Below, piece after piece: positions 1-48,788 of a stretch of DNA of 48,788 nucleotides; the stretch's first letter is position 1, and the number at the start of each line of letters is the position of its first letter. The notes beneath the pieces are model-generated. The model saw nothing but the letters and a program-made list of their open reading frames with translations. It was not told the DNA's origin and did no database searches. Source of the stretch: Candidatus Micrarchaeota archaeon (GTDB lineage Archaea; Micrarchaeota; Micrarchaeia; Micrarchaeales; CABMGC01); the NCBI GenBank assembly GCA_046536675.1, contig JAWDMK010000003.1:1-48788 (forward strand). Direction: 5' to 3'. A program made the translations under genes and the position numbers.

Positions 1-41
1 TTGAAAGCCCCGCGTCCTTGGCCGGACTAGACGACAGGAGC
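1..41 (-). tRNA. tRNA-Glu(UUC), 5' part only (truncated by window edge)
   Basis: Reverse complement GCTCCTG-TC-GTCTAGTCCGGCCAAGGAC-G-CGGGG-CT-TTC-AA gives acceptor 5' strand, D arm, anticodon stem 5' strand and TTC anticodon. Confidence 0.88.
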
Positions 42-44
42 AAA

Positions 45-638
45 TCAAAGGTATTTTTTAATTATCTCTAAAACCTTTTTATGCGTTGCTTTTATTGAGC
101 CCTCGCCATTTATTACTTTGAAACCGAACTTCTCCGCAAGTGAGATATATTCTTCCCTCACTTCTCTAAGTTTTTGCTCTTGCTCAAAAAGCTCAAAGTT
201 GAACCTGCTTTTGCTTATTCTCTTTATGCATGTCTCTGGTTTTACATCTAAAAATATTGTAATGTCTGGTATCCTAAACTTTTCATTTAGCTTAAGTAGC
301 CATTCCCTATCTAAACCTGCTGATGCACCATATGCCAGAGATGAAAACATGTATCTATCACTTATTACTATAAAACCCTTCTTAAGCGCTGGTAATATCT
401 CTTTTTCAAGATGGTTTGCCCTGTCTGCTGCAAAAAGAAGCTGTAATGTTTGGGCTGAGAGATTTAGGTCGCCCCTTAATACAGCTCTTATTATACCACC
501 TATTATATTCTGTGTTGGCTCTTTTGTAAGAAGGACTTTATTTTTCTGCTTAAGATATTGCTCTAGCATATAGGCCTGTGTTGTGCTTCCCGCGCCGTCT
601 AATCCTTCGAATGCAATAAACAATCCGTTTCTTTTCAT
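45..638 (-). CDS. tmk: Thymidylate kinase (dTMP kinase)
   Basis: FIAFEGLDGAGSTTQ P-loop, TKEP, LLFAADR, SDRY-SSLAY motifs. Confidence 0.95.
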   Translation of the reverse strand: MKRNGLFIAFEGLDGAGSTTQAYMLEQYLKQKNKVLLTKEPTQNIIGGIIRAVLRGDLNLSAQTLQLLFAADRANHLEKEILPALKKGFIVISDRYMFSSLAYGASAGLDREWLLKLNEKFRIPDITIFLDVKPETCIKRISKSRFNFELFEQEQKLREVREEYISLAEKFGFKVINGEGSIKATHKKVLEIIKKYL

Positions 639-702
639 TTAATCTAAAAGATATATACAAAAGAATTTATTAATGTTTTATCAAAAATGAAATTGTGGTT
701 CA

Positions 703-1242
703 ATGATACTCTCAGATTTTGATCTTTGGAATATGCTGAAAGAAAAAAGGCTCATTATAAAACCATTTAACAAGGAGATAATAAGGGAAAACGGCGTTGA
801 TTTGAGACTTGCTGGTGAAGTAGGCTACCACAATCCAATGCTGAGCGAAGATTTTGTTGTGAATCCATCTAAAAAAGAGGATATAGAAAACGAGTATATA
901 GTAGAGAAAAATAAAAAGGAGATAATACTACAGCCAAAACAACAAGTTTTGCTCTCTACTATAGAGTATTTGAAAATGCCTGATAACCTTATAGGGTTTG
1001 TAGAGCTTCGCAGCACATGGGCGAGACATGGCTTAATTATGCCTCCTACAATAATAGATGCGGGTTTTGAAGGCACTATAACGCTTGAAGTTTATAATGC
1101 TTCTATATACAAGATAAAGCTTAAACCAAAACTAAGGTTTGCACATATAATATTTGCAGTGACTATGAATAGAGTAAAAAATACATATAAAGGAAGCTAC
1201 AGCGGACAGAAAGGAGTGTTTAGACCAAAGGTAATAAAATAA
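703..1242 (+). CDS. dcd: dCTP deaminase
   Basis: MILSD start, GVDLRL, ELRSTWARHGL, IDAGFEGTITLEV, YSGQKG. Confidence 0.95.
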   Translation: MILSDFDLWNMLKEKRLIIKPFNKEIIRENGVDLRLAGEVGYHNPMLSEDFVVNPSKKEDIENEYIVEKNKKEIILQPKQQVLLSTIEYLKMPDNLIGFVELRSTWARHGLIMPPTIIDAGFEGTITLEVYNASIYKIKLKPKLRFAHIIFAVTMNRVKNTYKGSYSGQKGVFRPKVIK

Positions 1243-1245
1243 AAA

Positions 1246-1524
1246 TTACCTTGTAAGGTCGTTTATTTCTTCTTTTGAGGCTTGCTCCTGCTGCGAAGGG
1301 CTTGTTGAAACCAATACAACATCGCCAACATTCTTTACGTTCTTATATAGAACGCTCTTTGTTCTCAATATGTTCCTTGGGTCCCCTTTCATGCTCTTCC
1401 ATGGTATCATAAGAAGCCTGCTTATCTCGCTCTTTTCAAGATCTAGGATAATTCCTTGCACGTCTCCAAGATACTGGCCTGCATCGCTATATATATCCAT
1501 ATGGTACAATTCAGATAGTTTCAT
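1246..1524 (-). CDS. PRC-barrel domain protein (CdpB-like cell division family)
   Basis: LSELYHMDIYSDAGQYLGDVQGIILD...VKNVGDVVLV PRC-barrel pattern. Confidence 0.85.
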   Translation of the reverse strand: MKLSELYHMDIYSDAGQYLGDVQGIILDLEKSEISRLLMIPWKSMKGDPRNILRTKSVLYKNVKNVGDVVLVSTSPSQQEQASKEEINDLTR

Positions 1525-1688
1525 TTTAACACCATTGTCGCCTTAAGTATTAATTGAAGGTAAATGCTTATAAACCTTTAAGAAGAGCGAATTTAGTGGA
1601 ATACATCTGACTGCCCCGCAATGAGGGGAAATTGCGAGAACAAATATGCTTATCAACCTGATGGAAAGCTTCGTAAGGAAGGAGTAGT

Positions 1689-2849
1689 TTACGGTTGGAA
1701 CCAGTCTATTTCATAATATTCATGTCCACTTTTAGGTAAAAGTATCTGCCTAACTTTGTAATATGTTATTGCTGTTTCTCTGTCTGCAATCGCTATTATA
1801 AGCTCGAGCTTTGAATCCTTAGCTTTCTTAATCGCACCAGCAAGCTCCCTTCCTCCTATCTGCTCTTCTTCACCAAGTGATAGCATCGCATATTTTGGCT
1901 TATCAAGTTCTGGATTATCTGCCTCACCGCCATGCCTGTGGTAAAGTATATAGTTTATTTCTGTTTCTTTCTCTTCCACCTCGCCAGGTATTGCCAATAT
2001 AAATGTTTTTCTTACAGAATGCGCTACCCTTATCGCCCTGGCCCACTCAGAGATTAGAAGTTTAGAATTCTTGGGAAAAACGTGCAGGACATGCTTAGAA
2101 TGTGCCCATTCGCTCTTTGCTGTATTTAGCCCAGGCTTTGCTCCGGGGAAATAAATCCTGAAATGTGTACCAAACTTAAATCCTGTCTTAACTATATAGC
2201 CGTTTTCTCGCCAATCCTTATACACTTGGTATAGCATAGGGAATTCTTTTCTCCTCTTCTTTGCATACTTAATAATTTCTTTTGTGTCGTAACCTTTTAC
2301 AATAAGTTTCTTGTGCTCCATAAGGAATACTGTCTCATATATATCCAATTTATTTAGCTTACCTTTCTCAGGGGCTTTATACGAGCCGAATTGGCCGAGC
2401 CAGAATTTTTCATAAAGTTCTCTTCCCTTATCAGGCTCTTTCACTATTGTAACAAGGTCGTCAGGAAAGAAAATTCCCTCTACAGTCCATTTCGGCAGCT
2501 CTATAGACGAAGAAGGATACTTTTTTATAGGCGTTATATCTGGCTTTCTGTATAATGTATTGGAAGGCTTTGCAACCAATCCACGCTCACGCCAGTCTTT
2601 GTATGTAAAGTAGCTTGCCATCAATTTCTTCTTTTTTCTGAAGATCTCAGCAACCTCATCAAAGCCCAGGAGTTTGCCTTTGTATTCACATTCTGCATTT
2701 CTTATATCTATTAAATAGAGGGCTTCTTCTGGAAGTAGAAAAAGATTACCTTCTTTCTCGTAGCCAAAAAATCCGCTCTTCAAAATATCTTTTGTAGACT
2801 GATCTGCTGCAATTATCTCTCTTTTATTTAAAAACTTAAGTTTCAGCAT
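1689..2849 (-). CDS. endA: tRNA splicing endonuclease, three-unit epsilon-type (about 386 aa)
   Basis: Repeated EndA units (LLPEEALYL...YKDWRERG; LDIYETVFL...VYKDWRENGYIVKTGFKFGTHFRIY...HS...RVAHSVRKTF). ARMAN-type loop GQFGSYKAPEKGKLNKL. Start moved to ATG at 2849. Confidence 0.9.
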   Translation of the reverse strand: MLKLKFLNKREIIAADQSTKDILKSGFFGYEKEGNLFLLPEEALYLIDIRNAECEYKGKLLGFDEVAEIFRKKKKLMASYFTYKDWRERGLVAKPSNTLYRKPDITPIKKYPSSSIELPKWTVEGIFFPDDLVTIVKEPDKGRELYEKFWLGQFGSYKAPEKGKLNKLDIYETVFLMEHKKLIVKGYDTKEIIKYAKKRRKEFPMLYQVYKDWRENGYIVKTGFKFGTHFRIYFPGAKPGLNTAKSEWAHSKHVLHVFPKNSKLLISEWARAIRVAHSVRKTFILAIPGEVEEKETEINYILYHRHGGEADNPELDKPKYAMLSLGEEEQIGGRELAGAIKKAKDSKLELIIAIADRETAITYYKVRQILLPKSGHEYYEIDWFQP

Positions 2850-2937
2850 AAAGATCAGTGTAGACAAATTAATATAATATAGCAATAAATAATAATGTGA
2901 GTTATAATTATCAAAATATAAATTTTTAAGTGAGAAA

Positions 2938-3927
2938 ATGCTTGAAGGCACACCTAATATACCGGAGAAGTTAAAATCGATGATGAAGAAACAGGGTTAC
3001 CATTTTGTCGGAAAACACTCAGCGGCGAAGCTATGCAACTACACTACAAGCAGCCTAAAAAATGGTACAACATGCTACAAAAACCAGTTCTATGGAATAA
3101 GAAGCTGGCGTTGTTTACAAAGTGCACCTACGCTTGGATGTGATCTTGCATGCGTCTTCTGCTGGAGGATAATACCTGAGGAGGTTGGAGTAAAGTGGAA
3201 TGAATTGAACTTTACAGAATGGGATGATCCATCAGATATTGCAGATGGGCTTATTGAGGCGCAGAGGAAAATGCTTACAGGCTATAAAGGCAATGAGAAG
3301 GTTGATAAAAAGAGACTCGAAGAAGCAAATGACCCTGCACATGTTACATTTAGTCTTACGGGAGAGCCACTCTTTTATCCTAAAATGAGTGAACTTATCG
3401 AAGAGTTTCATAAAAGGAAGATGAGCACATTCCTCGTAACAAATGGGACTTTACCTGAAGCACTTAAAAAATTGAAGACCTTACCAACGCAGCTTTATGT
3501 TTCAGTGCAGGCACCAAACAAAGAGGTTTATGAAAAGGTTACAAGGCCCAAGATACCACATGCCTGGGAAAACTTTCTTGAGTTTCTTGATGTTTTCTCA
3601 AAACTGAATACAAGGCGCGTATTTAGACTTACACTTATCAGGGGCTTAAATCTTGTTGATGCAAAGGGCTATGCTGAACTAATAAAAAGAGGAAATCCTG
3701 ATTATGTAGAGGTTAAGGGTTTTGTTTTTGTTGGTGGGGCAAGAAATCCATCGAGGGGCTTAAGCTACGGGCTTATGCCTAATAAAGAAGAGATAATTAA
3801 CTTTGCAAAAGAGATTGCCGAAGCCTCCGGCTATGTTTTTACAGACTACCACAAACCCAGCAATGTTGCCCTCTTATCCAGAAATGAAGAGGTAGCTTCA
3901 AGGAGGTTGATACACTTTGAAAAATAA
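2938..3927 (+). CDS. taw1: 4-demethylwyosine synthase (radical SAM)
   Basis: QGY-VGKHSAAKLC, CYK-FYGI-SWRC, CDLACVFCWR, SLTGEP, YVEVKG. Confidence 0.95.
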   Translation: MLEGTPNIPEKLKSMMKKQGYHFVGKHSAAKLCNYTTSSLKNGTTCYKNQFYGIRSWRCLQSAPTLGCDLACVFCWRIIPEEVGVKWNELNFTEWDDPSDIADGLIEAQRKMLTGYKGNEKVDKKRLEEANDPAHVTFSLTGEPLFYPKMSELIEEFHKRKMSTFLVTNGTLPEALKKLKTLPTQLYVSVQAPNKEVYEKVTRPKIPHAWENFLEFLDVFSKLNTRRVFRLTLIRGLNLVDAKGYAELIKRGNPDYVEVKGFVFVGGARNPSRGLSYGLMPNKEEIINFAKEIAEASGYVFTDYHKPSNVALLSRNEEVASRRLIHFEK

Positions 3928-4960
3928 AAAGAAAAAAGAGGAAGGTGCTCTAAACCTAAAAAGTATCGAAAAGATAGAAGCAGAGGTTGACTACAAAAAG
4001 AGGATAAAAAGGATAGAGTACATTTTGGTTAGCATACTCATTGGAAGCGCTGTTGTGTTTGGATTCATTGCTGTAAGTGCAATACTTAATGAAGGGCCCT
4101 CGAAATTTTTACAGACAATTGAATCTATAAATCTTTTCTATTATGGCATAGCTTTGCTCCTGGTACTCTCTGCTTATCTACTTAGGTTCCCTAAATGGGA
4201 ATATTATCTTAAAAGGTTAAAGGTAAAAATACCAAGAAGAAAAAATTTTGCAATCTACCTTTCCATGTATTCGATGGATATAACGCCAGGGAGGTGGGGA
4301 AGGGCTGTTGTATCATATACTATAAATAAGCTTGCAAAAGTAAGGTTTAGCAAAACTTTCCCTGCTGTTGTTGCAGATATTTTTACCGACTTCCTCGGTT
4401 TTGCAATTATATGTGTTTTCTTCGCTTTTTTTGTTCATAGATATATTGTCATCTCATTAATAATAACAGCAATACTCCTTCTGCCTTTTCTCTTTCTTTA
4501 CCATGAAAAACCTTTTGCATACTTAAAATCGAAGCTAAGCAGATTCAAGAGCTTAGAAAGCTTTTTCGAAGTGGGAGATTTGTATTTTAAATATAACAAG
4601 ATGCTTGGAAGGCGCGCGTATTGGTACTCAATACTTTATACTGTACCTTCTATGCTTCTGAATGGTTTAAGCTTGTATTTTGTAATATTGAGCTTTGGAA
4701 TAAATGTTGGTGTTGCAAATATACCAACAATCTTATTTATCTTCTCCTCGTCGCTCATTTTCGGAATGATAACAGGGATACCTGCAAATCTTGCTGTAAC
4801 TGATGGTGCGATGATTAGTGAGCTTATTGCGTTTTTCGGAAGCGAGATAAGTTTTGGGCTTGCATCGGTTATAACAATATTCTTCCGAATCGCAACCGTC
4901 TGGTTTGTTGAGCTGTTTGGATTCATTGCGCTTGTATACACATTTAGATACTGGAGATAG
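3917..4960 (+). CDS. UPF0104 / LPG-synthase TM-domain membrane protein (putative flippase)
   Basis: Multi-TM protein with LRFPKW, ITPGRWG, GIPANLAVTDG, FFRIATVWF family motifs. Confidence 0.8.
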   Translation: MKNKKKKEEGALNLKSIEKIEAEVDYKKRIKRIEYILVSILIGSAVVFGFIAVSAILNEGPSKFLQTIESINLFYYGIALLLVLSAYLLRFPKWEYYLKRLKVKIPRRKNFAIYLSMYSMDITPGRWGRAVVSYTINKLAKVRFSKTFPAVVADIFTDFLGFAIICVFFAFFVHRYIVISLIITAILLLPFLFLYHEKPFAYLKSKLSRFKSLESFFEVGDLYFKYNKMLGRRAYWYSILYTVPSMLLNGLSLYFVILSFGINVGVANIPTILFIFSSSLIFGMITGIPANLAVTDGAMISELIAFFGSEISFGLASVITIFFRIATVWFVELFGFIALVYTFRYWR

Positions 4961-5717
4961 TGTATTTTGAAAGTGATTCTGCTTCTGCAAAATTTGGATT
5001 GGAAGGAATTATTAAGGATATTAGCTTGCCCTTAAATCTTTCTGAAATTTTAGAAAGAGTATGAATGTCTGCATAAACTATATCTTCGCTCTCCTTGCCA
5101 ACATCTGCAAGAACAAGTATCTTTTGTATTATGTTTATCTTCCTCTCTTCTTGTGCTTTGTTTAGCAGATCTATTGCTTCGCCAAGGCTCATGGCCCTAT
5201 CTTCTTTGTAATTATAGTCAAGAAGGACTAGCGTATGCTGATTGTTTTGGAGATTTTTGTTTATTACATCTATAAAAGAAACAGGCTTGTACTTCTCGCT
5301 CCAAAAAGGTATTGTTGTAGTTGGACCAAACCTATATATGTCTAAGCCACTCTCACCAATCGCAGCTGTAAATATAGAAGGAGCGTGGATTACCCTAACA
5401 ACTATGCCCATTTTCTGCGCAAGGTCAATTATAGTATTGTGGGTAGTGGCTATGAGTGGATCGCCCATGACAAAAATTACCACCGCTTTGTTCTTTGCAT
5501 ACTCCAATGTAGCCTTTACATTTTCTTCTAAATCAGACCTGCTGAGCTTTGCTATACCTTTGCCTAAAATCTTTTCAAGGTAATTAATGTAGTTGCTGCT
5601 TACTCTATTTGTATAAGGATCAAGAAAGAGCTTATCTGCCTTCTTTGCTATCTCAATAGCACGCAATGAAATGTCGCCTTCTGATAAACCTAAGCCTATT
5701 AAAAAAAGCAAACCCAC
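4944..5717 (-). CDS. dph5: Diphthine synthase
   Basis: LFLIGLGL, GDPLIATTH, SIFTAA-GESGL-YRFG, HTLVLLD. Confidence 0.95.
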   Translation of the reverse strand: MGLLFLIGLGLSEGDISLRAIEIAKKADKLFLDPYTNRVSSNYINYLEKILGKGIAKLSRSDLEENVKATLEYAKNKAVVIFVMGDPLIATTHNTIIDLAQKMGIVVRVIHAPSIFTAAIGESGLDIYRFGPTTTIPFWSEKYKPVSFIDVINKNLQNNQHTLVLLDYNYKEDRAMSLGEAIDLLNKAQEERKINIIQKILVLADVGKESEDIVYADIHTLSKISERFKGKLISLIIPSNPNFAEAESLSKYTISSI

Positions 5718-5721
5718 ACCT

Positions 5722-6678
5722 TTAATCTCTTATTCCTTCTGGTGTTATTTTTATTACACATTCGCCTTCTGGCATATTTGGTGAATCAACTAGCCTTATG
5801 ATTCTTTTATCCTCTTTGCCTTTTCTTATATAAAGCCTTGTTGTAGCGGCGTGAGCTATTATGTTGCCGCCTACTGGCGTTGTCGGGTCACCAAAGAGTA
5901 TTGCAGGGTTGTCCATAACCTGGTTGGTTACATATACCGCAAGATTGTATTTATCCGCTATGCTCTGAAGCCTATGCAGGTGCTGGTTTAGCTTCTGCTG
6001 CCTTTCCCCCAATGCACCTCTTCCGACAAACTCAGATCTGAAAAGTGCCATAAGCGAGTCAACCACAATAAGCTTAATGTTCTTCTCTGTAATTAACTTA
6101 TCTGCTCGCTCTATTGTAAGTATCTGCTGTTCTGTAGAAAAAGTTCTAACAGAAAAGATGTTCTGAAGTGCTTTCTCTGGATCAAGACCAACCGCCTTAG
6201 CCATTGTTGCTATCCTCTCTGGTCTGAAAGTACCTTCTGTATCAACAAATAGAACATTACCTTCAAGCCCACCTTTTTCAATAGGAAGTTGCACATTGAC
6301 AGAGAGCTGAAAGCCTATCTGTGTCTTTCCAGAAGCAAATCTGCCATATACCTCTGTAATGCCGTTTGTCTCTACACCACCGCCAAGAAGCTCGTCGAAG
6401 CTCTTAGAGCCTGTTGTAATTCTTCCGAGAGCCTTTCTCTTTTCGAAAACCTGTTCGCCTGTTTCATACTCTATAGTTGTTGCCTGCTTTGCCGCATCTA
6501 TCGCCTTCTTTGCTGCATCAACACTTATACCTGTCAAGTCTGAAAGATCATGAGGCGAAGAGGTTGCAACCTTCTCTATAGTATCTATGCCTGCTTCTCT
6601 CAGCTTTTCTGCTGTTGCTGAGCCTATACCAGGAAGATCTTCTAAATCCCTTATACTCTTTTCTTTTTCTTTAGCCAT
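5722..6678 (-). CDS. radA: DNA repair and recombination protein RadA
   Basis: N-terminal HhH (LEDLPGIG), Walker A GRFASGKTQ, DTEGTFRPER, TNQV, DSPNMPEGE. Confidence 0.97.
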   Translation of the reverse strand: MAKEKEKSIRDLEDLPGIGSATAEKLREAGIDTIEKVATSSPHDLSDLTGISVDAAKKAIDAAKQATTIEYETGEQVFEKRKALGRITTGSKSFDELLGGGVETNGITEVYGRFASGKTQIGFQLSVNVQLPIEKGGLEGNVLFVDTEGTFRPERIATMAKAVGLDPEKALQNIFSVRTFSTEQQILTIERADKLITEKNIKLIVVDSLMALFRSEFVGRGALGERQQKLNQHLHRLQSIADKYNLAVYVTNQVMDNPAILFGDPTTPVGGNIIAHAATTRLYIRKGKEDKRIIRLVDSPNMPEGECVIKITPEGIRD

Positions 6679-6796
6679 ACCCCCAACTAAATTAATATTG
6701 GAAAATAAGAAATATAAACTCTTTTGAATGGCTCAATAGTAGCCATAACCTTATATCATGGGTTTTTATTTCTTTTTAGTCAAATTCAGATTAAAA

Positions 6797-6853
6797 GGAA
6801 GAGGCCAGCGCGGTTTCGCATGCGCTGGCAAGGCGACCAGTTTTACCCTTCCC
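6797..6853. ncRNA. Candidate structured non-coding RNA, family unknown
   Basis: GC-rich island in AT-rich intergenic DNA: perfect 8-bp stem GCCAGCGC/GCGCTGGC nested in a GGAAG/CTTCC closing stem. Confidence 0.45.
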
Positions 6854-6911
6854 ACAGTAGAGAACCCGTATTTATTATAGAACAGTGCAGATTTAAAAAT
6901 GTTTTCATTTA

Positions 6912-7604
6912 GTGGAATTTTTCAAAAATATGGAAAGTGATACCTTGCTATTACTAACGCTTGACGAAAAAGGAATCGCCTCTGCAATTATTCTCGCTGT
7001 GCTCATACTTTATTTTGGTGGTAGCGAAGGATTGTTCTTTCTCTCCCTTCTTATCTTATTTCTTGTTCTCTCTGCCATAGCAACAAACACAGGCAAAAAG
7101 AAGAAAAGAGAACAGGGCTTATATGAAAAATCCAGGGGCTGGAAGAACGTTGTTGCAAATGGCTTGGTACCACTCTTTATTGCGGTATTATTTTACTTTG
7201 CTCAGAAACCTTTTGAAGAAATCCTTGTATTTGGCTATATTGCTAGCATAGCCGCGATAACCGCAGACAAATTTGCAAGCGAGATAGGGGTTCTCGACGG
7301 CACACCCATTATGCTGCTCACGCTCAAAAGAATAAAGAAAGGCACTTCTGGTGGCGTAACTGCGCTTGGCTTGGCTGCAAGCTTCGTTGCCGCATTATTA
7401 ATTGCACTTACCAGCTTTGCTATAAGCCCAAACCTCATTGCATTTCTAATAGTTCTTTTCTCAGGCTATATGGGCAATATTGTCGATTCTGTTCTTGGCT
7501 ATTATGAAGAAAGGGGTTTTGGAAACAAATTTACAACTAACTTAGCATGTGCTCTCTCAGGTTTTGTTATTTCTTTTATCCTTCTTGCGCTAGCCGGGAT
7601 TTGA
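6912..7604 (+). CDS. DUF92 (TMEM19-like) integral membrane protein
   Basis: RGWKNVVANG, ADKFASEIG, GTSGGVTALG, DSVLG, TNL motifs. Start could be ATG 6930. Confidence 0.9.
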   Translation: MEFFKNMESDTLLLLTLDEKGIASAIILAVLILYFGGSEGLFFLSLLILFLVLSAIATNTGKKKKREQGLYEKSRGWKNVVANGLVPLFIAVLFYFAQKPFEEILVFGYIASIAAITADKFASEIGVLDGTPIMLLTLKRIKKGTSGGVTALGLAASFVAALLIALTSFAISPNLIAFLIVLFSGYMGNIVDSVLGYYEERGFGNKFTTNLACALSGFVISFILLALAGI

Positions 7605-7670
7605 ACCCGGATTGCGAGCTTATTCCAAGCTTGGGAAGCTCGTATCGTAACCAGGTTGGATCACTAGCGC
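7586..7670 (-). tRNA. tRNA-Gly(CCC) with 11-nt intron at 37/38 (intron 7621-7631)
   Basis: GCGCTAG acceptor stem, CGAGC/GCTCG anticodon stem, TT-CCC-A[AGCTTGGAATA]A, T arm CCGGG-TTCAAAT-CCCGG. Confidence 0.93.
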
Positions 7671-7712
7671 ATTATATAAAATAAATAGGAAAAGGATTTT
7701 TATGCGTTAAGC

Positions 7713-8468
7713 TTACCTTATGTATGTCATGTTATCCTTTGGCGGCTCTGCGCCCTTCATAGCTTCTTCTATTGTCTTCATCAGCTTCTCTGTTTCTTTT
7801 TTAACAGATTCTAAATCTGAAAGGTCTATGCTTATTCCAAGTATAGAAGAAAGCTTCTCCAAAACAGCCTTTGCAGCATTTGCATCTACTTCTACTAAAC
7901 CCGTCTCTCCCATCAAGCATGCCGCATCTATTTTATGCTTCTTTGCAAACTCTATTATAAGACCTGCAGAACCCCATATAGTACCGCTTGCAACACCGAA
8001 TATAATACCCTTTTCTTTCAAACTATTTATCTGTTCGTCTGTTGTTGCAACACCGAAAACCCTCGGATTCTGAACATAATGATCAGCTATGTTGTACCCG
8101 CCAACGGTTATGATCCTTTTGCCACCTAGCGACTTGAAGAACTTTACTATTTTTTCATTAACCTCGTATTGGCCTTCGGGGGTAACAGCTTGAGTGTCGC
8201 CAAGAAGTATTACTATATCGCTTTCTTTTTTCTTTGTATTCTTCCAATAGTAAAATCTATTGTTTACCATTCTACTTTTCCCGTTAGGAAGCATTATCAC
8301 TTGATGCGGAAACGAAGAAGAGTATAAAGTAGCAAACTTCTTTGCCTTTAGCTTGTTCTTAAGGTGTTCAGCAACTAAGCTCCCAACACTACCGATACCA
8401 GGCAGCCCCACCACCAAAATAGGGTTGTTTAACTTTACTTTTTTGTAGTATATTTTTGAGCCTTTCAT
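7713..8468 (-). CDS. PAC2-family proteasome assembly chaperone
   Basis: NPILVVGLPGIGSVG, FPHQV, LLGDTQ, GSAGL, CLMGET; usual position downstream of aIF2alpha. Confidence 0.92.
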   Translation of the reverse strand: MKGSKIYYKKVKLNNPILVVGLPGIGSVGSLVAEHLKNKLKAKKFATLYSSSFPHQVIMLPNGKSRMVNNRFYYWKNTKKKESDIVILLGDTQAVTPEGQYEVNEKIVKFFKSLGGKRIITVGGYNIADHYVQNPRVFGVATTDEQINSLKEKGIIFGVASGTIWGSAGLIIEFAKKHKIDAACLMGETGLVEVDANAAKAVLEKLSSILGISIDLSDLESVKKETEKLMKTIEEAMKGAEPPKDNMTYIR

Positions 8469-9226
8469 TGAGATTCGCTCTCCATTTTTTTAAGTTCAAC
8501 AAAACCTTGGGTTATCTCCTTTCTTAAAATCTCCTCCGCTTTCTTTATCTTCGACTCTGCTGAATGGTAATCTATATCTTCTGCAGATAGTTTATAATGC
8601 GGTGCACCAAGATATAAAACCTCTACCCCTAGCACCTTTACTTTGCTCAATGCAGCTTTGATAATATCTATACCTCTCTCTGTATCGTAATCTTCTATCT
8701 CCGCAATGTAATTGACTCTATACCTCCTTGGCCTAATGTTCTTTCTTACTATCTCAATAAACTTGTTTTTGAACTCGGGATCTATTGTTCCTATATCCTC
8801 TCCGCTTATTATCGCTTCTATAACGTCAGAATAATTCTGGAACTTCTGCGCAAGCGCAGCCTTTATCTCTTCTTTTTTATTTTCCCTTTTTGACTCGCCA
8901 AGAGCCTGTTCAAAAAGTTTTTCAGACCTTTTCTCAAGATTGTATTGACTTATCTTATCCTTTTCTTCTTTTTTGCTCACTTTTTTGAGTGATAAATCAA
9001 TTGCTTTTTTCTCAGGATCAACAAATACAACTTTTGCAACACGTTGCTGTCCTTCTTTTATGAATTCGTGTATATTTTTAATCCAACCGGGTGCAACCTC
9101 TTTTATAGGAAGGTATGCATCTAAATTATATTCTACTAAATCACAGTATGCTCCGAAAGGCATTATCTTCTTTATTCTAACGATAACTAGCTCGCCATTT
9201 TCAGGAAGCTTCTTTGGATATATCAT
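8465..9226 (-). CDS. eif2a: Translation initiation factor aIF2 alpha
   Basis: S1 domain PENGELVI...FGAYCDL-EY...IDLSLKKV and YLGAPHY. Confidence 0.95.
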   Translation of the reverse strand: MIYPKKLPENGELVIVRIKKIMPFGAYCDLVEYNLDAYLPIKEVAPGWIKNIHEFIKEGQQRVAKVVFVDPEKKAIDLSLKKVSKKEEKDKISQYNLEKRSEKLFEQALGESKRENKKEEIKAALAQKFQNYSDVIEAIISGEDIGTIDPEFKNKFIEIVRKNIRPRRYRVNYIAEIEDYDTERGIDIIKAALSKVKVLGVEVLYLGAPHYKLSAEDIDYHSAESKIKKAEEILRKEITQGFVELKKMESESQ

Positions 9227-9230
9227 TTGA

Positions 9231-9515
9231 TCAACGCTTTATTTCAAGCTTCTTTTTTGTTCTGCCTCCACCAAGCACACGTTCTACAGACTTATTGCAT
9301 ACAGTACATGTAAGTATGACCTTCTGCTTTTTACCCAGTTTTTTGGTGTGAGGCTTTGGCTCTACACTACCTACATGTCCTCTTATTGCTCTTTCGTGCC
9401 TTCTCCTACCTACATTAAGCCATCTCTCTGGTTTTTTTGAATAAAGCTTTACCGTGTGCATTGTGTGCTTTCTACAATATGGGCAGTAAGCCATTATTTC
9501 TTTTGGAATTTTCAT
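9231..9515 (-). CDS. rpl44e: 50S ribosomal protein L44e (eL42)
   Basis: MKIPK..YCPYCRKHT-H...CTVC zinc ribbon. Confidence 0.95.
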   Translation of the reverse strand: MKIPKEIMAYCPYCRKHTMHTVKLYSKKPERWLNVGRRRHERAIRGHVGSVEPKPHTKKLGKKQKVILTCTVCNKSVERVLGGGRTKKKLEIKR

Positions 9516-9533
9516 AATCTCACTTCTTGCTTG

Positions 9534-10016
9534 CTAAACCAATTCTCCTATCTTGTTTTGAAGTATATATTCAATTTCTTTGTTGTCGTCTATTTCTATT
9601 ATTTGATCTTTTGAGAAAGGACCTATCTTATTACCCTCTGGTGTTATTATTTCTGGTATGTCTAAGTTTATCTTTATTCTTTTTGCCTGCACAACTTTTG
9701 CTTCTTCATTCATTATTGCTTTTATTTTCTTAAACAAATCTTCCTCAGACTTTGGTATAGGCTGAGGTAATTGTTTATTATAAGCAAGATATATTAAAAC
9801 CTTTTGTGTGCGCTTTTCCTTAAGCTGCTTTACTAGCTTTGTAAAGTTTTCCAGATACTGCTTGCTTTCCATGCTTGGATTATTCTTTAGATTTTCTATT
9901 TCCTTATCTATCTGCTCGTAGAAATCTACAGGTAATGGTAACAATTCGCCTGTCTTCCTTTCGGCTTGAAGCTTGCTGAAAATTACTTCTGGTGTTATTT
10001 CCTCCATTTTTCTCAT
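9534..10016 (-). CDS. GINS complex subunit (Gins51/Gins15)
   Basis: ER-TGELLPLPVDFY, KRTQK, EEDLF, C-terminal B domain GPFSKDQII; conserved position upstream of rpl44e. Confidence 0.8.
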   Translation of the reverse strand: MRKMEEITPEVIFSKLQAERKTGELLPLPVDFYEQIDKEIENLKNNPSMESKQYLENFTKLVKQLKEKRTQKVLIYLAYNKQLPQPIPKSEEDLFKKIKAIMNEEAKVVQAKRIKINLDIPEIITPEGNKIGPFSKDQIIEIDDNKEIEYILQNKIGELV

Positions 10017-10053
10017 TAATTTTATTTATAAAAAAATATAAAAAGAAGTCAAT

Positions 10054-10167
10054 AGACCCCATACTTCCACTAATCTCTTTAGTTTTACTTTATTATAAAT
10101 TACCTTATTAATATAACTTAGTTATCAATAACAACAGTTGAGTTTGAAAATAGCGGAAGTAAGGTCT
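10054..10167. other. Imperfect ORB-like inverted repeat flanking an AT-rich core (candidate replication origin)
   Basis: GAGATTAGTGGAAGTATGGGGTCT (minus, 10077-10054) vs GAAAATAGCGGAAGTAAGGTCT (plus, 10146-10167), separated by about 70 bp of very AT-rich DNA. Confidence 0.35.
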
Positions 10168-10173
10168 CTTAAT

Positions 10174-10248
10174 TAGCGAGGGATGGATTTGAACCATCGT
10201 TCTCCGGGTTATGAGCCCGGCGGGCACTCCAGACTACCCTACCTCGCT
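10174..10248 (-). tRNA. Initiator tRNA-Met(CAU)
   Basis: AGCGAGG/CCTCGCT acceptor with A1-U72, anticodon arm CCGGG-CTCATAA-CCCGG with three G-C pairs, T arm GATGG-TTCAAAT-CCATC. Confidence 0.96.
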
Positions 10249-10254
10249 ATAAAA

Positions 10255-10998
10255 TCAATGAGCAACAGTATTTCCTTTTTCTATAAGTCGTTGAGCATCT
10301 TCTTTGCTTATTCTTACCAGATTTCCACCACAGTCGCACTTAAACTTCATCTCAACCGCAGTGTCAAAAGGGAAGAGAACCCTGCTCTTTTCAAAGCACG
10401 TATCGCAAATGAAGAAATCATTGCAATCATCAGGCAACTTGTATTTGGCCGATTTGCTACTTTCTGAAATAGTTCTTTTTACCTTTTCTATATTGTTTGC
10501 GTTGATATACCATTTGAAGGTCAGCCAACCGTTCTTATCCTTCAAAGTATCATACTTTGTTATGCCATAGGTATTAAGGGTATTAAGGATCCTTCTCACT
10601 TCATTTATCTTTATGTCTAGCTTGCTTGCAAGCTCTTCGTCGCTTAAAGGTTCGTTAAGGGTAGATAGTATGTCTATCGCTTTTCTTCCAACATTCTTTA
10701 TTATATAATCAGAGAAATCCTTATTATTTATCATCTCATCAATAAACTTTACAGTCTCTACAGTGTTTTTTGCAACCTGCTCCTTTAATCTGTTTACTTT
10801 TTGTAGCTTTTTTGTGTTTTTTATGCTTTTGTTTGCTTTTTTAATCTGCATATGTCTAGCTTTTGAAGCTAGTTTGGCCTTCGCCACCTTCTTCTTAGCT
10901 ACTTTTGTAGGCCTGGTAAGCTTAGCGGTTTTACCTATCTTGCCCTTATTTTTTGCTTGGATTTTCACTTTTGGAACTTGCTTATAATAACCAGCCAT
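10255..10998 (-). CDS. tfe: Transcription factor E (TFE alpha) with Lys-rich N-terminal extension
   Basis: wHTH LSDEELASKLDIKINEVRRILNTL...DKNGWLTFKW and Zn ribbon CDTC...A-EMKFKCDCGGNL. ATG 10998 preceded by GGTGA SD. Confidence 0.9.
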   Translation of the reverse strand: MAGYYKQVPKVKIQAKNKGKIGKTAKLTRPTKVAKKKVAKAKLASKARHMQIKKANKSIKNTKKLQKVNRLKEQVAKNTVETVKFIDEMINNKDFSDYIIKNVGRKAIDILSTLNEPLSDEELASKLDIKINEVRRILNTLNTYGITKYDTLKDKNGWLTFKWYINANNIEKVKRTISESSKSAKYKLPDDCNDFFICDTCFEKSRVLFPFDTAVEMKFKCDCGGNLVRISKEDAQRLIEKGNTVAH

Positions 10999-11114
10999 AA
11001 GCATCACCATCAATAAATTTATGCACAATTTAATATAAATATATTCCTATTTACAGAGTAAAATAAAGAAAAATAAACAGAAAAAACATTTCTTAATTCT
11101 TTTTTTGTTCAAAA

Positions 11115-11189
11115 CGGGCCCGAGGGGATTTGAACCCCTGACTTACTGGTTAAGAGCCAGTCACTCTGACCAAGCTGAGTTACGGGCCC
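11115..11189 (-). tRNA. tRNA-Lys(CUU)
   Basis: GGGCCCG acceptor, ACTGG-CTCTTAA-CCAGT anticodon arm, AGGGG-TTCAAAT-CCCCT T arm. Confidence 0.96.
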
Positions 11190-11218
11190 AAGTGTTATTT
11201 TTATTGCTTAAGCTTATA

Positions 11219-12352
11219 TTAATTACTTCTTACTTTTATATCTAACTTTTTAATCGATTTAAGTATCTTTTCCTTATTTCTTCTGTCAGACGCAATTATT
11301 AACTCCTTCCTCTCCTTCTCTAAGCTCTTTATAATAGGGGAGAGATCTTCAATATTCCCCAGCTTCTTTTTATCTCTATTCAAAATTGGTATCTTTTCTG
11401 TTAAAAACCTTATCTTATCTTTAGACACAATAAATTCATCTTCCCTTAAGCCTGAATATTTGATTATTGCACTTTCAATCTCATTTATCTCTGGTGCAGC
11501 CTCTATGCTTCCAACAAATACCCTTTTGAATAGCTTTCTTTCGAGCAATCTGGCAATAAGTTTGTTTGATACTTTTGAATTTGCGAGCTTTGTTATAAGT
11601 TCAAAATCCCTCATAGAAGGATACTCTTTAATATCAAGCTCCTCATTTTCAATTGCAAGCCTTACCGCTTTTTCAAGCATACTGTTTGCTATAACAACAG
11701 CATGGTGGTGATAAACGGTGGTTGACATAAAATACCTTGCTAGAAGGAGTGATTCTGCAGGATGCAGGCCTTGCTCATATACCGCTAGGCGATCTTTATA
11801 AAGTACCATTTTGCTCTTTATCTGTTGATAATCTATAATACCATAGGTTGTGCCAGTATAATATGCATCTCTTAAAAGATAATCAAGCCTGTCCGAGCCA
11901 AGCGAAGCGGTTACTATCTCACCATTTAGTTTTCCTGAGAGCTTTTTAATTATATTTTCTACGTCTAAGCCGTTGTCCTCTAGTACTTCTCTTATCTCTC
12001 CTTTAGTTATTAGCCTTTTGCCAATCTCTTCGTGATTTGTATGTAAATATTTTTTAAGTATAGGATCAGAGGTGTGTGAAAAAGGGCCATGACCTATATC
12101 ATGAAGTAAGCCAGCAACCGCAAGCATCTCAACTTCTTCCTCTTCAAGACCCATTTCTTTAGCTATCTCTTTAGTAATGTGCATTGTGCCGAGAGAGTGT
12201 TCAAATCTCGAATGCGTAGCCCCAGGATAGACAAGATAAGCCAGACCTGTTTGCCTCACGTATCTGAGTCTTTGCATCTCTGGCGTATCAAGGAGCATCG
12301 ACTCTGCAGGAGTGAGTTCTATATTGCCAAATATTGCATCTTTTATGAACAC
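11219..12352 (-). CDS. HD-domain phosphohydrolase (SAMHD1/dNTP triphosphohydrolase-like)
   Basis: QRLRYVRQ-G, YPGATHSRFEHSLG, LLHDIGHGPFSH, DRLDYLLRD, VYHH. Confidence 0.9.
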   Translation of the reverse strand: MFIKDAIFGNIELTPAESMLLDTPEMQRLRYVRQTGLAYLVYPGATHSRFEHSLGTMHITKEIAKEMGLEEEEVEMLAVAGLLHDIGHGPFSHTSDPILKKYLHTNHEEIGKRLITKGEIREVLEDNGLDVENIIKKLSGKLNGEIVTASLGSDRLDYLLRDAYYTGTTYGIIDYQQIKSKMVLYKDRLAVYEQGLHPAESLLLARYFMSTTVYHHHAVVIANSMLEKAVRLAIENEELDIKEYPSMRDFELITKLANSKVSNKLIARLLERKLFKRVFVGSIEAAPEINEIESAIIKYSGLREDEFIVSKDKIRFLTEKIPILNRDKKKLGNIEDLSPIIKSLEKERKELIIASDRRNKEKILKSIKKLDIKVRSN

Positions 12353-13678
12353 CTACTCACAACTTTTTATGAAGTTTTTAATCATAATATCGAACTTCTT
12401 TCCTATTGGCGAAAGCTCATAACTCACATGCACAATGGGCTTGTTCACCTTTATTATCCTGTTCAAATCAGTTGGCGTGGCAGATACTACAACATCACAT
12501 TTTGCGTTGTTAATGACTTGCTTCAATTCATCTATTTGCTTTTTGCTATAGCCAAGTGCAGGCAGTATCTTCTTAATATTGTATTTTTTGTAGGCCTCTT
12601 TTATTGTACCTACTGCATATTTTTCTGCATCTATAATCTCCTTTGCCCCATAATTCTTAGCAGCGACTGTCGCAGCTCCAAATTTCATATTACCATGTGT
12701 TACAGTGGGTCCGTCTTCTATAACGAGGACCCTTTTACCTCTAATCTTCTCTTCATCTGCACTTATGACAGAGTTAGCAAAAATAATCTTTGCCCTGCTA
12801 TTTATCTCTCTAAGATTCTTCACCAATCTTTCTATTTCAAGCTTTGTTGCAGAGTTTATTTTGTTTATGAGTAGTATGTCAGCCATTCTGGCAACAGTCT
12901 CACCAGGATAGTAATTTAATTCGTTCCCAGCACGAAGAGGATCCGCTACAGTTATCATCAAGTCAGGTTTTATAAACGGCGCATCATTATTTCCACCATC
13001 CCATATAATAATATCTGCCTCTTTTTCTGCGCTTCTTAGTATTTTTTCATAATCTACGCCAGAATAAACAATTGTGCCTTCCTTTATGTGTGGTTCATAG
13101 TCTTCCCTTTCTTCTATTGTGCATTTTTGCAAATCAAGGTCTTTTAAATTTTCAAATCTCTGCACAGCCTGCTTGGCAAGATCACCATATGGCATAGGGT
13201 GCCTTATCACCACTGGTTTCTTCCCGTATTGTTTAATTAGCCTAGCAATATAGCGTGATGTTTGGCTCTTCCCAGAGCCTGTTCTAACAGCACATACCGC
13301 TATTACGGGCTTTTTTGACTTGAGCATTGTTCTCTCCGGTGCAATCAACCAAAAGTCAGCACCATGTGCATTAGCTATGCTTGCTTTATGCATAACCTCT
13401 TGATATGGTAAATCACTGTATGCCTGCACACAAATATCTGCTTTATACTTATCAATAAGTGTGCCGAGCAGCGATTCATCATAAATTTTTATACCTTCTT
13501 TATACTGCTCTCCGGCAAGCTCGCGGGGATATTTTCTATTAGATATAAATGGTATTTGATTTGCTGTGAATGCAACAACCTCATATGCTCTATTCCCTCT
13601 AAAAAGAACATTGAAGTCATGAAAGTCTCTTCCTGCGGCGCCAAGTATAATTACTTTCTTTCTGTTTGCCTTATCCAT
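12353..13678 (-). CDS. arcE: Arginine synthetase ArcE-like P-loop enzyme (cDPGS-related, COG2403)
   Basis: GAAGRDFH-FN, VVAFTA-QIP, AVRTGSGKSQTSR, RHPMPYGDL, CTIEEREDYEP, WDGGNND, EDGPT-THG, matching the Thermococcus ArcE pattern as recalled. Confidence 0.8.
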   Translation of the reverse strand: MDKANRKKVIILGAAGRDFHDFNVLFRGNRAYEVVAFTANQIPFISNRKYPRELAGEQYKEGIKIYDESLLGTLIDKYKADICVQAYSDLPYQEVMHKASIANAHGADFWLIAPERTMLKSKKPVIAVCAVRTGSGKSQTSRYIARLIKQYGKKPVVIRHPMPYGDLAKQAVQRFENLKDLDLQKCTIEEREDYEPHIKEGTIVYSGVDYEKILRSAEKEADIIIWDGGNNDAPFIKPDLMITVADPLRAGNELNYYPGETVARMADILLINKINSATKLEIERLVKNLREINSRAKIIFANSVISADEEKIRGKRVLVIEDGPTVTHGNMKFGAATVAAKNYGAKEIIDAEKYAVGTIKEAYKKYNIKKILPALGYSKKQIDELKQVINNAKCDVVVSATPTDLNRIIKVNKPIVHVSYELSPIGKKFDIMIKNFIKSCE

Positions 13679-13713
13679 TCCACCACAAATAATACTTGAA
13701 ATTAAAAATATAA

Positions 13714-14376
13714 TTAGCTTAAACCAAACTTTGCGCGCGCTTCTTCTTTTACCTTTGATATCTCCATAAAGTCATTCATTATTGATTGATTGTAAAGTGC
13801 TTCTACTTCTATGATCCCACTAAACAACTGATGCACAGCATCCTTGTAGGTTCTGTGTTCACGAGTATCTATAACTATTGTAACATTCCTGAATGCCAAG
13901 TTATTTTTGATATCATTTAATTGAAGGGCGATGTGCTTTCTTTTTGGATTATTATATATCTTTTTCACGATTTTGAGCCATTCAGAACTTATCTCCTCCT
14001 TGCTAAGCCCAAACCAGTAATGAAGCACCATCCAGTATACTTTGAAGAATCTTACGCTATCAGTTACTACAAATATCTTGTTGTTTGGTGAAAGGTCAAT
14101 GTAATCTTTCGCAAATAGGATATTTTCTCCAGTCGTACGTGACCTATCTTCGATCTTTACCTGCACATTATCCCCTAGAAGAGGTTTTAGGTACTCTGCC
14201 ATTGTTCCTGCCTCTGATTTTTCAGGGAACTTGAGGTTTGTATGACCACCGCAAAGTACGACAACGTCTATCTTTTTCTTCTTGGTAAAGGCTAGAAACC
14301 TATCAAGGTATCCTCTGTATTTCTTCATTGAAGGGTCAAAAAGGCCGAAACCAAATAATGTCGCATAATTTGTCAC
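13714..14376 (-). CDS. DUF218 (YdcF/ElyC-like) protein
   Basis: VVLCGG-T, SEA-TM, EDRSRTTGENI, VVTD motifs. GTG 14376 follows a GGTGGTGA SD. Confidence 0.75.
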   Translation of the reverse strand: MTNYATLFGFGLFDPSMKKYRGYLDRFLAFTKKKKIDVVVLCGGHTNLKFPEKSEAGTMAEYLKPLLGDNVQVKIEDRSRTTGENILFAKDYIDLSPNNKIFVVTDSVRFFKVYWMVLHYWFGLSKEEISSEWLKIVKKIYNNPKRKHIALQLNDIKNNLAFRNVTIVIDTREHRTYKDAVHQLFSGIIEVEALYNQSIMNDFMEISKVKEEARAKFGLS

Positions 14377-14451
14377 GAAATCACCACCTAATACTGATTG
14401 TAAAAGCAATCATTTACTATTACAAACTTACAAACAAAATATATATAATTA

Positions 14452-14619
14452 GATACTTTATCAGATTAATATCCACTTTTGTTGAATAGGGTAACCGAAT
14501 CAAATAATAACCAATATGGACTATTGCTACAAAGAAAGCCAAATTAGGTATATATAAGGCATAGCTATATGCAATATGCATAATCTTTTTATACAGCCTT
14601 TTTTCGTCGATAAAGTATC
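14452..14619. promoter_or_regulatory. Two copies of the dyad GATA-n3-TATC (11-bp inverted repeat) in the divergent DUF218/gyrB promoter region
   Basis: GATACTTTATC at 14452-14462 and GATAAAGTATC at 14609-14619, each upstream of a TATA-like box. Confidence 0.35.
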
Positions 14620-14688
14620 CTCAAAAGGTTTAAAAGGTTTGAATTCTAAATAAATCTAACGGCCAGTGTAGCCAATTAGCTGATCTTT

Positions 14689-16605
14689 ATGGCGAATGCT
14701 GAAGAGGAATATAATGCATCAAAGATAGTGGTATTAGAAGGCGTGCAAGGAGTTCGAAAAAGGCCAGCAATGTATATAGGTTCTACAGGTTCAAGCGGGG
14801 TTTTACATTTGCTTTTTGAGCTTATAGACAACGCGGTTGATGAAGCAATGGCTGGCTACTGTAAGAACATTACAGTGCACCTTATGCAAGATGAAACGGG
14901 CGATATAGCTGAAGTGATAGACGATGGTAGGGGCATACCTATTGATATTATTCCAAAGTATAACAAAAGTGCACTAGAGGTGGTAATGACATCGCTCCAC
15001 TCTGGCGCAAAGTTTTCAAACGAGGTTTACAAAACAGCAGGCGGATTACATGGCGTTGGACTTACTGTAGTAAATGCACTCTCTGAATTTGTAGAAGTTA
15101 GAATAAGAAGGAGCGGCAAAGAGTATATGCAAACTTTTAGCAGGGGCGTTCCCACCTCAGAGCTTAAAGAGATAGGTCCTGCGACAAATACGGGCACAGC
15201 GATAAAATTTAAGCCAGATAAGGAGATTTTCCCGTCGCCAACCTTCGATTCTACAGCACTTAAAGAAAGACTTAAATACACGAGTTTTCTTAATCCTGGG
15301 CTAAGAATCTTCTTCATAGATGATAGATTTGGCACGCACGAAGAAGAAACCTATTATTCAGAGAATGGATTGTTAGACTTCTTGAAAGAACTAAACAAAG
15401 GAATAACTACAATAACAAGTCCAATATATTTCAAAAAAACCGTTGAGCAGAATATAATGGAGTTTGCAATGCAATACAACAACAGCTATGATGAAAAACT
15501 AGAATCTTTTGTAAATAGCGTAAAAACAGAAGAAGGAGGAACTCACGTAATAGGCTTTAGGGCAGCGTTGACAAGGGCGATAACAAATTATATAGAAAAG
15601 AACAAAATGCTGAACGGAAAAAAAGAGATTAAGATAAACGGTGACGATGTAAGGGAAGGTCTTACTGCGATAGTAAGCATAAGAATACCAAACCCTGAAT
15701 TTGAGGGCCAGACAAAAGAAAAGCTCGGCAATACTAAGATAAAAAGTATCGTAGAGACAGCATTCTATTCGCTTTTTTCTCAATACCTTGAAGAGCACCC
15801 TATCGATGCGCGGGCAATAGCAGAGAAGGCAATAAATGCGGCTGTAGCTAGGGAGAGTGCAAGAAAAGCTAGGGAGCTTGTTAGAAAGAAGAGTATATTT
15901 GATGGCTCTGTACTCCCGGGCAAGCTTGCCGATTGTATAAGTGCAGATCCAGAGAAGAGTGAGATCTTCATAGTTGAGGGTGAAAGTGCAGGTGGTTCAA
16001 GCAAACAAGGCAGAGACAAGATGACACAGGCGGTATTACCTTTAAGAGGAAAGATTCTTAATGTTGAAAAAGCGACAGATGAAAAAATATTTGAAAATGC
16101 AGAACTTCATGCAATGGTTGCCGCTTTTGGCACCGGAATAAAAGACACATTCAATGTTGAAAATATAAGGTATAAAAAGATAATAATAATGACTGATGCG
16201 GATGTAGATGGCAGTCATATAAGAACGTTGCTTCTGACCTTCTTTTACAGATATCTAAGAAAGATTATAGAATTGGGTTATGTCTATATAGCACAGCCTC
16301 CTCTTTATAAGGTATCAAAAGGAAAGGAGGTTTATTATTGCTATTCGGATGCTGAACTTAATGAAAAGCTAAAAGAATTGGGAAGTGATGCAAATGTGCA
16401 AAGATACAAAGGTCTCGGAGAGATGAATCCGGAGCAGCTCTGGGAGACAACAATGAATCCTGAGAAGAGAATGCTTAAAAAGGTATATATAGCAGACGCA
16501 GAGAGGGCAGATAAGCTCTTTTCAATATTGATGGGGATGGACGTAAGTGAGAGAAGAAAATTCTTAGAAGAGCATGCGAGTGAGGTTGCATTCCTAGATG
16601 TGTAA
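14689..16605 (+). CDS. gyrB: DNA gyrase subunit B
   Basis: VRKRPAMYIG, ELIDNAVDE, DDGRGIP, GGLHGVG, VEGESAGG, PLRGKILN, DADVDG, QRYKGLGEMNPEQLW. Confidence 0.97.
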   Translation: MANAEEEYNASKIVVLEGVQGVRKRPAMYIGSTGSSGVLHLLFELIDNAVDEAMAGYCKNITVHLMQDETGDIAEVIDDGRGIPIDIIPKYNKSALEVVMTSLHSGAKFSNEVYKTAGGLHGVGLTVVNALSEFVEVRIRRSGKEYMQTFSRGVPTSELKEIGPATNTGTAIKFKPDKEIFPSPTFDSTALKERLKYTSFLNPGLRIFFIDDRFGTHEEETYYSENGLLDFLKELNKGITTITSPIYFKKTVEQNIMEFAMQYNNSYDEKLESFVNSVKTEEGGTHVIGFRAALTRAITNYIEKNKMLNGKKEIKINGDDVREGLTAIVSIRIPNPEFEGQTKEKLGNTKIKSIVETAFYSLFSQYLEEHPIDARAIAEKAINAAVARESARKARELVRKKSIFDGSVLPGKLADCISADPEKSEIFIVEGESAGGSSKQGRDKMTQAVLPLRGKILNVEKATDEKIFENAELHAMVAAFGTGIKDTFNVENIRYKKIIIMTDADVDGSHIRTLLLTFFYRYLRKIIELGYVYIAQPPLYKVSKGKEVYYCYSDAELNEKLKELGSDANVQRYKGLGEMNPEQLWETTMNPEKRMLKKVYIADAERADKLFSILMGMDVSERRKFLEEHASEVAFLDV

Positions 16606-16614
16606 GGTGTATAG

Positions 16615-19014
16615 ATGGAGAAGATAATTCCAACTCAGCTTGAAGATGAATTGCAGTCAAGCTACATAGACTATGCAATGAGTGTAATAATAGGAAGGGC
16701 TATTCCTGACGCTAGAGATGGTCTTAAACCTGCACAGAGAAGGATACTTTATGCGATGTATAATATTAACAACCTCCATAACCAGCCAACAAAAAAGAGT
16801 GCAAGGGTTGTTGGAGAGGTTATAGGTAAGTATCACCCACATGGTGATATCGCTGTTTATGATGCTTTGGTGAGGCTTGCCCAGGACTTTGCCATGAATC
16901 ATGTTCTTGTTGAAGGTCAGGGAAACTTTGGCTCTATCGATGGAGATCCACCTGCAGCAATGCGTTATACTGAAGTAAGGCTCACAAGCTTTGCTGAAGA
17001 GATGCTCGCTGATCTTGATAAAGATACTGTTGAGTTTGTACCTAACTTCGATAACACTGAAAAAGAGCCAGTAACATTACCATCTAAGATTCCAAATCTG
17101 CTTGTAAATGGTGCATCTGGAATCGCTGTTGGAGTTGCAACAAGTATACCGCCGCACAACCTGATAGAGGTGTGTGACGCTATAATATACACAATAGAGC
17201 ACGAAGATGTGACAGTAGACGATCTGCTTAAAATAATAAAAGGGCCTGACTTCCCTACAGGCGGCATAGCGCTCATGTCAAACAATGCTTATAATGGCTA
17301 CAGATACGGCAGGGGGCAGGTGACAGTAAGGGCAAAGGCAGCAATCGATGAAAAAAAGAATGAAATAGTAATAAGTGAGATTCCATACAATGTAAATAAA
17401 TCAGAGCTTATCAAAAACATAGTCGAGCTTGTAAAAGAGAAGAAAATAACTGGCATATCTAACTTAAGAGATGAAAGCGGAAAAGAGGGCGTGCATATTG
17501 TTATAGAGCTAAAAAACGGCGAGAGCGGCGATAGTGTGCTCAATGCACTCTACAAGCACACACAGCTTGAAGTGACTTTTCCTATAATAAACCTTGCAGT
17601 TATCGGCAAGAGTCTTAAGAATTTCAATATTCTGCAGCTTGTCCAGACATTTATCAATTACAGAAGAGAGATAATAAAGAGAAGAACAACATTTGAGCTA
17701 AATAAAGCAAGTGAAAGGGTGCACATACTTGATGGCCTTATAATAGCAATATCAAACATCAACGAGGTTGTCAAATTAATAAGGGAAAGTGCCTCAGTAA
17801 GCGATGCAAGGGCAAAGCTCATAGCATCTTTTTCGCTCAGCGAGAAGCAGGCTAATGCAATACTTGAAATGAAGCTTAGCAGGCTTACACATTTAGAATA
17901 TGATTCAATAAGCAGTGAGCGCTCGAGCCTTTTGGAAAAGATAAAGTACTACAACGAAGTTTTATCAAATCCAAAAGAAGTAGATAAAATAATAATCAAC
18001 GAAACAGCAGAGATAAAACAGAAATATGGAAGGAGCAGGAGAACAAAGATAGTTGAAGTAGAAGAAGAGGAGATAGAGCTGAAGGAAGAAGATTTGATAA
18101 GCAACGAAAGAACAACTGTAATATACACGAATACTGGTTATATAAAGAGAATGAGTCTCGATTACTACAAAGAACAAGCCAGAGGCGGCAAAGGAATTAT
18201 CGCCATAAACCTTAAGGAAGGCGACTATGTCAAGCAAATAATGACATGCAATACAAAGGATTATCTGCTCTGTATATCTGACAAAGGACGCGCATACTGG
18301 CTTAAGGCTTACAGAATACCAGAAGGAAATCGCTATTCTGAAGGAAAGAGCATAGTAAATCTGCTTAATCTGAAAGAAGAGAAGATAATAGTCTTATTCC
18401 CATTGCGTGACCTTGAAAATTCAAACATAGTGCTACTAACAAAGAAAGGCTTAGTAAAGAAGATGAGCGCAAGGCTCTTTTCAAGACCTAGGTCAACAGG
18501 CATAGCAGCAATTACACTTAGAGAGAATGATTCCATTGTTGATGCCATATCGTACATTAATGAGAAATACTTGTTTATAATGAGTAAATTGGGCAAAGCT
18601 ATAAAGTTTGAAGAAAAAGAGCTAAGACAGGTGGGTAGGGGTGCAATGGGAGTAAGAGGCATAAAACTTGCAAGTGGCGACGAAGCCAAGAACGTAATAG
18701 CAGCTGGTGATATTGGTTATATACTGACAGTTACAGAAAATGGATACGGCAAGCTTACTGAAGTAAGCAAATACAGGGTGCAAAGGAGAGGTGGTATGGG
18801 CGTTCTAAACATCAAGGTTACCGAAAAAACAGGCAATGTTGCAAAATCTATATTCTTAAGCGGCGAAGCAAATGTGGTTTTGATAAATTCAAAAGGAATA
18901 GCAATCTCGTTTGATGCAGCAAGTATAAGGATAACAGGAAGAAATGCAAGCGGAGTAAGGCTTATGAAGCTTGATGAAGGTGCAAAAGTTATAGACGCAC
19001 AGATCTTTACATAA
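16615..19014 (+). CDS. gyrA: DNA gyrase subunit A
   Basis: DGLKP-QRR, YHPHGD, catalytic AAMRYTE, GyrA-box QARGGKG, beta-pinwheel repeats. Confidence 0.97.
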   Translation: MEKIIPTQLEDELQSSYIDYAMSVIIGRAIPDARDGLKPAQRRILYAMYNINNLHNQPTKKSARVVGEVIGKYHPHGDIAVYDALVRLAQDFAMNHVLVEGQGNFGSIDGDPPAAMRYTEVRLTSFAEEMLADLDKDTVEFVPNFDNTEKEPVTLPSKIPNLLVNGASGIAVGVATSIPPHNLIEVCDAIIYTIEHEDVTVDDLLKIIKGPDFPTGGIALMSNNAYNGYRYGRGQVTVRAKAAIDEKKNEIVISEIPYNVNKSELIKNIVELVKEKKITGISNLRDESGKEGVHIVIELKNGESGDSVLNALYKHTQLEVTFPIINLAVIGKSLKNFNILQLVQTFINYRREIIKRRTTFELNKASERVHILDGLIIAISNINEVVKLIRESASVSDARAKLIASFSLSEKQANAILEMKLSRLTHLEYDSISSERSSLLEKIKYYNEVLSNPKEVDKIIINETAEIKQKYGRSRRTKIVEVEEEEIELKEEDLISNERTTVIYTNTGYIKRMSLDYYKEQARGGKGIIAINLKEGDYVKQIMTCNTKDYLLCISDKGRAYWLKAYRIPEGNRYSEGKSIVNLLNLKEEKIIVLFPLRDLENSNIVLLTKKGLVKKMSARLFSRPRSTGIAAITLRENDSIVDAISYINEKYLFIMSKLGKAIKFEEKELRQVGRGAMGVRGIKLASGDEAKNVIAAGDIGYILTVTENGYGKLTEVSKYRVQRRGGMGVLNIKVTEKTGNVAKSIFLSGEANVVLINSKGIAISFDAASIRITGRNASGVRLMKLDEGAKVIDAQIFT

Positions 19015-19019
19015 CGTTT

Positions 19020-21803
19020 TCATTCCCTCCAGAACTTCCTGTATTTTATATAATTTTTTTGTGCTTCTATTAAATCTATGAGAAAGTACTTGTAATCACT
19101 TCTTACCATTTTAAGTATTTTTGCAGCTGTTTTTACACCTATACCATATGTTGAAAGTGCGACAAGCGCCCTTTTACCATATTCATTTATTAAATCTGCG
19201 CAAGTAAGGCTCTCAGAATAGTACTGCCTTTCTTTTTCAGACAATTTTTCGCTTTTTTTCGCCTTTTCTATACTCTCCATATACTCCTCTTTATATACAG
19301 ATACCATATTGCTCCCACATGCTGGGCACTTTATCTTCTCACCTTCTTTTAGCTCGCTTAAGATTTTGGAAAACCTAAATCCGCAAAAGGTGCATAGTAG
19401 CTCAACCTTCTTCCCCTCCATGCCCTCTATAAACTGTTTAAGTTCGCTGCTTCCAGGAGTGACTGGCAGAAGAAGCTCTTTGTAATAATATGCTGACCTC
19501 AGCACTTCATTTGCAAAAGGGCTCAGTTCACCGAAATCGTAAAATTCAAAACGCAGGCTTCCTGTTCTAAGCGAGCTAAGAAATTCGTTTACATGTTCAA
19601 CGTCATAATAATTCTTGTATAGGTCCCTTAAAACTTCCTTATAAATTTCACTTCCTTTGTAAAGTTGGATAAGTTTATCAGCAATATTTCTTGTAATGGT
19701 TGCATTTTTTTCAATTATGCCGAAAAGCTTTGCAGTTTGTATGAACTTATATCTGAAAAGCTCTGACTGTGCAATAATTGCACTGTTATTTATTAGGTTT
19801 TCTATATTGAATTCTTTTAGAATACTCAAATCTCTTTTGATATTCGGCCTTTTCTTTGCAAGGCTAGTGTCTAATATAATTGCATAAGGCGTCGACTTTA
19901 TTGTAATAGTACCTGCATCAGCAGTAAAAATGCTACCTATTATCTTGCCTAAAAAGTCATTAGCAAGCTTTCCTAGTGGCGAATAAATTATTACATAATC
20001 TTCTCTTATCTCTACAGGTATTGTACCACTCTTGAACCTGTAATACTTGTTTTGCTTTTCAAAGAATAAGCTTATCTCTTTACTTAGTTCATTGCTTATA
20101 TTTTTCTCTATAAAGCTTATCTCTTCTTTTTCTAAAAGATTTCCTACAGCATTAGCAACCTCAAACGAAACAGGAATATCTTCACCTTCCCAATCGGGAA
20201 TAGCAGCTTCTATGCTTGTTGAAGGCTCAACATAGATTACACCTTTATCTATACTAACAACATGCCATGGTAAGCCTTTTGCTATAAAGTCTGAGCCTTC
20301 ATCTATATAATTTGCAACGAACCTTTCATCAAGCGATGAAATTATCTTATTAGTAGTAATATTTTTCACAATAAATCTTGAAACGTCCGGTATCACACTT
20401 ATATTATTTATAAAATATTTTAGAGTTCTCGAGCCTCTTAGTATGAAGCCATTAGCACGCTTTATAATATGCTGTTCTTCAAGTGTTTTGAGTATTCCTT
20501 CAAGAGTTTCTTTTTTAAGATCAATAAAAGGTCCTGCCCTTGAGAAAATCTTTATCACCTTGCTTTCACTTATACCATTATATTCAAGGGCGATTGAAGC
20601 AATCTGATTGGCCGCAACATCAGCAGGGTTTCTTTCCATACTATTCTTTTCAAGCCTCCTTTCAATGGAGAGCCTTGCAATAGTTCCTGATTCTAATGCA
20701 TCGATAACACTTCCCACTATTACGGTGCCTTTAGCTTCACCCTTAATGCCATGTCCACTTCTTCCAACCCTCTGAATAAGTCTTGTTACCTGTTTCGGGG
20801 AGCCGTATTGCATCACAAGATCAACATCCCCTATATCTATGCCGAGTTCCAAAGAACTAGTTGCAATAATGCTTTTTATTTCACCTTTCTTAAAAGCATC
20901 CTCCACCTTTATTCTTTCTTCTTTGTCGAGTGAACTATGGTGAATTGCAACAGGTCCGAATTTATATATATTTGATAAGTGTATTATTTTGCTTCCAAGC
21001 GACTCTGCAACCTGCCGCGTATTCACAAAAAGTATACTCTTCCTATTTTCTTTTATAAGCGAAATAATCCTTTCTACCCTTGCGATTGATTCTTTATCAA
21101 GCGAAAACTTTTCTCTCAGCTCCTTGTAATTATATATCGGCTCATTTGGCATCTCTACCTTTAATGAAAAGTTCTTCTCACCGGCGTCTTTTATTATTTT
21201 ATACTCTCTTTTGCCAAATAAGAAGATCGCAGCTTCATCAAGATTACCTACAGTTGCACTTACTCCTATTCTCTGAAATTCACCAGCAATTTCGACAAGC
21301 CTCTCCAATGCAATAGAGAGCTGAGCGCCTCTCTTTGTGTGGTATAACTCATGTAGTTCATCCACGATAACTGTTTTAACATTCCTTAGGGCATTTCTAA
21401 ATGACTTTGTGATTAGTATAATTTGCAGTGTTTCTGGAGTTGTTATTAGAAGCTGGGGCGGCTTTCTTATCTGTGCACTTCTTTCTTTGCTAGGCGTGTC
21501 CCCATGTCTCACAGCTATGCTTATCCCAAACTTATTGCAAATATCCTCAAGCCTTCTTAGCAAATCTCTGTTGAGTGATCGAAGCGGTGTAACATAAATA
21601 GCTCTTATTCCAACAGAAGGCTCCTTTCTAATCTTTTCAATTATAGGGAGTATAGCGGCTTCTGTTTTGCCTGTTCCTGTTGGGGCGGTTATTATGCAGT
21701 TTTCCCCGCGTTCAACCTCACCTATTGCACGCTTCTGTATCTCGCTAAATTCTTTGAATTTTGATAAGAAATACTCATAAACCTCTTTTTTATCTTCAGG
21801 CAA
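19020..21803 (-). CDS. lhr: Lhr-family SF2 helicase with C-terminal Cys4 motif
   Basis: APTGTGKT, RHGDT, TTPETL, VDELH, SSLELGIDIG, QRVGRSGH, P-WEGE, CTFC...CPACGS. TTG 21803 is the likely start. Confidence 0.92.
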   Translation of the reverse strand: MPEDKKEVYEYFLSKFKEFSEIQKRAIGEVERGENCIITAPTGTGKTEAAILPIIEKIRKEPSVGIRAIYVTPLRSLNRDLLRRLEDICNKFGISIAVRHGDTPSKERSAQIRKPPQLLITTPETLQIILITKSFRNALRNVKTVIVDELHELYHTKRGAQLSIALERLVEIAGEFQRIGVSATVGNLDEAAIFLFGKREYKIIKDAGEKNFSLKVEMPNEPIYNYKELREKFSLDKESIARVERIISLIKENRKSILFVNTRQVAESLGSKIIHLSNIYKFGPVAIHHSSLDKEERIKVEDAFKKGEIKSIIATSSLELGIDIGDVDLVMQYGSPKQVTRLIQRVGRSGHGIKGEAKGTVIVGSVIDALESGTIARLSIERRLEKNSMERNPADVAANQIASIALEYNGISESKVIKIFSRAGPFIDLKKETLEGILKTLEEQHIIKRANGFILRGSRTLKYFINNISVIPDVSRFIVKNITTNKIISSLDERFVANYIDEGSDFIAKGLPWHVVSIDKGVIYVEPSTSIEAAIPDWEGEDIPVSFEVANAVGNLLEKEEISFIEKNISNELSKEISLFFEKQNKYYRFKSGTIPVEIREDYVIIYSPLGKLANDFLGKIIGSIFTADAGTITIKSTPYAIILDTSLAKKRPNIKRDLSILKEFNIENLINNSAIIAQSELFRYKFIQTAKLFGIIEKNATITRNIADKLIQLYKGSEIYKEVLRDLYKNYYDVEHVNEFLSSLRTGSLRFEFYDFGELSPFANEVLRSAYYYKELLLPVTPGSSELKQFIEGMEGKKVELLCTFCGFRFSKILSELKEGEKIKCPACGSNMVSVYKEEYMESIEKAKKSEKLSEKERQYYSESLTCADLINEYGKRALVALSTYGIGVKTAAKILKMVRSDYKYFLIDLIEAQKNYIKYRKFWRE

Positions 21804-21810
21804 AAGACCA

Positions 21811-23436
21811 CTAACCAAAGAAGTTAATAATAGCACTACCAAGAGAGTTCCTTCTTTCATTGTTTACAGAATAGCTAACGTTAAGAGCTACTCTTAAGCC
21901 TAGCGGAATACCAGTTATTATAGTGCCGTTCTGATAGCACGTTGCTGTGAGGCTTGCATTTGCACCAGGCGCAATGCTAACGTTTGCAGGTGTTTGTTTG
22001 CCTTTTCCAATAAAGCAGTTTATACTGTTTATTGTAACACTTTTGTTAATGATGTTCTTCAGGGTAAAGTATATCTGGCCATTCGCAAACTTTACGTTGC
22101 TGCAGCTAAAGTTTTCAACATTGCAATAGTTTGTAAAACCAGAAGAGAAAATAAACGAGCTTCCATTTGCACCAAGCTCTTTAAGCAGATTTATATTTAC
22201 AGGCACAGCAGAGATTATTGTGCTTTGGTTAACAAGCGAGAAAAGGGTAAAGTTATATGGTACTATAAATGTGCTTGTTCTCACAAGACCAAACTTACCT
22301 ATCTTATGCGACGCTTGAAATATGTATGTACTGCAATAGCTCTGGTTGGTGACGTTTGTTATTATACCATAGCAGACAAGGCTTACCGGATTTTGATTGA
22401 TGCTTGGCACAATAACAGCATTCGAGTATGCTAAAATCCTTGCAGCGGATGGTGAATTTGTTGGGAAATAATATGCCTTATAATCAGCAAGTAATGCTGT
22501 ATTGTTTGGCATGAAGCTTTCCATTTTGGTAAATGCAGGATTGCTTGGCAATGGATTTGTATAATTTTTATCAATAAGGTCTAAGCATAGGCCATTCTTA
22601 TATACAATATTCTTTATCCAGCCGTTAGAGTACCAGCTGCATAGTGTTATATTTTTTCCAAGTTCTGCAAACGTAACATTATTACCCTTAACCTCTTTTT
22701 GTGTATAGCTTGCATTTACAGCTTGTAATGCGCTAAGTATCGCATTTTGGTTTATGCTTCCTCTAAGCCATATTGAGTAAATAGAGCTGCCGTTTGAATA
22801 GTTTGCGTAAGCAACGCCTATCTCACTTATATAATTATGTGCAATCCCAATTAGTGAAGTAAAGAGTGTATATGGCAGGTTAAGGTCTGCAAAACTTAGT
22901 TCACTAATTGAATAATTATAATTTAGAAATGTAGCAACAAGCGCTCCTATAGAAGTAAGATTTGCCTCCTCCAAATATATAAGACCATTTGAACTTATTG
23001 GTGCATAAGCTTCTAATGCCTGTGGTGCCCTTACATTTATAACTGTAGTAGCAACCGCTTTTGACCTATCAATTATCGGGTAAAGCTTTGCAGGATCTGC
23101 TATTGCAGTTACATTATATGTACCATTTGTGTTGGGAGTGAAGTTAAAGTAAAAAACAGCTTCCTTCCCGCTTGGTACCGTAAGGCTATACTCTCTGCTT
23201 GCATTTCCATTTACTAAAACCTCAAATCCCATTCCCTTTATGTTGCTGCTTCCTATATTGTCAACAGTAATTTGTATTGTTGCCTTTTGGAACGGAAAGA
23301 TTGTGCTGTTGCTGCTTGAAAGCTTTACATCTAAATTTACAGGTGGCTGGTAAGTAAATCTAATATAAAGTGCCACTAAAACCACGGCGACAAAGAACAC
23401 TAATATAAGATAATCTATTTTATTCATTTTTCTCAA
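21811..23436 (-). CDS. Membrane-anchored, Asn/Ser/Thr-rich surface protein with CARDB/Ig-like domain
   Basis: N-terminal TM helix, ITVDNIGS...GTYNVTAIADP CARDB pattern, about 25 N-x-S/T sequons, paired Cys in C-terminal domain. Confidence 0.75.
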   Translation of the reverse strand: MRKMNKIDYLILVFFVAVVLVALYIRFTYQPPVNLDVKLSSSNSTIFPFQKATIQITVDNIGSSNIKGMGFEVLVNGNASREYSLTVPSGKEAVFYFNFTPNTNGTYNVTAIADPAKLYPIIDRSKAVATTVINVRAPQALEAYAPISSNGLIYLEEANLTSIGALVATFLNYNYSISELSFADLNLPYTLFTSLIGIAHNYISEIGVAYANYSNGSSIYSIWLRGSINQNAILSALQAVNASYTQKEVKGNNVTFAELGKNITLCSWYSNGWIKNIVYKNGLCLDLIDKNYTNPLPSNPAFTKMESFMPNNTALLADYKAYYFPTNSPSAARILAYSNAVIVPSINQNPVSLVCYGIITNVTNQSYCSTYIFQASHKIGKFGLVRTSTFIVPYNFTLFSLVNQSTIISAVPVNINLLKELGANGSSFIFSSGFTNYCNVENFSCSNVKFANGQIYFTLKNIINKSVTINSINCFIGKGKQTPANVSIAPGANASLTATCYQNGTIITGIPLGLRVALNVSYSVNNERRNSLGSAIINFFG

Positions 23437-23437
23437 C

Positions 23438-23905
23438 CTACTGGCTTATTGGCTTGTTTTTTAGCTCATTCACCGCTTCTTTTACCTTGTTTATTACATT
23501 ATTAAATTCTTCCTTAAAAAGATTGTTTGCCCACGCTTCAACATCATACTTATCTCCTACCCCTGGCATTTTGAAGTAAAACTTTCCTTGGCTGTTTTCA
23601 ATAATACCTAATTTTTTGAACCTGAGCAGGTGGTATCTAAGAGTCTTCTCGTTTATATTCTGCCAATTATTATTTATATATTCCGTTAGCTCAGTGATAT
23701 TTGGGTCAAGCTTTTTTATAAACTGGAAGTAAAGGAGTGCATCAAGCACAGCAATAGCACTGAGCCTTGACTCGCCCGGATTGATGATGCCAAGAGATAA
23801 AGCAAGCCATCTTGCTATTGAACGCCTTGTCTCAAGCACCTCTTTGGTAAGCCTCATATCCCTTAGCGTTATCTCGTTTTCTATAAGCTCAGCTTCGTTA
23901 AGCAT
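23438..23905 (-). CDS. Winged-helix domain protein (putative regulator)
   Basis: NEKTLRYHLLRFKKLGII...GKFYF wHTH pattern. ATG 23905 follows a GGTG SD. Confidence 0.7.
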   Translation of the reverse strand: MLNEAELIENEITLRDMRLTKEVLETRRSIARWLALSLGIINPGESRLSAIAVLDALLYFQFIKKLDPNITELTEYINNNWQNINEKTLRYHLLRFKKLGIIENSQGKFYFKMPGVGDKYDVEAWANNLFKEEFNNVINKVKEAVNELKNKPISQ

Positions 23906-23965
23906 AACCGACACCAAAAATATATGTATATACAAATTTAAATTAGTTGAGCCTACTCTTATATA

Positions 23966-24664
23966 ATGGAAACGTATGTTGGCACCTCAGGCTGGATGTA
24001 TAGTTGGAACAAAGAAGGCAGCCTTGAATGGTACGTAAACAACTCCGGCTTAAATGCTGTAGAGCTTAATGCAAGCTTCTACAGGTTCCCATATCCAAAC
24101 CAAGTAAAGCACTGGGCAAGCATTGGGAGCAGCATATCTTGGGCTGTTAAGGTAAACAGGCTTATAACCCACCAATATAAGCTTAGCGAGAATAGCTACA
24201 AACTTTTGGAGAGGTTTCTAAACTTGTTTGAGCCCCTTGACAAGCATATAAGATATTACCTTTTCCAGCTTCCACCTTTTATAACGCCAAATATAATAAA
24301 AAACATAGAGCCCCTGCTTAAGAAATTTGATATTGCTGAAAAGTTTGCACTTGAACCAAGAGCAAGTGAGTGGTTCAATAAAGAGGTTTACAAGCAGCTT
24401 AAGGAACTTGGCATAACATTTGTAAGCATAGATGCACCATTTGCAAGCGTTATAGAAAAAACCTCAAACACCATATATTTAAGGCTCCATGGAAGGGAAA
24501 GCTGGTATAGCTATAATTATTCAGACAAGGAGCTTGAGGAACTATTTTTGCGAATAAAAGAAAAAAATCCCAAAAAGGCATTTGTCTTTTTCAACAACGA
24601 CCACGATATGCTGAACAATGCAAGGAAATTCATAAAAATAGCGTTGCGTTTGGGCTCTGGCTAA
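23966..24664 (+). CDS. DUF72 family protein
   Basis: YVGTSGW-Y, VELNASFY, LFQLPP, YLRLHG, FFNND. Confidence 0.92.
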   Translation: METYVGTSGWMYSWNKEGSLEWYVNNSGLNAVELNASFYRFPYPNQVKHWASIGSSISWAVKVNRLITHQYKLSENSYKLLERFLNLFEPLDKHIRYYLFQLPPFITPNIIKNIEPLLKKFDIAEKFALEPRASEWFNKEVYKQLKELGITFVSIDAPFASVIEKTSNTIYLRLHGRESWYSYNYSDKELEELFLRIKEKNPKKAFVFFNNDHDMLNNARKFIKIALRLGSG

Positions 24665-24694
24665 GGTCAATACACATAGTCCAAGTGTTTAAAT

Positions 24695-24709
24695 AAAAGT
24701 ATTTATATT
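24695..24709 (+). promoter_or_regulatory. BRE/TATA promoter of the putative pfdB-DHH-mre11 operon
   Basis: AAAAGTA-TTTATAT about 22 nt upstream of ATG 24731 (leaderless spacing). Confidence 0.55.
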
Positions 24710-24730
24710 TAATAAAAATAAATCAAAAAC

Positions 24731-25126
24731 ATGCCGACTTTAGATTTAAATGTTGAAAGCAATCCGCAGGAGCTCATAGCATTTAGGAGAAATGAGCTTG
24801 ACTTTAAACTTAAATTTATCCTTTCTGATGTAGATTCAAGTAGAAACTACTGGGTTGAGGCGCTGGTAGAAGTAGAACCTCCAATCTCTCTTGCACCTGA
24901 TAGATCATTAAAGCTTGGAAAGATAAATGTCGGTATACTTTCAAACGGCGTGGTAAAAGAGAAAAGGTTCAAGATCTTTTCAAACAATGACATATACCCA
25001 GATACTTTCCAAATAAAAATTACCACTTTAATTTATGATTCAGATGGCGCCGTAGCAGAGAGAAATGAGGTAAAGCGCGATGTGGTCTGCGTCAACAAAG
25101 GTGAAAAGAATGGTAAAGTACTTTAA
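24731..25126 (+). CDS. Hypothetical protein (beta-rich, Ig-like pattern)
   Basis: 131-aa ORF with promoter, first gene of a tightly packed operon. Confidence 0.7.
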   Translation: MPTLDLNVESNPQELIAFRRNELDFKLKFILSDVDSSRNYWVEALVEVEPPISLAPDRSLKLGKINVGILSNGVVKEKRFKIFSNNDIYPDTFQIKITTLIYDSDGAVAERNEVKRDVVCVNKGEKNGKVL

Positions 25127-25349
25127 AATATATGATTCAAACGAGGTGCTTTATGTTACTATAGACGATAGTGGTGCAGCCATACTAAGAGACAAAGGAG
25201 GCAGAAAAGTTTTCCTTTCAAGGTATCAGGCAAAGCTTATGAAATTTGGTATAGATAATATAATAGGCGAAAAGCAAAAAACGCATGATAAAGATGTGCG
25301 TATAGAAGAGATAAGTAAGGAGCAGATGGAGAAAGAACTAAGTGGTTAG
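25110..25349 (+). CDS. Hypothetical protein
   Basis: ATG 25110 preceded by AGGTGA SD; abuts pfdB. Confidence 0.65.
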   Translation: MVKYFKIYDSNEVLYVTIDDSGAAILRDKGGRKVFLSRYQAKLMKFGIDNIIGEKQKTHDKDVRIEEISKEQMEKELSG

Positions 25350-25703
25350 ATGGAAAATCCAAGCGGAAAAGGCGAAAACGGAGAACAAGAGCTAGAGAAG
25401 CTCGTAAAAGAGTATCAATTACTAGAAGAGCAAATAAGAGGGTTTACTCTTCAGCTTCAAGACCTGCAGCTACAAAAAAACGAGGCAGAAAATGCAAGGG
25501 GCGAGGTTGAGAAAGCCACAGGAAAAGTTTACCTAACAATAGGTGGTATAATAGTAGAGACAGACAAGGAGAAGGCGCTGAGCAATTTGAAGGAAAAGAG
25601 CGAGAGCTTAGATCTAAGGATACAAATGATTAATAAGCAGCTTTCATCTCTTAAATCACGAGAAGAAGCGATAAAAAAGAAGCTCTCCGGCATGCAGCAA
25701 TAA
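25350..25703 (+). CDS. pfdB: Prefoldin beta subunit
   Basis: Coiled coil - beta hairpin (KVYLTIGGIIVET) - coiled coil, 117 aa. Confidence 0.9.
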   Translation: MENPSGKGENGEQELEKLVKEYQLLEEQIRGFTLQLQDLQLQKNEAENARGEVEKATGKVYLTIGGIIVETDKEKALSNLKEKSESLDLRIQMINKQLSSLKSREEAIKKKLSGMQQ

Positions 25704-25705
25704 CG

Positions 25706-26704
25706 GTGGTTTCTTTGAAGGTTTTGAGCTTCGAGGACCTTTTAAAATTTTTTGTAGTGAATTCGCAAAAGAGGTTCCTCTTCACCTTTCATTCTATTGG
25801 AGATAGAGATGCTGTTGGCTCTGCAGTTGCATTTTCTAATTGCTTTGAGCATGCAAAAGTGGGAACCCCTGATTTTATAACAAACAATGCAAGAAGGATG
25901 CTTAAGGAAGTGGGCTATGAAGAACATATAGAGGTGGCATCCTTAGATAATGTAGAGGTGGTTGTTGTCTTCGATGCAAACAATCTGGAATCTCTTGGTG
26001 CGCTCGGTGAGCAGCTTAAGAGGTTTAGAGGTGAGGTCCTTTTTATAGACCACCACCTTCCTACAAACGGAGAGCTTGGAAACAACTTCTTGCTATTTTC
26101 GGATGAAAGTTTCAATTCTACCTCAAGCATCATCTATGATCTTCTGCTCAAGCTTGGTAAAAAAGTAAATAAGGAGATGGCTGTGCTCTTGCTTAACGGA
26201 ATTATCTCTGACTCAGCAGACTTTAAGAATGCTACCGCTCACACATTTATACAAATAGGCGAATTGCTTAGAATAGCGGGCATGAACTACGCTGAGATCA
26301 TGGAATATTTTCATGAGAGCATACCTTTGGAAAACAGGTACGAAACGATAAAGGACCTTTATAACTCATCTGTTGAGGTAGTGGGCAAATATCTATTGGT
26401 ATATGGCAGAGCAAAGGAGCATGCAAATGTTGCTGCAGATATGGCGATTAAGATAGGCGCCGATGCTTCGCTCTTCTGGATGGTTTCTGAAAAAGAGGCA
26501 TCAATTTCAGCAAGACTAAGGCCACCGCTTGATAAAAAGCATTCGATACATTTGGGCAGGGTGATGCGGCATGTATCTGCATTTCTTAATGGAAACGGTG
26601 GCGGCCATCCGTGTGCGGCAGGTGCATACGGGTCAAATAAGGAAGCAGTTGGTAAAGCGGTCGAGGCTGCGCTTCAAGAAATAAAAAGATCGTTGAATAG
26701 CTGA
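25706..26704 (+). CDS. DHH/DHHA1 family phosphoesterase (NrnA-like)
   Basis: H-x-x-x-D-x-DA, VFD, IDHH, GIISDS, GGGHPCAAG. Confidence 0.9.
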   Translation: MVSLKVLSFEDLLKFFVVNSQKRFLFTFHSIGDRDAVGSAVAFSNCFEHAKVGTPDFITNNARRMLKEVGYEEHIEVASLDNVEVVVVFDANNLESLGALGEQLKRFRGEVLFIDHHLPTNGELGNNFLLFSDESFNSTSSIIYDLLLKLGKKVNKEMAVLLLNGIISDSADFKNATAHTFIQIGELLRIAGMNYAEIMEYFHESIPLENRYETIKDLYNSSVEVVGKYLLVYGRAKEHANVAADMAIKIGADASLFWMVSEKEASISARLRPPLDKKHSIHLGRVMRHVSAFLNGNGGGHPCAAGAYGSNKEAVGKAVEAALQEIKRSLNS

Positions 26705-26720
26705 CTAATAGGATGATATA

Positions 26721-27923
26721 ATGAAGATAGCAATTGTTTCTGACTTTCATCTTGGCTATGAGCGCTTTTATGAAGATGCATATCTTCAAGCAAAAGAGGC
26801 GCTTGAAAAAGCTTCTTCAATGGCAGACATGCTTATAATACCTGGTGATTTGTTTGACAGCAGATCACCGAAACCAGAGGTGCTTGCCCAAGGTTTGAAT
26901 ATTTTTAGAAGCGTAGTGGCAGGCAAGAAGTGGGAAGCAAAAGTAACAAGCTATGATGGACCAAGGGAAATCTATACTAACCTGCCCATCCTCGCTATAT
27001 CTGGAACTCATGAGCGCCGTTCTGAAGAGGCTGAAGACGCTGTAGACCTCCTTGGCCTCGCAGGACTTCTTGTCAACATAAATGAGGCAAGGGCTATTGT
27101 AGAAAAAGATGGAGAAAAGGTTGCGGTATACGGAATTGGCGGCATATCCGAAGAGAGGTTTAGGGATGTGCTAAAGAAAAAAGACCCTAAGCCTATAGAT
27201 TCGATGTTCAATGTTTTTGTCTTCCATCAGTCTGTATACGATCTTATGCCATTTGACAAAAACTTCATAAGCCTCGATGAGCTTCCAAAAGGTTTTGATC
27301 TGTATATAGATGGCCACATACATTCAAAGGTTGAGAAAATGGTTCATTCTAAACCATTCCTCATTCCGGGGAGCACAGTACTTACCCAGCTTAAAGAAGA
27401 AGAAACAGAAAGCAAAGGTTTCTTTTTATTTGATACAAAGAACAGTGAGTATAAATTCATAGAGATAAATTCAAGGAAGTTTTATGTGGTAAAGGTAGAT
27501 GTTACAGGAAAGAACCCTTCACTTGTTTTGAAAGAAGCCGAAGAAAGGATAAGTGGTTTTATCAGAAAAGATGATAAGCCCATAATAAGACTTATACTTA
27601 CTGGAGAAGCAGGCAAGGGTTTCAAGGAAAGTGATTTCGAGCTTCTTGCATTGGCTAAGAAATTTGAGGGCAAGGCGATAGTTGAAGTAAGCAAGGATAT
27701 AAAAGATAAAGAAGCAGAAAGCGAGATAGAAGCATTAAGAAATAAAGCGATTGAAAACATTTCAATAAAAGACTTTGGCACTAGCGTGTTTTTAAAAGAG
27801 CTAGAAAGCAATGGCTATAAACTAGATGTTAACCCAACAGATCTATTTGAAGTACTTAGCTCTGAAAAGAATAAAGAAAAGGCAATAAGCAAGGCGCTGT
27901 CGCTGCTTTTCAAGAGCTCATAG
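26721..27923 (+). CDS. mre11: Mre11/SbcD-family DNA repair nuclease
   Basis: SDFHLG, GDLFD, GTHE, FHQ, GHIH, PGS, KGF, capping domain. Confidence 0.85.
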   Translation: MKIAIVSDFHLGYERFYEDAYLQAKEALEKASSMADMLIIPGDLFDSRSPKPEVLAQGLNIFRSVVAGKKWEAKVTSYDGPREIYTNLPILAISGTHERRSEEAEDAVDLLGLAGLLVNINEARAIVEKDGEKVAVYGIGGISEERFRDVLKKKDPKPIDSMFNVFVFHQSVYDLMPFDKNFISLDELPKGFDLYIDGHIHSKVEKMVHSKPFLIPGSTVLTQLKEEETESKGFFLFDTKNSEYKFIEINSRKFYVVKVDVTGKNPSLVLKEAEERISGFIRKDDKPIIRLILTGEAGKGFKESDFELLALAKKFEGKAIVEVSKDIKDKEAESEIEALRNKAIENISIKDFGTSVFLKELESNGYKLDVNPTDLFEVLSSEKNKEKAISKALSLLFKSS

Positions 27924-29306
27924 TATCTTGTTTTTATATTTCCAGTATTTGTAAAGCTCTGCCAACGCGGAAGCTGCTGCCATTGGTGAATCATATACCG
28001 GAAGCCCTGAACTCTCCATCATGATCTTGTGTGTCTGAGTAAAATCGGAACCTGTAGTTACTACAATCATAGGTTTCTCTATGTTCTTCTTGAAGTAGAT
28101 GAGTTTTTCAGCTACAGAAGAATCGGCTCCTGGTGTTTGGAACAAAGCAATAACAATAAACATGTCTATATTTGGATCCTTTGAGATTATTGAAAGTGCA
28201 TCGCTATATCTTTTTTCATCAGCGTCACCCGCTAAGTCGAGAGGGTTTCTTATATTTACAATATCGGGCATTACCTTCCTAAGCTCCCTTTTTGTTTCTT
28301 CACTAAATTCTGCTAGCCTCAAGCCGTTCAGGTATACAGCATCTGTTGCAAGCACACCGGTTCCGCCGCCATTTGTAACAATAGCTACCCTATCTCCCTT
28401 CGGCAGATTCTCACTTGAAAATATTTTTGCAAAGTTTAGGAGTTCGCTAAGGTCCTTTGCCTTTATGAATCCAAACTGCTTAAATAAGGCATCATAAGCT
28501 TCGTTATTTCCCGCTAATGATGCGGTATGCGAGTGTGCAGCTTTTGCGCCTTCATCTGTAACGCCCGCCTTTATAACGATGACAGGCTTTACTTTGGTTA
28601 CCTTCTTTGCTATCTCTATCAATTCCTTTCCCCTCTTAACACCTTCTATATACATAACAATTACTTCGGTCTGCTTGTCATGCAAAAGATATTCTAGCAA
28701 GTCAACTTCATCAACATAAGCAGCATTTCCATAAGAGATAAATTTAGAAAGACCAAAGCCTTCTTTTGCTATAAGGTCTAGTATAGTGCTCCCAACAGCA
28801 CCACTCTGTGTTACAAAGCTTACCCCACCAACGCGTGGTCTGCTAAGCTTATAAGTTGGCAAGAAGAGGGTGTCTACTTTTGATAAAGGATCCATTATGC
28901 CAAGACAGTTTGGGCCGAGCATTGCAATATTATATCTCTTTGCTATCTCAACAATCTTATCCTGTAGCTCCACATTGCCTACTTCTGCAAAACCGCCACT
29001 TATTACTACAGCAGTTTTTACCTTCGCCTTTCCGCATTCTTCAAGCACGCTTGGCACAACCGGCGCAGGAACAGCTATAACAGCAAGGTCTATACTTTTC
29101 TTAATCTCAAGTACACTTCTATAAGCGGTGAGTCCTATTATTTTTTCACCTGGTGCTATGTTTTTGTTCACCGGATAAAGCTCACCACTAAACCCATTAT
29201 CTATATAATTTTGAAGTATGATGTGGCCGACCTTATTTGGGTCCCTAGATGCACCTATCACAGCAACAGATTTTGGATTCATCATTGGTCTTAAGTCTAC
29301 CCTCAC
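27918..29306 (-). CDS. acdA: Acetate--CoA ligase (ADP-forming) alpha subunit
   Basis: PKSVAVIGAS, GPNCLG, QSGA, SHTASLAG phospho-His, NPLDL-GDA. Confidence 0.93.
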   Translation of the reverse strand: MRVDLRPMMNPKSVAVIGASRDPNKVGHIILQNYIDNGFSGELYPVNKNIAPGEKIIGLTAYRSVLEIKKSIDLAVIAVPAPVVPSVLEECGKAKVKTAVVISGGFAEVGNVELQDKIVEIAKRYNIAMLGPNCLGIMDPLSKVDTLFLPTYKLSRPRVGGVSFVTQSGAVGSTILDLIAKEGFGLSKFISYGNAAYVDEVDLLEYLLHDKQTEVIVMYIEGVKRGKELIEIAKKVTKVKPVIVIKAGVTDEGAKAAHSHTASLAGNNEAYDALFKQFGFIKAKDLSELLNFAKIFSSENLPKGDRVAIVTNGGGTGVLATDAVYLNGLRLAEFSEETKRELRKVMPDIVNIRNPLDLAGDADEKRYSDALSIISKDPNIDMFIVIALFQTPGADSSVAEKLIYFKKNIEKPMIVVTTGSDFTQTHKIMMESSGLPVYDSPMAAASALAELYKYWKYKNKIL

Positions 29307-29315
29307 GCAATTACC

Positions 29316-29927
29316 CTATTCTATTATCCTCAAATCAACCGCATCATAGCCGTTTTCTCTTATTATTATAGGATTCAGATCAAGTTCTTTTATATCATTT
29401 TCTTCAAGCATCTTCGATACCTTAAGCAGAAGATCGATTAAGGTTTTGCTCGCCTTGCCATTATATGTTATTACATCTTTTGACTTTAGTTCAAGGAGCA
29501 TCTTCTCCGCATCATATCTATTTATTGGGCATATACGTAGTGAGAAATCCTTAAAAGCTTCGACGAACACACCGCCAAGACCTATAAGTATAAGCTTTCC
29601 GAACTGCACATCTTCACGCCCGCCAATTATCACCTCTATACCAGGACTAGCCATTTTCTGTGCAAGTATTTTGAACGGTGCATACGCCTTTGCCCTCTTC
29701 AAAAGTTCATTGTATCTGCTAACTGCGTTCTCTTTGTTTACATTAAGCATTACAAGCCCAGATTTTGACTTATGCAGTGCTTTTTCTGATATTGCTTTTA
29801 GAACAATGTTTTGGTTCTTATCAATGAATTTTTTAAGCTCGTCTACATTATTAATGTATGCACTTTCTATGCTAGCTATTCCATACTTCTCAAGAAGTTT
29901 CTTGGCTTTCATGTATTCCAATAGCAT
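29316..29927 (-). CDS. acdB: Acetate--CoA ligase (ADP-forming) beta subunit (ATP-grasp)
   Basis: HKSKSGLV, EVIIG--ED-QFG, GLGGVFVE, ELDLNP, AVD-R. Confidence 0.9.
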   Translation of the reverse strand: MLLEYMKAKKLLEKYGIASIESAYINNVDELKKFIDKNQNIVLKAISEKALHKSKSGLVMLNVNKENAVSRYNELLKRAKAYAPFKILAQKMASPGIEVIIGGREDVQFGKLILIGLGGVFVEAFKDFSLRICPINRYDAEKMLLELKSKDVITYNGKASKTLIDLLLKVSKMLEENDIKELDLNPIIIRENGYDAVDLRIIE

Positions 29928-29932
29928 GTAAA

Positions 29933-30595
29933 TCAGATAAGGTGCTTATAATAAAGTGCAAAGACAATAATTATTATCAGCACAATGGCTAAGATTATTG
30001 TAGCCATTTTTGAGCCTTTGCCGTGCACTTTTACATTTTGCGCTGCCTGTGCTTCCAGCCCGTGGTCTGTTGGCTCAGCGGCTCCTGCCTGCTGTGCGCT
30101 TGGTTGTGTGGTTTGCTGCATACCTTGTGCTTTTGGTACAGCTAAAAATCCCTTCTCTGTGAGCATTATCTCTATACCCCCATTCTTTAGTTCGTAGGTA
30201 ATATATTCCTGCTTTGAAAGTTTGTATAATCTTAATGCAAGGTCCTTGGGCCTTAGATTTAGGCTTGCACCAAGTTCACTTGGATTTCTTCTGCCTCCAG
30301 AAAGCTGTGCAAGAATTGTTTTGTCAAGATCGTCAAATGGTTCTGTGCTTTTTGCATTTGCTTCATCTATTAGTTTCTTGCCATCATCTGTGAGGAGCAT
30401 TTTGCTAGGCCCGGGATAGCTTGCTGAAAAGTCGATAAGCCCCTTTTGCTTTAAGGTGCCAGCAACCTTTGAGCCATCAAAAAAGCTTGCATTTATAAGG
30501 CCTCCGAATTTTTCTAATACTGTATCTGGGGTTATCTTGGTTATGCATACAAGATCCATAAAGTCTACATCATCACTAGCCATAAAATCAAGCAT
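29933..30595 (-). CDS. Hypothetical protein: two winged-helix-like repeats, Q/A linker, C-terminal TM anchor
   Basis: LKQKGLI...LTDDGK and LSKQEYI...LTEKGF wing motifs; terminal hydrophobic helix followed by YYKHLI. Confidence 0.75.
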   Translation of the reverse strand: MLDFMASDDVDFMDLVCITKITPDTVLEKFGGLINASFFDGSKVAGTLKQKGLIDFSASYPGPSKMLLTDDGKKLIDEANAKSTEPFDDLDKTILAQLSGGRRNPSELGASLNLRPKDLALRLYKLSKQEYITYELKNGGIEIMLTEKGFLAVPKAQGMQQTTQPSAQQAGAAEPTDHGLEAQAAQNVKVHGKGSKMATIILAIVLIIIIVFALYYKHLI

Positions 30596-30674
30596 ATATA
30601 AAATCTTAAAATCTATAAAACTATAACTTTATATTTTTATAAGAATAATTGATAAAAAGACTGAGAGTGTTTAT

Positions 30675-31925
30675 TTGGAAATCCAGTTTTTAGGAGGAGC
30701 AAGCGAGGTTGGAAGATCCGCAATACTAATCAAGGACGAAAAGAAGATCCTTCTTGATTACGGCATAAAAATAGACGACAAAATAGAGTATCCTATGCAG
30801 GTGGGCAGCGTAGATATAGCTATACTAAGCCATGCACACCTTGATCATAGTGGATTTTTTCCGACCCTCTTCTTTGGAAATTATCCAACAACGATTATGA
30901 CAGAACCTACAGCACAGCTTAGCGAGCTTCTTATAAAAGATTCAATGAAAATAAACAGAAGACAGCACGCAAAGCAGAATTTCTTCAAAAAGCAGCTCAA
31001 CATGCTAATGAGCAAGTACATAAAATATGAGTATGGCGTTCCAATAGAGAATAATGGCTATTATATTACACTCTATGATGCTGGTCATATAAGTGGAAGC
31101 GCCATTACACTTATAGAGAAGATAAGCAATGACAAGAGAATAGTTTATACAGGCGACTTCAAACTGCAACCACAAATACTTCAAGGCAGTGCAGATATTG
31201 TAGAGGGAAATATCTTAATAATAGAGTCAACATATGCAAACAAAGAGCACCCAGATAGAAGCGAGCTTATAAGAAAGTTTATTAATGAGGTAAAGGAGGT
31301 GATTGACAACAACGGCACAGCCCTTGTTCCCTCTTTTGCTGTGGGCAGAGCACAAGAGATGCTTGCAATATTATACATGAACAAGCTCATAGACTATACT
31401 TACATAGATGGAATGGCCAAGGCAGCTTCAGAGATAGTAATAAATTATCCAGAGTTTACAAGGAACAAAGACATATTGCTCGGTGCACTTAAGAATGCCC
31501 ACTGGATAGGCATGCATGCAGAGAGGTCTGAACCCCTTCAAAGACCGAGCATTATAGTAACCACCGCAGGCATGCTAAATGGTGGGCCTGCCTTGGATTA
31601 CATAACAAAATTAAATAAAAACTCAAAGATATTCCTTACAGGCTATCAAGTAGAAGGTACAAATGGCAGAAGACTTATGGAAGGCAAGCCTATAAAAATA
31701 AACGGTAGAAAATTCAAAGTCGAAACCCCTTTTGAATTCTTCGATTTCTCAGCACATGCAGGAAAAGCAGACCTTTACGAATATGTAAGAAGGAGCAACC
31801 CTGAGACTGTAATTTGCGTGCATGGAGATAGTGAAAACACTAAGCTGTTTGCAGAGACACTAAAGCTCGAAGGATTCGATGCATATGCGCCAAAGGTTGG
31901 AAATAGGCTTAAGATTGACTTCTAA
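30675..31925 (+). CDS. MBL-fold beta-CASP ribonuclease (aCPSF2-like, no KH domains)
   Basis: LGGASEVGRS, SHAHLDHSG, AGHISG, YTGD, ESTY, FSAHA, VHGD. Confidence 0.92.
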   Translation: MEIQFLGGASEVGRSAILIKDEKKILLDYGIKIDDKIEYPMQVGSVDIAILSHAHLDHSGFFPTLFFGNYPTTIMTEPTAQLSELLIKDSMKINRRQHAKQNFFKKQLNMLMSKYIKYEYGVPIENNGYYITLYDAGHISGSAITLIEKISNDKRIVYTGDFKLQPQILQGSADIVEGNILIIESTYANKEHPDRSELIRKFINEVKEVIDNNGTALVPSFAVGRAQEMLAILYMNKLIDYTYIDGMAKAASEIVINYPEFTRNKDILLGALKNAHWIGMHAERSEPLQRPSIIVTTAGMLNGGPALDYITKLNKNSKIFLTGYQVEGTNGRRLMEGKPIKINGRKFKVETPFEFFDFSAHAGKADLYEYVRRSNPETVICVHGDSENTKLFAETLKLEGFDAYAPKVGNRLKIDF

Positions 31926-31927
31926 GC

Positions 31928-32320
31928 TCACGCATTCTCGTCTTCTTCTCCGCCCTCTCCAAATTCATCTGTGTCTTCTTCCCTATCAAACTCTTCGCTT
32001 GTTTTAAGCTCCTCCTCCTTATTCGAACCTTTTTCTATTACCTCTATCTTTCCATATTTGCCTGCTGAAAGCTGCGGAGTGCCCCTAAATTCACTCACAT
32101 AGCCGTTTGTGATCCTTACCTTGTCACCTACCTCTATTGTATCTATATCATTCCCCCAGACTGTAAGCAATATGCTTCCTGTTTCATCCTTGAGGGTAAC
32201 ATTAGCAACATTCAGCCTTTTTCCATACTTTGTTACTACCTCCCTAGGCTCCTGCTTTTCAGTAACAGTAGCCTCGATGTTTACGTTGGATGCACCTGCC
32301 TTTAAATCACTTATCTTCAT
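31928..32320 (-). CDS. ssb: Single-stranded DNA-binding protein (single OB fold, acidic tail)
   Basis: MKISDLK...DETGSI-LTVWG...NGYVSEFRG-PQL; E/D-rich C-terminus. Confidence 0.9.
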   Translation of the reverse strand: MKISDLKAGASNVNIEATVTEKQEPREVVTKYGKRLNVANVTLKDETGSILLTVWGNDIDTIEVGDKVRITNGYVSEFRGTPQLSAGKYGKIEVIEKGSNKEEELKTSEEFDREEDTDEFGEGGEEDENA

Positions 32321-32415
32321 TAGCTCACCAATTAGAATTCACTTTATATAGAAGGGATTAATTATAATAATCTTTGTCTCTTTTCTGGAAATTTTATTCA
32401 GGCTTATTTACTTTT

Positions 32416-32922
32416 TTATATGTTTGCCAGCTTTTCCCCGAGCTTCTTAACTTTTTCAATTTCACTCTCGCTTAGTGTTGCTCTTTTCTCCACAATATAG
32501 TCTGCAAGCCCTTCAAGTTCTGAAACAATATCTCTCTTTATTATGCTTTTGAATGGAAACCATGTGCTATCTATAATTTCTCTTCCCTCTTTTGTTATCT
32601 TATAGTATTTTTTCCCATTATCCTCTTCCACTTCTATATAACCTTCATCGCTCATTTCCTTTAGGAAAAAGTATAAGCTTCCTGGAGAAGGCCTCCAATA
32701 GTAGTTGCTTATCTCCTCTATTCTCTTTGCAATTTCAGCTCCTGTTGCTTTACCCTCATTAAGCACTGCTAGTATAAAGTACCTGAGCCCAAAGCCATGC
32801 CTGCCAAATGGCCTCTGCATTGTACCCATTCCATAGCCTCGCATTCCAAATCCTCTTCCCATTCCTCTTCCAAATCCTCTTCCCATACCCATTCCTCTTC
32901 CAAAATAATTTTCTTCCATCAT
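32416..32922 (-). CDS. PadR-family transcriptional regulator with N-terminal GRG(M/F) repeats
   Basis: GLRYFIL..L...G-EI, WRPSPGSLY, KKYYKITKEG. Confidence 0.92.
   Translation of the reverse strand: MMEENYFGRGMGMGRGFGRGMGRGFGMRGYGMGTMQRPFGRHGFGLRYFILAVLNEGKATGAEIAKRIEEISNYYWRPSPGSLYFFLKEMSDEGYIEVEEDNGKKYYKITKEGREIIDSTWFPFKSIIKRDIVSELEGLADYIVEKRATLSESEIEKVKKLGEKLANI
32844..32904. repeat. Coding tandem repeat (12-bp unit TCCTCTTCC-AAA/CAT) encoding GRGF/GRGM
   Basis: Four copies of TCCTCTTCC inside the padR 5' end. Confidence 0.85.
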
Positions 32923-32940
32923 CTTATCACCTTATCGTAA

Positions 32941-32965
32941 TTAGATATCTATTATAGATATCTAA
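32941..32965. promoter_or_regulatory. Perfect 11-3-11 palindrome, probable PadR autoregulatory operator
   Basis: TTAGATATCTA-TTA-TAGATATCTAA lies between the padR TATA box (minus strand, about 32971-32977) and the start codon. Confidence 0.7.
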
Positions 32966-33204
32966 AATAGATATAAATACTTTTCGGTTTGTGCTGGTTA
33001 ATAAGTTAATACAAGTAATCAAACAGATCCACATACAGATCCATATTTGATATCTGAAGTCAATATCTCTGTTTTTCCGTGCTTTGTGTTGACAAAAACC
33101 CTAAAAAAACATTAAGAATTATCAATAAACCATGTAAGAAGCAAAGCAGAAAAAGTCTTTTAAAACAATAGATAATTTATAATTCTTTATTGCTTAATTA
33201 TTAA

Positions 33205-34443
33205 ATGAGTTCTATGCCTGAAATCTTCGAGAATCTATTAAAAGAGTCAAGTATCTTTGCAAATAGGGACGCGCTTTCACCCCATTATATGCCAAATAAC
33301 CTTCTTTTTAGGGAAAAGCAGATTGATGGCATTGTAAAATACCTAACCCCTTCACTCAGAGGCGAAAGGGGAAGAAACCTCTTTATATACGGTAAAACAG
33401 GTACAGGCAAAACCTCTTGCATGAAATATGTAATAGAAAAGATAAAGGAGGTACCTGCCATAAAGGCAAAAATCTCCTACATAAATTGCAGAATATATAA
33501 CTCAAGGTATAGGGTTCTAAGCAAAATAGTAAACGACCATCTGCCTTCCTATGCAAAAAGAGGCTATGGTATAGTAGATATATACGAAAAGATAATAAAC
33601 TGGATAGAAGAAGATGGTAAAATACTTATTGTCGTGCTTGATGAAATTGATGTGGTAAAGGATCTTGATGATCTAATATATACACTCACAAGGGCCAACA
33701 GCGACATTAAAAATGGAGGTGTTACAATTGTTGGCATATCAAACAAAATTTCATTTAAAGAAGAGCTTGATCCGAGAAGCATATCAACCCTTTATGAGAA
33801 TGAACTAGTTTTCCCACCATATAATTCTACAGAGCTTGCAGCAATATTGAAGCAACGTGCTGAAATAAGTTTCAAGCCAGGCGTAATAGATGATTCTTCA
33901 ATAAATCTCGCCGCTGCGATAGCAGCTAAAGAAAGCGGCGATGCAAGGCTCGCACTCAAGATACTTTCAAAAGCTGGTGAGATTGCTGAGGAAAAAGGCC
34001 TTTCGAAGATAACAGCCAAGGAAATAAATGAGGCAGCAAAGTCTGCAGATGAGGAAGTTGCGTATGAGCTGGTAGGCACTCTTCCTGAACACCAGAAGCT
34101 AGTGCTATATGCAATATCCCTTCTAACAATGCAAGGCAGCAAGTACAAAAAACTTATGGACGATACAGAGAGCTATCTGTTTAGCGGAGAGGTTTACGAT
34201 AAGTATGTAGCAATATGTGGCTCATTGGGAAAAGAGCCAAAAAGCGCAAGGTGGTATAGAAATTATATACAAGACTTGGAGATGCAGGGCCTTATAACGA
34301 CATATGAATCAGGAAAAGGCATAAGAGGCCATACAAAGCTTATAAAATTATCTTATTCGCCTGACAGGATAAAGAGCATTATTGAAAAGGAATTCTTTAA
34401 GGAGAGTGAGGCAGAAGGCACAAAGAGTAATGATGAAAAATAA
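33205..34443 (+). CDS. cdc6: Orc1/Cdc6 replication initiator
   Basis: IFANRDALSP-Y-P, YGKTGTGKT, VLDEID, FPPY...IL-QR, GDAR-AL, C-terminal wHTH GIRGHT. Confidence 0.96.
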   Translation: MSSMPEIFENLLKESSIFANRDALSPHYMPNNLLFREKQIDGIVKYLTPSLRGERGRNLFIYGKTGTGKTSCMKYVIEKIKEVPAIKAKISYINCRIYNSRYRVLSKIVNDHLPSYAKRGYGIVDIYEKIINWIEEDGKILIVVLDEIDVVKDLDDLIYTLTRANSDIKNGGVTIVGISNKISFKEELDPRSISTLYENELVFPPYNSTELAAILKQRAEISFKPGVIDDSSINLAAAIAAKESGDARLALKILSKAGEIAEEKGLSKITAKEINEAAKSADEEVAYELVGTLPEHQKLVLYAISLLTMQGSKYKKLMDDTESYLFSGEVYDKYVAICGSLGKEPKSARWYRNYIQDLEMQGLITTYESGKGIRGHTKLIKLSYSPDRIKSIIEKEFFKESEAEGTKSNDEK

Positions 34444-34467
34444 TTGATTGCAGTTAGGCTAGATTGT

Positions 34468-34941
34468 ATGTTCTATGATATCGCTTACTTTGATGTAGAT
34501 AAAGGGCTGACTAAGCTTCTTGGCTACAAGAAAATATATTGCATAGGAAAAGATGTTACATTGAATGAAGACGGCGATTATATAATTGCAGACGCCCAGC
34601 TGCTTCATAGATTCAAACTGAGCAACATAATCGGGGTAAGAGTGAACAAGGTAAATAAAGCATTATTCCAAAAGATAAAAGAAAGTGATAAGCTCATAAT
34701 CATCGACATATCAAATCTTCTAAGCGGCGGGGATTTTATAAGAGAATATAACACCGCTAGAAACATATTAAGAAATGCAATCAAAATAGGCTTGCGCGTA
34801 TCGCTAGCAAGCTTTGCAAAAGATGAGGCACACTTAGTATCTGCTTTGCAGATGTTAGAGATTGCTAAATTTTTAGGTGCAGACGAAGATAAAGCAAAAG
34901 AGATATTGGGCAATGGCTATGATATTGAAAAGAAAGAGTAG
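34468..34941 (+). CDS. rnp3: RNase P protein subunit Rpp30 (short, divergent)
   Basis: MFYD start, ASFAKD--HLVS...FLG C-terminal motif; position upstream of pop5-psmA. Confidence 0.65.
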   Translation: MFYDIAYFDVDKGLTKLLGYKKIYCIGKDVTLNEDGDYIIADAQLLHRFKLSNIIGVRVNKVNKALFQKIKESDKLIIIDISNLLSGGDFIREYNTARNILRNAIKIGLRVSLASFAKDEAHLVSALQMLEIAKFLGADEDKAKEILGNGYDIEKKE

Positions 34942-35233
34942 ATATATATTGGTAATAAGTTCAAAGCCGATAGAATTAGGTTCAAACCTTAGCATGTTTT
35001 TTGATGAGCTATCCAAATATATTGGCCTGTTTGGGCTTGCTAAGCTTAGCCCTTATTTTGTAAAAAAGATCGGCGAGAAGGAATTTATATTTAGAATAGC
35101 CAGAGGGAGTGAGAGGGAGTTTATACTAGCGCTTTCATTTGTTAAGCTTAACGATGTTGCATTTTACTCTATACTCACCTCAGGCACAATAAAATCACTC
35201 ATCAGGAAATATAATGAAAAGAAAAAAAATTGA
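34919..35233 (+). CDS. rnp2: RNase P protein subunit Pop5 (Rpp14/Pop5)
   Basis: KRKSRYI, IG-FG, FIFRI-R, TSGTIKSL. Confidence 0.85.
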   Translation: MILKRKSRYILVISSKPIELGSNLSMFFDELSKYIGLFGLAKLSPYFVKKIGEKEFIFRIARGSEREFILALSFVKLNDVAFYSILTSGTIKSLIRKYNEKKKN

Positions 35234-35273
35234 ATTAGACATATTTTTGTCACATGCTCACAATCCACTAAAG

Positions 35274-35287
35274 CAAAAGTTTATATT
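35274..35287 (+). promoter_or_regulatory. BRE/TATA promoter upstream of psmA
   Basis: CAAAAG-TTTATATT in the pop5-psmA spacer. Confidence 0.5.
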
Positions 35288-35337
35288 ATTCACCAAATAT
35301 AATATTAAAGATACTTTTCATTTTCTAGGTGAAGAAT

Positions 35338-36033
35338 ATGTATCCAAATATACAAGCGTATGATAGAGGGGTAATGTTTAACCCTGATGGCAGGCTTTTT
35401 CAAGTAGAGTATGCCAAAGAGGCTGTAAGGAAAGGAGCAACCTCTATAGGTCTAATTGCAAAGGATAGCGTAATATTTGTGGCACATAAAAACATAACAG
35501 ATCCACTTGCTGTTCCGAGCACAATACAGAAGGTGTTTATGGTAGATTCACATATCGGTGCAACCTATAGCGGCATGGTCGCAGACGGTTTGCACATAAT
35601 CGGTATAGCGAGAGATTCAGCACAGCAGCACAGATTTATATTCAATGAAGTTAAGTCTATAGAATCTGTTGCAAAGGACCTAGCAGCATATATGATGCAG
35701 GCAACTCAATATGGTGGCATTAGGCCATATGCAGTATCTATTCTTATCGGTGGAATAGATACACAGCCAAGACTCTTTGAGATAGAACCAGGTGCATCGT
35801 TCCTTGGCTACAAGGCAGACGCAATAGGTTCAGGAAAGAAAGCGGCATCTGATATATTAGTAAAAGAGTATAAAGACAATATGCCACTTGATGATGCAAT
35901 TTCACTTGGAGTAAAGGTAATCAAAAAAGTGACAGAGACAAAGATTACTCCTGATAATCTTGATGTTGGCTATATCGAGGACGGGCATGAATTTACAATC
36001 CTGAATTCTGAAGAAATTGCAAAATATCTTTGA
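35338..36033 (+). CDS. psmA: Proteasome alpha subunit
   Basis: YDR...F-PDGRLFQVEYA, GG-RPY-VS, AIGSG. ATG 35338 follows an AGGTGA SD. Confidence 0.97.
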   Translation: MYPNIQAYDRGVMFNPDGRLFQVEYAKEAVRKGATSIGLIAKDSVIFVAHKNITDPLAVPSTIQKVFMVDSHIGATYSGMVADGLHIIGIARDSAQQHRFIFNEVKSIESVAKDLAAYMMQATQYGGIRPYAVSILIGGIDTQPRLFEIEPGASFLGYKADAIGSGKKAASDILVKEYKDNMPLDDAISLGVKVIKKVTETKITPDNLDVGYIEDGHEFTILNSEEIAKYL

Positions 36034-36063
36034 TTTTTATTATTTTATTATTTCTGTGAGATT

Positions 36064-36753
36064 ATGTCTTCTAAAAAAGTGATTGCAAAATACTCTGTTA
36101 ACGGCGAGGAATTTGAGATTTTTGTTGATGCAGACCTTGCATATGAGTACATAACAGGAAAAAGAAGCGATCCATTATCTGTTCTCGAAGTCGACGAGAT
36201 CTTCAAAGATGCAAACAAGGGCGAGAGGCAGAGCAAGGAAAAGATAGAGAAGGCATTTAATACAACAGATCTTGCAAAAATAGTGGCAATAATACTTAAA
36301 AACGGCAATGTGCCTATCACTACGGAACAGAGGAACAAACTGTTAGAAGAAAAGAAGAAACAGATTATTGCAATAATTTCTAGGAATTCTATAGATCCTA
36401 GAACAAACGCACCGCTTCCTATGCAGAGGGTTGAGAATGCGATGGAGCAGGCAAAAGTAAGTATAGATCCTTTCAAGAGTGCAAGTGACCAAGTAGACCA
36501 AATAGTTAAAAAGATTAGCATGATAATACCTATTAAGTTTGCAGTAGCCAAAATAGAGGTTACTGTTCCTGCAAGCTATGCAAGCAGGGTATATAGCCTG
36601 CTTAAGCAGTATGGCTTGAAGTCTGAGAAGTGGCTAAACGATGGTTCACTCTCAGCAATCGTTGAATTCCCTGCAGGGCTTCAGAGCGAGTTTTACGATA
36701 AGCTCAACAGCTTAACACAGGGGAATGCAGAAACAAAACTTTTAGAGGTGTAA
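36064..36753 (+). CDS. sdo1: Ribosome maturation protein SBDS/Sdo1
   Basis: [26 protein letters not shown]. Confidence 0.95.
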
Positions 36754-36755
36754 AA

Positions 36756-37361
36756 ATGGAAATAGTCATTCCAGGTGACATGATATTAGATAAGCCTATA
36801 CATATGGAAAATACGTTTATAGAGGACAATAAGACATATGCTGCTGTTCTTGGTATTTTTGATAAGGAAAAGAAAGTACTGATACCACTCGAAGGCTTGT
36901 GGTATCCAAAGCATGGTGAACTTGTTGTGGGCATAATAATAGAAGAAAGGCTAAACAGTTATGTTGTGGATTTAAATGCACCTTACAAAGGTATACTTGT
37001 TGCAAAATATGTTCGAGACAAACTTTCTGTTGGTGACATAATAGAAGCAACAGTAAAAGAGCTTGATGAAACAAAGACGGTAGTGCTTATGAGAGAAAGA
37101 AAGCTATATGGCGGTAAGATTATTGATGTTAAGCCTTCAAAAGTTCCAAGAATAATAGGAAGAAACAACACAATGATAAAACAGCTTACCGAAGGAACGA
37201 AATCAACAATTATAGTCGGTATGAATGGAAGAATCTGGATTAAAGGAGGCGATGTTGCGCTTACAACAAAAGCAATACTCAGAATACAAGAAGAAGCTCA
37301 TACTTCCGGACTTACCGATAGGATAAGAGAGATGCTTGAAAAATCGAAGAAAGCGGAGTGA
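36756..37361 (+). CDS. rrp4: Exosome RNA-binding subunit Rrp4
   Basis: IVIPGD, S1 domain, KH domain PSKVPRIIG...GMNGRIWI, EAHTSGLT. Confidence 0.95.
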   Translation: MEIVIPGDMILDKPIHMENTFIEDNKTYAAVLGIFDKEKKVLIPLEGLWYPKHGELVVGIIIEERLNSYVVDLNAPYKGILVAKYVRDKLSVGDIIEATVKELDETKTVVLMRERKLYGGKIIDVKPSKVPRIIGRNNTMIKQLTEGTKSTIIVGMNGRIWIKGGDVALTTKAILRIQEEAHTSGLTDRIREMLEKSKKAE

Positions 37362-37365
37362 TTAA

Positions 37366-38103
37366 ATGAGTTCACAAGAAAAACCAAAACTTATTGTAGA
37401 TGGGAAGAGGCTTGATGGCAGAGGATTTGACGAGCTCAGGCCAATAAAGATAGAAGCCGGAGTTTTGAAAAATGCTGACGGTTCTGCTTATCTAGAATGG
37501 GGCAAGAACAAGATATTTGCAGCTGTTTATGGGCCGAGAGAGGCGCTTCCTAAACATACAGCAGATCCAGAGAAAGCAGTTATAAAGTGCAGATATTCAA
37601 TGGCCCCGTTTTCATCTCTTGAGGAGCATGGCAGGTCTGGGCCAAACAGAAGAGCGATAGAAATCTCAAAGGTTACAAAGGAAGTTTTTGAAAATGTAAT
37701 AATGAGTGAAAACTTTCCTGGCACAGAGATAAATATCTTTATAGAAGTTGTTCAAAGTGATGGCGGAACTAGAGCAGCCGGCATAACCGCAGCGGCTGTT
37801 GCACTTGCTACATCTGGTATACCAATGAGGGATCTGCCTTATGCGGTTTCTGCTGGGAAGATAGGTGATCACATAGTTATAGACCTAAACAAAATAGAAG
37901 ACAATTATTCTGATGCAGACGTTCCTATAGCTATAAGTCCAAGGACTGGTGATATACTTTTGCTTCAGATGGATGGTTCTTTGACTAAAGATGAATTTAA
38001 GGAAGTAATTGCAAAAGTTAAAAAAGCAGGCCAGATCATATCAAAGGTGCAAAGAGATGCTTTAAAGGCACCATACGAAAGGATAAGCAACAAATACAAA
38101 TGA
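37366..38103 (+). CDS. rrp41: Exosome catalytic subunit Rrp41
   Basis: RLDGR-FDELRP, ADGSAY, YSMAPFS, DGGTR phosphate site, LLQMDG. Confidence 0.97.
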   Translation: MSSQEKPKLIVDGKRLDGRGFDELRPIKIEAGVLKNADGSAYLEWGKNKIFAAVYGPREALPKHTADPEKAVIKCRYSMAPFSSLEEHGRSGPNRRAIEISKVTKEVFENVIMSENFPGTEINIFIEVVQSDGGTRAAGITAAAVALATSGIPMRDLPYAVSAGKIGDHIVIDLNKIEDNYSDADVPIAISPRTGDILLLQMDGSLTKDEFKEVIAKVKKAGQIISKVQRDALKAPYERISNKYK

Positions 38104-38112
38104 GGTGTTTGA

Positions 38113-38898
38113 ATGCAGAGTGTCAATTCAATAAAGAGTACATATATAAAAGAACTGCTAAACAACGGAGTTAGAAGTGGCAGAGGGTTTTTTGAGTATA
38201 GAAACATTTCAGTAGTAAGGGACATTATACCGAATGCAGAAGGTTCTGCACAGGTAGACTTAGGCTCAACAAAGGTACTTGTTGGTGTTAAACTCGATAT
38301 CGATGAGCCCATGCCTGACAAACCTAATGAAGGCAACATAATCACATCAGCAGAGCTCCTTCCACTTGCTTCGGCAGATTTTGATATAGGTCCGCCAAGT
38401 CCAGAAGCGATAGAACTTGCCAGGGTGGTAGACCGTGGCATAAGGGCAGCGAACGTTATAGATACTGGCTCGTTGTTCATAGAAGAAGGTAAGGTATGGT
38501 CTGTTTTTATAGATATTTACATAATGAACTATGACGGCAATCTTTTTGATGCAAGCACACTTGCATCTGTTGCTGCGCTTACAAACACAAGAATGCCAAA
38601 ATATGAAGATGGCAATGTTATAAGAGAGGGAAAGCTTGGAAAGCTTAAGGTAAATAACATTGTAACGTCATGTACATATGCCAAGGTTGGTAAATCAATA
38701 ATGCTAGACCCAGATGGCGACGAAGAATCGGTAATGGATGCAAGACTTACAATAGCCAATGATGAAACCTACATAAGAGCGATGCAGAAAGGATTGAGTG
38801 GTTCATTCAAGGAGCATGAGATAAACGAGCTTATAGAAACATCATTCGAAAAGTCTAAAGATTTAAGGGCTATAATAAATAAACTTAATAGTGATTGA
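38113..38898 (+). CDS. rrp42: Exosome subunit Rrp42
   Basis: AEGSA-V-LG-T, GPP...IELARVVDRGIR, DGNLFDA, AMQKG. Confidence 0.96.
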   Translation: MQSVNSIKSTYIKELLNNGVRSGRGFFEYRNISVVRDIIPNAEGSAQVDLGSTKVLVGVKLDIDEPMPDKPNEGNIITSAELLPLASADFDIGPPSPEAIELARVVDRGIRAANVIDTGSLFIEEGKVWSVFIDIYIMNYDGNLFDASTLASVAALTNTRMPKYEDGNVIREGKLGKLKVNNIVTSCTYAKVGKSIMLDPDGDEESVMDARLTIANDETYIRAMQKGLSGSFKEHEINELIETSFEKSKDLRAIINKLNSD

Positions 38899-38899
38899 A

Positions 38900-39142
38900 A
38901 TGGCAAATGCTAGCATAAGATATGGAGTAAGCCTTAGAAAGAGATATCAGGCTGTACAGAAAGAGAAGAAGACTCTTTACAAATGTGATGTATGCGGAAA
39001 GGTAGCGGTAAAGAGAATAAGTACTGGTATATGGAAGTGCAAGCACTGCGGTGCAACATATGCTGGTGGGGCGTATACATTCAAGACAACTACCGGAGAG
39101 GCTGCAAACAGGATAATTATGCAGTATAGCGAGCAGCAATAA
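38900..39142 (+). CDS. rpl37ae: 50S ribosomal protein L37ae (eL43)
   Basis: RYG-SLRK, CDVCGK-AVKR-STGIWKC-HC, AGGAY. Confidence 0.96.
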   Translation: MANASIRYGVSLRKRYQAVQKEKKTLYKCDVCGKVAVKRISTGIWKCKHCGATYAGGAYTFKTTTGEAANRIIMQYSEQQ

Positions 39143-39151
39143 GGTGATAAA

Positions 39152-39520
39152 ATGGTAAAAATAGAATATTCTCCAGCGACAGAACTTGTGGTTCACGAAG
39201 TGATAAAGGTAGATAAGGATGACTTGCTGAGGGAGCGTGTAACGCCAGCTGGCACAATGCCTTTATATTGGTGTGATGGTATTTTATTCAGCTTTTCGTC
39301 TCTTCCGATGACAGATGATGTTGTTAAAGATTACCTTAAGGGCAGGATACACTGGCTTGAGGTTCACTTTACAAAGATGGAAGATTATACTCCGGTTCTT
39401 ACTCTGAATGATGAGGAATATAAAGCGACAATGAGTATAAGGGTAATAGATACGAGCAGTTCTGAGCTCCACAAGGAGTTTGTAAAGTGGCTCAAATCAA
39501 ACATAAAGGAAAAGAGGTGA
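39152..39520 (+). CDS. Hypothetical protein inside the rpl37ae-rpoP operon
   Basis: 122-aa ORF, AGGTGA SD, tight spacing on both sides. Confidence 0.8.
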   Translation: MVKIEYSPATELVVHEVIKVDKDDLLRERVTPAGTMPLYWCDGILFSFSSLPMTDDVVKDYLKGRIHWLEVHFTKMEDYTPVLTLNDEEYKATMSIRVIDTSSSELHKEFVKWLKSNIKEKR

Positions 39521-39524
39521 AAGG

Positions 39525-39656
39525 ATGGCTTATGTATGTTTGCAGTGTGGAAGGCAGATAAAAGATATTAAAAACTTTGTTAGGTGCCCTTACTGTGGCT
39601 ATAGAGTAGTTGCAAAAGAAAGGTCCTCTCTTGCAAGGGAGGTATCAACAGATTGA
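39525..39656 (+). CDS. rpoP: RNA polymerase subunit P (Rpo12); not in the ORF track
   Basis: Hand translation MAYVCLQCGRQIKDIKNFVRCPYCGYRVVAKERSSLAREVSTD; Zn ribbon, GAGGTGA SD, canonical operon position. Confidence 0.93.
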   Translation: MAYVCLQCGRQIKDIKNFVRCPYCGYRVVAKERSSLAREVSTD

Positions 39657-39657
39657 A

Positions 39658-39891
39658 TCACTTCTCACTTACAATTATACTCTCCGCAACATTCTTTACT
39701 CTCTTATAAAGTATACTATTCTTAGAGAGCGCCTCCCTTACATTACTGCTTCTTGCGAGTTGTTCGAGCTTAGTGGTAAGCAGATGAGAAACTTGCCCAT
39801 TTTCTATATCAAGCACTATCTCTTTAACATCTCCAAGTATCTTACCTCCTGATGTTATAATCTTTTTTCCATATATCTCTGATAGCATCAT
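39658..39891 (-). CDS. PRC-barrel domain protein (CdpB-like)
   Basis: LSEIYGKKIITSGGKILGDVKEIVLDIENG...VKNVAESIIV. Confidence 0.87.
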   Translation of the reverse strand: MMLSEIYGKKIITSGGKILGDVKEIVLDIENGQVSHLLTTKLEQLARSSNVREALSKNSILYKRVKNVAESIIVSEK

Positions 39892-39895
39892 AAAA

Positions 39896-40420
39896 TCACT
39901 TTTCTATCTTTATTCTCATAAGTTTTTTGGAAGCAAAAATTCTTATTATATACTCATTGAGCTCATTTATAAAAGCTTCCTCATTTTTCTCCCTCTCCCT
40001 GCTTTCCTCAGCGCTAAACAAGTCAAGATGTTCATCTACAATCTTTTTGAGGTATTCTTTTGTCAAGGAATAAAAACCCTGGCCGCAGGAAGTGCATACA
40101 TAAATCGGTACAACAGGCACGTTGCTCATTTTTCTCGTATCTACAAGATCAAGTTCTCTTCTTATACTCTTTTTCCCACACCTTTGGCAAACAGCATTTA
40201 TCTCTACTTCTTTGTATTCAGACTCAACGATTTTAAGGGGACCAACATAATATTCAAGACCTTCCTCTACACTCTTTCCCTTTAGAAGCTTTTGATCTAA
40301 TACCTCGCCACTTTCATTAAAAAAAGTTATAAGCGAGCCATCTTTTAGTTCGTCAGCAACAGCAAATTTGCCATCTCTGCTTGCTGTTCTTATCTTCCCG
40401 TTAGCACTTTTATAAGCCAA
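39896..40420 (-). CDS. Hypothetical protein with Cys4 zinc ribbon
   Basis: CQRCG...YVCTSCG; TTG start. Confidence 0.75.
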   Translation of the reverse strand: MAYKSANGKIRTASRDGKFAVADELKDGSLITFFNESGEVLDQKLLKGKSVEEGLEYYVGPLKIVESEYKEVEINAVCQRCGKKSIRRELDLVDTRKMSNVPVVPIYVCTSCGQGFYSLTKEYLKKIVDEHLDLFSAEESREREKNEEAFINELNEYIIRIFASKKLMRIKIEK

Positions 40421-40441
40421 TAGTGCTTCTATCTAAATCAC

Positions 40442-40651
40442 CTAAGCATGCTTAAGTATATACTCATTTATCTCTTCTTTTGTTATCCTATCTTTTTTCT
40501 TCTCCTTAGCTTTCCTTACAGCAAAGCTTGAGATTTCACGGGCCTTCTTTTCAAGCAATTTAGCAATAGCATCTGCGCCGTCATCTGTAATATTGGCGTT
40601 TGTGTATTTTTTAACAAGTTTTTTTATATTCTCCCTAGAGAGCTGTGCCAT
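40442..40651 (-). CDS. Archaeal histone, divergent (69 aa)
   Basis: Aligns by eye over the full HMf fold: L----I-KLVK...ITDD-A-AIAKLLE--AREI---AV--A......I--EEI. Confidence 0.85.
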   Translation of the reverse strand: MAQLSRENIKKLVKKYTNANITDDGADAIAKLLEKKAREISSFAVRKAKEKKKDRITKEEINEYILKHA

Positions 40652-40655
40652 GAAA

Positions 40656-40700
40656 TCAGCACTCAAGATCCTCATCATTTATCAGAAAAGATCTCATCAC
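40656..40700 (-). ncRNA. Box C/D guide sRNA, predicted target C34 of tRNA-Leu(CAA)
   Basis: GTGATGA (C) - GATCTTTT - CTGA (D') - TAA - ATGATGA (C') - GGATCTTGAGTG - CTGA (D). All four boxes match consensus; D guide is complementary to ACUCAAGAUCC. Confidence 0.85.
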
Positions 40701-40878
40701 AATATTAATATTGCTGTATAGTTTAATAAGTTTTCTTTCAAGCATGGTGTTATGCTGCCTATAAAGTAAAGAAGATAAAAATATATCTAGAACGGGCTTA
40801 TGGCTAATTTCTTCCGATTTGGCTAAAGAACATTTAAATATTTTATTTAGAAAATATAATTGCTGCTTTTGTGATGTG

Positions 40879-41205
40879 ATGGTAGTGGAGGAGATTGACA
40901 AAACAAGATTTGAGGAAGAAGTGTTAAAATCTGACAAGCCAGTGTTAGTTGATTTTTGGGCAGAGTGGTGTGGCCCATGCAGGATATTCTCTCCTATTGT
41001 CGAGAAGTTATCTGAGGAGGAAAAGTATAAAGGCAGGGTGAAGTTTTACAAACTTAATACAGATGAGAACCCAGAGATAGCCGTTGAATATAATATAATG
41101 AGCATACCAACGGCGGCTTTATTTGAAGGTGGGGAAGTAAAAGCTATTTCTATAGGTGCTATACCGCAAGAGGTTTTTAAGAAATGGCTTGATGAAAATC
41201 TCTAG
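40879..41205 (+). CDS. trxA: Thioredoxin
   Basis: VLVDFWAEWCGPC, SIPT; ATG 40879. Confidence 0.95.
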   Translation: MVVEEIDKTRFEEEVLKSDKPVLVDFWAEWCGPCRIFSPIVEKLSEEEKYKGRVKFYKLNTDENPEIAVEYNIMSIPTAALFEGGEVKAISIGAIPQEVFKKWLDENL

Positions 41206-41265
41206 TGCATCATTGCAATAGAATAAATATCTTATCTGGCAAATAATTTTGATATTTGTGGTTAA

Positions 41266-42543
41266 ATGGTAGAACCTTCGCTCCCTAGGGGCATGCGTGA
41301 CTTCAACACAGCGGAAGCTATAGCAAGGCGCGAGGTATTGGCTGTAGTAGAAGAGACATTTAAAAGATTTGGCTTTTCGCCTATAGAGACACCAGCTCTT
41401 GAAAATCTGAATGTACTTTATGCTAAAACTTATGGTGAGGAATCAGGAAAGGAGATCTTTAAAATAGAAGGAGAAGATGCAGCACTTAGATATGATTTCA
41501 CAGTGCCACTAGCAAGGTTTATCGCAATGAACAAGGACACGCCGCTTCCGTTTAAGCGCTACCAGATAGGTTCTATATGGCGAAAAGACGAACCACAAAG
41601 GATGCGATACAGAGAATTTCTGCAGGTAGATATAGACATTGTTGGAAGCAGCGAACTAATCTCTGATGCAGAGGTGATTGCGGTTGCTGCACAAATCCTA
41701 GACGAGCTCGGCATTTCGGGATATAAAATATTGATAAACGACAGAATAATACTGAATGGAATACTATCATTTTTTGGCATTCCAAACGAAAAGAGCCTAC
41801 AAGCAATAAGGCTCATAGATAAGCTTCCTAAGATAGGTAATGAGGAGGTAATAAAAGGACTTGTTGGGCTTGGTATTAAGCAAGAGAACGCAACAAGCTT
41901 AATCGAATTTATTATAAAAGAAGAAGGTAACGATGAGAAGCTCAACAGGATAGAAGCTAATATAGGTCTAAAAGAGGAGGTAAACAAGCTTAGAGAGCTC
42001 ATTAGGCTTGTTAGGCTATACAAAGCTAAAGGCGATCTAATTGTTGATCTTTCGCTTGCAAGGGGTTTTGATTACTATACAAGTTTGGTATGGGAATTCA
42101 TTGTATATGATGAGAACGGAAAGAGGCTTCCTTCAATAGCTGGTGGTGGCAGGTATGACAACCTTATAGGCATATTCTTAAACCAGCAGATACCAGCCAC
42201 AGGCATATCTATAGGCATAGATAGGATAATGAATGTGATAGGCTCAAGCACAGAGAGGAAAAGCTATGCAAGGGTTTATGTTGCCACTGTGGGCAATGTG
42301 CTAGATTATTCGCTCTATGTGGCTAATGCCCTTAGGGGTGCAGGCATAAATACAGATATTAACATGACAAAGAGAAATATTGCAAAGCAGCTTGAGTATG
42401 CTAATGCTATGAGGTTTAGGTATGTTGCTATTGTAGGCGAGCGCGAGCAGTCTAGCAATAAGCTTAAGCTAAGGGACATGGTATCGGGAAACGAAGAGCT
42501 TTTAGACATAGACGAAGCAATTAAGGTTATAAAGGGTGAGTAG
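41266..42543 (+). CDS. hisS: Histidine--tRNA ligase
   Basis: PRGMRDF, LRYDFTVP, RYREF-Q-D-D, LARGFDYYT, GGGRYD, anticodon-binding domain. Confidence 0.97.
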   Translation: MVEPSLPRGMRDFNTAEAIARREVLAVVEETFKRFGFSPIETPALENLNVLYAKTYGEESGKEIFKIEGEDAALRYDFTVPLARFIAMNKDTPLPFKRYQIGSIWRKDEPQRMRYREFLQVDIDIVGSSELISDAEVIAVAAQILDELGISGYKILINDRIILNGILSFFGIPNEKSLQAIRLIDKLPKIGNEEVIKGLVGLGIKQENATSLIEFIIKEEGNDEKLNRIEANIGLKEEVNKLRELIRLVRLYKAKGDLIVDLSLARGFDYYTSLVWEFIVYDENGKRLPSIAGGGRYDNLIGIFLNQQIPATGISIGIDRIMNVIGSSTERKSYARVYVATVGNVLDYSLYVANALRGAGINTDINMTKRNIAKQLEYANAMRFRYVAIVGEREQSSNKLKLRDMVSGNEELLDIDEAIKVIKGE

Positions 42544-43072
42544 ATTGAAGAAAGAGAGCGTTGAAGAGGTTACAAAAAAGGTATTAGACAATGGAGGCAT
42601 ACTTGCAAAGCTCTATTTTGATATGCAGAGTGAAAAGCCCGATGACTTGCAGCCGCTAATGACAGAGATGATAAACAACAATATCTTAAAGGCACCAGGG
42701 GTTATATATTGCTATGGTAGCATAGATGAACCTATAAAGGTAGATGAACTAACATATTCAACAAGTGCAGCCTTGACAATTTTATTCAAGGATTTTGGGG
42801 CTCTTCTAAATCTTTCATTCAATTATGCGCCAGCAGGCGTTGAAATATTAAAGCCAGAGAAGGAGTATGTACTAAAAACGAGCGAGATGCAGTCTATAGT
42901 ATTGGATGTTGCCCAAATATCAGTAAATTATTCGCAATATATATTAAGCAAGGTTCTCTCAAAGGAGGACTTCGAAAAGATAAAGGAAAGCCTTGAGAGA
43001 AGGGAGAAGCTTGGAAGAGAGCTGTTAGAGAAAGCAAAGAAAAACGAGCAGCAGGGAGAAGCTAAGCCTTAA
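42536..43072 (+). CDS. Conserved-looking hypothetical protein
   Basis: 178-aa ORF overlapping the hisS stop; Y-PAGVEI-KP motif, C-terminal coiled coil. Confidence 0.75.
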   Translation: MSRLKKESVEEVTKKVLDNGGILAKLYFDMQSEKPDDLQPLMTEMINNNILKAPGVIYCYGSIDEPIKVDELTYSTSAALTILFKDFGALLNLSFNYAPAGVEILKPEKEYVLKTSEMQSIVLDVAQISVNYSQYILSKVLSKEDFEKIKESLERREKLGRELLEKAKKNEQQGEAKP

Positions 43073-44153
43073 GCCCAAGCATGCCTCTTATTATTTTGCT
43101 AGGCCTATCCATATCTCCATGCTTAGAAAGCAATTTCTCTATTCCAAATAGCTTAGCAAAGCTCGCTATGCCGCTTAGCGTAGAATTACTTAGTGAAGAG
43201 TAAAGGGTGTGTATAATATTGTGAATGATTACCTCTTTCTTAAACTCCTTAAGCCACAGGCTTTGGTAAAGGGCTAAGCTAGCGTTGTTGTTCAAATAAT
43301 CTTTTATAACCTTTGAAGCGATCACCGCGGCGTGGCCACCAAAAATTATACCTCCTCCTGTAGAGCTCTTCACTTGCCCTGCAGCATCGCCGACAAGCAA
43401 TACCTTCTTTTGTTCATCAACAAACTTTTTTCTGAGCGAAATGGGAATGATGTTTGCACCTCCTTCTAAAGGCCTTGCATTGCGTATAGCCTCTTTAACC
43501 TCTTTTCTCCTTAAGAAAAGCCTTAGAGCATCGCTGCTTTTTCCAAACCTTTCGTCTATGCCAACCCCAATTTCTGTATTGTCACCATGTGGCGCTATCC
43601 ATCCAAATAAACCTTTTGTTACTTTGTTATCAAAGAAAAGTTCAACAAACTCTTCATCTTCTTTTCGCACTCTATACTCCATTCTATACGTTAATATAAA
43701 CCTGTTTATAGGTGGAAACCCAAAAAAGCTTGCAACATTAGAAATTGCACCATCTGCTCCTATAATTATATTTTCTTTGTCTCCGCTTATCTCCCTTAGC
43801 CTCTCCTTTGATATATTTTCGCCATAAAATATTTTTGCACCACTTCCCTGTGCTTCTTCCATTAGCTTGTTGTTCAATACAGTTCTGTCTACGCTATAAG
43901 CCTTCGCTTCCTTTGCTTTTACTTCTATAACTGTATTTTCAAAAAATAACCTTGCCCCAAAAAGCTTGTTTAGCAGAGCCTCTTTGTAAAGTATATGCAA
44001 CTCTCTGAGCCCGTTAAGTGAGAGAATGCCAGAGCTTGTAGATATCTTCATTACCTTTTTCCTTTCGTATACTTTCGCATCTATTCCGTAGCGTGCAAGC
44101 TCCCTCGCAGCAATGAGCCCACTTGTTCCTGCACCTACAATAATGCACTTCAT
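43062..44153 (-). CDS. Geranylgeranyl reductase-family FAD oxidoreductase
   Basis: IVGAGTSG, IGADG, GWIAP, LVGDAAGQVK--TGGGI. Confidence 0.88.
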   Translation of the reverse strand: MKCIIVGAGTSGLIAARELARYGIDAKVYERKKVMKISTSSGILSLNGLRELHILYKEALLNKLFGARLFFENTVIEVKAKEAKAYSVDRTVLNNKLMEEAQGSGAKIFYGENISKERLREISGDKENIIIGADGAISNVASFFGFPPINRFILTYRMEYRVRKEDEEFVELFFDNKVTKGLFGWIAPHGDNTEIGVGIDERFGKSSDALRLFLRRKEVKEAIRNARPLEGGANIIPISLRKKFVDEQKKVLLVGDAAGQVKSSTGGGIIFGGHAAVIASKVIKDYLNNNASLALYQSLWLKEFKKEVIIHNIIHTLYSSLSNSTLSGIASFAKLFGIEKLLSKHGDMDRPSKIIRGMLGLKA

Positions 44154-44222
44154 TCAATCGCTTTTTATAGATATAGTTTTATAATTTACCTATTTAATAT
44201 TTTTAACTTCTGGTGTGTTTAG

Positions 44223-47200
44223 ATGTCTTTGGTTATTGTTATATTAGAAGCATTTCTCTCAATAATAGTGCCTGGCTTCTTTCTAGCGCTAGCTCTCCTT
44301 AGAAAAACACATCTTTCAATGTTTGAAATAACAATATTTGGATTTATCTTTGGCTTAATATTTCCTCCCGCACTTGTGTGGCTTGAAAGCTATTTAATAC
44401 CTTATATACACTTCTTTTCATTCTCTGAATCACTTTATAATGCAAACGTAATACTTCTTACAATAATAGGAATAATCCTTTCTTTTCAGCAGGGTGCATT
44501 CAAATTTAGTAAAGAAAAAAGCGAAGAGGCTAAGAGAGAAGAAGATTATAGGAAAAGAATAAGCGATATAAGGGCAGAAATGCGTGAGCTAAATCTTGAG
44601 CTAGAGCTTATCAAAAAACATGAAGAAGAAGAAAAAGCGCTTGAGAGAAAGCACGAGAGCGAAGAAGCAGCAATAAGCAGCATGAGCTCAGAGGAGAGGG
44701 AAAGAATAATTGCTTTGCATAAAAAAGAGGAGAAAGAATTAATAGAGTCGCATGAAGCTGAAGAGAGGCTTATCCTTGAAGCTCACAAAAAAGGTGCCAG
44801 CAAGGAAAAAGCAAACATGAACTATGTCTGGCTCTTCTTGCTTTTCCTTATGCTTCTTACCTTTGCAACAAGAATTGCAAACATAGGTGTAGCTCCAAGG
44901 TATTTTGAGTTTGATCCTTATTTTGATATGATAAGCACAGAATACATACTAACATATGGCTACCAACTGCTATATGATCATTCAGCTTGGCCAACAGTTG
45001 TAAATGGAACTATACATAGGATTCAGCCGATAGTGCCTTATCTAGAGGCTTACTGGTATGATCTTGCAAATACACATCCTGCTAGTGCAACAAGTATTGA
45101 TACAGATTTGCTTAGCCTAGTAAGTGGCTGGTATCCGCCTATAACTGCTGCCCTTCTAGTCTTTGTTGTATTCTTCTTCCTTTATCATGAGTATGGCAAG
45201 TTTCCTGCATTAATAGGTGCAACCCTAACCGCAAGTATGCCCGCACTGGTTACAACATTCATAGCCGGAGAGCAGCTTCTCGAGCCTTGGGGTATATTTG
45301 CAATGTTCTTCTTCTACGCAACATATATAGTTGCGGTAAAGTATATGAAAGAGCCGAGATTTGCTATACTCGCTGGTATAGCGTATGCCTCAACATTCCT
45401 TGGCGCACACTACTATACAGTGAATGCTGGTGTGCTCGCCGCTTATATAATAGCACAAGGCGTTATAAGCGTTATTAGAAACGAAGGTATGAAGGACTTC
45501 TATAAAATGAATTTAATAGTTATTATAGTATTCTCAATATTCTACATTCTTTATGCACCATACTCCGCAACACTTACAGAAAGAACCCCTTCAGTGGTTG
45601 GCATACCTATAATAATCGCATTTCCACTTTTTGCACTAATCTTTGTATTACTGTTAGACTATCTCTCTAGGCTCTATGCAGAAAAACTGGAGAAAAACAG
45701 CTTAGCAATAGCAGTCTTTTCTATACTTTCTCTTTTTGGTGCAGTTGTTCTACTCTTTGAAGCGATACTTGGTAGATTTAAGCGCGATATAAAAGAATTA
45801 TCAAAGTTTAGCATATTTTCTCTTCTTGTATTCTTTGCTTTGCTTCTTGTAATATTCACACCTCTTGGCGTGCCGTTCAAGAAATATATACAATTAAGCA
45901 CCCATTTTGTAACACCATCTATACCACTATTCATGACAGTACAGGAATATGCACCAACAGGCGTTAATTTTAATTTTGGCTCTGCAGGCTTTGGAATTAT
46001 AGGTATTAGCATAGGCGGGGTTAACATTATTGTATGGTCTGTGCTCGCTTTATTTAATATTCTTGAGCTTTTGGCAATTTATTATAGAAATTCAAAAACC
46101 AGCATAATGGCTCTTGCAGCTGTGTGGCCGCTTGCTGTAGCAGGTATGATAGAAGTTAAGTACCTGCCACACTTTGGCGTTGGCTACATAATAGCAATAG
46201 GCGCAATAATTGGTGAATTTATTCTTTACATACAAAACGGCTATAGCTTTAAGCCTAGAAAAGCAGAATACAATCCAAAGGCAATGAAAGCTCTTTATGG
46301 TGTTGCAATTCTTATTGCGCTTTTAGAGGCTACAACGTTTATACCTCTTATCTCTGCAATAGCTAATCCAAACTGTACAAGCATATTAAATAATGGAAAC
46401 GCTGTAGGCTATACTCTGTTCTGCAATCTTGTTCCGAACTATTGGCTCAATGCTGCAGCATGGATGCACGCTAACGTCGGCCCATATGGCCCCAGGATAC
46501 TCTCTTGGTGGGACTATGGCGACTGGATTAACTGGTTCGGCAACAGCAATGCTGTGCTTCGTGGCGATAATGCTGTGGCAACTTTAGATTATGCTGCCGC
46601 AGCGCAATATGTTCTTGGTCCTGCTGATGGCTATGGTGCTAAAGAAATGGCAAGCTTCATGGATAATGTTGTGCATGCAAAATATCTTTTGCTTGACGAT
46701 CAGCTATTGCCAAAGTGGGGTGCTCTAGACTTTTTGGCATGCGTACATGTTAACGAAACAAACATGTCATTTGCAAAAAGCCAAGGTGCGCTCGTAGGCC
46801 AACCATATAGGCTCGGCACCTCAGCATGTGAGCTTAATCATGATCCTGTATATGCAATAATACCTATAGCTCTTAACAATATAAACAACTACTGCATGCT
46901 CAGCAATGCGACTGAACCTATGGTAAAAGCAATACTGCTTCTAGGAAACCAGGTCTATGTAAATGGAACATATTGCATACCAACAAGCCTTTACAATGCG
47001 ACAAAGCCAGTAAACATATACTATTCAAACGGAACAAAGATAAGCAATGCATTTATCGTTCCAAACCAGGAATTCTATTTCGGAACAATAAACCTTTATG
47101 GCCAAACTTATGCAGATTTCATGGTTGTATATACACCAAACGGTCCTAACAATACTGTAACTAATGCACCCACAGAATTTTACAACTCTAATTACTACAG

Positions 47201-47384
47201 GGGCTTCTTCTTCGGCGAGCTCCCAGGCTTTACACGCGTATATCCTAGCAACTTCACAGGAATAAACTATATGAACTCAACAAACCCTGTTGTTATATTA
47301 GCATTAAACAACTACACTGGAGGTTTGCCTTATGTAACGCCAAAGCCAAGCTGGGTGCATAATAACTATAGTATGCCGGGTTAG
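44223..47384 (+). CDS. aglB: Oligosaccharyltransferase AglB/STT3 with N-terminal extension
   Basis: FEFDPYF, TVQE, SWWDYGDWI, D--L-KW motifs; many TM helices; C-terminal soluble domain. Confidence 0.92.
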   Translation: MSLVIVILEAFLSIIVPGFFLALALLRKTHLSMFEITIFGFIFGLIFPPALVWLESYLIPYIHFFSFSESLYNANVILLTIIGIILSFQQGAFKFSKEKSEEAKREEDYRKRISDIRAEMRELNLELELIKKHEEEEKALERKHESEEAAISSMSSEERERIIALHKKEEKELIESHEAEERLILEAHKKGASKEKANMNYVWLFLLFLMLLTFATRIANIGVAPRYFEFDPYFDMISTEYILTYGYQLLYDHSAWPTVVNGTIHRIQPIVPYLEAYWYDLANTHPASATSIDTDLLSLVSGWYPPITAALLVFVVFFFLYHEYGKFPALIGATLTASMPALVTTFIAGEQLLEPWGIFAMFFFYATYIVAVKYMKEPRFAILAGIAYASTFLGAHYYTVNAGVLAAYIIAQGVISVIRNEGMKDFYKMNLIVIIVFSIFYILYAPYSATLTERTPSVVGIPIIIAFPLFALIFVLLLDYLSRLYAEKLEKNSLAIAVFSILSLFGAVVLLFEAILGRFKRDIKELSKFSIFSLLVFFALLLVIFTPLGVPFKKYIQLSTHFVTPSIPLFMTVQEYAPTGVNFNFGSAGFGIIGISIGGVNIIVWSVLALFNILELLAIYYRNSKTSIMALAAVWPLAVAGMIEVKYLPHFGVGYIIAIGAIIGEFILYIQNGYSFKPRKAEYNPKAMKALYGVAILIALLEATTFIPLISAIANPNCTSILNNGNAVGYTLFCNLVPNYWLNAAAWMHANVGPYGPRILSWWDYGDWINWFGNSNAVLRGDNAVATLDYAAAAQYVLGPADGYGAKEMASFMDNVVHAKYLLLDDQLLPKWGALDFLACVHVNETNMSFAKSQGALVGQPYRLGTSACELNHDPVYAIIPIALNNINNYCMLSNATEPMVKAILLLGNQVYVNGTYCIPTSLYNATKPVNIYYSNGTKISNAFIVPNQEFYFGTINLYGQTYADFMVVYTPNGPNNTVTNAPTEFYNSNYYRGFFFGELPGFTRVYPSNFTGINYMNSTNPVVILALNNYTGGLPYVTPKPSWVHNNYSMPG

Positions 47385-47389
47385 ATTGA

Positions 47390-48520
47390 ATGAAGGTATT
47401 AATAGCTCAGCCCTACCTTACTCTAAAGGGTGGAGCAGAAAGGGTAATATTAAAGATAGCAGAGCGATATAAGGCAAAGATATATACAACTGAATTTGAT
47501 CCAAAAGGAACGTTTCCTGAGTTTAAGAATTTTGATGTGGAGATAATAAAGAAGCACATTCCTCTTGCAAGTATATTGCCTTATAGGGCTTCACAGGGGC
47601 TAAGATATGGCTACACTTTCTACAATACTTTGATTAAAGAGGATTATGATGTTATAAATGCGCATATCTCGCCAAGCGAGTGGATAAGGCATAAAAATGA
47701 AAGGGTATTATGGTATTGCCACACACCACCAAGAGAGGTTTATGATTTATATGCAGAGAGAATGAAGAATAGAAGCCCGACAGAAAAATTCATCTACGCT
47801 ACATTCACCAGGTCATATAAGTTTATAGCAGAAGGTATTGTAAAGGAGATAGAGGAAATAGCAACAAACAGCAGGAATACTGCTAGCAGGATAATGCAGT
47901 ATTTCAACAGAGAAGCAACAATAATAAATCCAGCAATAGACTACAACGATTTTAGAAACGAGGGCGACAACAAATATTTTCTATACCCATCAAGGATAAT
48001 ACCAAACAAGAGGCAGGATTATGTTATTAACGCATTTAAGCTTTTTGAAAAGAGAAAGAAAGGTTATAAGCTCATAATAGCGGGTGCATTGTCGAAGGAT
48101 AAAGAGCATATAAATTATTTTGAGAAGCTTAAAAAAATCGCTAGCGAAGGAGTTGAATTTAAGATAAATATAAGCGACAGCGAGCTAAAAAGCCTTTATG
48201 CAAATGCAACTGCTATTCTGTTTGCAGCAATAAATGAAGATTTTGGTTACATACCTCTTGAAGCGGGTGCAAGCTACAAGCCCATAATATCTGTAAATGA
48301 GGGTGGCCCAAGGGAAACTGTATTAAATAATAAAACCGGATTCTTGGTAAATTCAATAGAAGAGATGGCTGAGAAAATGCTCTTCTTGGCAGAGCACCCA
48401 AAAATTGCTGAAGAGATGGGCAAGGCAGCAAGAAAGAGAATAGAGGAAAAGTATTCTTGGGAAAGTTTCTTTAAGAGCTTTGACAAACTAGTAAGAAAAG
48501 TGGCAAAGAAAAAAGAATAA
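47390..48520 (+). CDS. Glycosyltransferase family 4
   Basis: GGAERV, YCHTP-R, SRI-P-KR, EDFGYIPLEA, GGPRETV...TGFL. Confidence 0.93.
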   Translation: MKVLIAQPYLTLKGGAERVILKIAERYKAKIYTTEFDPKGTFPEFKNFDVEIIKKHIPLASILPYRASQGLRYGYTFYNTLIKEDYDVINAHISPSEWIRHKNERVLWYCHTPPREVYDLYAERMKNRSPTEKFIYATFTRSYKFIAEGIVKEIEEIATNSRNTASRIMQYFNREATIINPAIDYNDFRNEGDNKYFLYPSRIIPNKRQDYVINAFKLFEKRKKGYKLIIAGALSKDKEHINYFEKLKKIASEGVEFKINISDSELKSLYANATAILFAAINEDFGYIPLEAGASYKPIISVNEGGPRETVLNNKTGFLVNSIEEMAEKMLFLAEHPKIAEEMGKAARKRIEEKYSWESFFKSFDKLVRKVAKKKE

Positions 48521-48523
48521 TGA

Positions 48524-48788
48524 CTATTTCTCTTTCTCTTCATCTATCACATACTTTGATATAATCTTTGTTGCGTATTCGAGAACCTTTTTTATACCTG
48601 CTTCTGTGCTTGATCCCGTGCAGATTAGCTTGCCGTTCTTGAATAATATTATCACAGCCTTTGGTTCTTTTATTCTAAATATCGCTCCAGGGAACTGCTC
48701 AGGCTCATAGTCAACTTCCTTTACATTCTTTGAGAGCGCATAAAGGTCTATCGTTGCGTGTAGATCTGCGCTTACAACAATATTCTGT
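48524..48788 (-). CDS. tbp: TATA-box binding protein, C-terminal part (start lies outside the window); not in the ORF track
   Basis: Hand translation QNIVVSADL...YEPEQFPGAIFRIKEPKAVIILFKNGKLICTG...EKEK-stop. Confidence 0.95.
   Translation of the reverse strand, partial: QNIVVSADLHATIDLYALSKNVKEVDYEPEQFPGAIFRIKEPKAVIILFKNGKLICTGSSTEAGIKKVLEYATKIISKYVIDEEKEK

Follow-up and report, generated by a model that had tools for sequence, protein, structure and literature searches.

Archaeal box C/D sRNPs carry, as a rule, spacers of ~12 nt on both sides, and Haloferax sR-tMet represents a guide that acts on an intron-containing pre-tRNA. In Pyrococcus, four sRNAs have been reviewed for position 34 of two leucine tRNAs, CAA and UAA, as well as tRNA-Met and tRNA-Trp, and a guide acting on pre-tRNA-Trp is known to bring about methylation before splicing (PMC7994747). 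Among the four targets, C34 of tRNA-Leu(CAA) is methylated in vitro by the sR47 RNP of Pyrococcus abyssi, which is composed of L7Ae, Nop5 and fibrillarin (PMC5558902). C/D sRNAs at the 5' end of an ORF have been called rare (7 % of genes) and mostly orphan, with targets predicted for 2 of 17 overlapping guides of category 1 (PMC7994747, PMC6009581), and a reporter assay by Tripp et al. 2017, as summarized in PMC7994747, indicated a cost to the downstream gene from a 5'-overlapping sRNA. In Sulfolobus acidocaldarius, L7Ae autoregulates its own synthesis through a k-turn in the l7ae 5' UTR, which lowers translation and masks the Shine-Dalgarno (SD) sequence (PMC5539422). Finally, in Nanoarchaeum equitans, the valyl-tRNA synthetase gene has the 5' half of tRNA-His as its 5' UTR, and tRNA-sRNA dicistrons also occur (PMC3491384).

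The locus considered here lies on contig JAWDMK010000003.1 of a Candidatus Micrarchaeota archaeon, within a window (the whole stretch of DNA that was analysed) of 48,788 nt, and it shares features with each of these systems. With sR47 it has in common the target nucleotide, a D guide complementary to the anticodon loop and an N+5 position on C34, a likeness of target and guide logic that fits homology and convergence alike; unlike sR47, it is apparently fused to an mRNA, has a short and variable D' spacer and shows no terminal stem around boxes C and D. As in category 1 of Tripp et al. 2017 and Lui et al. 2018, the sRNA lies on the sense strand just upstream of a start codon, and the co-transcription presumed there, the usual presence of a single working guide and the suggested interference of L7Ae with initiation (PMC7994747, PMC6009581) all recur here as features or proposals. 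It differs from the cases described in those two sources by a clear and conserved target, a promoter apparently set for a start at box C and one operon partner order-wide. Like the l7ae mRNA, the predicted transcript would hold a putative k-turn (boxes C and D, judged by motif) in its 5' leader, 4 nt before the AUG; in contrast to that simple k-turn masking an SD sequence, there is a complete guide RNA and no SD sequence here, and repression by L7Ae is suggested by analogy. The N. equitans case, to the extent described in PMC3491384, is similar in that a reduced DPANN genome derives a stable small RNA from the transcript of a neighbouring gene whose leader it defines, but it concerns one species, whereas a different RNA class and partner gene are involved here and the pattern is order-wide. 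The most probable explanation for the locus, which we hold with good but not full confidence, is that a guide sRNA for C34 of tRNA-Leu(CAA) shares a TATA promoter and a primary transcript with a three-gene operon (Table 1).

Table 1. Features of the guide sRNA locus, in window coordinates
Feature	Position	Strand	Remarks
Purine-rich stretch GAAAGAAAAC	40730..40739	minus	just upstream of the TATA box; BRE-like element suggested by position
TATA box TTATTAAA	40722..40729	minus	22-29 nt before box C begins
Box C/D guide sRNA, 45 nt	40700-40656	minus	exact C, D', C' and D boxes
Box C, GTGATGA	40694..40700	minus	read from the sequence; RTGATGA in 38/38 related loci
D' spacer GATCTTTT, 8 nt	40686..40693	minus	length (8-12 nt) and sequence variable among relatives
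Box D', CTGA	40682..40685	minus	related loci: CTGA in 36/38, CCGA in 2/38
D'-C' linker TAA, 3 nt	40679..40681	minus	k-loop type
Box C', ATGATGA	40672..40678	minus	
D guide GGATCTTGAGTG, 12 nt	40660..40671	minus	positions 2-11 from box D pair with tRNA-Leu(CAA) A31-C40
Box D, CTGA	40656..40659	minus	
Spacer TTTC, 4 nt	40652..40655	minus	box D to start codon; too short for a Shine-Dalgarno sequence
Histone-fold protein gene, 69 aa	40442..40651	minus	divergent paralogue; PF00808, 28.3 bits versus cut-off 21.4
Zn-ribbon protein gene, 174 aa	39896..40420	minus	operon gene 2; follows the histone gene immediately, on the same strand, in 33/33 related loci examined
PRC-barrel protein gene, 77 aa	39658..39891	minus	operon gene 3; PF05239, E 6.6e-8; likewise downstream on the same strand in 32/33 related loci

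A sequence-only reading of the window had reported perfect C, D', C' and D boxes ending 4 nt before a histone ATG, and inspection of the minus strand bears this out. That the boxes delimit a guide RNA is further supported by two genome-wide searches. Scanning the 707-kb genome with a strict C-D'-C'-D regular expression gives 2 sites as opposed to 0 in each of 20 shuffles, and the sRNA is the best match of the genome to the generic archaeal C/D family of Rfam, RF00095 (29.1 bits, per-genome E 1.4e-4), a score below the gathering score of 45 for a model derived from Pyrococcus sRNAs, whose spacers are longer and whose flanks are G+C-rich; a control of 14 named genomes, including four archaea, likewise gave zero matches above the cut-off. 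The D spacer measures 12 nt in all related loci, the D' and C' boxes are kept among relatives with few variants (e.g. CCGA, TGAAGA and TGAGGA), and the D'-C' linker is 3-7 nt long in family f1 and 8-11 nt long, with a hairpin-like GC..GC composition, in family f3. A search for stable RNAs that the D' spacer might target found none; it is unlikely to be a working guide, and the D' side is probably vestigial. Because the D' spacer has only 8 nt and a terminal stem is absent, the geometry of the guide RNP may be unusual. An internal hairpin that would pair the D' spacer with the D guide was considered and rejected (MFE -9.4 kcal/mol, z = -0.96, with 36 of 200 shuffles equally stable).

The tRNA-Leu(CAA) gene of the same genome is located on contig C4 (C4:26121-26218) and has the anticodon arm GUAGA-CUCAAGA-UCUAC. 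The match that had been proposed for nucleotides 31-41 holds from A31 to C40, where 10 Watson-Crick pairs form with the D guide, but the C expected at position 41 is actually a U, so that the eleventh pair is G.U. Counting N+5 from box D leads to C34, in agreement with the wobble base that had been named as the target. Genome-wide, only two non-self sites combine 10 Watson-Crick pairs with a paired N+5 position, and one of them is this tRNA. Since the anticodon loop is intronless, precursor and mature tRNA match the guide equally in this genome. Fibrillarin (269 bits) and Nop5 (191 bits), which a methylation guide presupposes, are encoded along with L7Ae (97.6 bits), all above the Pfam cut-offs, and together with these three proteins the sRNA is predicted to direct 2'-O-methylation of C34.

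Conservation of the boxes, the guide and the adjacency of sRNA and histone gene is found throughout the order. The guide motif is present in 38 of 41 genomes (reversed control, 0/41), and box C, which lay outside the search pattern, was recovered in all 38 loci. The sRNA stands directly before the operon in 39 of the 41 genomes, an arrangement that spans three families and ~30 genera, and it is stand-alone elsewhere. The ten pairing bases of the guide are unchanged in 37 of the 38 loci while the neighbouring unpaired bases drift. Five guide positions had been left free by the search: three of them, which pair opposite nt 40, 39 and 31, never change (38/38), and two, outside the 10-bp duplex, are variable, their top-base fractions being 0.42 and 0.82. 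The counterpart in the tRNA, GACUCAAGAUC, is the same in all 37 tRNA-Leu(CAA) genes found among the 41 genomes. The two outer guide bases show no covariation with tRNA nt 41 and nt 30, their pairing being genome-dependent, as is expected if only 10 bp form. In one relative (G014), the guide has a T opposite C34, i.e. a mismatch at N+5. Another (G025), missed by the pattern, has an identical layout and a guide that differs by one base, and this is the very change that retargets it to tRNA-Leu(UAA).

Beyond the order, guides covary with pre-tRNA introns in other Micrarchaeota genera. In three distant genera, variant guides match their own intron-containing pre-tRNA-Leu(CAA) at 10 of 10 positions across the exon-intron junction, whereas only 9, 9 and 7 bases would pair with the spliced tRNA. 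The guides and junctions (exon/intron) are TATCTTGAGT and ACUCAAG/AUA in G176, where the match was checked by script, AATCTTGAGT and ACUCAAG/AUU in G233, and TGCCTTGAGT and ACUCAAG/GCA in G101. Pairing across the junction implies that methylation must precede splicing in these genera, which in this respect resemble the known pre-tRNA guides, unlike the present locus with its intronless target. For the guide of G097, precursor and mature tRNA fit equally, with 9 Watson-Crick pairs and 1 G.U pair, and the tRNA-Leu(CAA) of G100 was not recovered by BLAST with a tRNA gene, the method that replaced a loose tRNA pattern giving mostly chance matches in these distant genera. The motif is carried by 46 genomes of family f9. 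Guides of the Leu(CAA) type are spread across Archaea, and the motif C'-NNN-TCTTGAG-NN-D is also present in Thermococcus records; a search of Rfam for a family name for the Thermococcus homologues gave none, the single weak match being to sR3.

As to expression, the TATA-like box reported at about 40722-40729 is indeed there, and it is the sole conserved TATA element upstream of box C. In an alignment of the 38 related loci on box C, A/T content peaks at -30..-23, with fractions of 0.79-1.00, and reaches 1.00 at -28. Archaeal box A elements lie ~26-27 nt before the start site (PMC3491384), and the distance of the TATA box accordingly places transcription initiation at the initial base of box C, give or take 1-2 nt, as best as can be judged from spacing. 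From the same promoter geometry we infer that sRNA and histone gene are co-transcribed. Among the related loci, no conserved A/T element was found between box C and the histone ATG. The claim that the histone gene has room for neither an SD sequence nor a promoter of its own stands for the SD sequence, given the 4-nt spacer, and stands less fully for the promoter, in view of an A/T-rich stretch, TAAATGAT, within the sRNA gene. Contigs from four metatranscriptome runs (7-13 % of sampled words), aligned on 39600-41400 at >=90 % likeness, cover 40284-40579 and neighbouring genes with none over 40580-40940, and are uninformative on the sRNA, its start site and the habitat.

The first gene of the operon does not encode the canonical histone. 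Three proteins of the genome match PF00808, and the canonical one (C7) has its own leaderless-type promoter, with TTTATATA 18 nt before its ATG. The leader-linked 69-aa protein scores 26.5 bits against the NCBIfam archaea_histone model, below the cut-off of 50, and its closest solved chains are those of HMfA and HMfB, with E values from 4.5e-4 (HMfA, 1hta) to 3.3e-3. Searching with this protein found no orthologue in five genomes of families f4, f7 and f9, three of which have canonical histones by the Pfam model; judged by these searches, the paralogue appears to be order-specific. For the Zn-ribbon protein, there is no family in Pfam and nothing convincing in NCBIfam or Atlas. In 36 of the 38 loci, a histone-fold ORF begins 1-21 nt past box D, and 33 of these ORFs match PF00808 (E<=0.01); the remaining two loci have a histone reading frame there without a canonical start. 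The spacer between box D and the start codon is 4 nt in 16 loci, 5 nt in 4 and 1-5 nt in 24 of the 36. Of the 12 loci whose spacers are at least 8 nt long, five contain a strict GGTG, GGAG, GAGG or AGGT word. The ATG within box C', which is in frame here and would give a 78-aa ORF, was rejected as a general start, since spacers vary and it is in frame in only 20/36 loci; the histone alignment begins at MAQLS. One relative (G026), which has no canonical start after box D, may start at the box C' ATG.

The genome contains three C/D candidates in all, and none of them is free-standing, one following a tRNA and one abutting a membrane-protein ORF. Promoter sharing may therefore simply be the way in which a compact genome expresses its sRNAs. 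No convincing target was found in the assembly for the other perfect sRNA (C20). The 3' end of the 16S rRNA was also not found in the assembly, and the rRNA genes may thus be unassembled.

Other readings of the locus differ in what they retain of the guide and of the common transcript. That the guide has decayed, no longer directing methylation and surviving as no more than a structured k-turn leader or fossil, might be argued from the degenerate D' side, the sub-threshold Rfam score and the N+5 mismatch of G014, yet it is hardly credible when pairing bases hold while their unpaired neighbours drift, the guides of other families track intron sequence, the G025 guide carries exactly the change towards tRNA-Leu(UAA) and all three core proteins are retained in a 0.7-Mb genome. 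Somewhat less remote, though still very unlikely, is the existence of two separate transcripts, namely an sRNA made from the upstream TATA box and ending near box D, and a leaderless histone operon mRNA started from a promoter inside the sRNA gene. In this genome, TAAATGAT, which belongs to the D'-linker-C' region, does occupy -30..-23 relative to the histone ATG, and a leaderless layout is what the canonical histone gene uses, so that an internal promoter is conceivable for this genome alone; the element is not conserved. Against it, the C' box and guide fill the interval from -30 to -23 in all relatives, most of which lack A/T richness there (e.g. TTGGTGAT in genus g1 and the GC-rich linkers of family f3), and, with spacers of varying length, no fixed TATA-to-ATG distance is kept.

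The common transcript might, in addition, have been selected as a regulatory device, in which L7Ae and then Nop5-fibrillarin, sitting on the k-turn 4 nt ahead of the AUG, would repress the histone-fold operon, output would track the free pool of sRNP proteins or excision of the sRNA, and selection would maintain the coupling. We regard such selected coupling as possible but doubtful. A box D 1-5 nt from the start codon in most loci is near enough for steric occlusion, and the arrangement has been kept over three families and ~30 genera. Repression via k-turns in archaeal 5' UTRs, which the sequence-only reading had brought up along with the sR47 target, is described for S. acidocaldarius L7Ae, also with an E. 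coli reporter (PMC5539422), just as PMC5558902 reports that target for P. abyssi; Lui et al. 2018 posed the same possibility for sRNAs at mRNA 5' ends (PMC6009581), and PMC7994747 summarizes the lowered expression of a reporter downstream of a 5'-overlapping sRNA. However, any effect of the leader on translation is deduced from sequence, and conservation may reflect inertia rather than coupling, as two genes on one promoter without a spacer are hardly separable. Additionally, spacers range up to 21 nt, and the lineages with SD-like words in the longer ones may initiate conventionally. The special link that had been proposed between tRNA modification and chromatin protein supply would be an extrapolation from this, and it is weakened both by the histone gene itself, a non-canonical member of a set of three paralogues in which the canonical one has its own promoter, and by the other sRNA candidates of the genome, which also ride on neighbouring genes. 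Control of histone translation by the sRNP, which has been raised before in the literature, is nonetheless plausible.

According to the favoured explanation, a shared promoter and primary transcript, the sRNA gene would have no transcription unit of its own within the order. RNA polymerase, directed by the TATA box, would produce one primary transcript, comprising the 45-nt sRNA followed by the genes for the histone-fold paralogue, the Zn-ribbon protein and the PRC-barrel protein. Protein assembly on the boxes would shield the sRNA portion and yield the guide RNP, the downstream portion serving as mRNA. Since most genomes have box D so close to the start codon, no single molecule should be able to hold an assembled sRNP and an initiating ribosome at once; a cut after box D would lift that exclusion and leave a near-leaderless mRNA. 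A further-reaching version, in which the guide RNP is a built-in 5' module that blocks decay from the 5' end and gates initiation, so that operon output tracks free sRNP proteins, is unlikely, but if true, the free sRNP protein pool would be a read-out of ribosome-biogenesis load that sets synthesis from the operon. In a bolder variant still, the histone-fold, Zn-ribbon and PRC-barrel proteins would themselves work with the sRNP or the tRNA, which, if true, would explain why the guide is on this operon and no other.

Both guide and target are of a textbook kind, an sR47-like RNA for Cm34 of tRNA-Leu(CAA), and this makes the case a well-anchored one. What is new is that a clearly targeted guide RNA would serve as the obligatory 5' leader of one operon across a whole DPANN order, with a promoter so placed that transcription would start at box C; a full-text search of the literature found no earlier description of the sRNA-histone operon arrangement. 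In earlier surveys, an sRNA at the 5' end of an ORF counted as a rarity, one that is mostly orphan and comes at a cost. The order thereby offers a natural, conserved example for a question already posed, i.e. how translation of an mRNA fares once its leader has become the assembly site of a C/D sRNP. Sister families have a guide that recognizes the precursor with its intron, and the sequence of methylation and splicing is thereby set in them. Moreover, a genome of 0.7 Mb that has very few C/D guides apparently retains its methylation machinery at least partly for the wobble position of a tRNA.

The boxes, spacers, histone ATG and TATA-like element that a sequence-only reading had listed are each present on the window's minus strand as read. 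The 707-kb genome holds two sites of the strict four-box C/D pattern and its shuffles hold none (0 in 20/20), so the sRNA motif is not due to chance. The genome's best match to the generic archaeal C/D model of Rfam is this same locus, at 29.1 bits (per-genome E 1.4e-4), below the gathering score of 45. Archaeal C/D sRNAs normally have spacers of about 12 nt, and the 8-nt D' spacer, together with the lack of a terminal stem, makes the window's sRNA unusual among them.

Features of the sRNA-histone locus, and other RNA genes of the same genome (contigs C1 to C24)
Feature	Position	Strand	Basis or remark
TATA box, TTATTAAA	40729-40722	minus	sequence
Box C, GTGATGA	40700-40694	minus	sequence
D' spacer, GATCTTTT, 8 nt	between box C and box D'	minus	sequence
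Box D', CTGA	40685-40682	minus	sequence
D'-C' linker, TAA	between box D' and box C'	minus	sequence
Box C', ATGATGA	40678-40672	minus	sequence
D guide, GGATCTTGAGTG, 12 nt	40671-40660	minus	sequence
Box D, CTGA	40659-40656	minus	sequence
Spacer, TTTC	between box D and ATG	minus	sequence
Histone-fold ORF, 69 aa	ATG at 40651	minus	Pfam archaeal histone family PF00808, 28.3 bits (cut-off 21.4)
174-aa protein, two CxxC pairs, no known family	39896-40420	minus	profile searches
tRNA-Leu(CAA)	C4:26121-26218		found with guide's complement
tRNA-Leu(UAA)	C1:about 15498-15600		D-loop insertion
Second perfect C/D sRNA, guides GACGAGGTATTT and AAAGAGAGTCGT	C20:9102-9150	minus	29 nt downstream of tRNA-Gln(UUG)
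Weaker C/D candidate, 22.2 bits	C2:48162-48217	plus	ends 10 nt before membrane-protein ATG
tRNA-Trp	C1:4011-4148		63-nt intron
Type II tRNA, anticodon UGA	C24:8863-8989		ARAGORN call Ala; 40-nt intron
Reads as elongator tRNA-Met(CAU)	C7:18239-18360		ARAGORN call Ser(CGA); 48-nt intron

The predicted target, tRNA-Leu(CAA), is absent from the ARAGORN calls on this genome because of a T-loop insertion of about 12 nt; its anticodon arm reads GUAGA-CUCAAGA-UCUAC. Residues A31-C40 are Watson-Crick paired with guide positions 2-11 from box D, C34 lies opposite the fifth guide base, and G30, opposite the guide base adjoining box D, is unpaired. At the level of sequence, the prediction that the guide addresses C34 of the genome's own tRNA by the N+5 rule is confirmed with one base corrected, position 41 being not the expected C but a U that makes G.U with the next guide base. 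Besides the sRNA's own antisense, only two genome sites offer at least 10 contiguous Watson-Crick pairs with N+5 paired, namely tRNA-Leu(CAA) and C3:33953, within a coding region. The guide would also pair with tRNA-Leu(UAA), position 34 then forming a G.U. That tRNA was likewise missed by ARAGORN, and the insertions in the two leucine tRNAs are probably non-canonical introns. The genome encodes fibrillarin and Nop5, as well as L7Ae.

With the search motif TGATGA-NNN-TCTTGAG-NN-CTGA (at most one mismatch), the guide was found in 38 of 41 genomes of the genus, family and order, the window's own included, and with a reversed control in 0/41; each order count takes in one row, G038, from a genome flagged unpublished, and counts across genomes overstate the number of events since related genomes are not independent. 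The motif was not matched in G018 (88 % complete), G025 (82 %) or G040 (93 %). Boxes and guide are thus kept in relatives. Box C is present at all 38 loci though outside the search pattern, and the guide positions facing tRNA nucleotides 40, 39 and 31, left as N in the search, are invariant (38/38); the two other N positions, outside the 10-bp duplex, are variable, as is the D' spacer in both sequence and length (8-12 nt). All 37 tRNA-Leu(CAA) genes recovered from the 41 genomes carry GACUCAAGAUC unchanged. In one guide, that of G014, the base facing C34 is T.

Across the phylum, the motif occurs in 209 of 301 genomes sampled, two of them flagged unpublished (G038 and G211), against 0/301 in the control. 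The tRNA-Leu(CAA) genes of genera with variant guides were recovered by BLAST, that of G100 excepted. In three of these genera an intron directly follows G37, and the exon-intron junction (slash) is matched at 10/10 positions by the guide of the same genome: TATCTTGAGT in G176 (ACUCAAG/AUA, also script-checked; 9 pairs with the spliced tRNA), AATCTTGAGT in G233 (ACUCAAG/AUU; 9 pairs) and TGCCTTGAGT in G101 (ACUCAAG/GCA; 7 pairs). These matches reflect compensating changes in guide and tRNA, and they show that selection maintains the guide's pairing and that it is the precursor that is read in those lineages. The guide of G097 fits precursor and mature tRNA equally. In G025, the single genome of family f2, a histone-linked sRNA missed by the pattern (locus L070, contig C14) has the guide GATCTTAAGT, which matches U34 of tRNA-Leu(UAA) in place of C34 of tRNA-Leu(CAA), a predicted retargeting by one base.

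The predicted guide is of a known, widespread type. An RNP of Pyrococcus abyssi sR47, L7Ae, Nop5 and fibrillarin methylates a tRNA-Leu(CAA) transcript at C34 (PMC5558902), in agreement with the role given to sR47 in the sequence-only reading, and a review (PMC7994747) gives four Pyrococcus sRNAs for position 34, in tRNA-Leu(CAA), Leu(UAA), Met and Trp. Species-representative genomes scanned for the exact motif gave at least 120 matching stretches; among the 80 matches listed, the C'-guide-D motif occurs in Nitrosopumilaceae, Thermoplasmata, Thermococcus, Desulfurococcaceae, Archaeoglobaceae, Heimdallarchaeota, Nanopusillaceae and others, a spread that marks the Leu(CAA) guide type as pan-archaeal and old. 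The seven bacterial records among these 80 are probably chance. Among the matches listed (L149-L228, public records), the D' guide is lineage-specific and conserved within a lineage, examples being CCTATCCCT (Nitrosopumilaceae), ACGAACCCTT (Thermoplasmata) and CCTCGGCAG (Thermococcus); the Nitrosopumilaceae RNA has, in addition, a terminal stem of 6 bp. The histone-linked sRNA has lost both the conserved D' guide and the terminal stem.

An ORF of 62-78 aa begins 1-21 nt past box D in 36 of the 38 loci of the order, the spacer being 4 nt long at 16 loci and 5 nt at four; 33 of these ORFs match PF00808 (E<=0.01), and the remaining three match the window's histone-fold protein (E<=1.5e-13). In G023 (L006) and G026 (L033), the histone frame past box D is found by HMM (E 7e-34 and 1e-29) with no ATG, GTG or TTG start after box D; the uncut transcript may be translated there, or the assemblies may be in error. 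The only in-frame starts in G026 lie inside the sRNA (TTG of the guide, ATG of box C'). With G025 included, the arrangement occurs in 39/41 genomes of the order, neither part being found in G018 or G040. The synteny proposed for checking in Micrarchaeota is therefore kept in this order; the 30 loci from families f4 and f9, which hold 31 sRNA sites, lack it. Among the matches listed, 12 of 17 Micrarchaeota loci have it (Micrarchaeaceae or Micrarchaeales stands in the title of three of those records), and it is absent from the other five, from 56 non-Micrarchaeota archaeal loci and from seven bacterial ones. The 174-aa Zn-ribbon gene comes next on the same strand at all 33 loci checked (the window and four short loci, L066-L069, left out), with a PRC-barrel gene downstream at 32. 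The genome has three histone-fold genes, the operon gene among them; the protein of the operon gene scores 26.5 bits against the NCBIfam histone (cut-off 50) and, used as query, had no match in five genomes drawn from three other families. In the canonical HMf-like paralogue (contig C7), a TTTATATA box precedes the ATG by 18 nt, a layout of the leaderless type.

When the 38 loci are aligned on box C, the A/T fraction is 0.79-1.00 at -30..-23, reaching 1.00 at -28, with another A/T-rich patch at -11..-6. As archaeal box A lies about 26-27 nt upstream of the start site (PMC3491384, in part), transcription should start at or within 1-2 bases of box C; the predicted start base in the window is G, with T before it. 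No conserved A/T-rich element was seen between box C and the ATG across these loci, which agrees with the single promoter that had been proposed and makes co-transcription of sRNA and operon the simplest reading of the alignment. Family f3 has a GC-rich D'-C' linker. The claim that an SD has no room also holds: a GGTG-type word stands at -12..-9 of 88/289 well-defined gene starts in this genome (about 30 %) versus 41/289 in a control window, and the 4-nt spacer is too short for one. A strict SD-type word occurs in five of 12 loci with spacers of at least 8 nt.

According to work summarised in PMC7994747, internal boxes are enough for C/D sRNA maturation, and the assembled RNP shields the sRNA body while its exposed flanks undergo trimming. 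In 24 of 36 loci, box D and the AUG are separated by 1-5 nt, so a given molecule should hold either an assembled RNP or an initiating ribosome but not both; the RNA might be cut after box D, yielding a near-leaderless mRNA, or only transcripts without an assembled RNP might be translated. That the sRNP controls histone-fold translation from the leader, coupled to tRNA modification, is plausible and unsupported so far. L7Ae repression via 5'-UTR k-turns, cited in the sequence-only reading, is indeed established (PMC5539422), and such a possibility has been voiced for sRNAs on mRNA 5' ends (PMC6009581). However, genes with one promoter and no spacer are hard to part, so conservation may be inertia, and the box D-ATG spacer varies in length.

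The other C/D candidates of this genome also speak against such coupling, in that they ride on neighbouring genes; with the second near tRNA-Gln and the third near a membrane-protein ATG, this looks like the rule there. The C20 sRNA and tRNA-Gln(UUG) probably form a tRNA-sRNA dicistron, and its guides have no convincing target in the assembly. Related guide words recur in family f4 and in G035, where the Leu(CAA) sRNA has them as its D' guides. The C' box of the C2 candidate is in frame with the membrane-protein ORF of about 495 aa.

Several tRNA introns have C/D-like features. That of tRNA-Trp, read by eye, holds GCGATGA ... TTGA ... GTGATAG, and the stretch before TTGA would place N+5 at C34, as in known tRNA-Trp intron guides. 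The C24 intron has TCAAGAG-CTGA-TTA-GTGATGC; its bases ahead of CTGA pair with the anticodon loop in a register that would make U34 the N+5 nucleotide, and the pairing could equally be a guide or a splicing helix. The tRNA-Met intron holds GTGATGA, and a C/D RNA is reported in the tRNA-Met intron of Nanoarchaeum (PMC3491384).

No description of the sRNA-histone arrangement in Micrarchaeota was found in the full-text literature searched, which covers a part of all papers. The order-wide fusion of a guide with a histone-fold operon is a new form of the known overlap between sRNAs and ORF 5' ends, in which the 5' end of the operon transcript would give rise to a working sR47-type guide.
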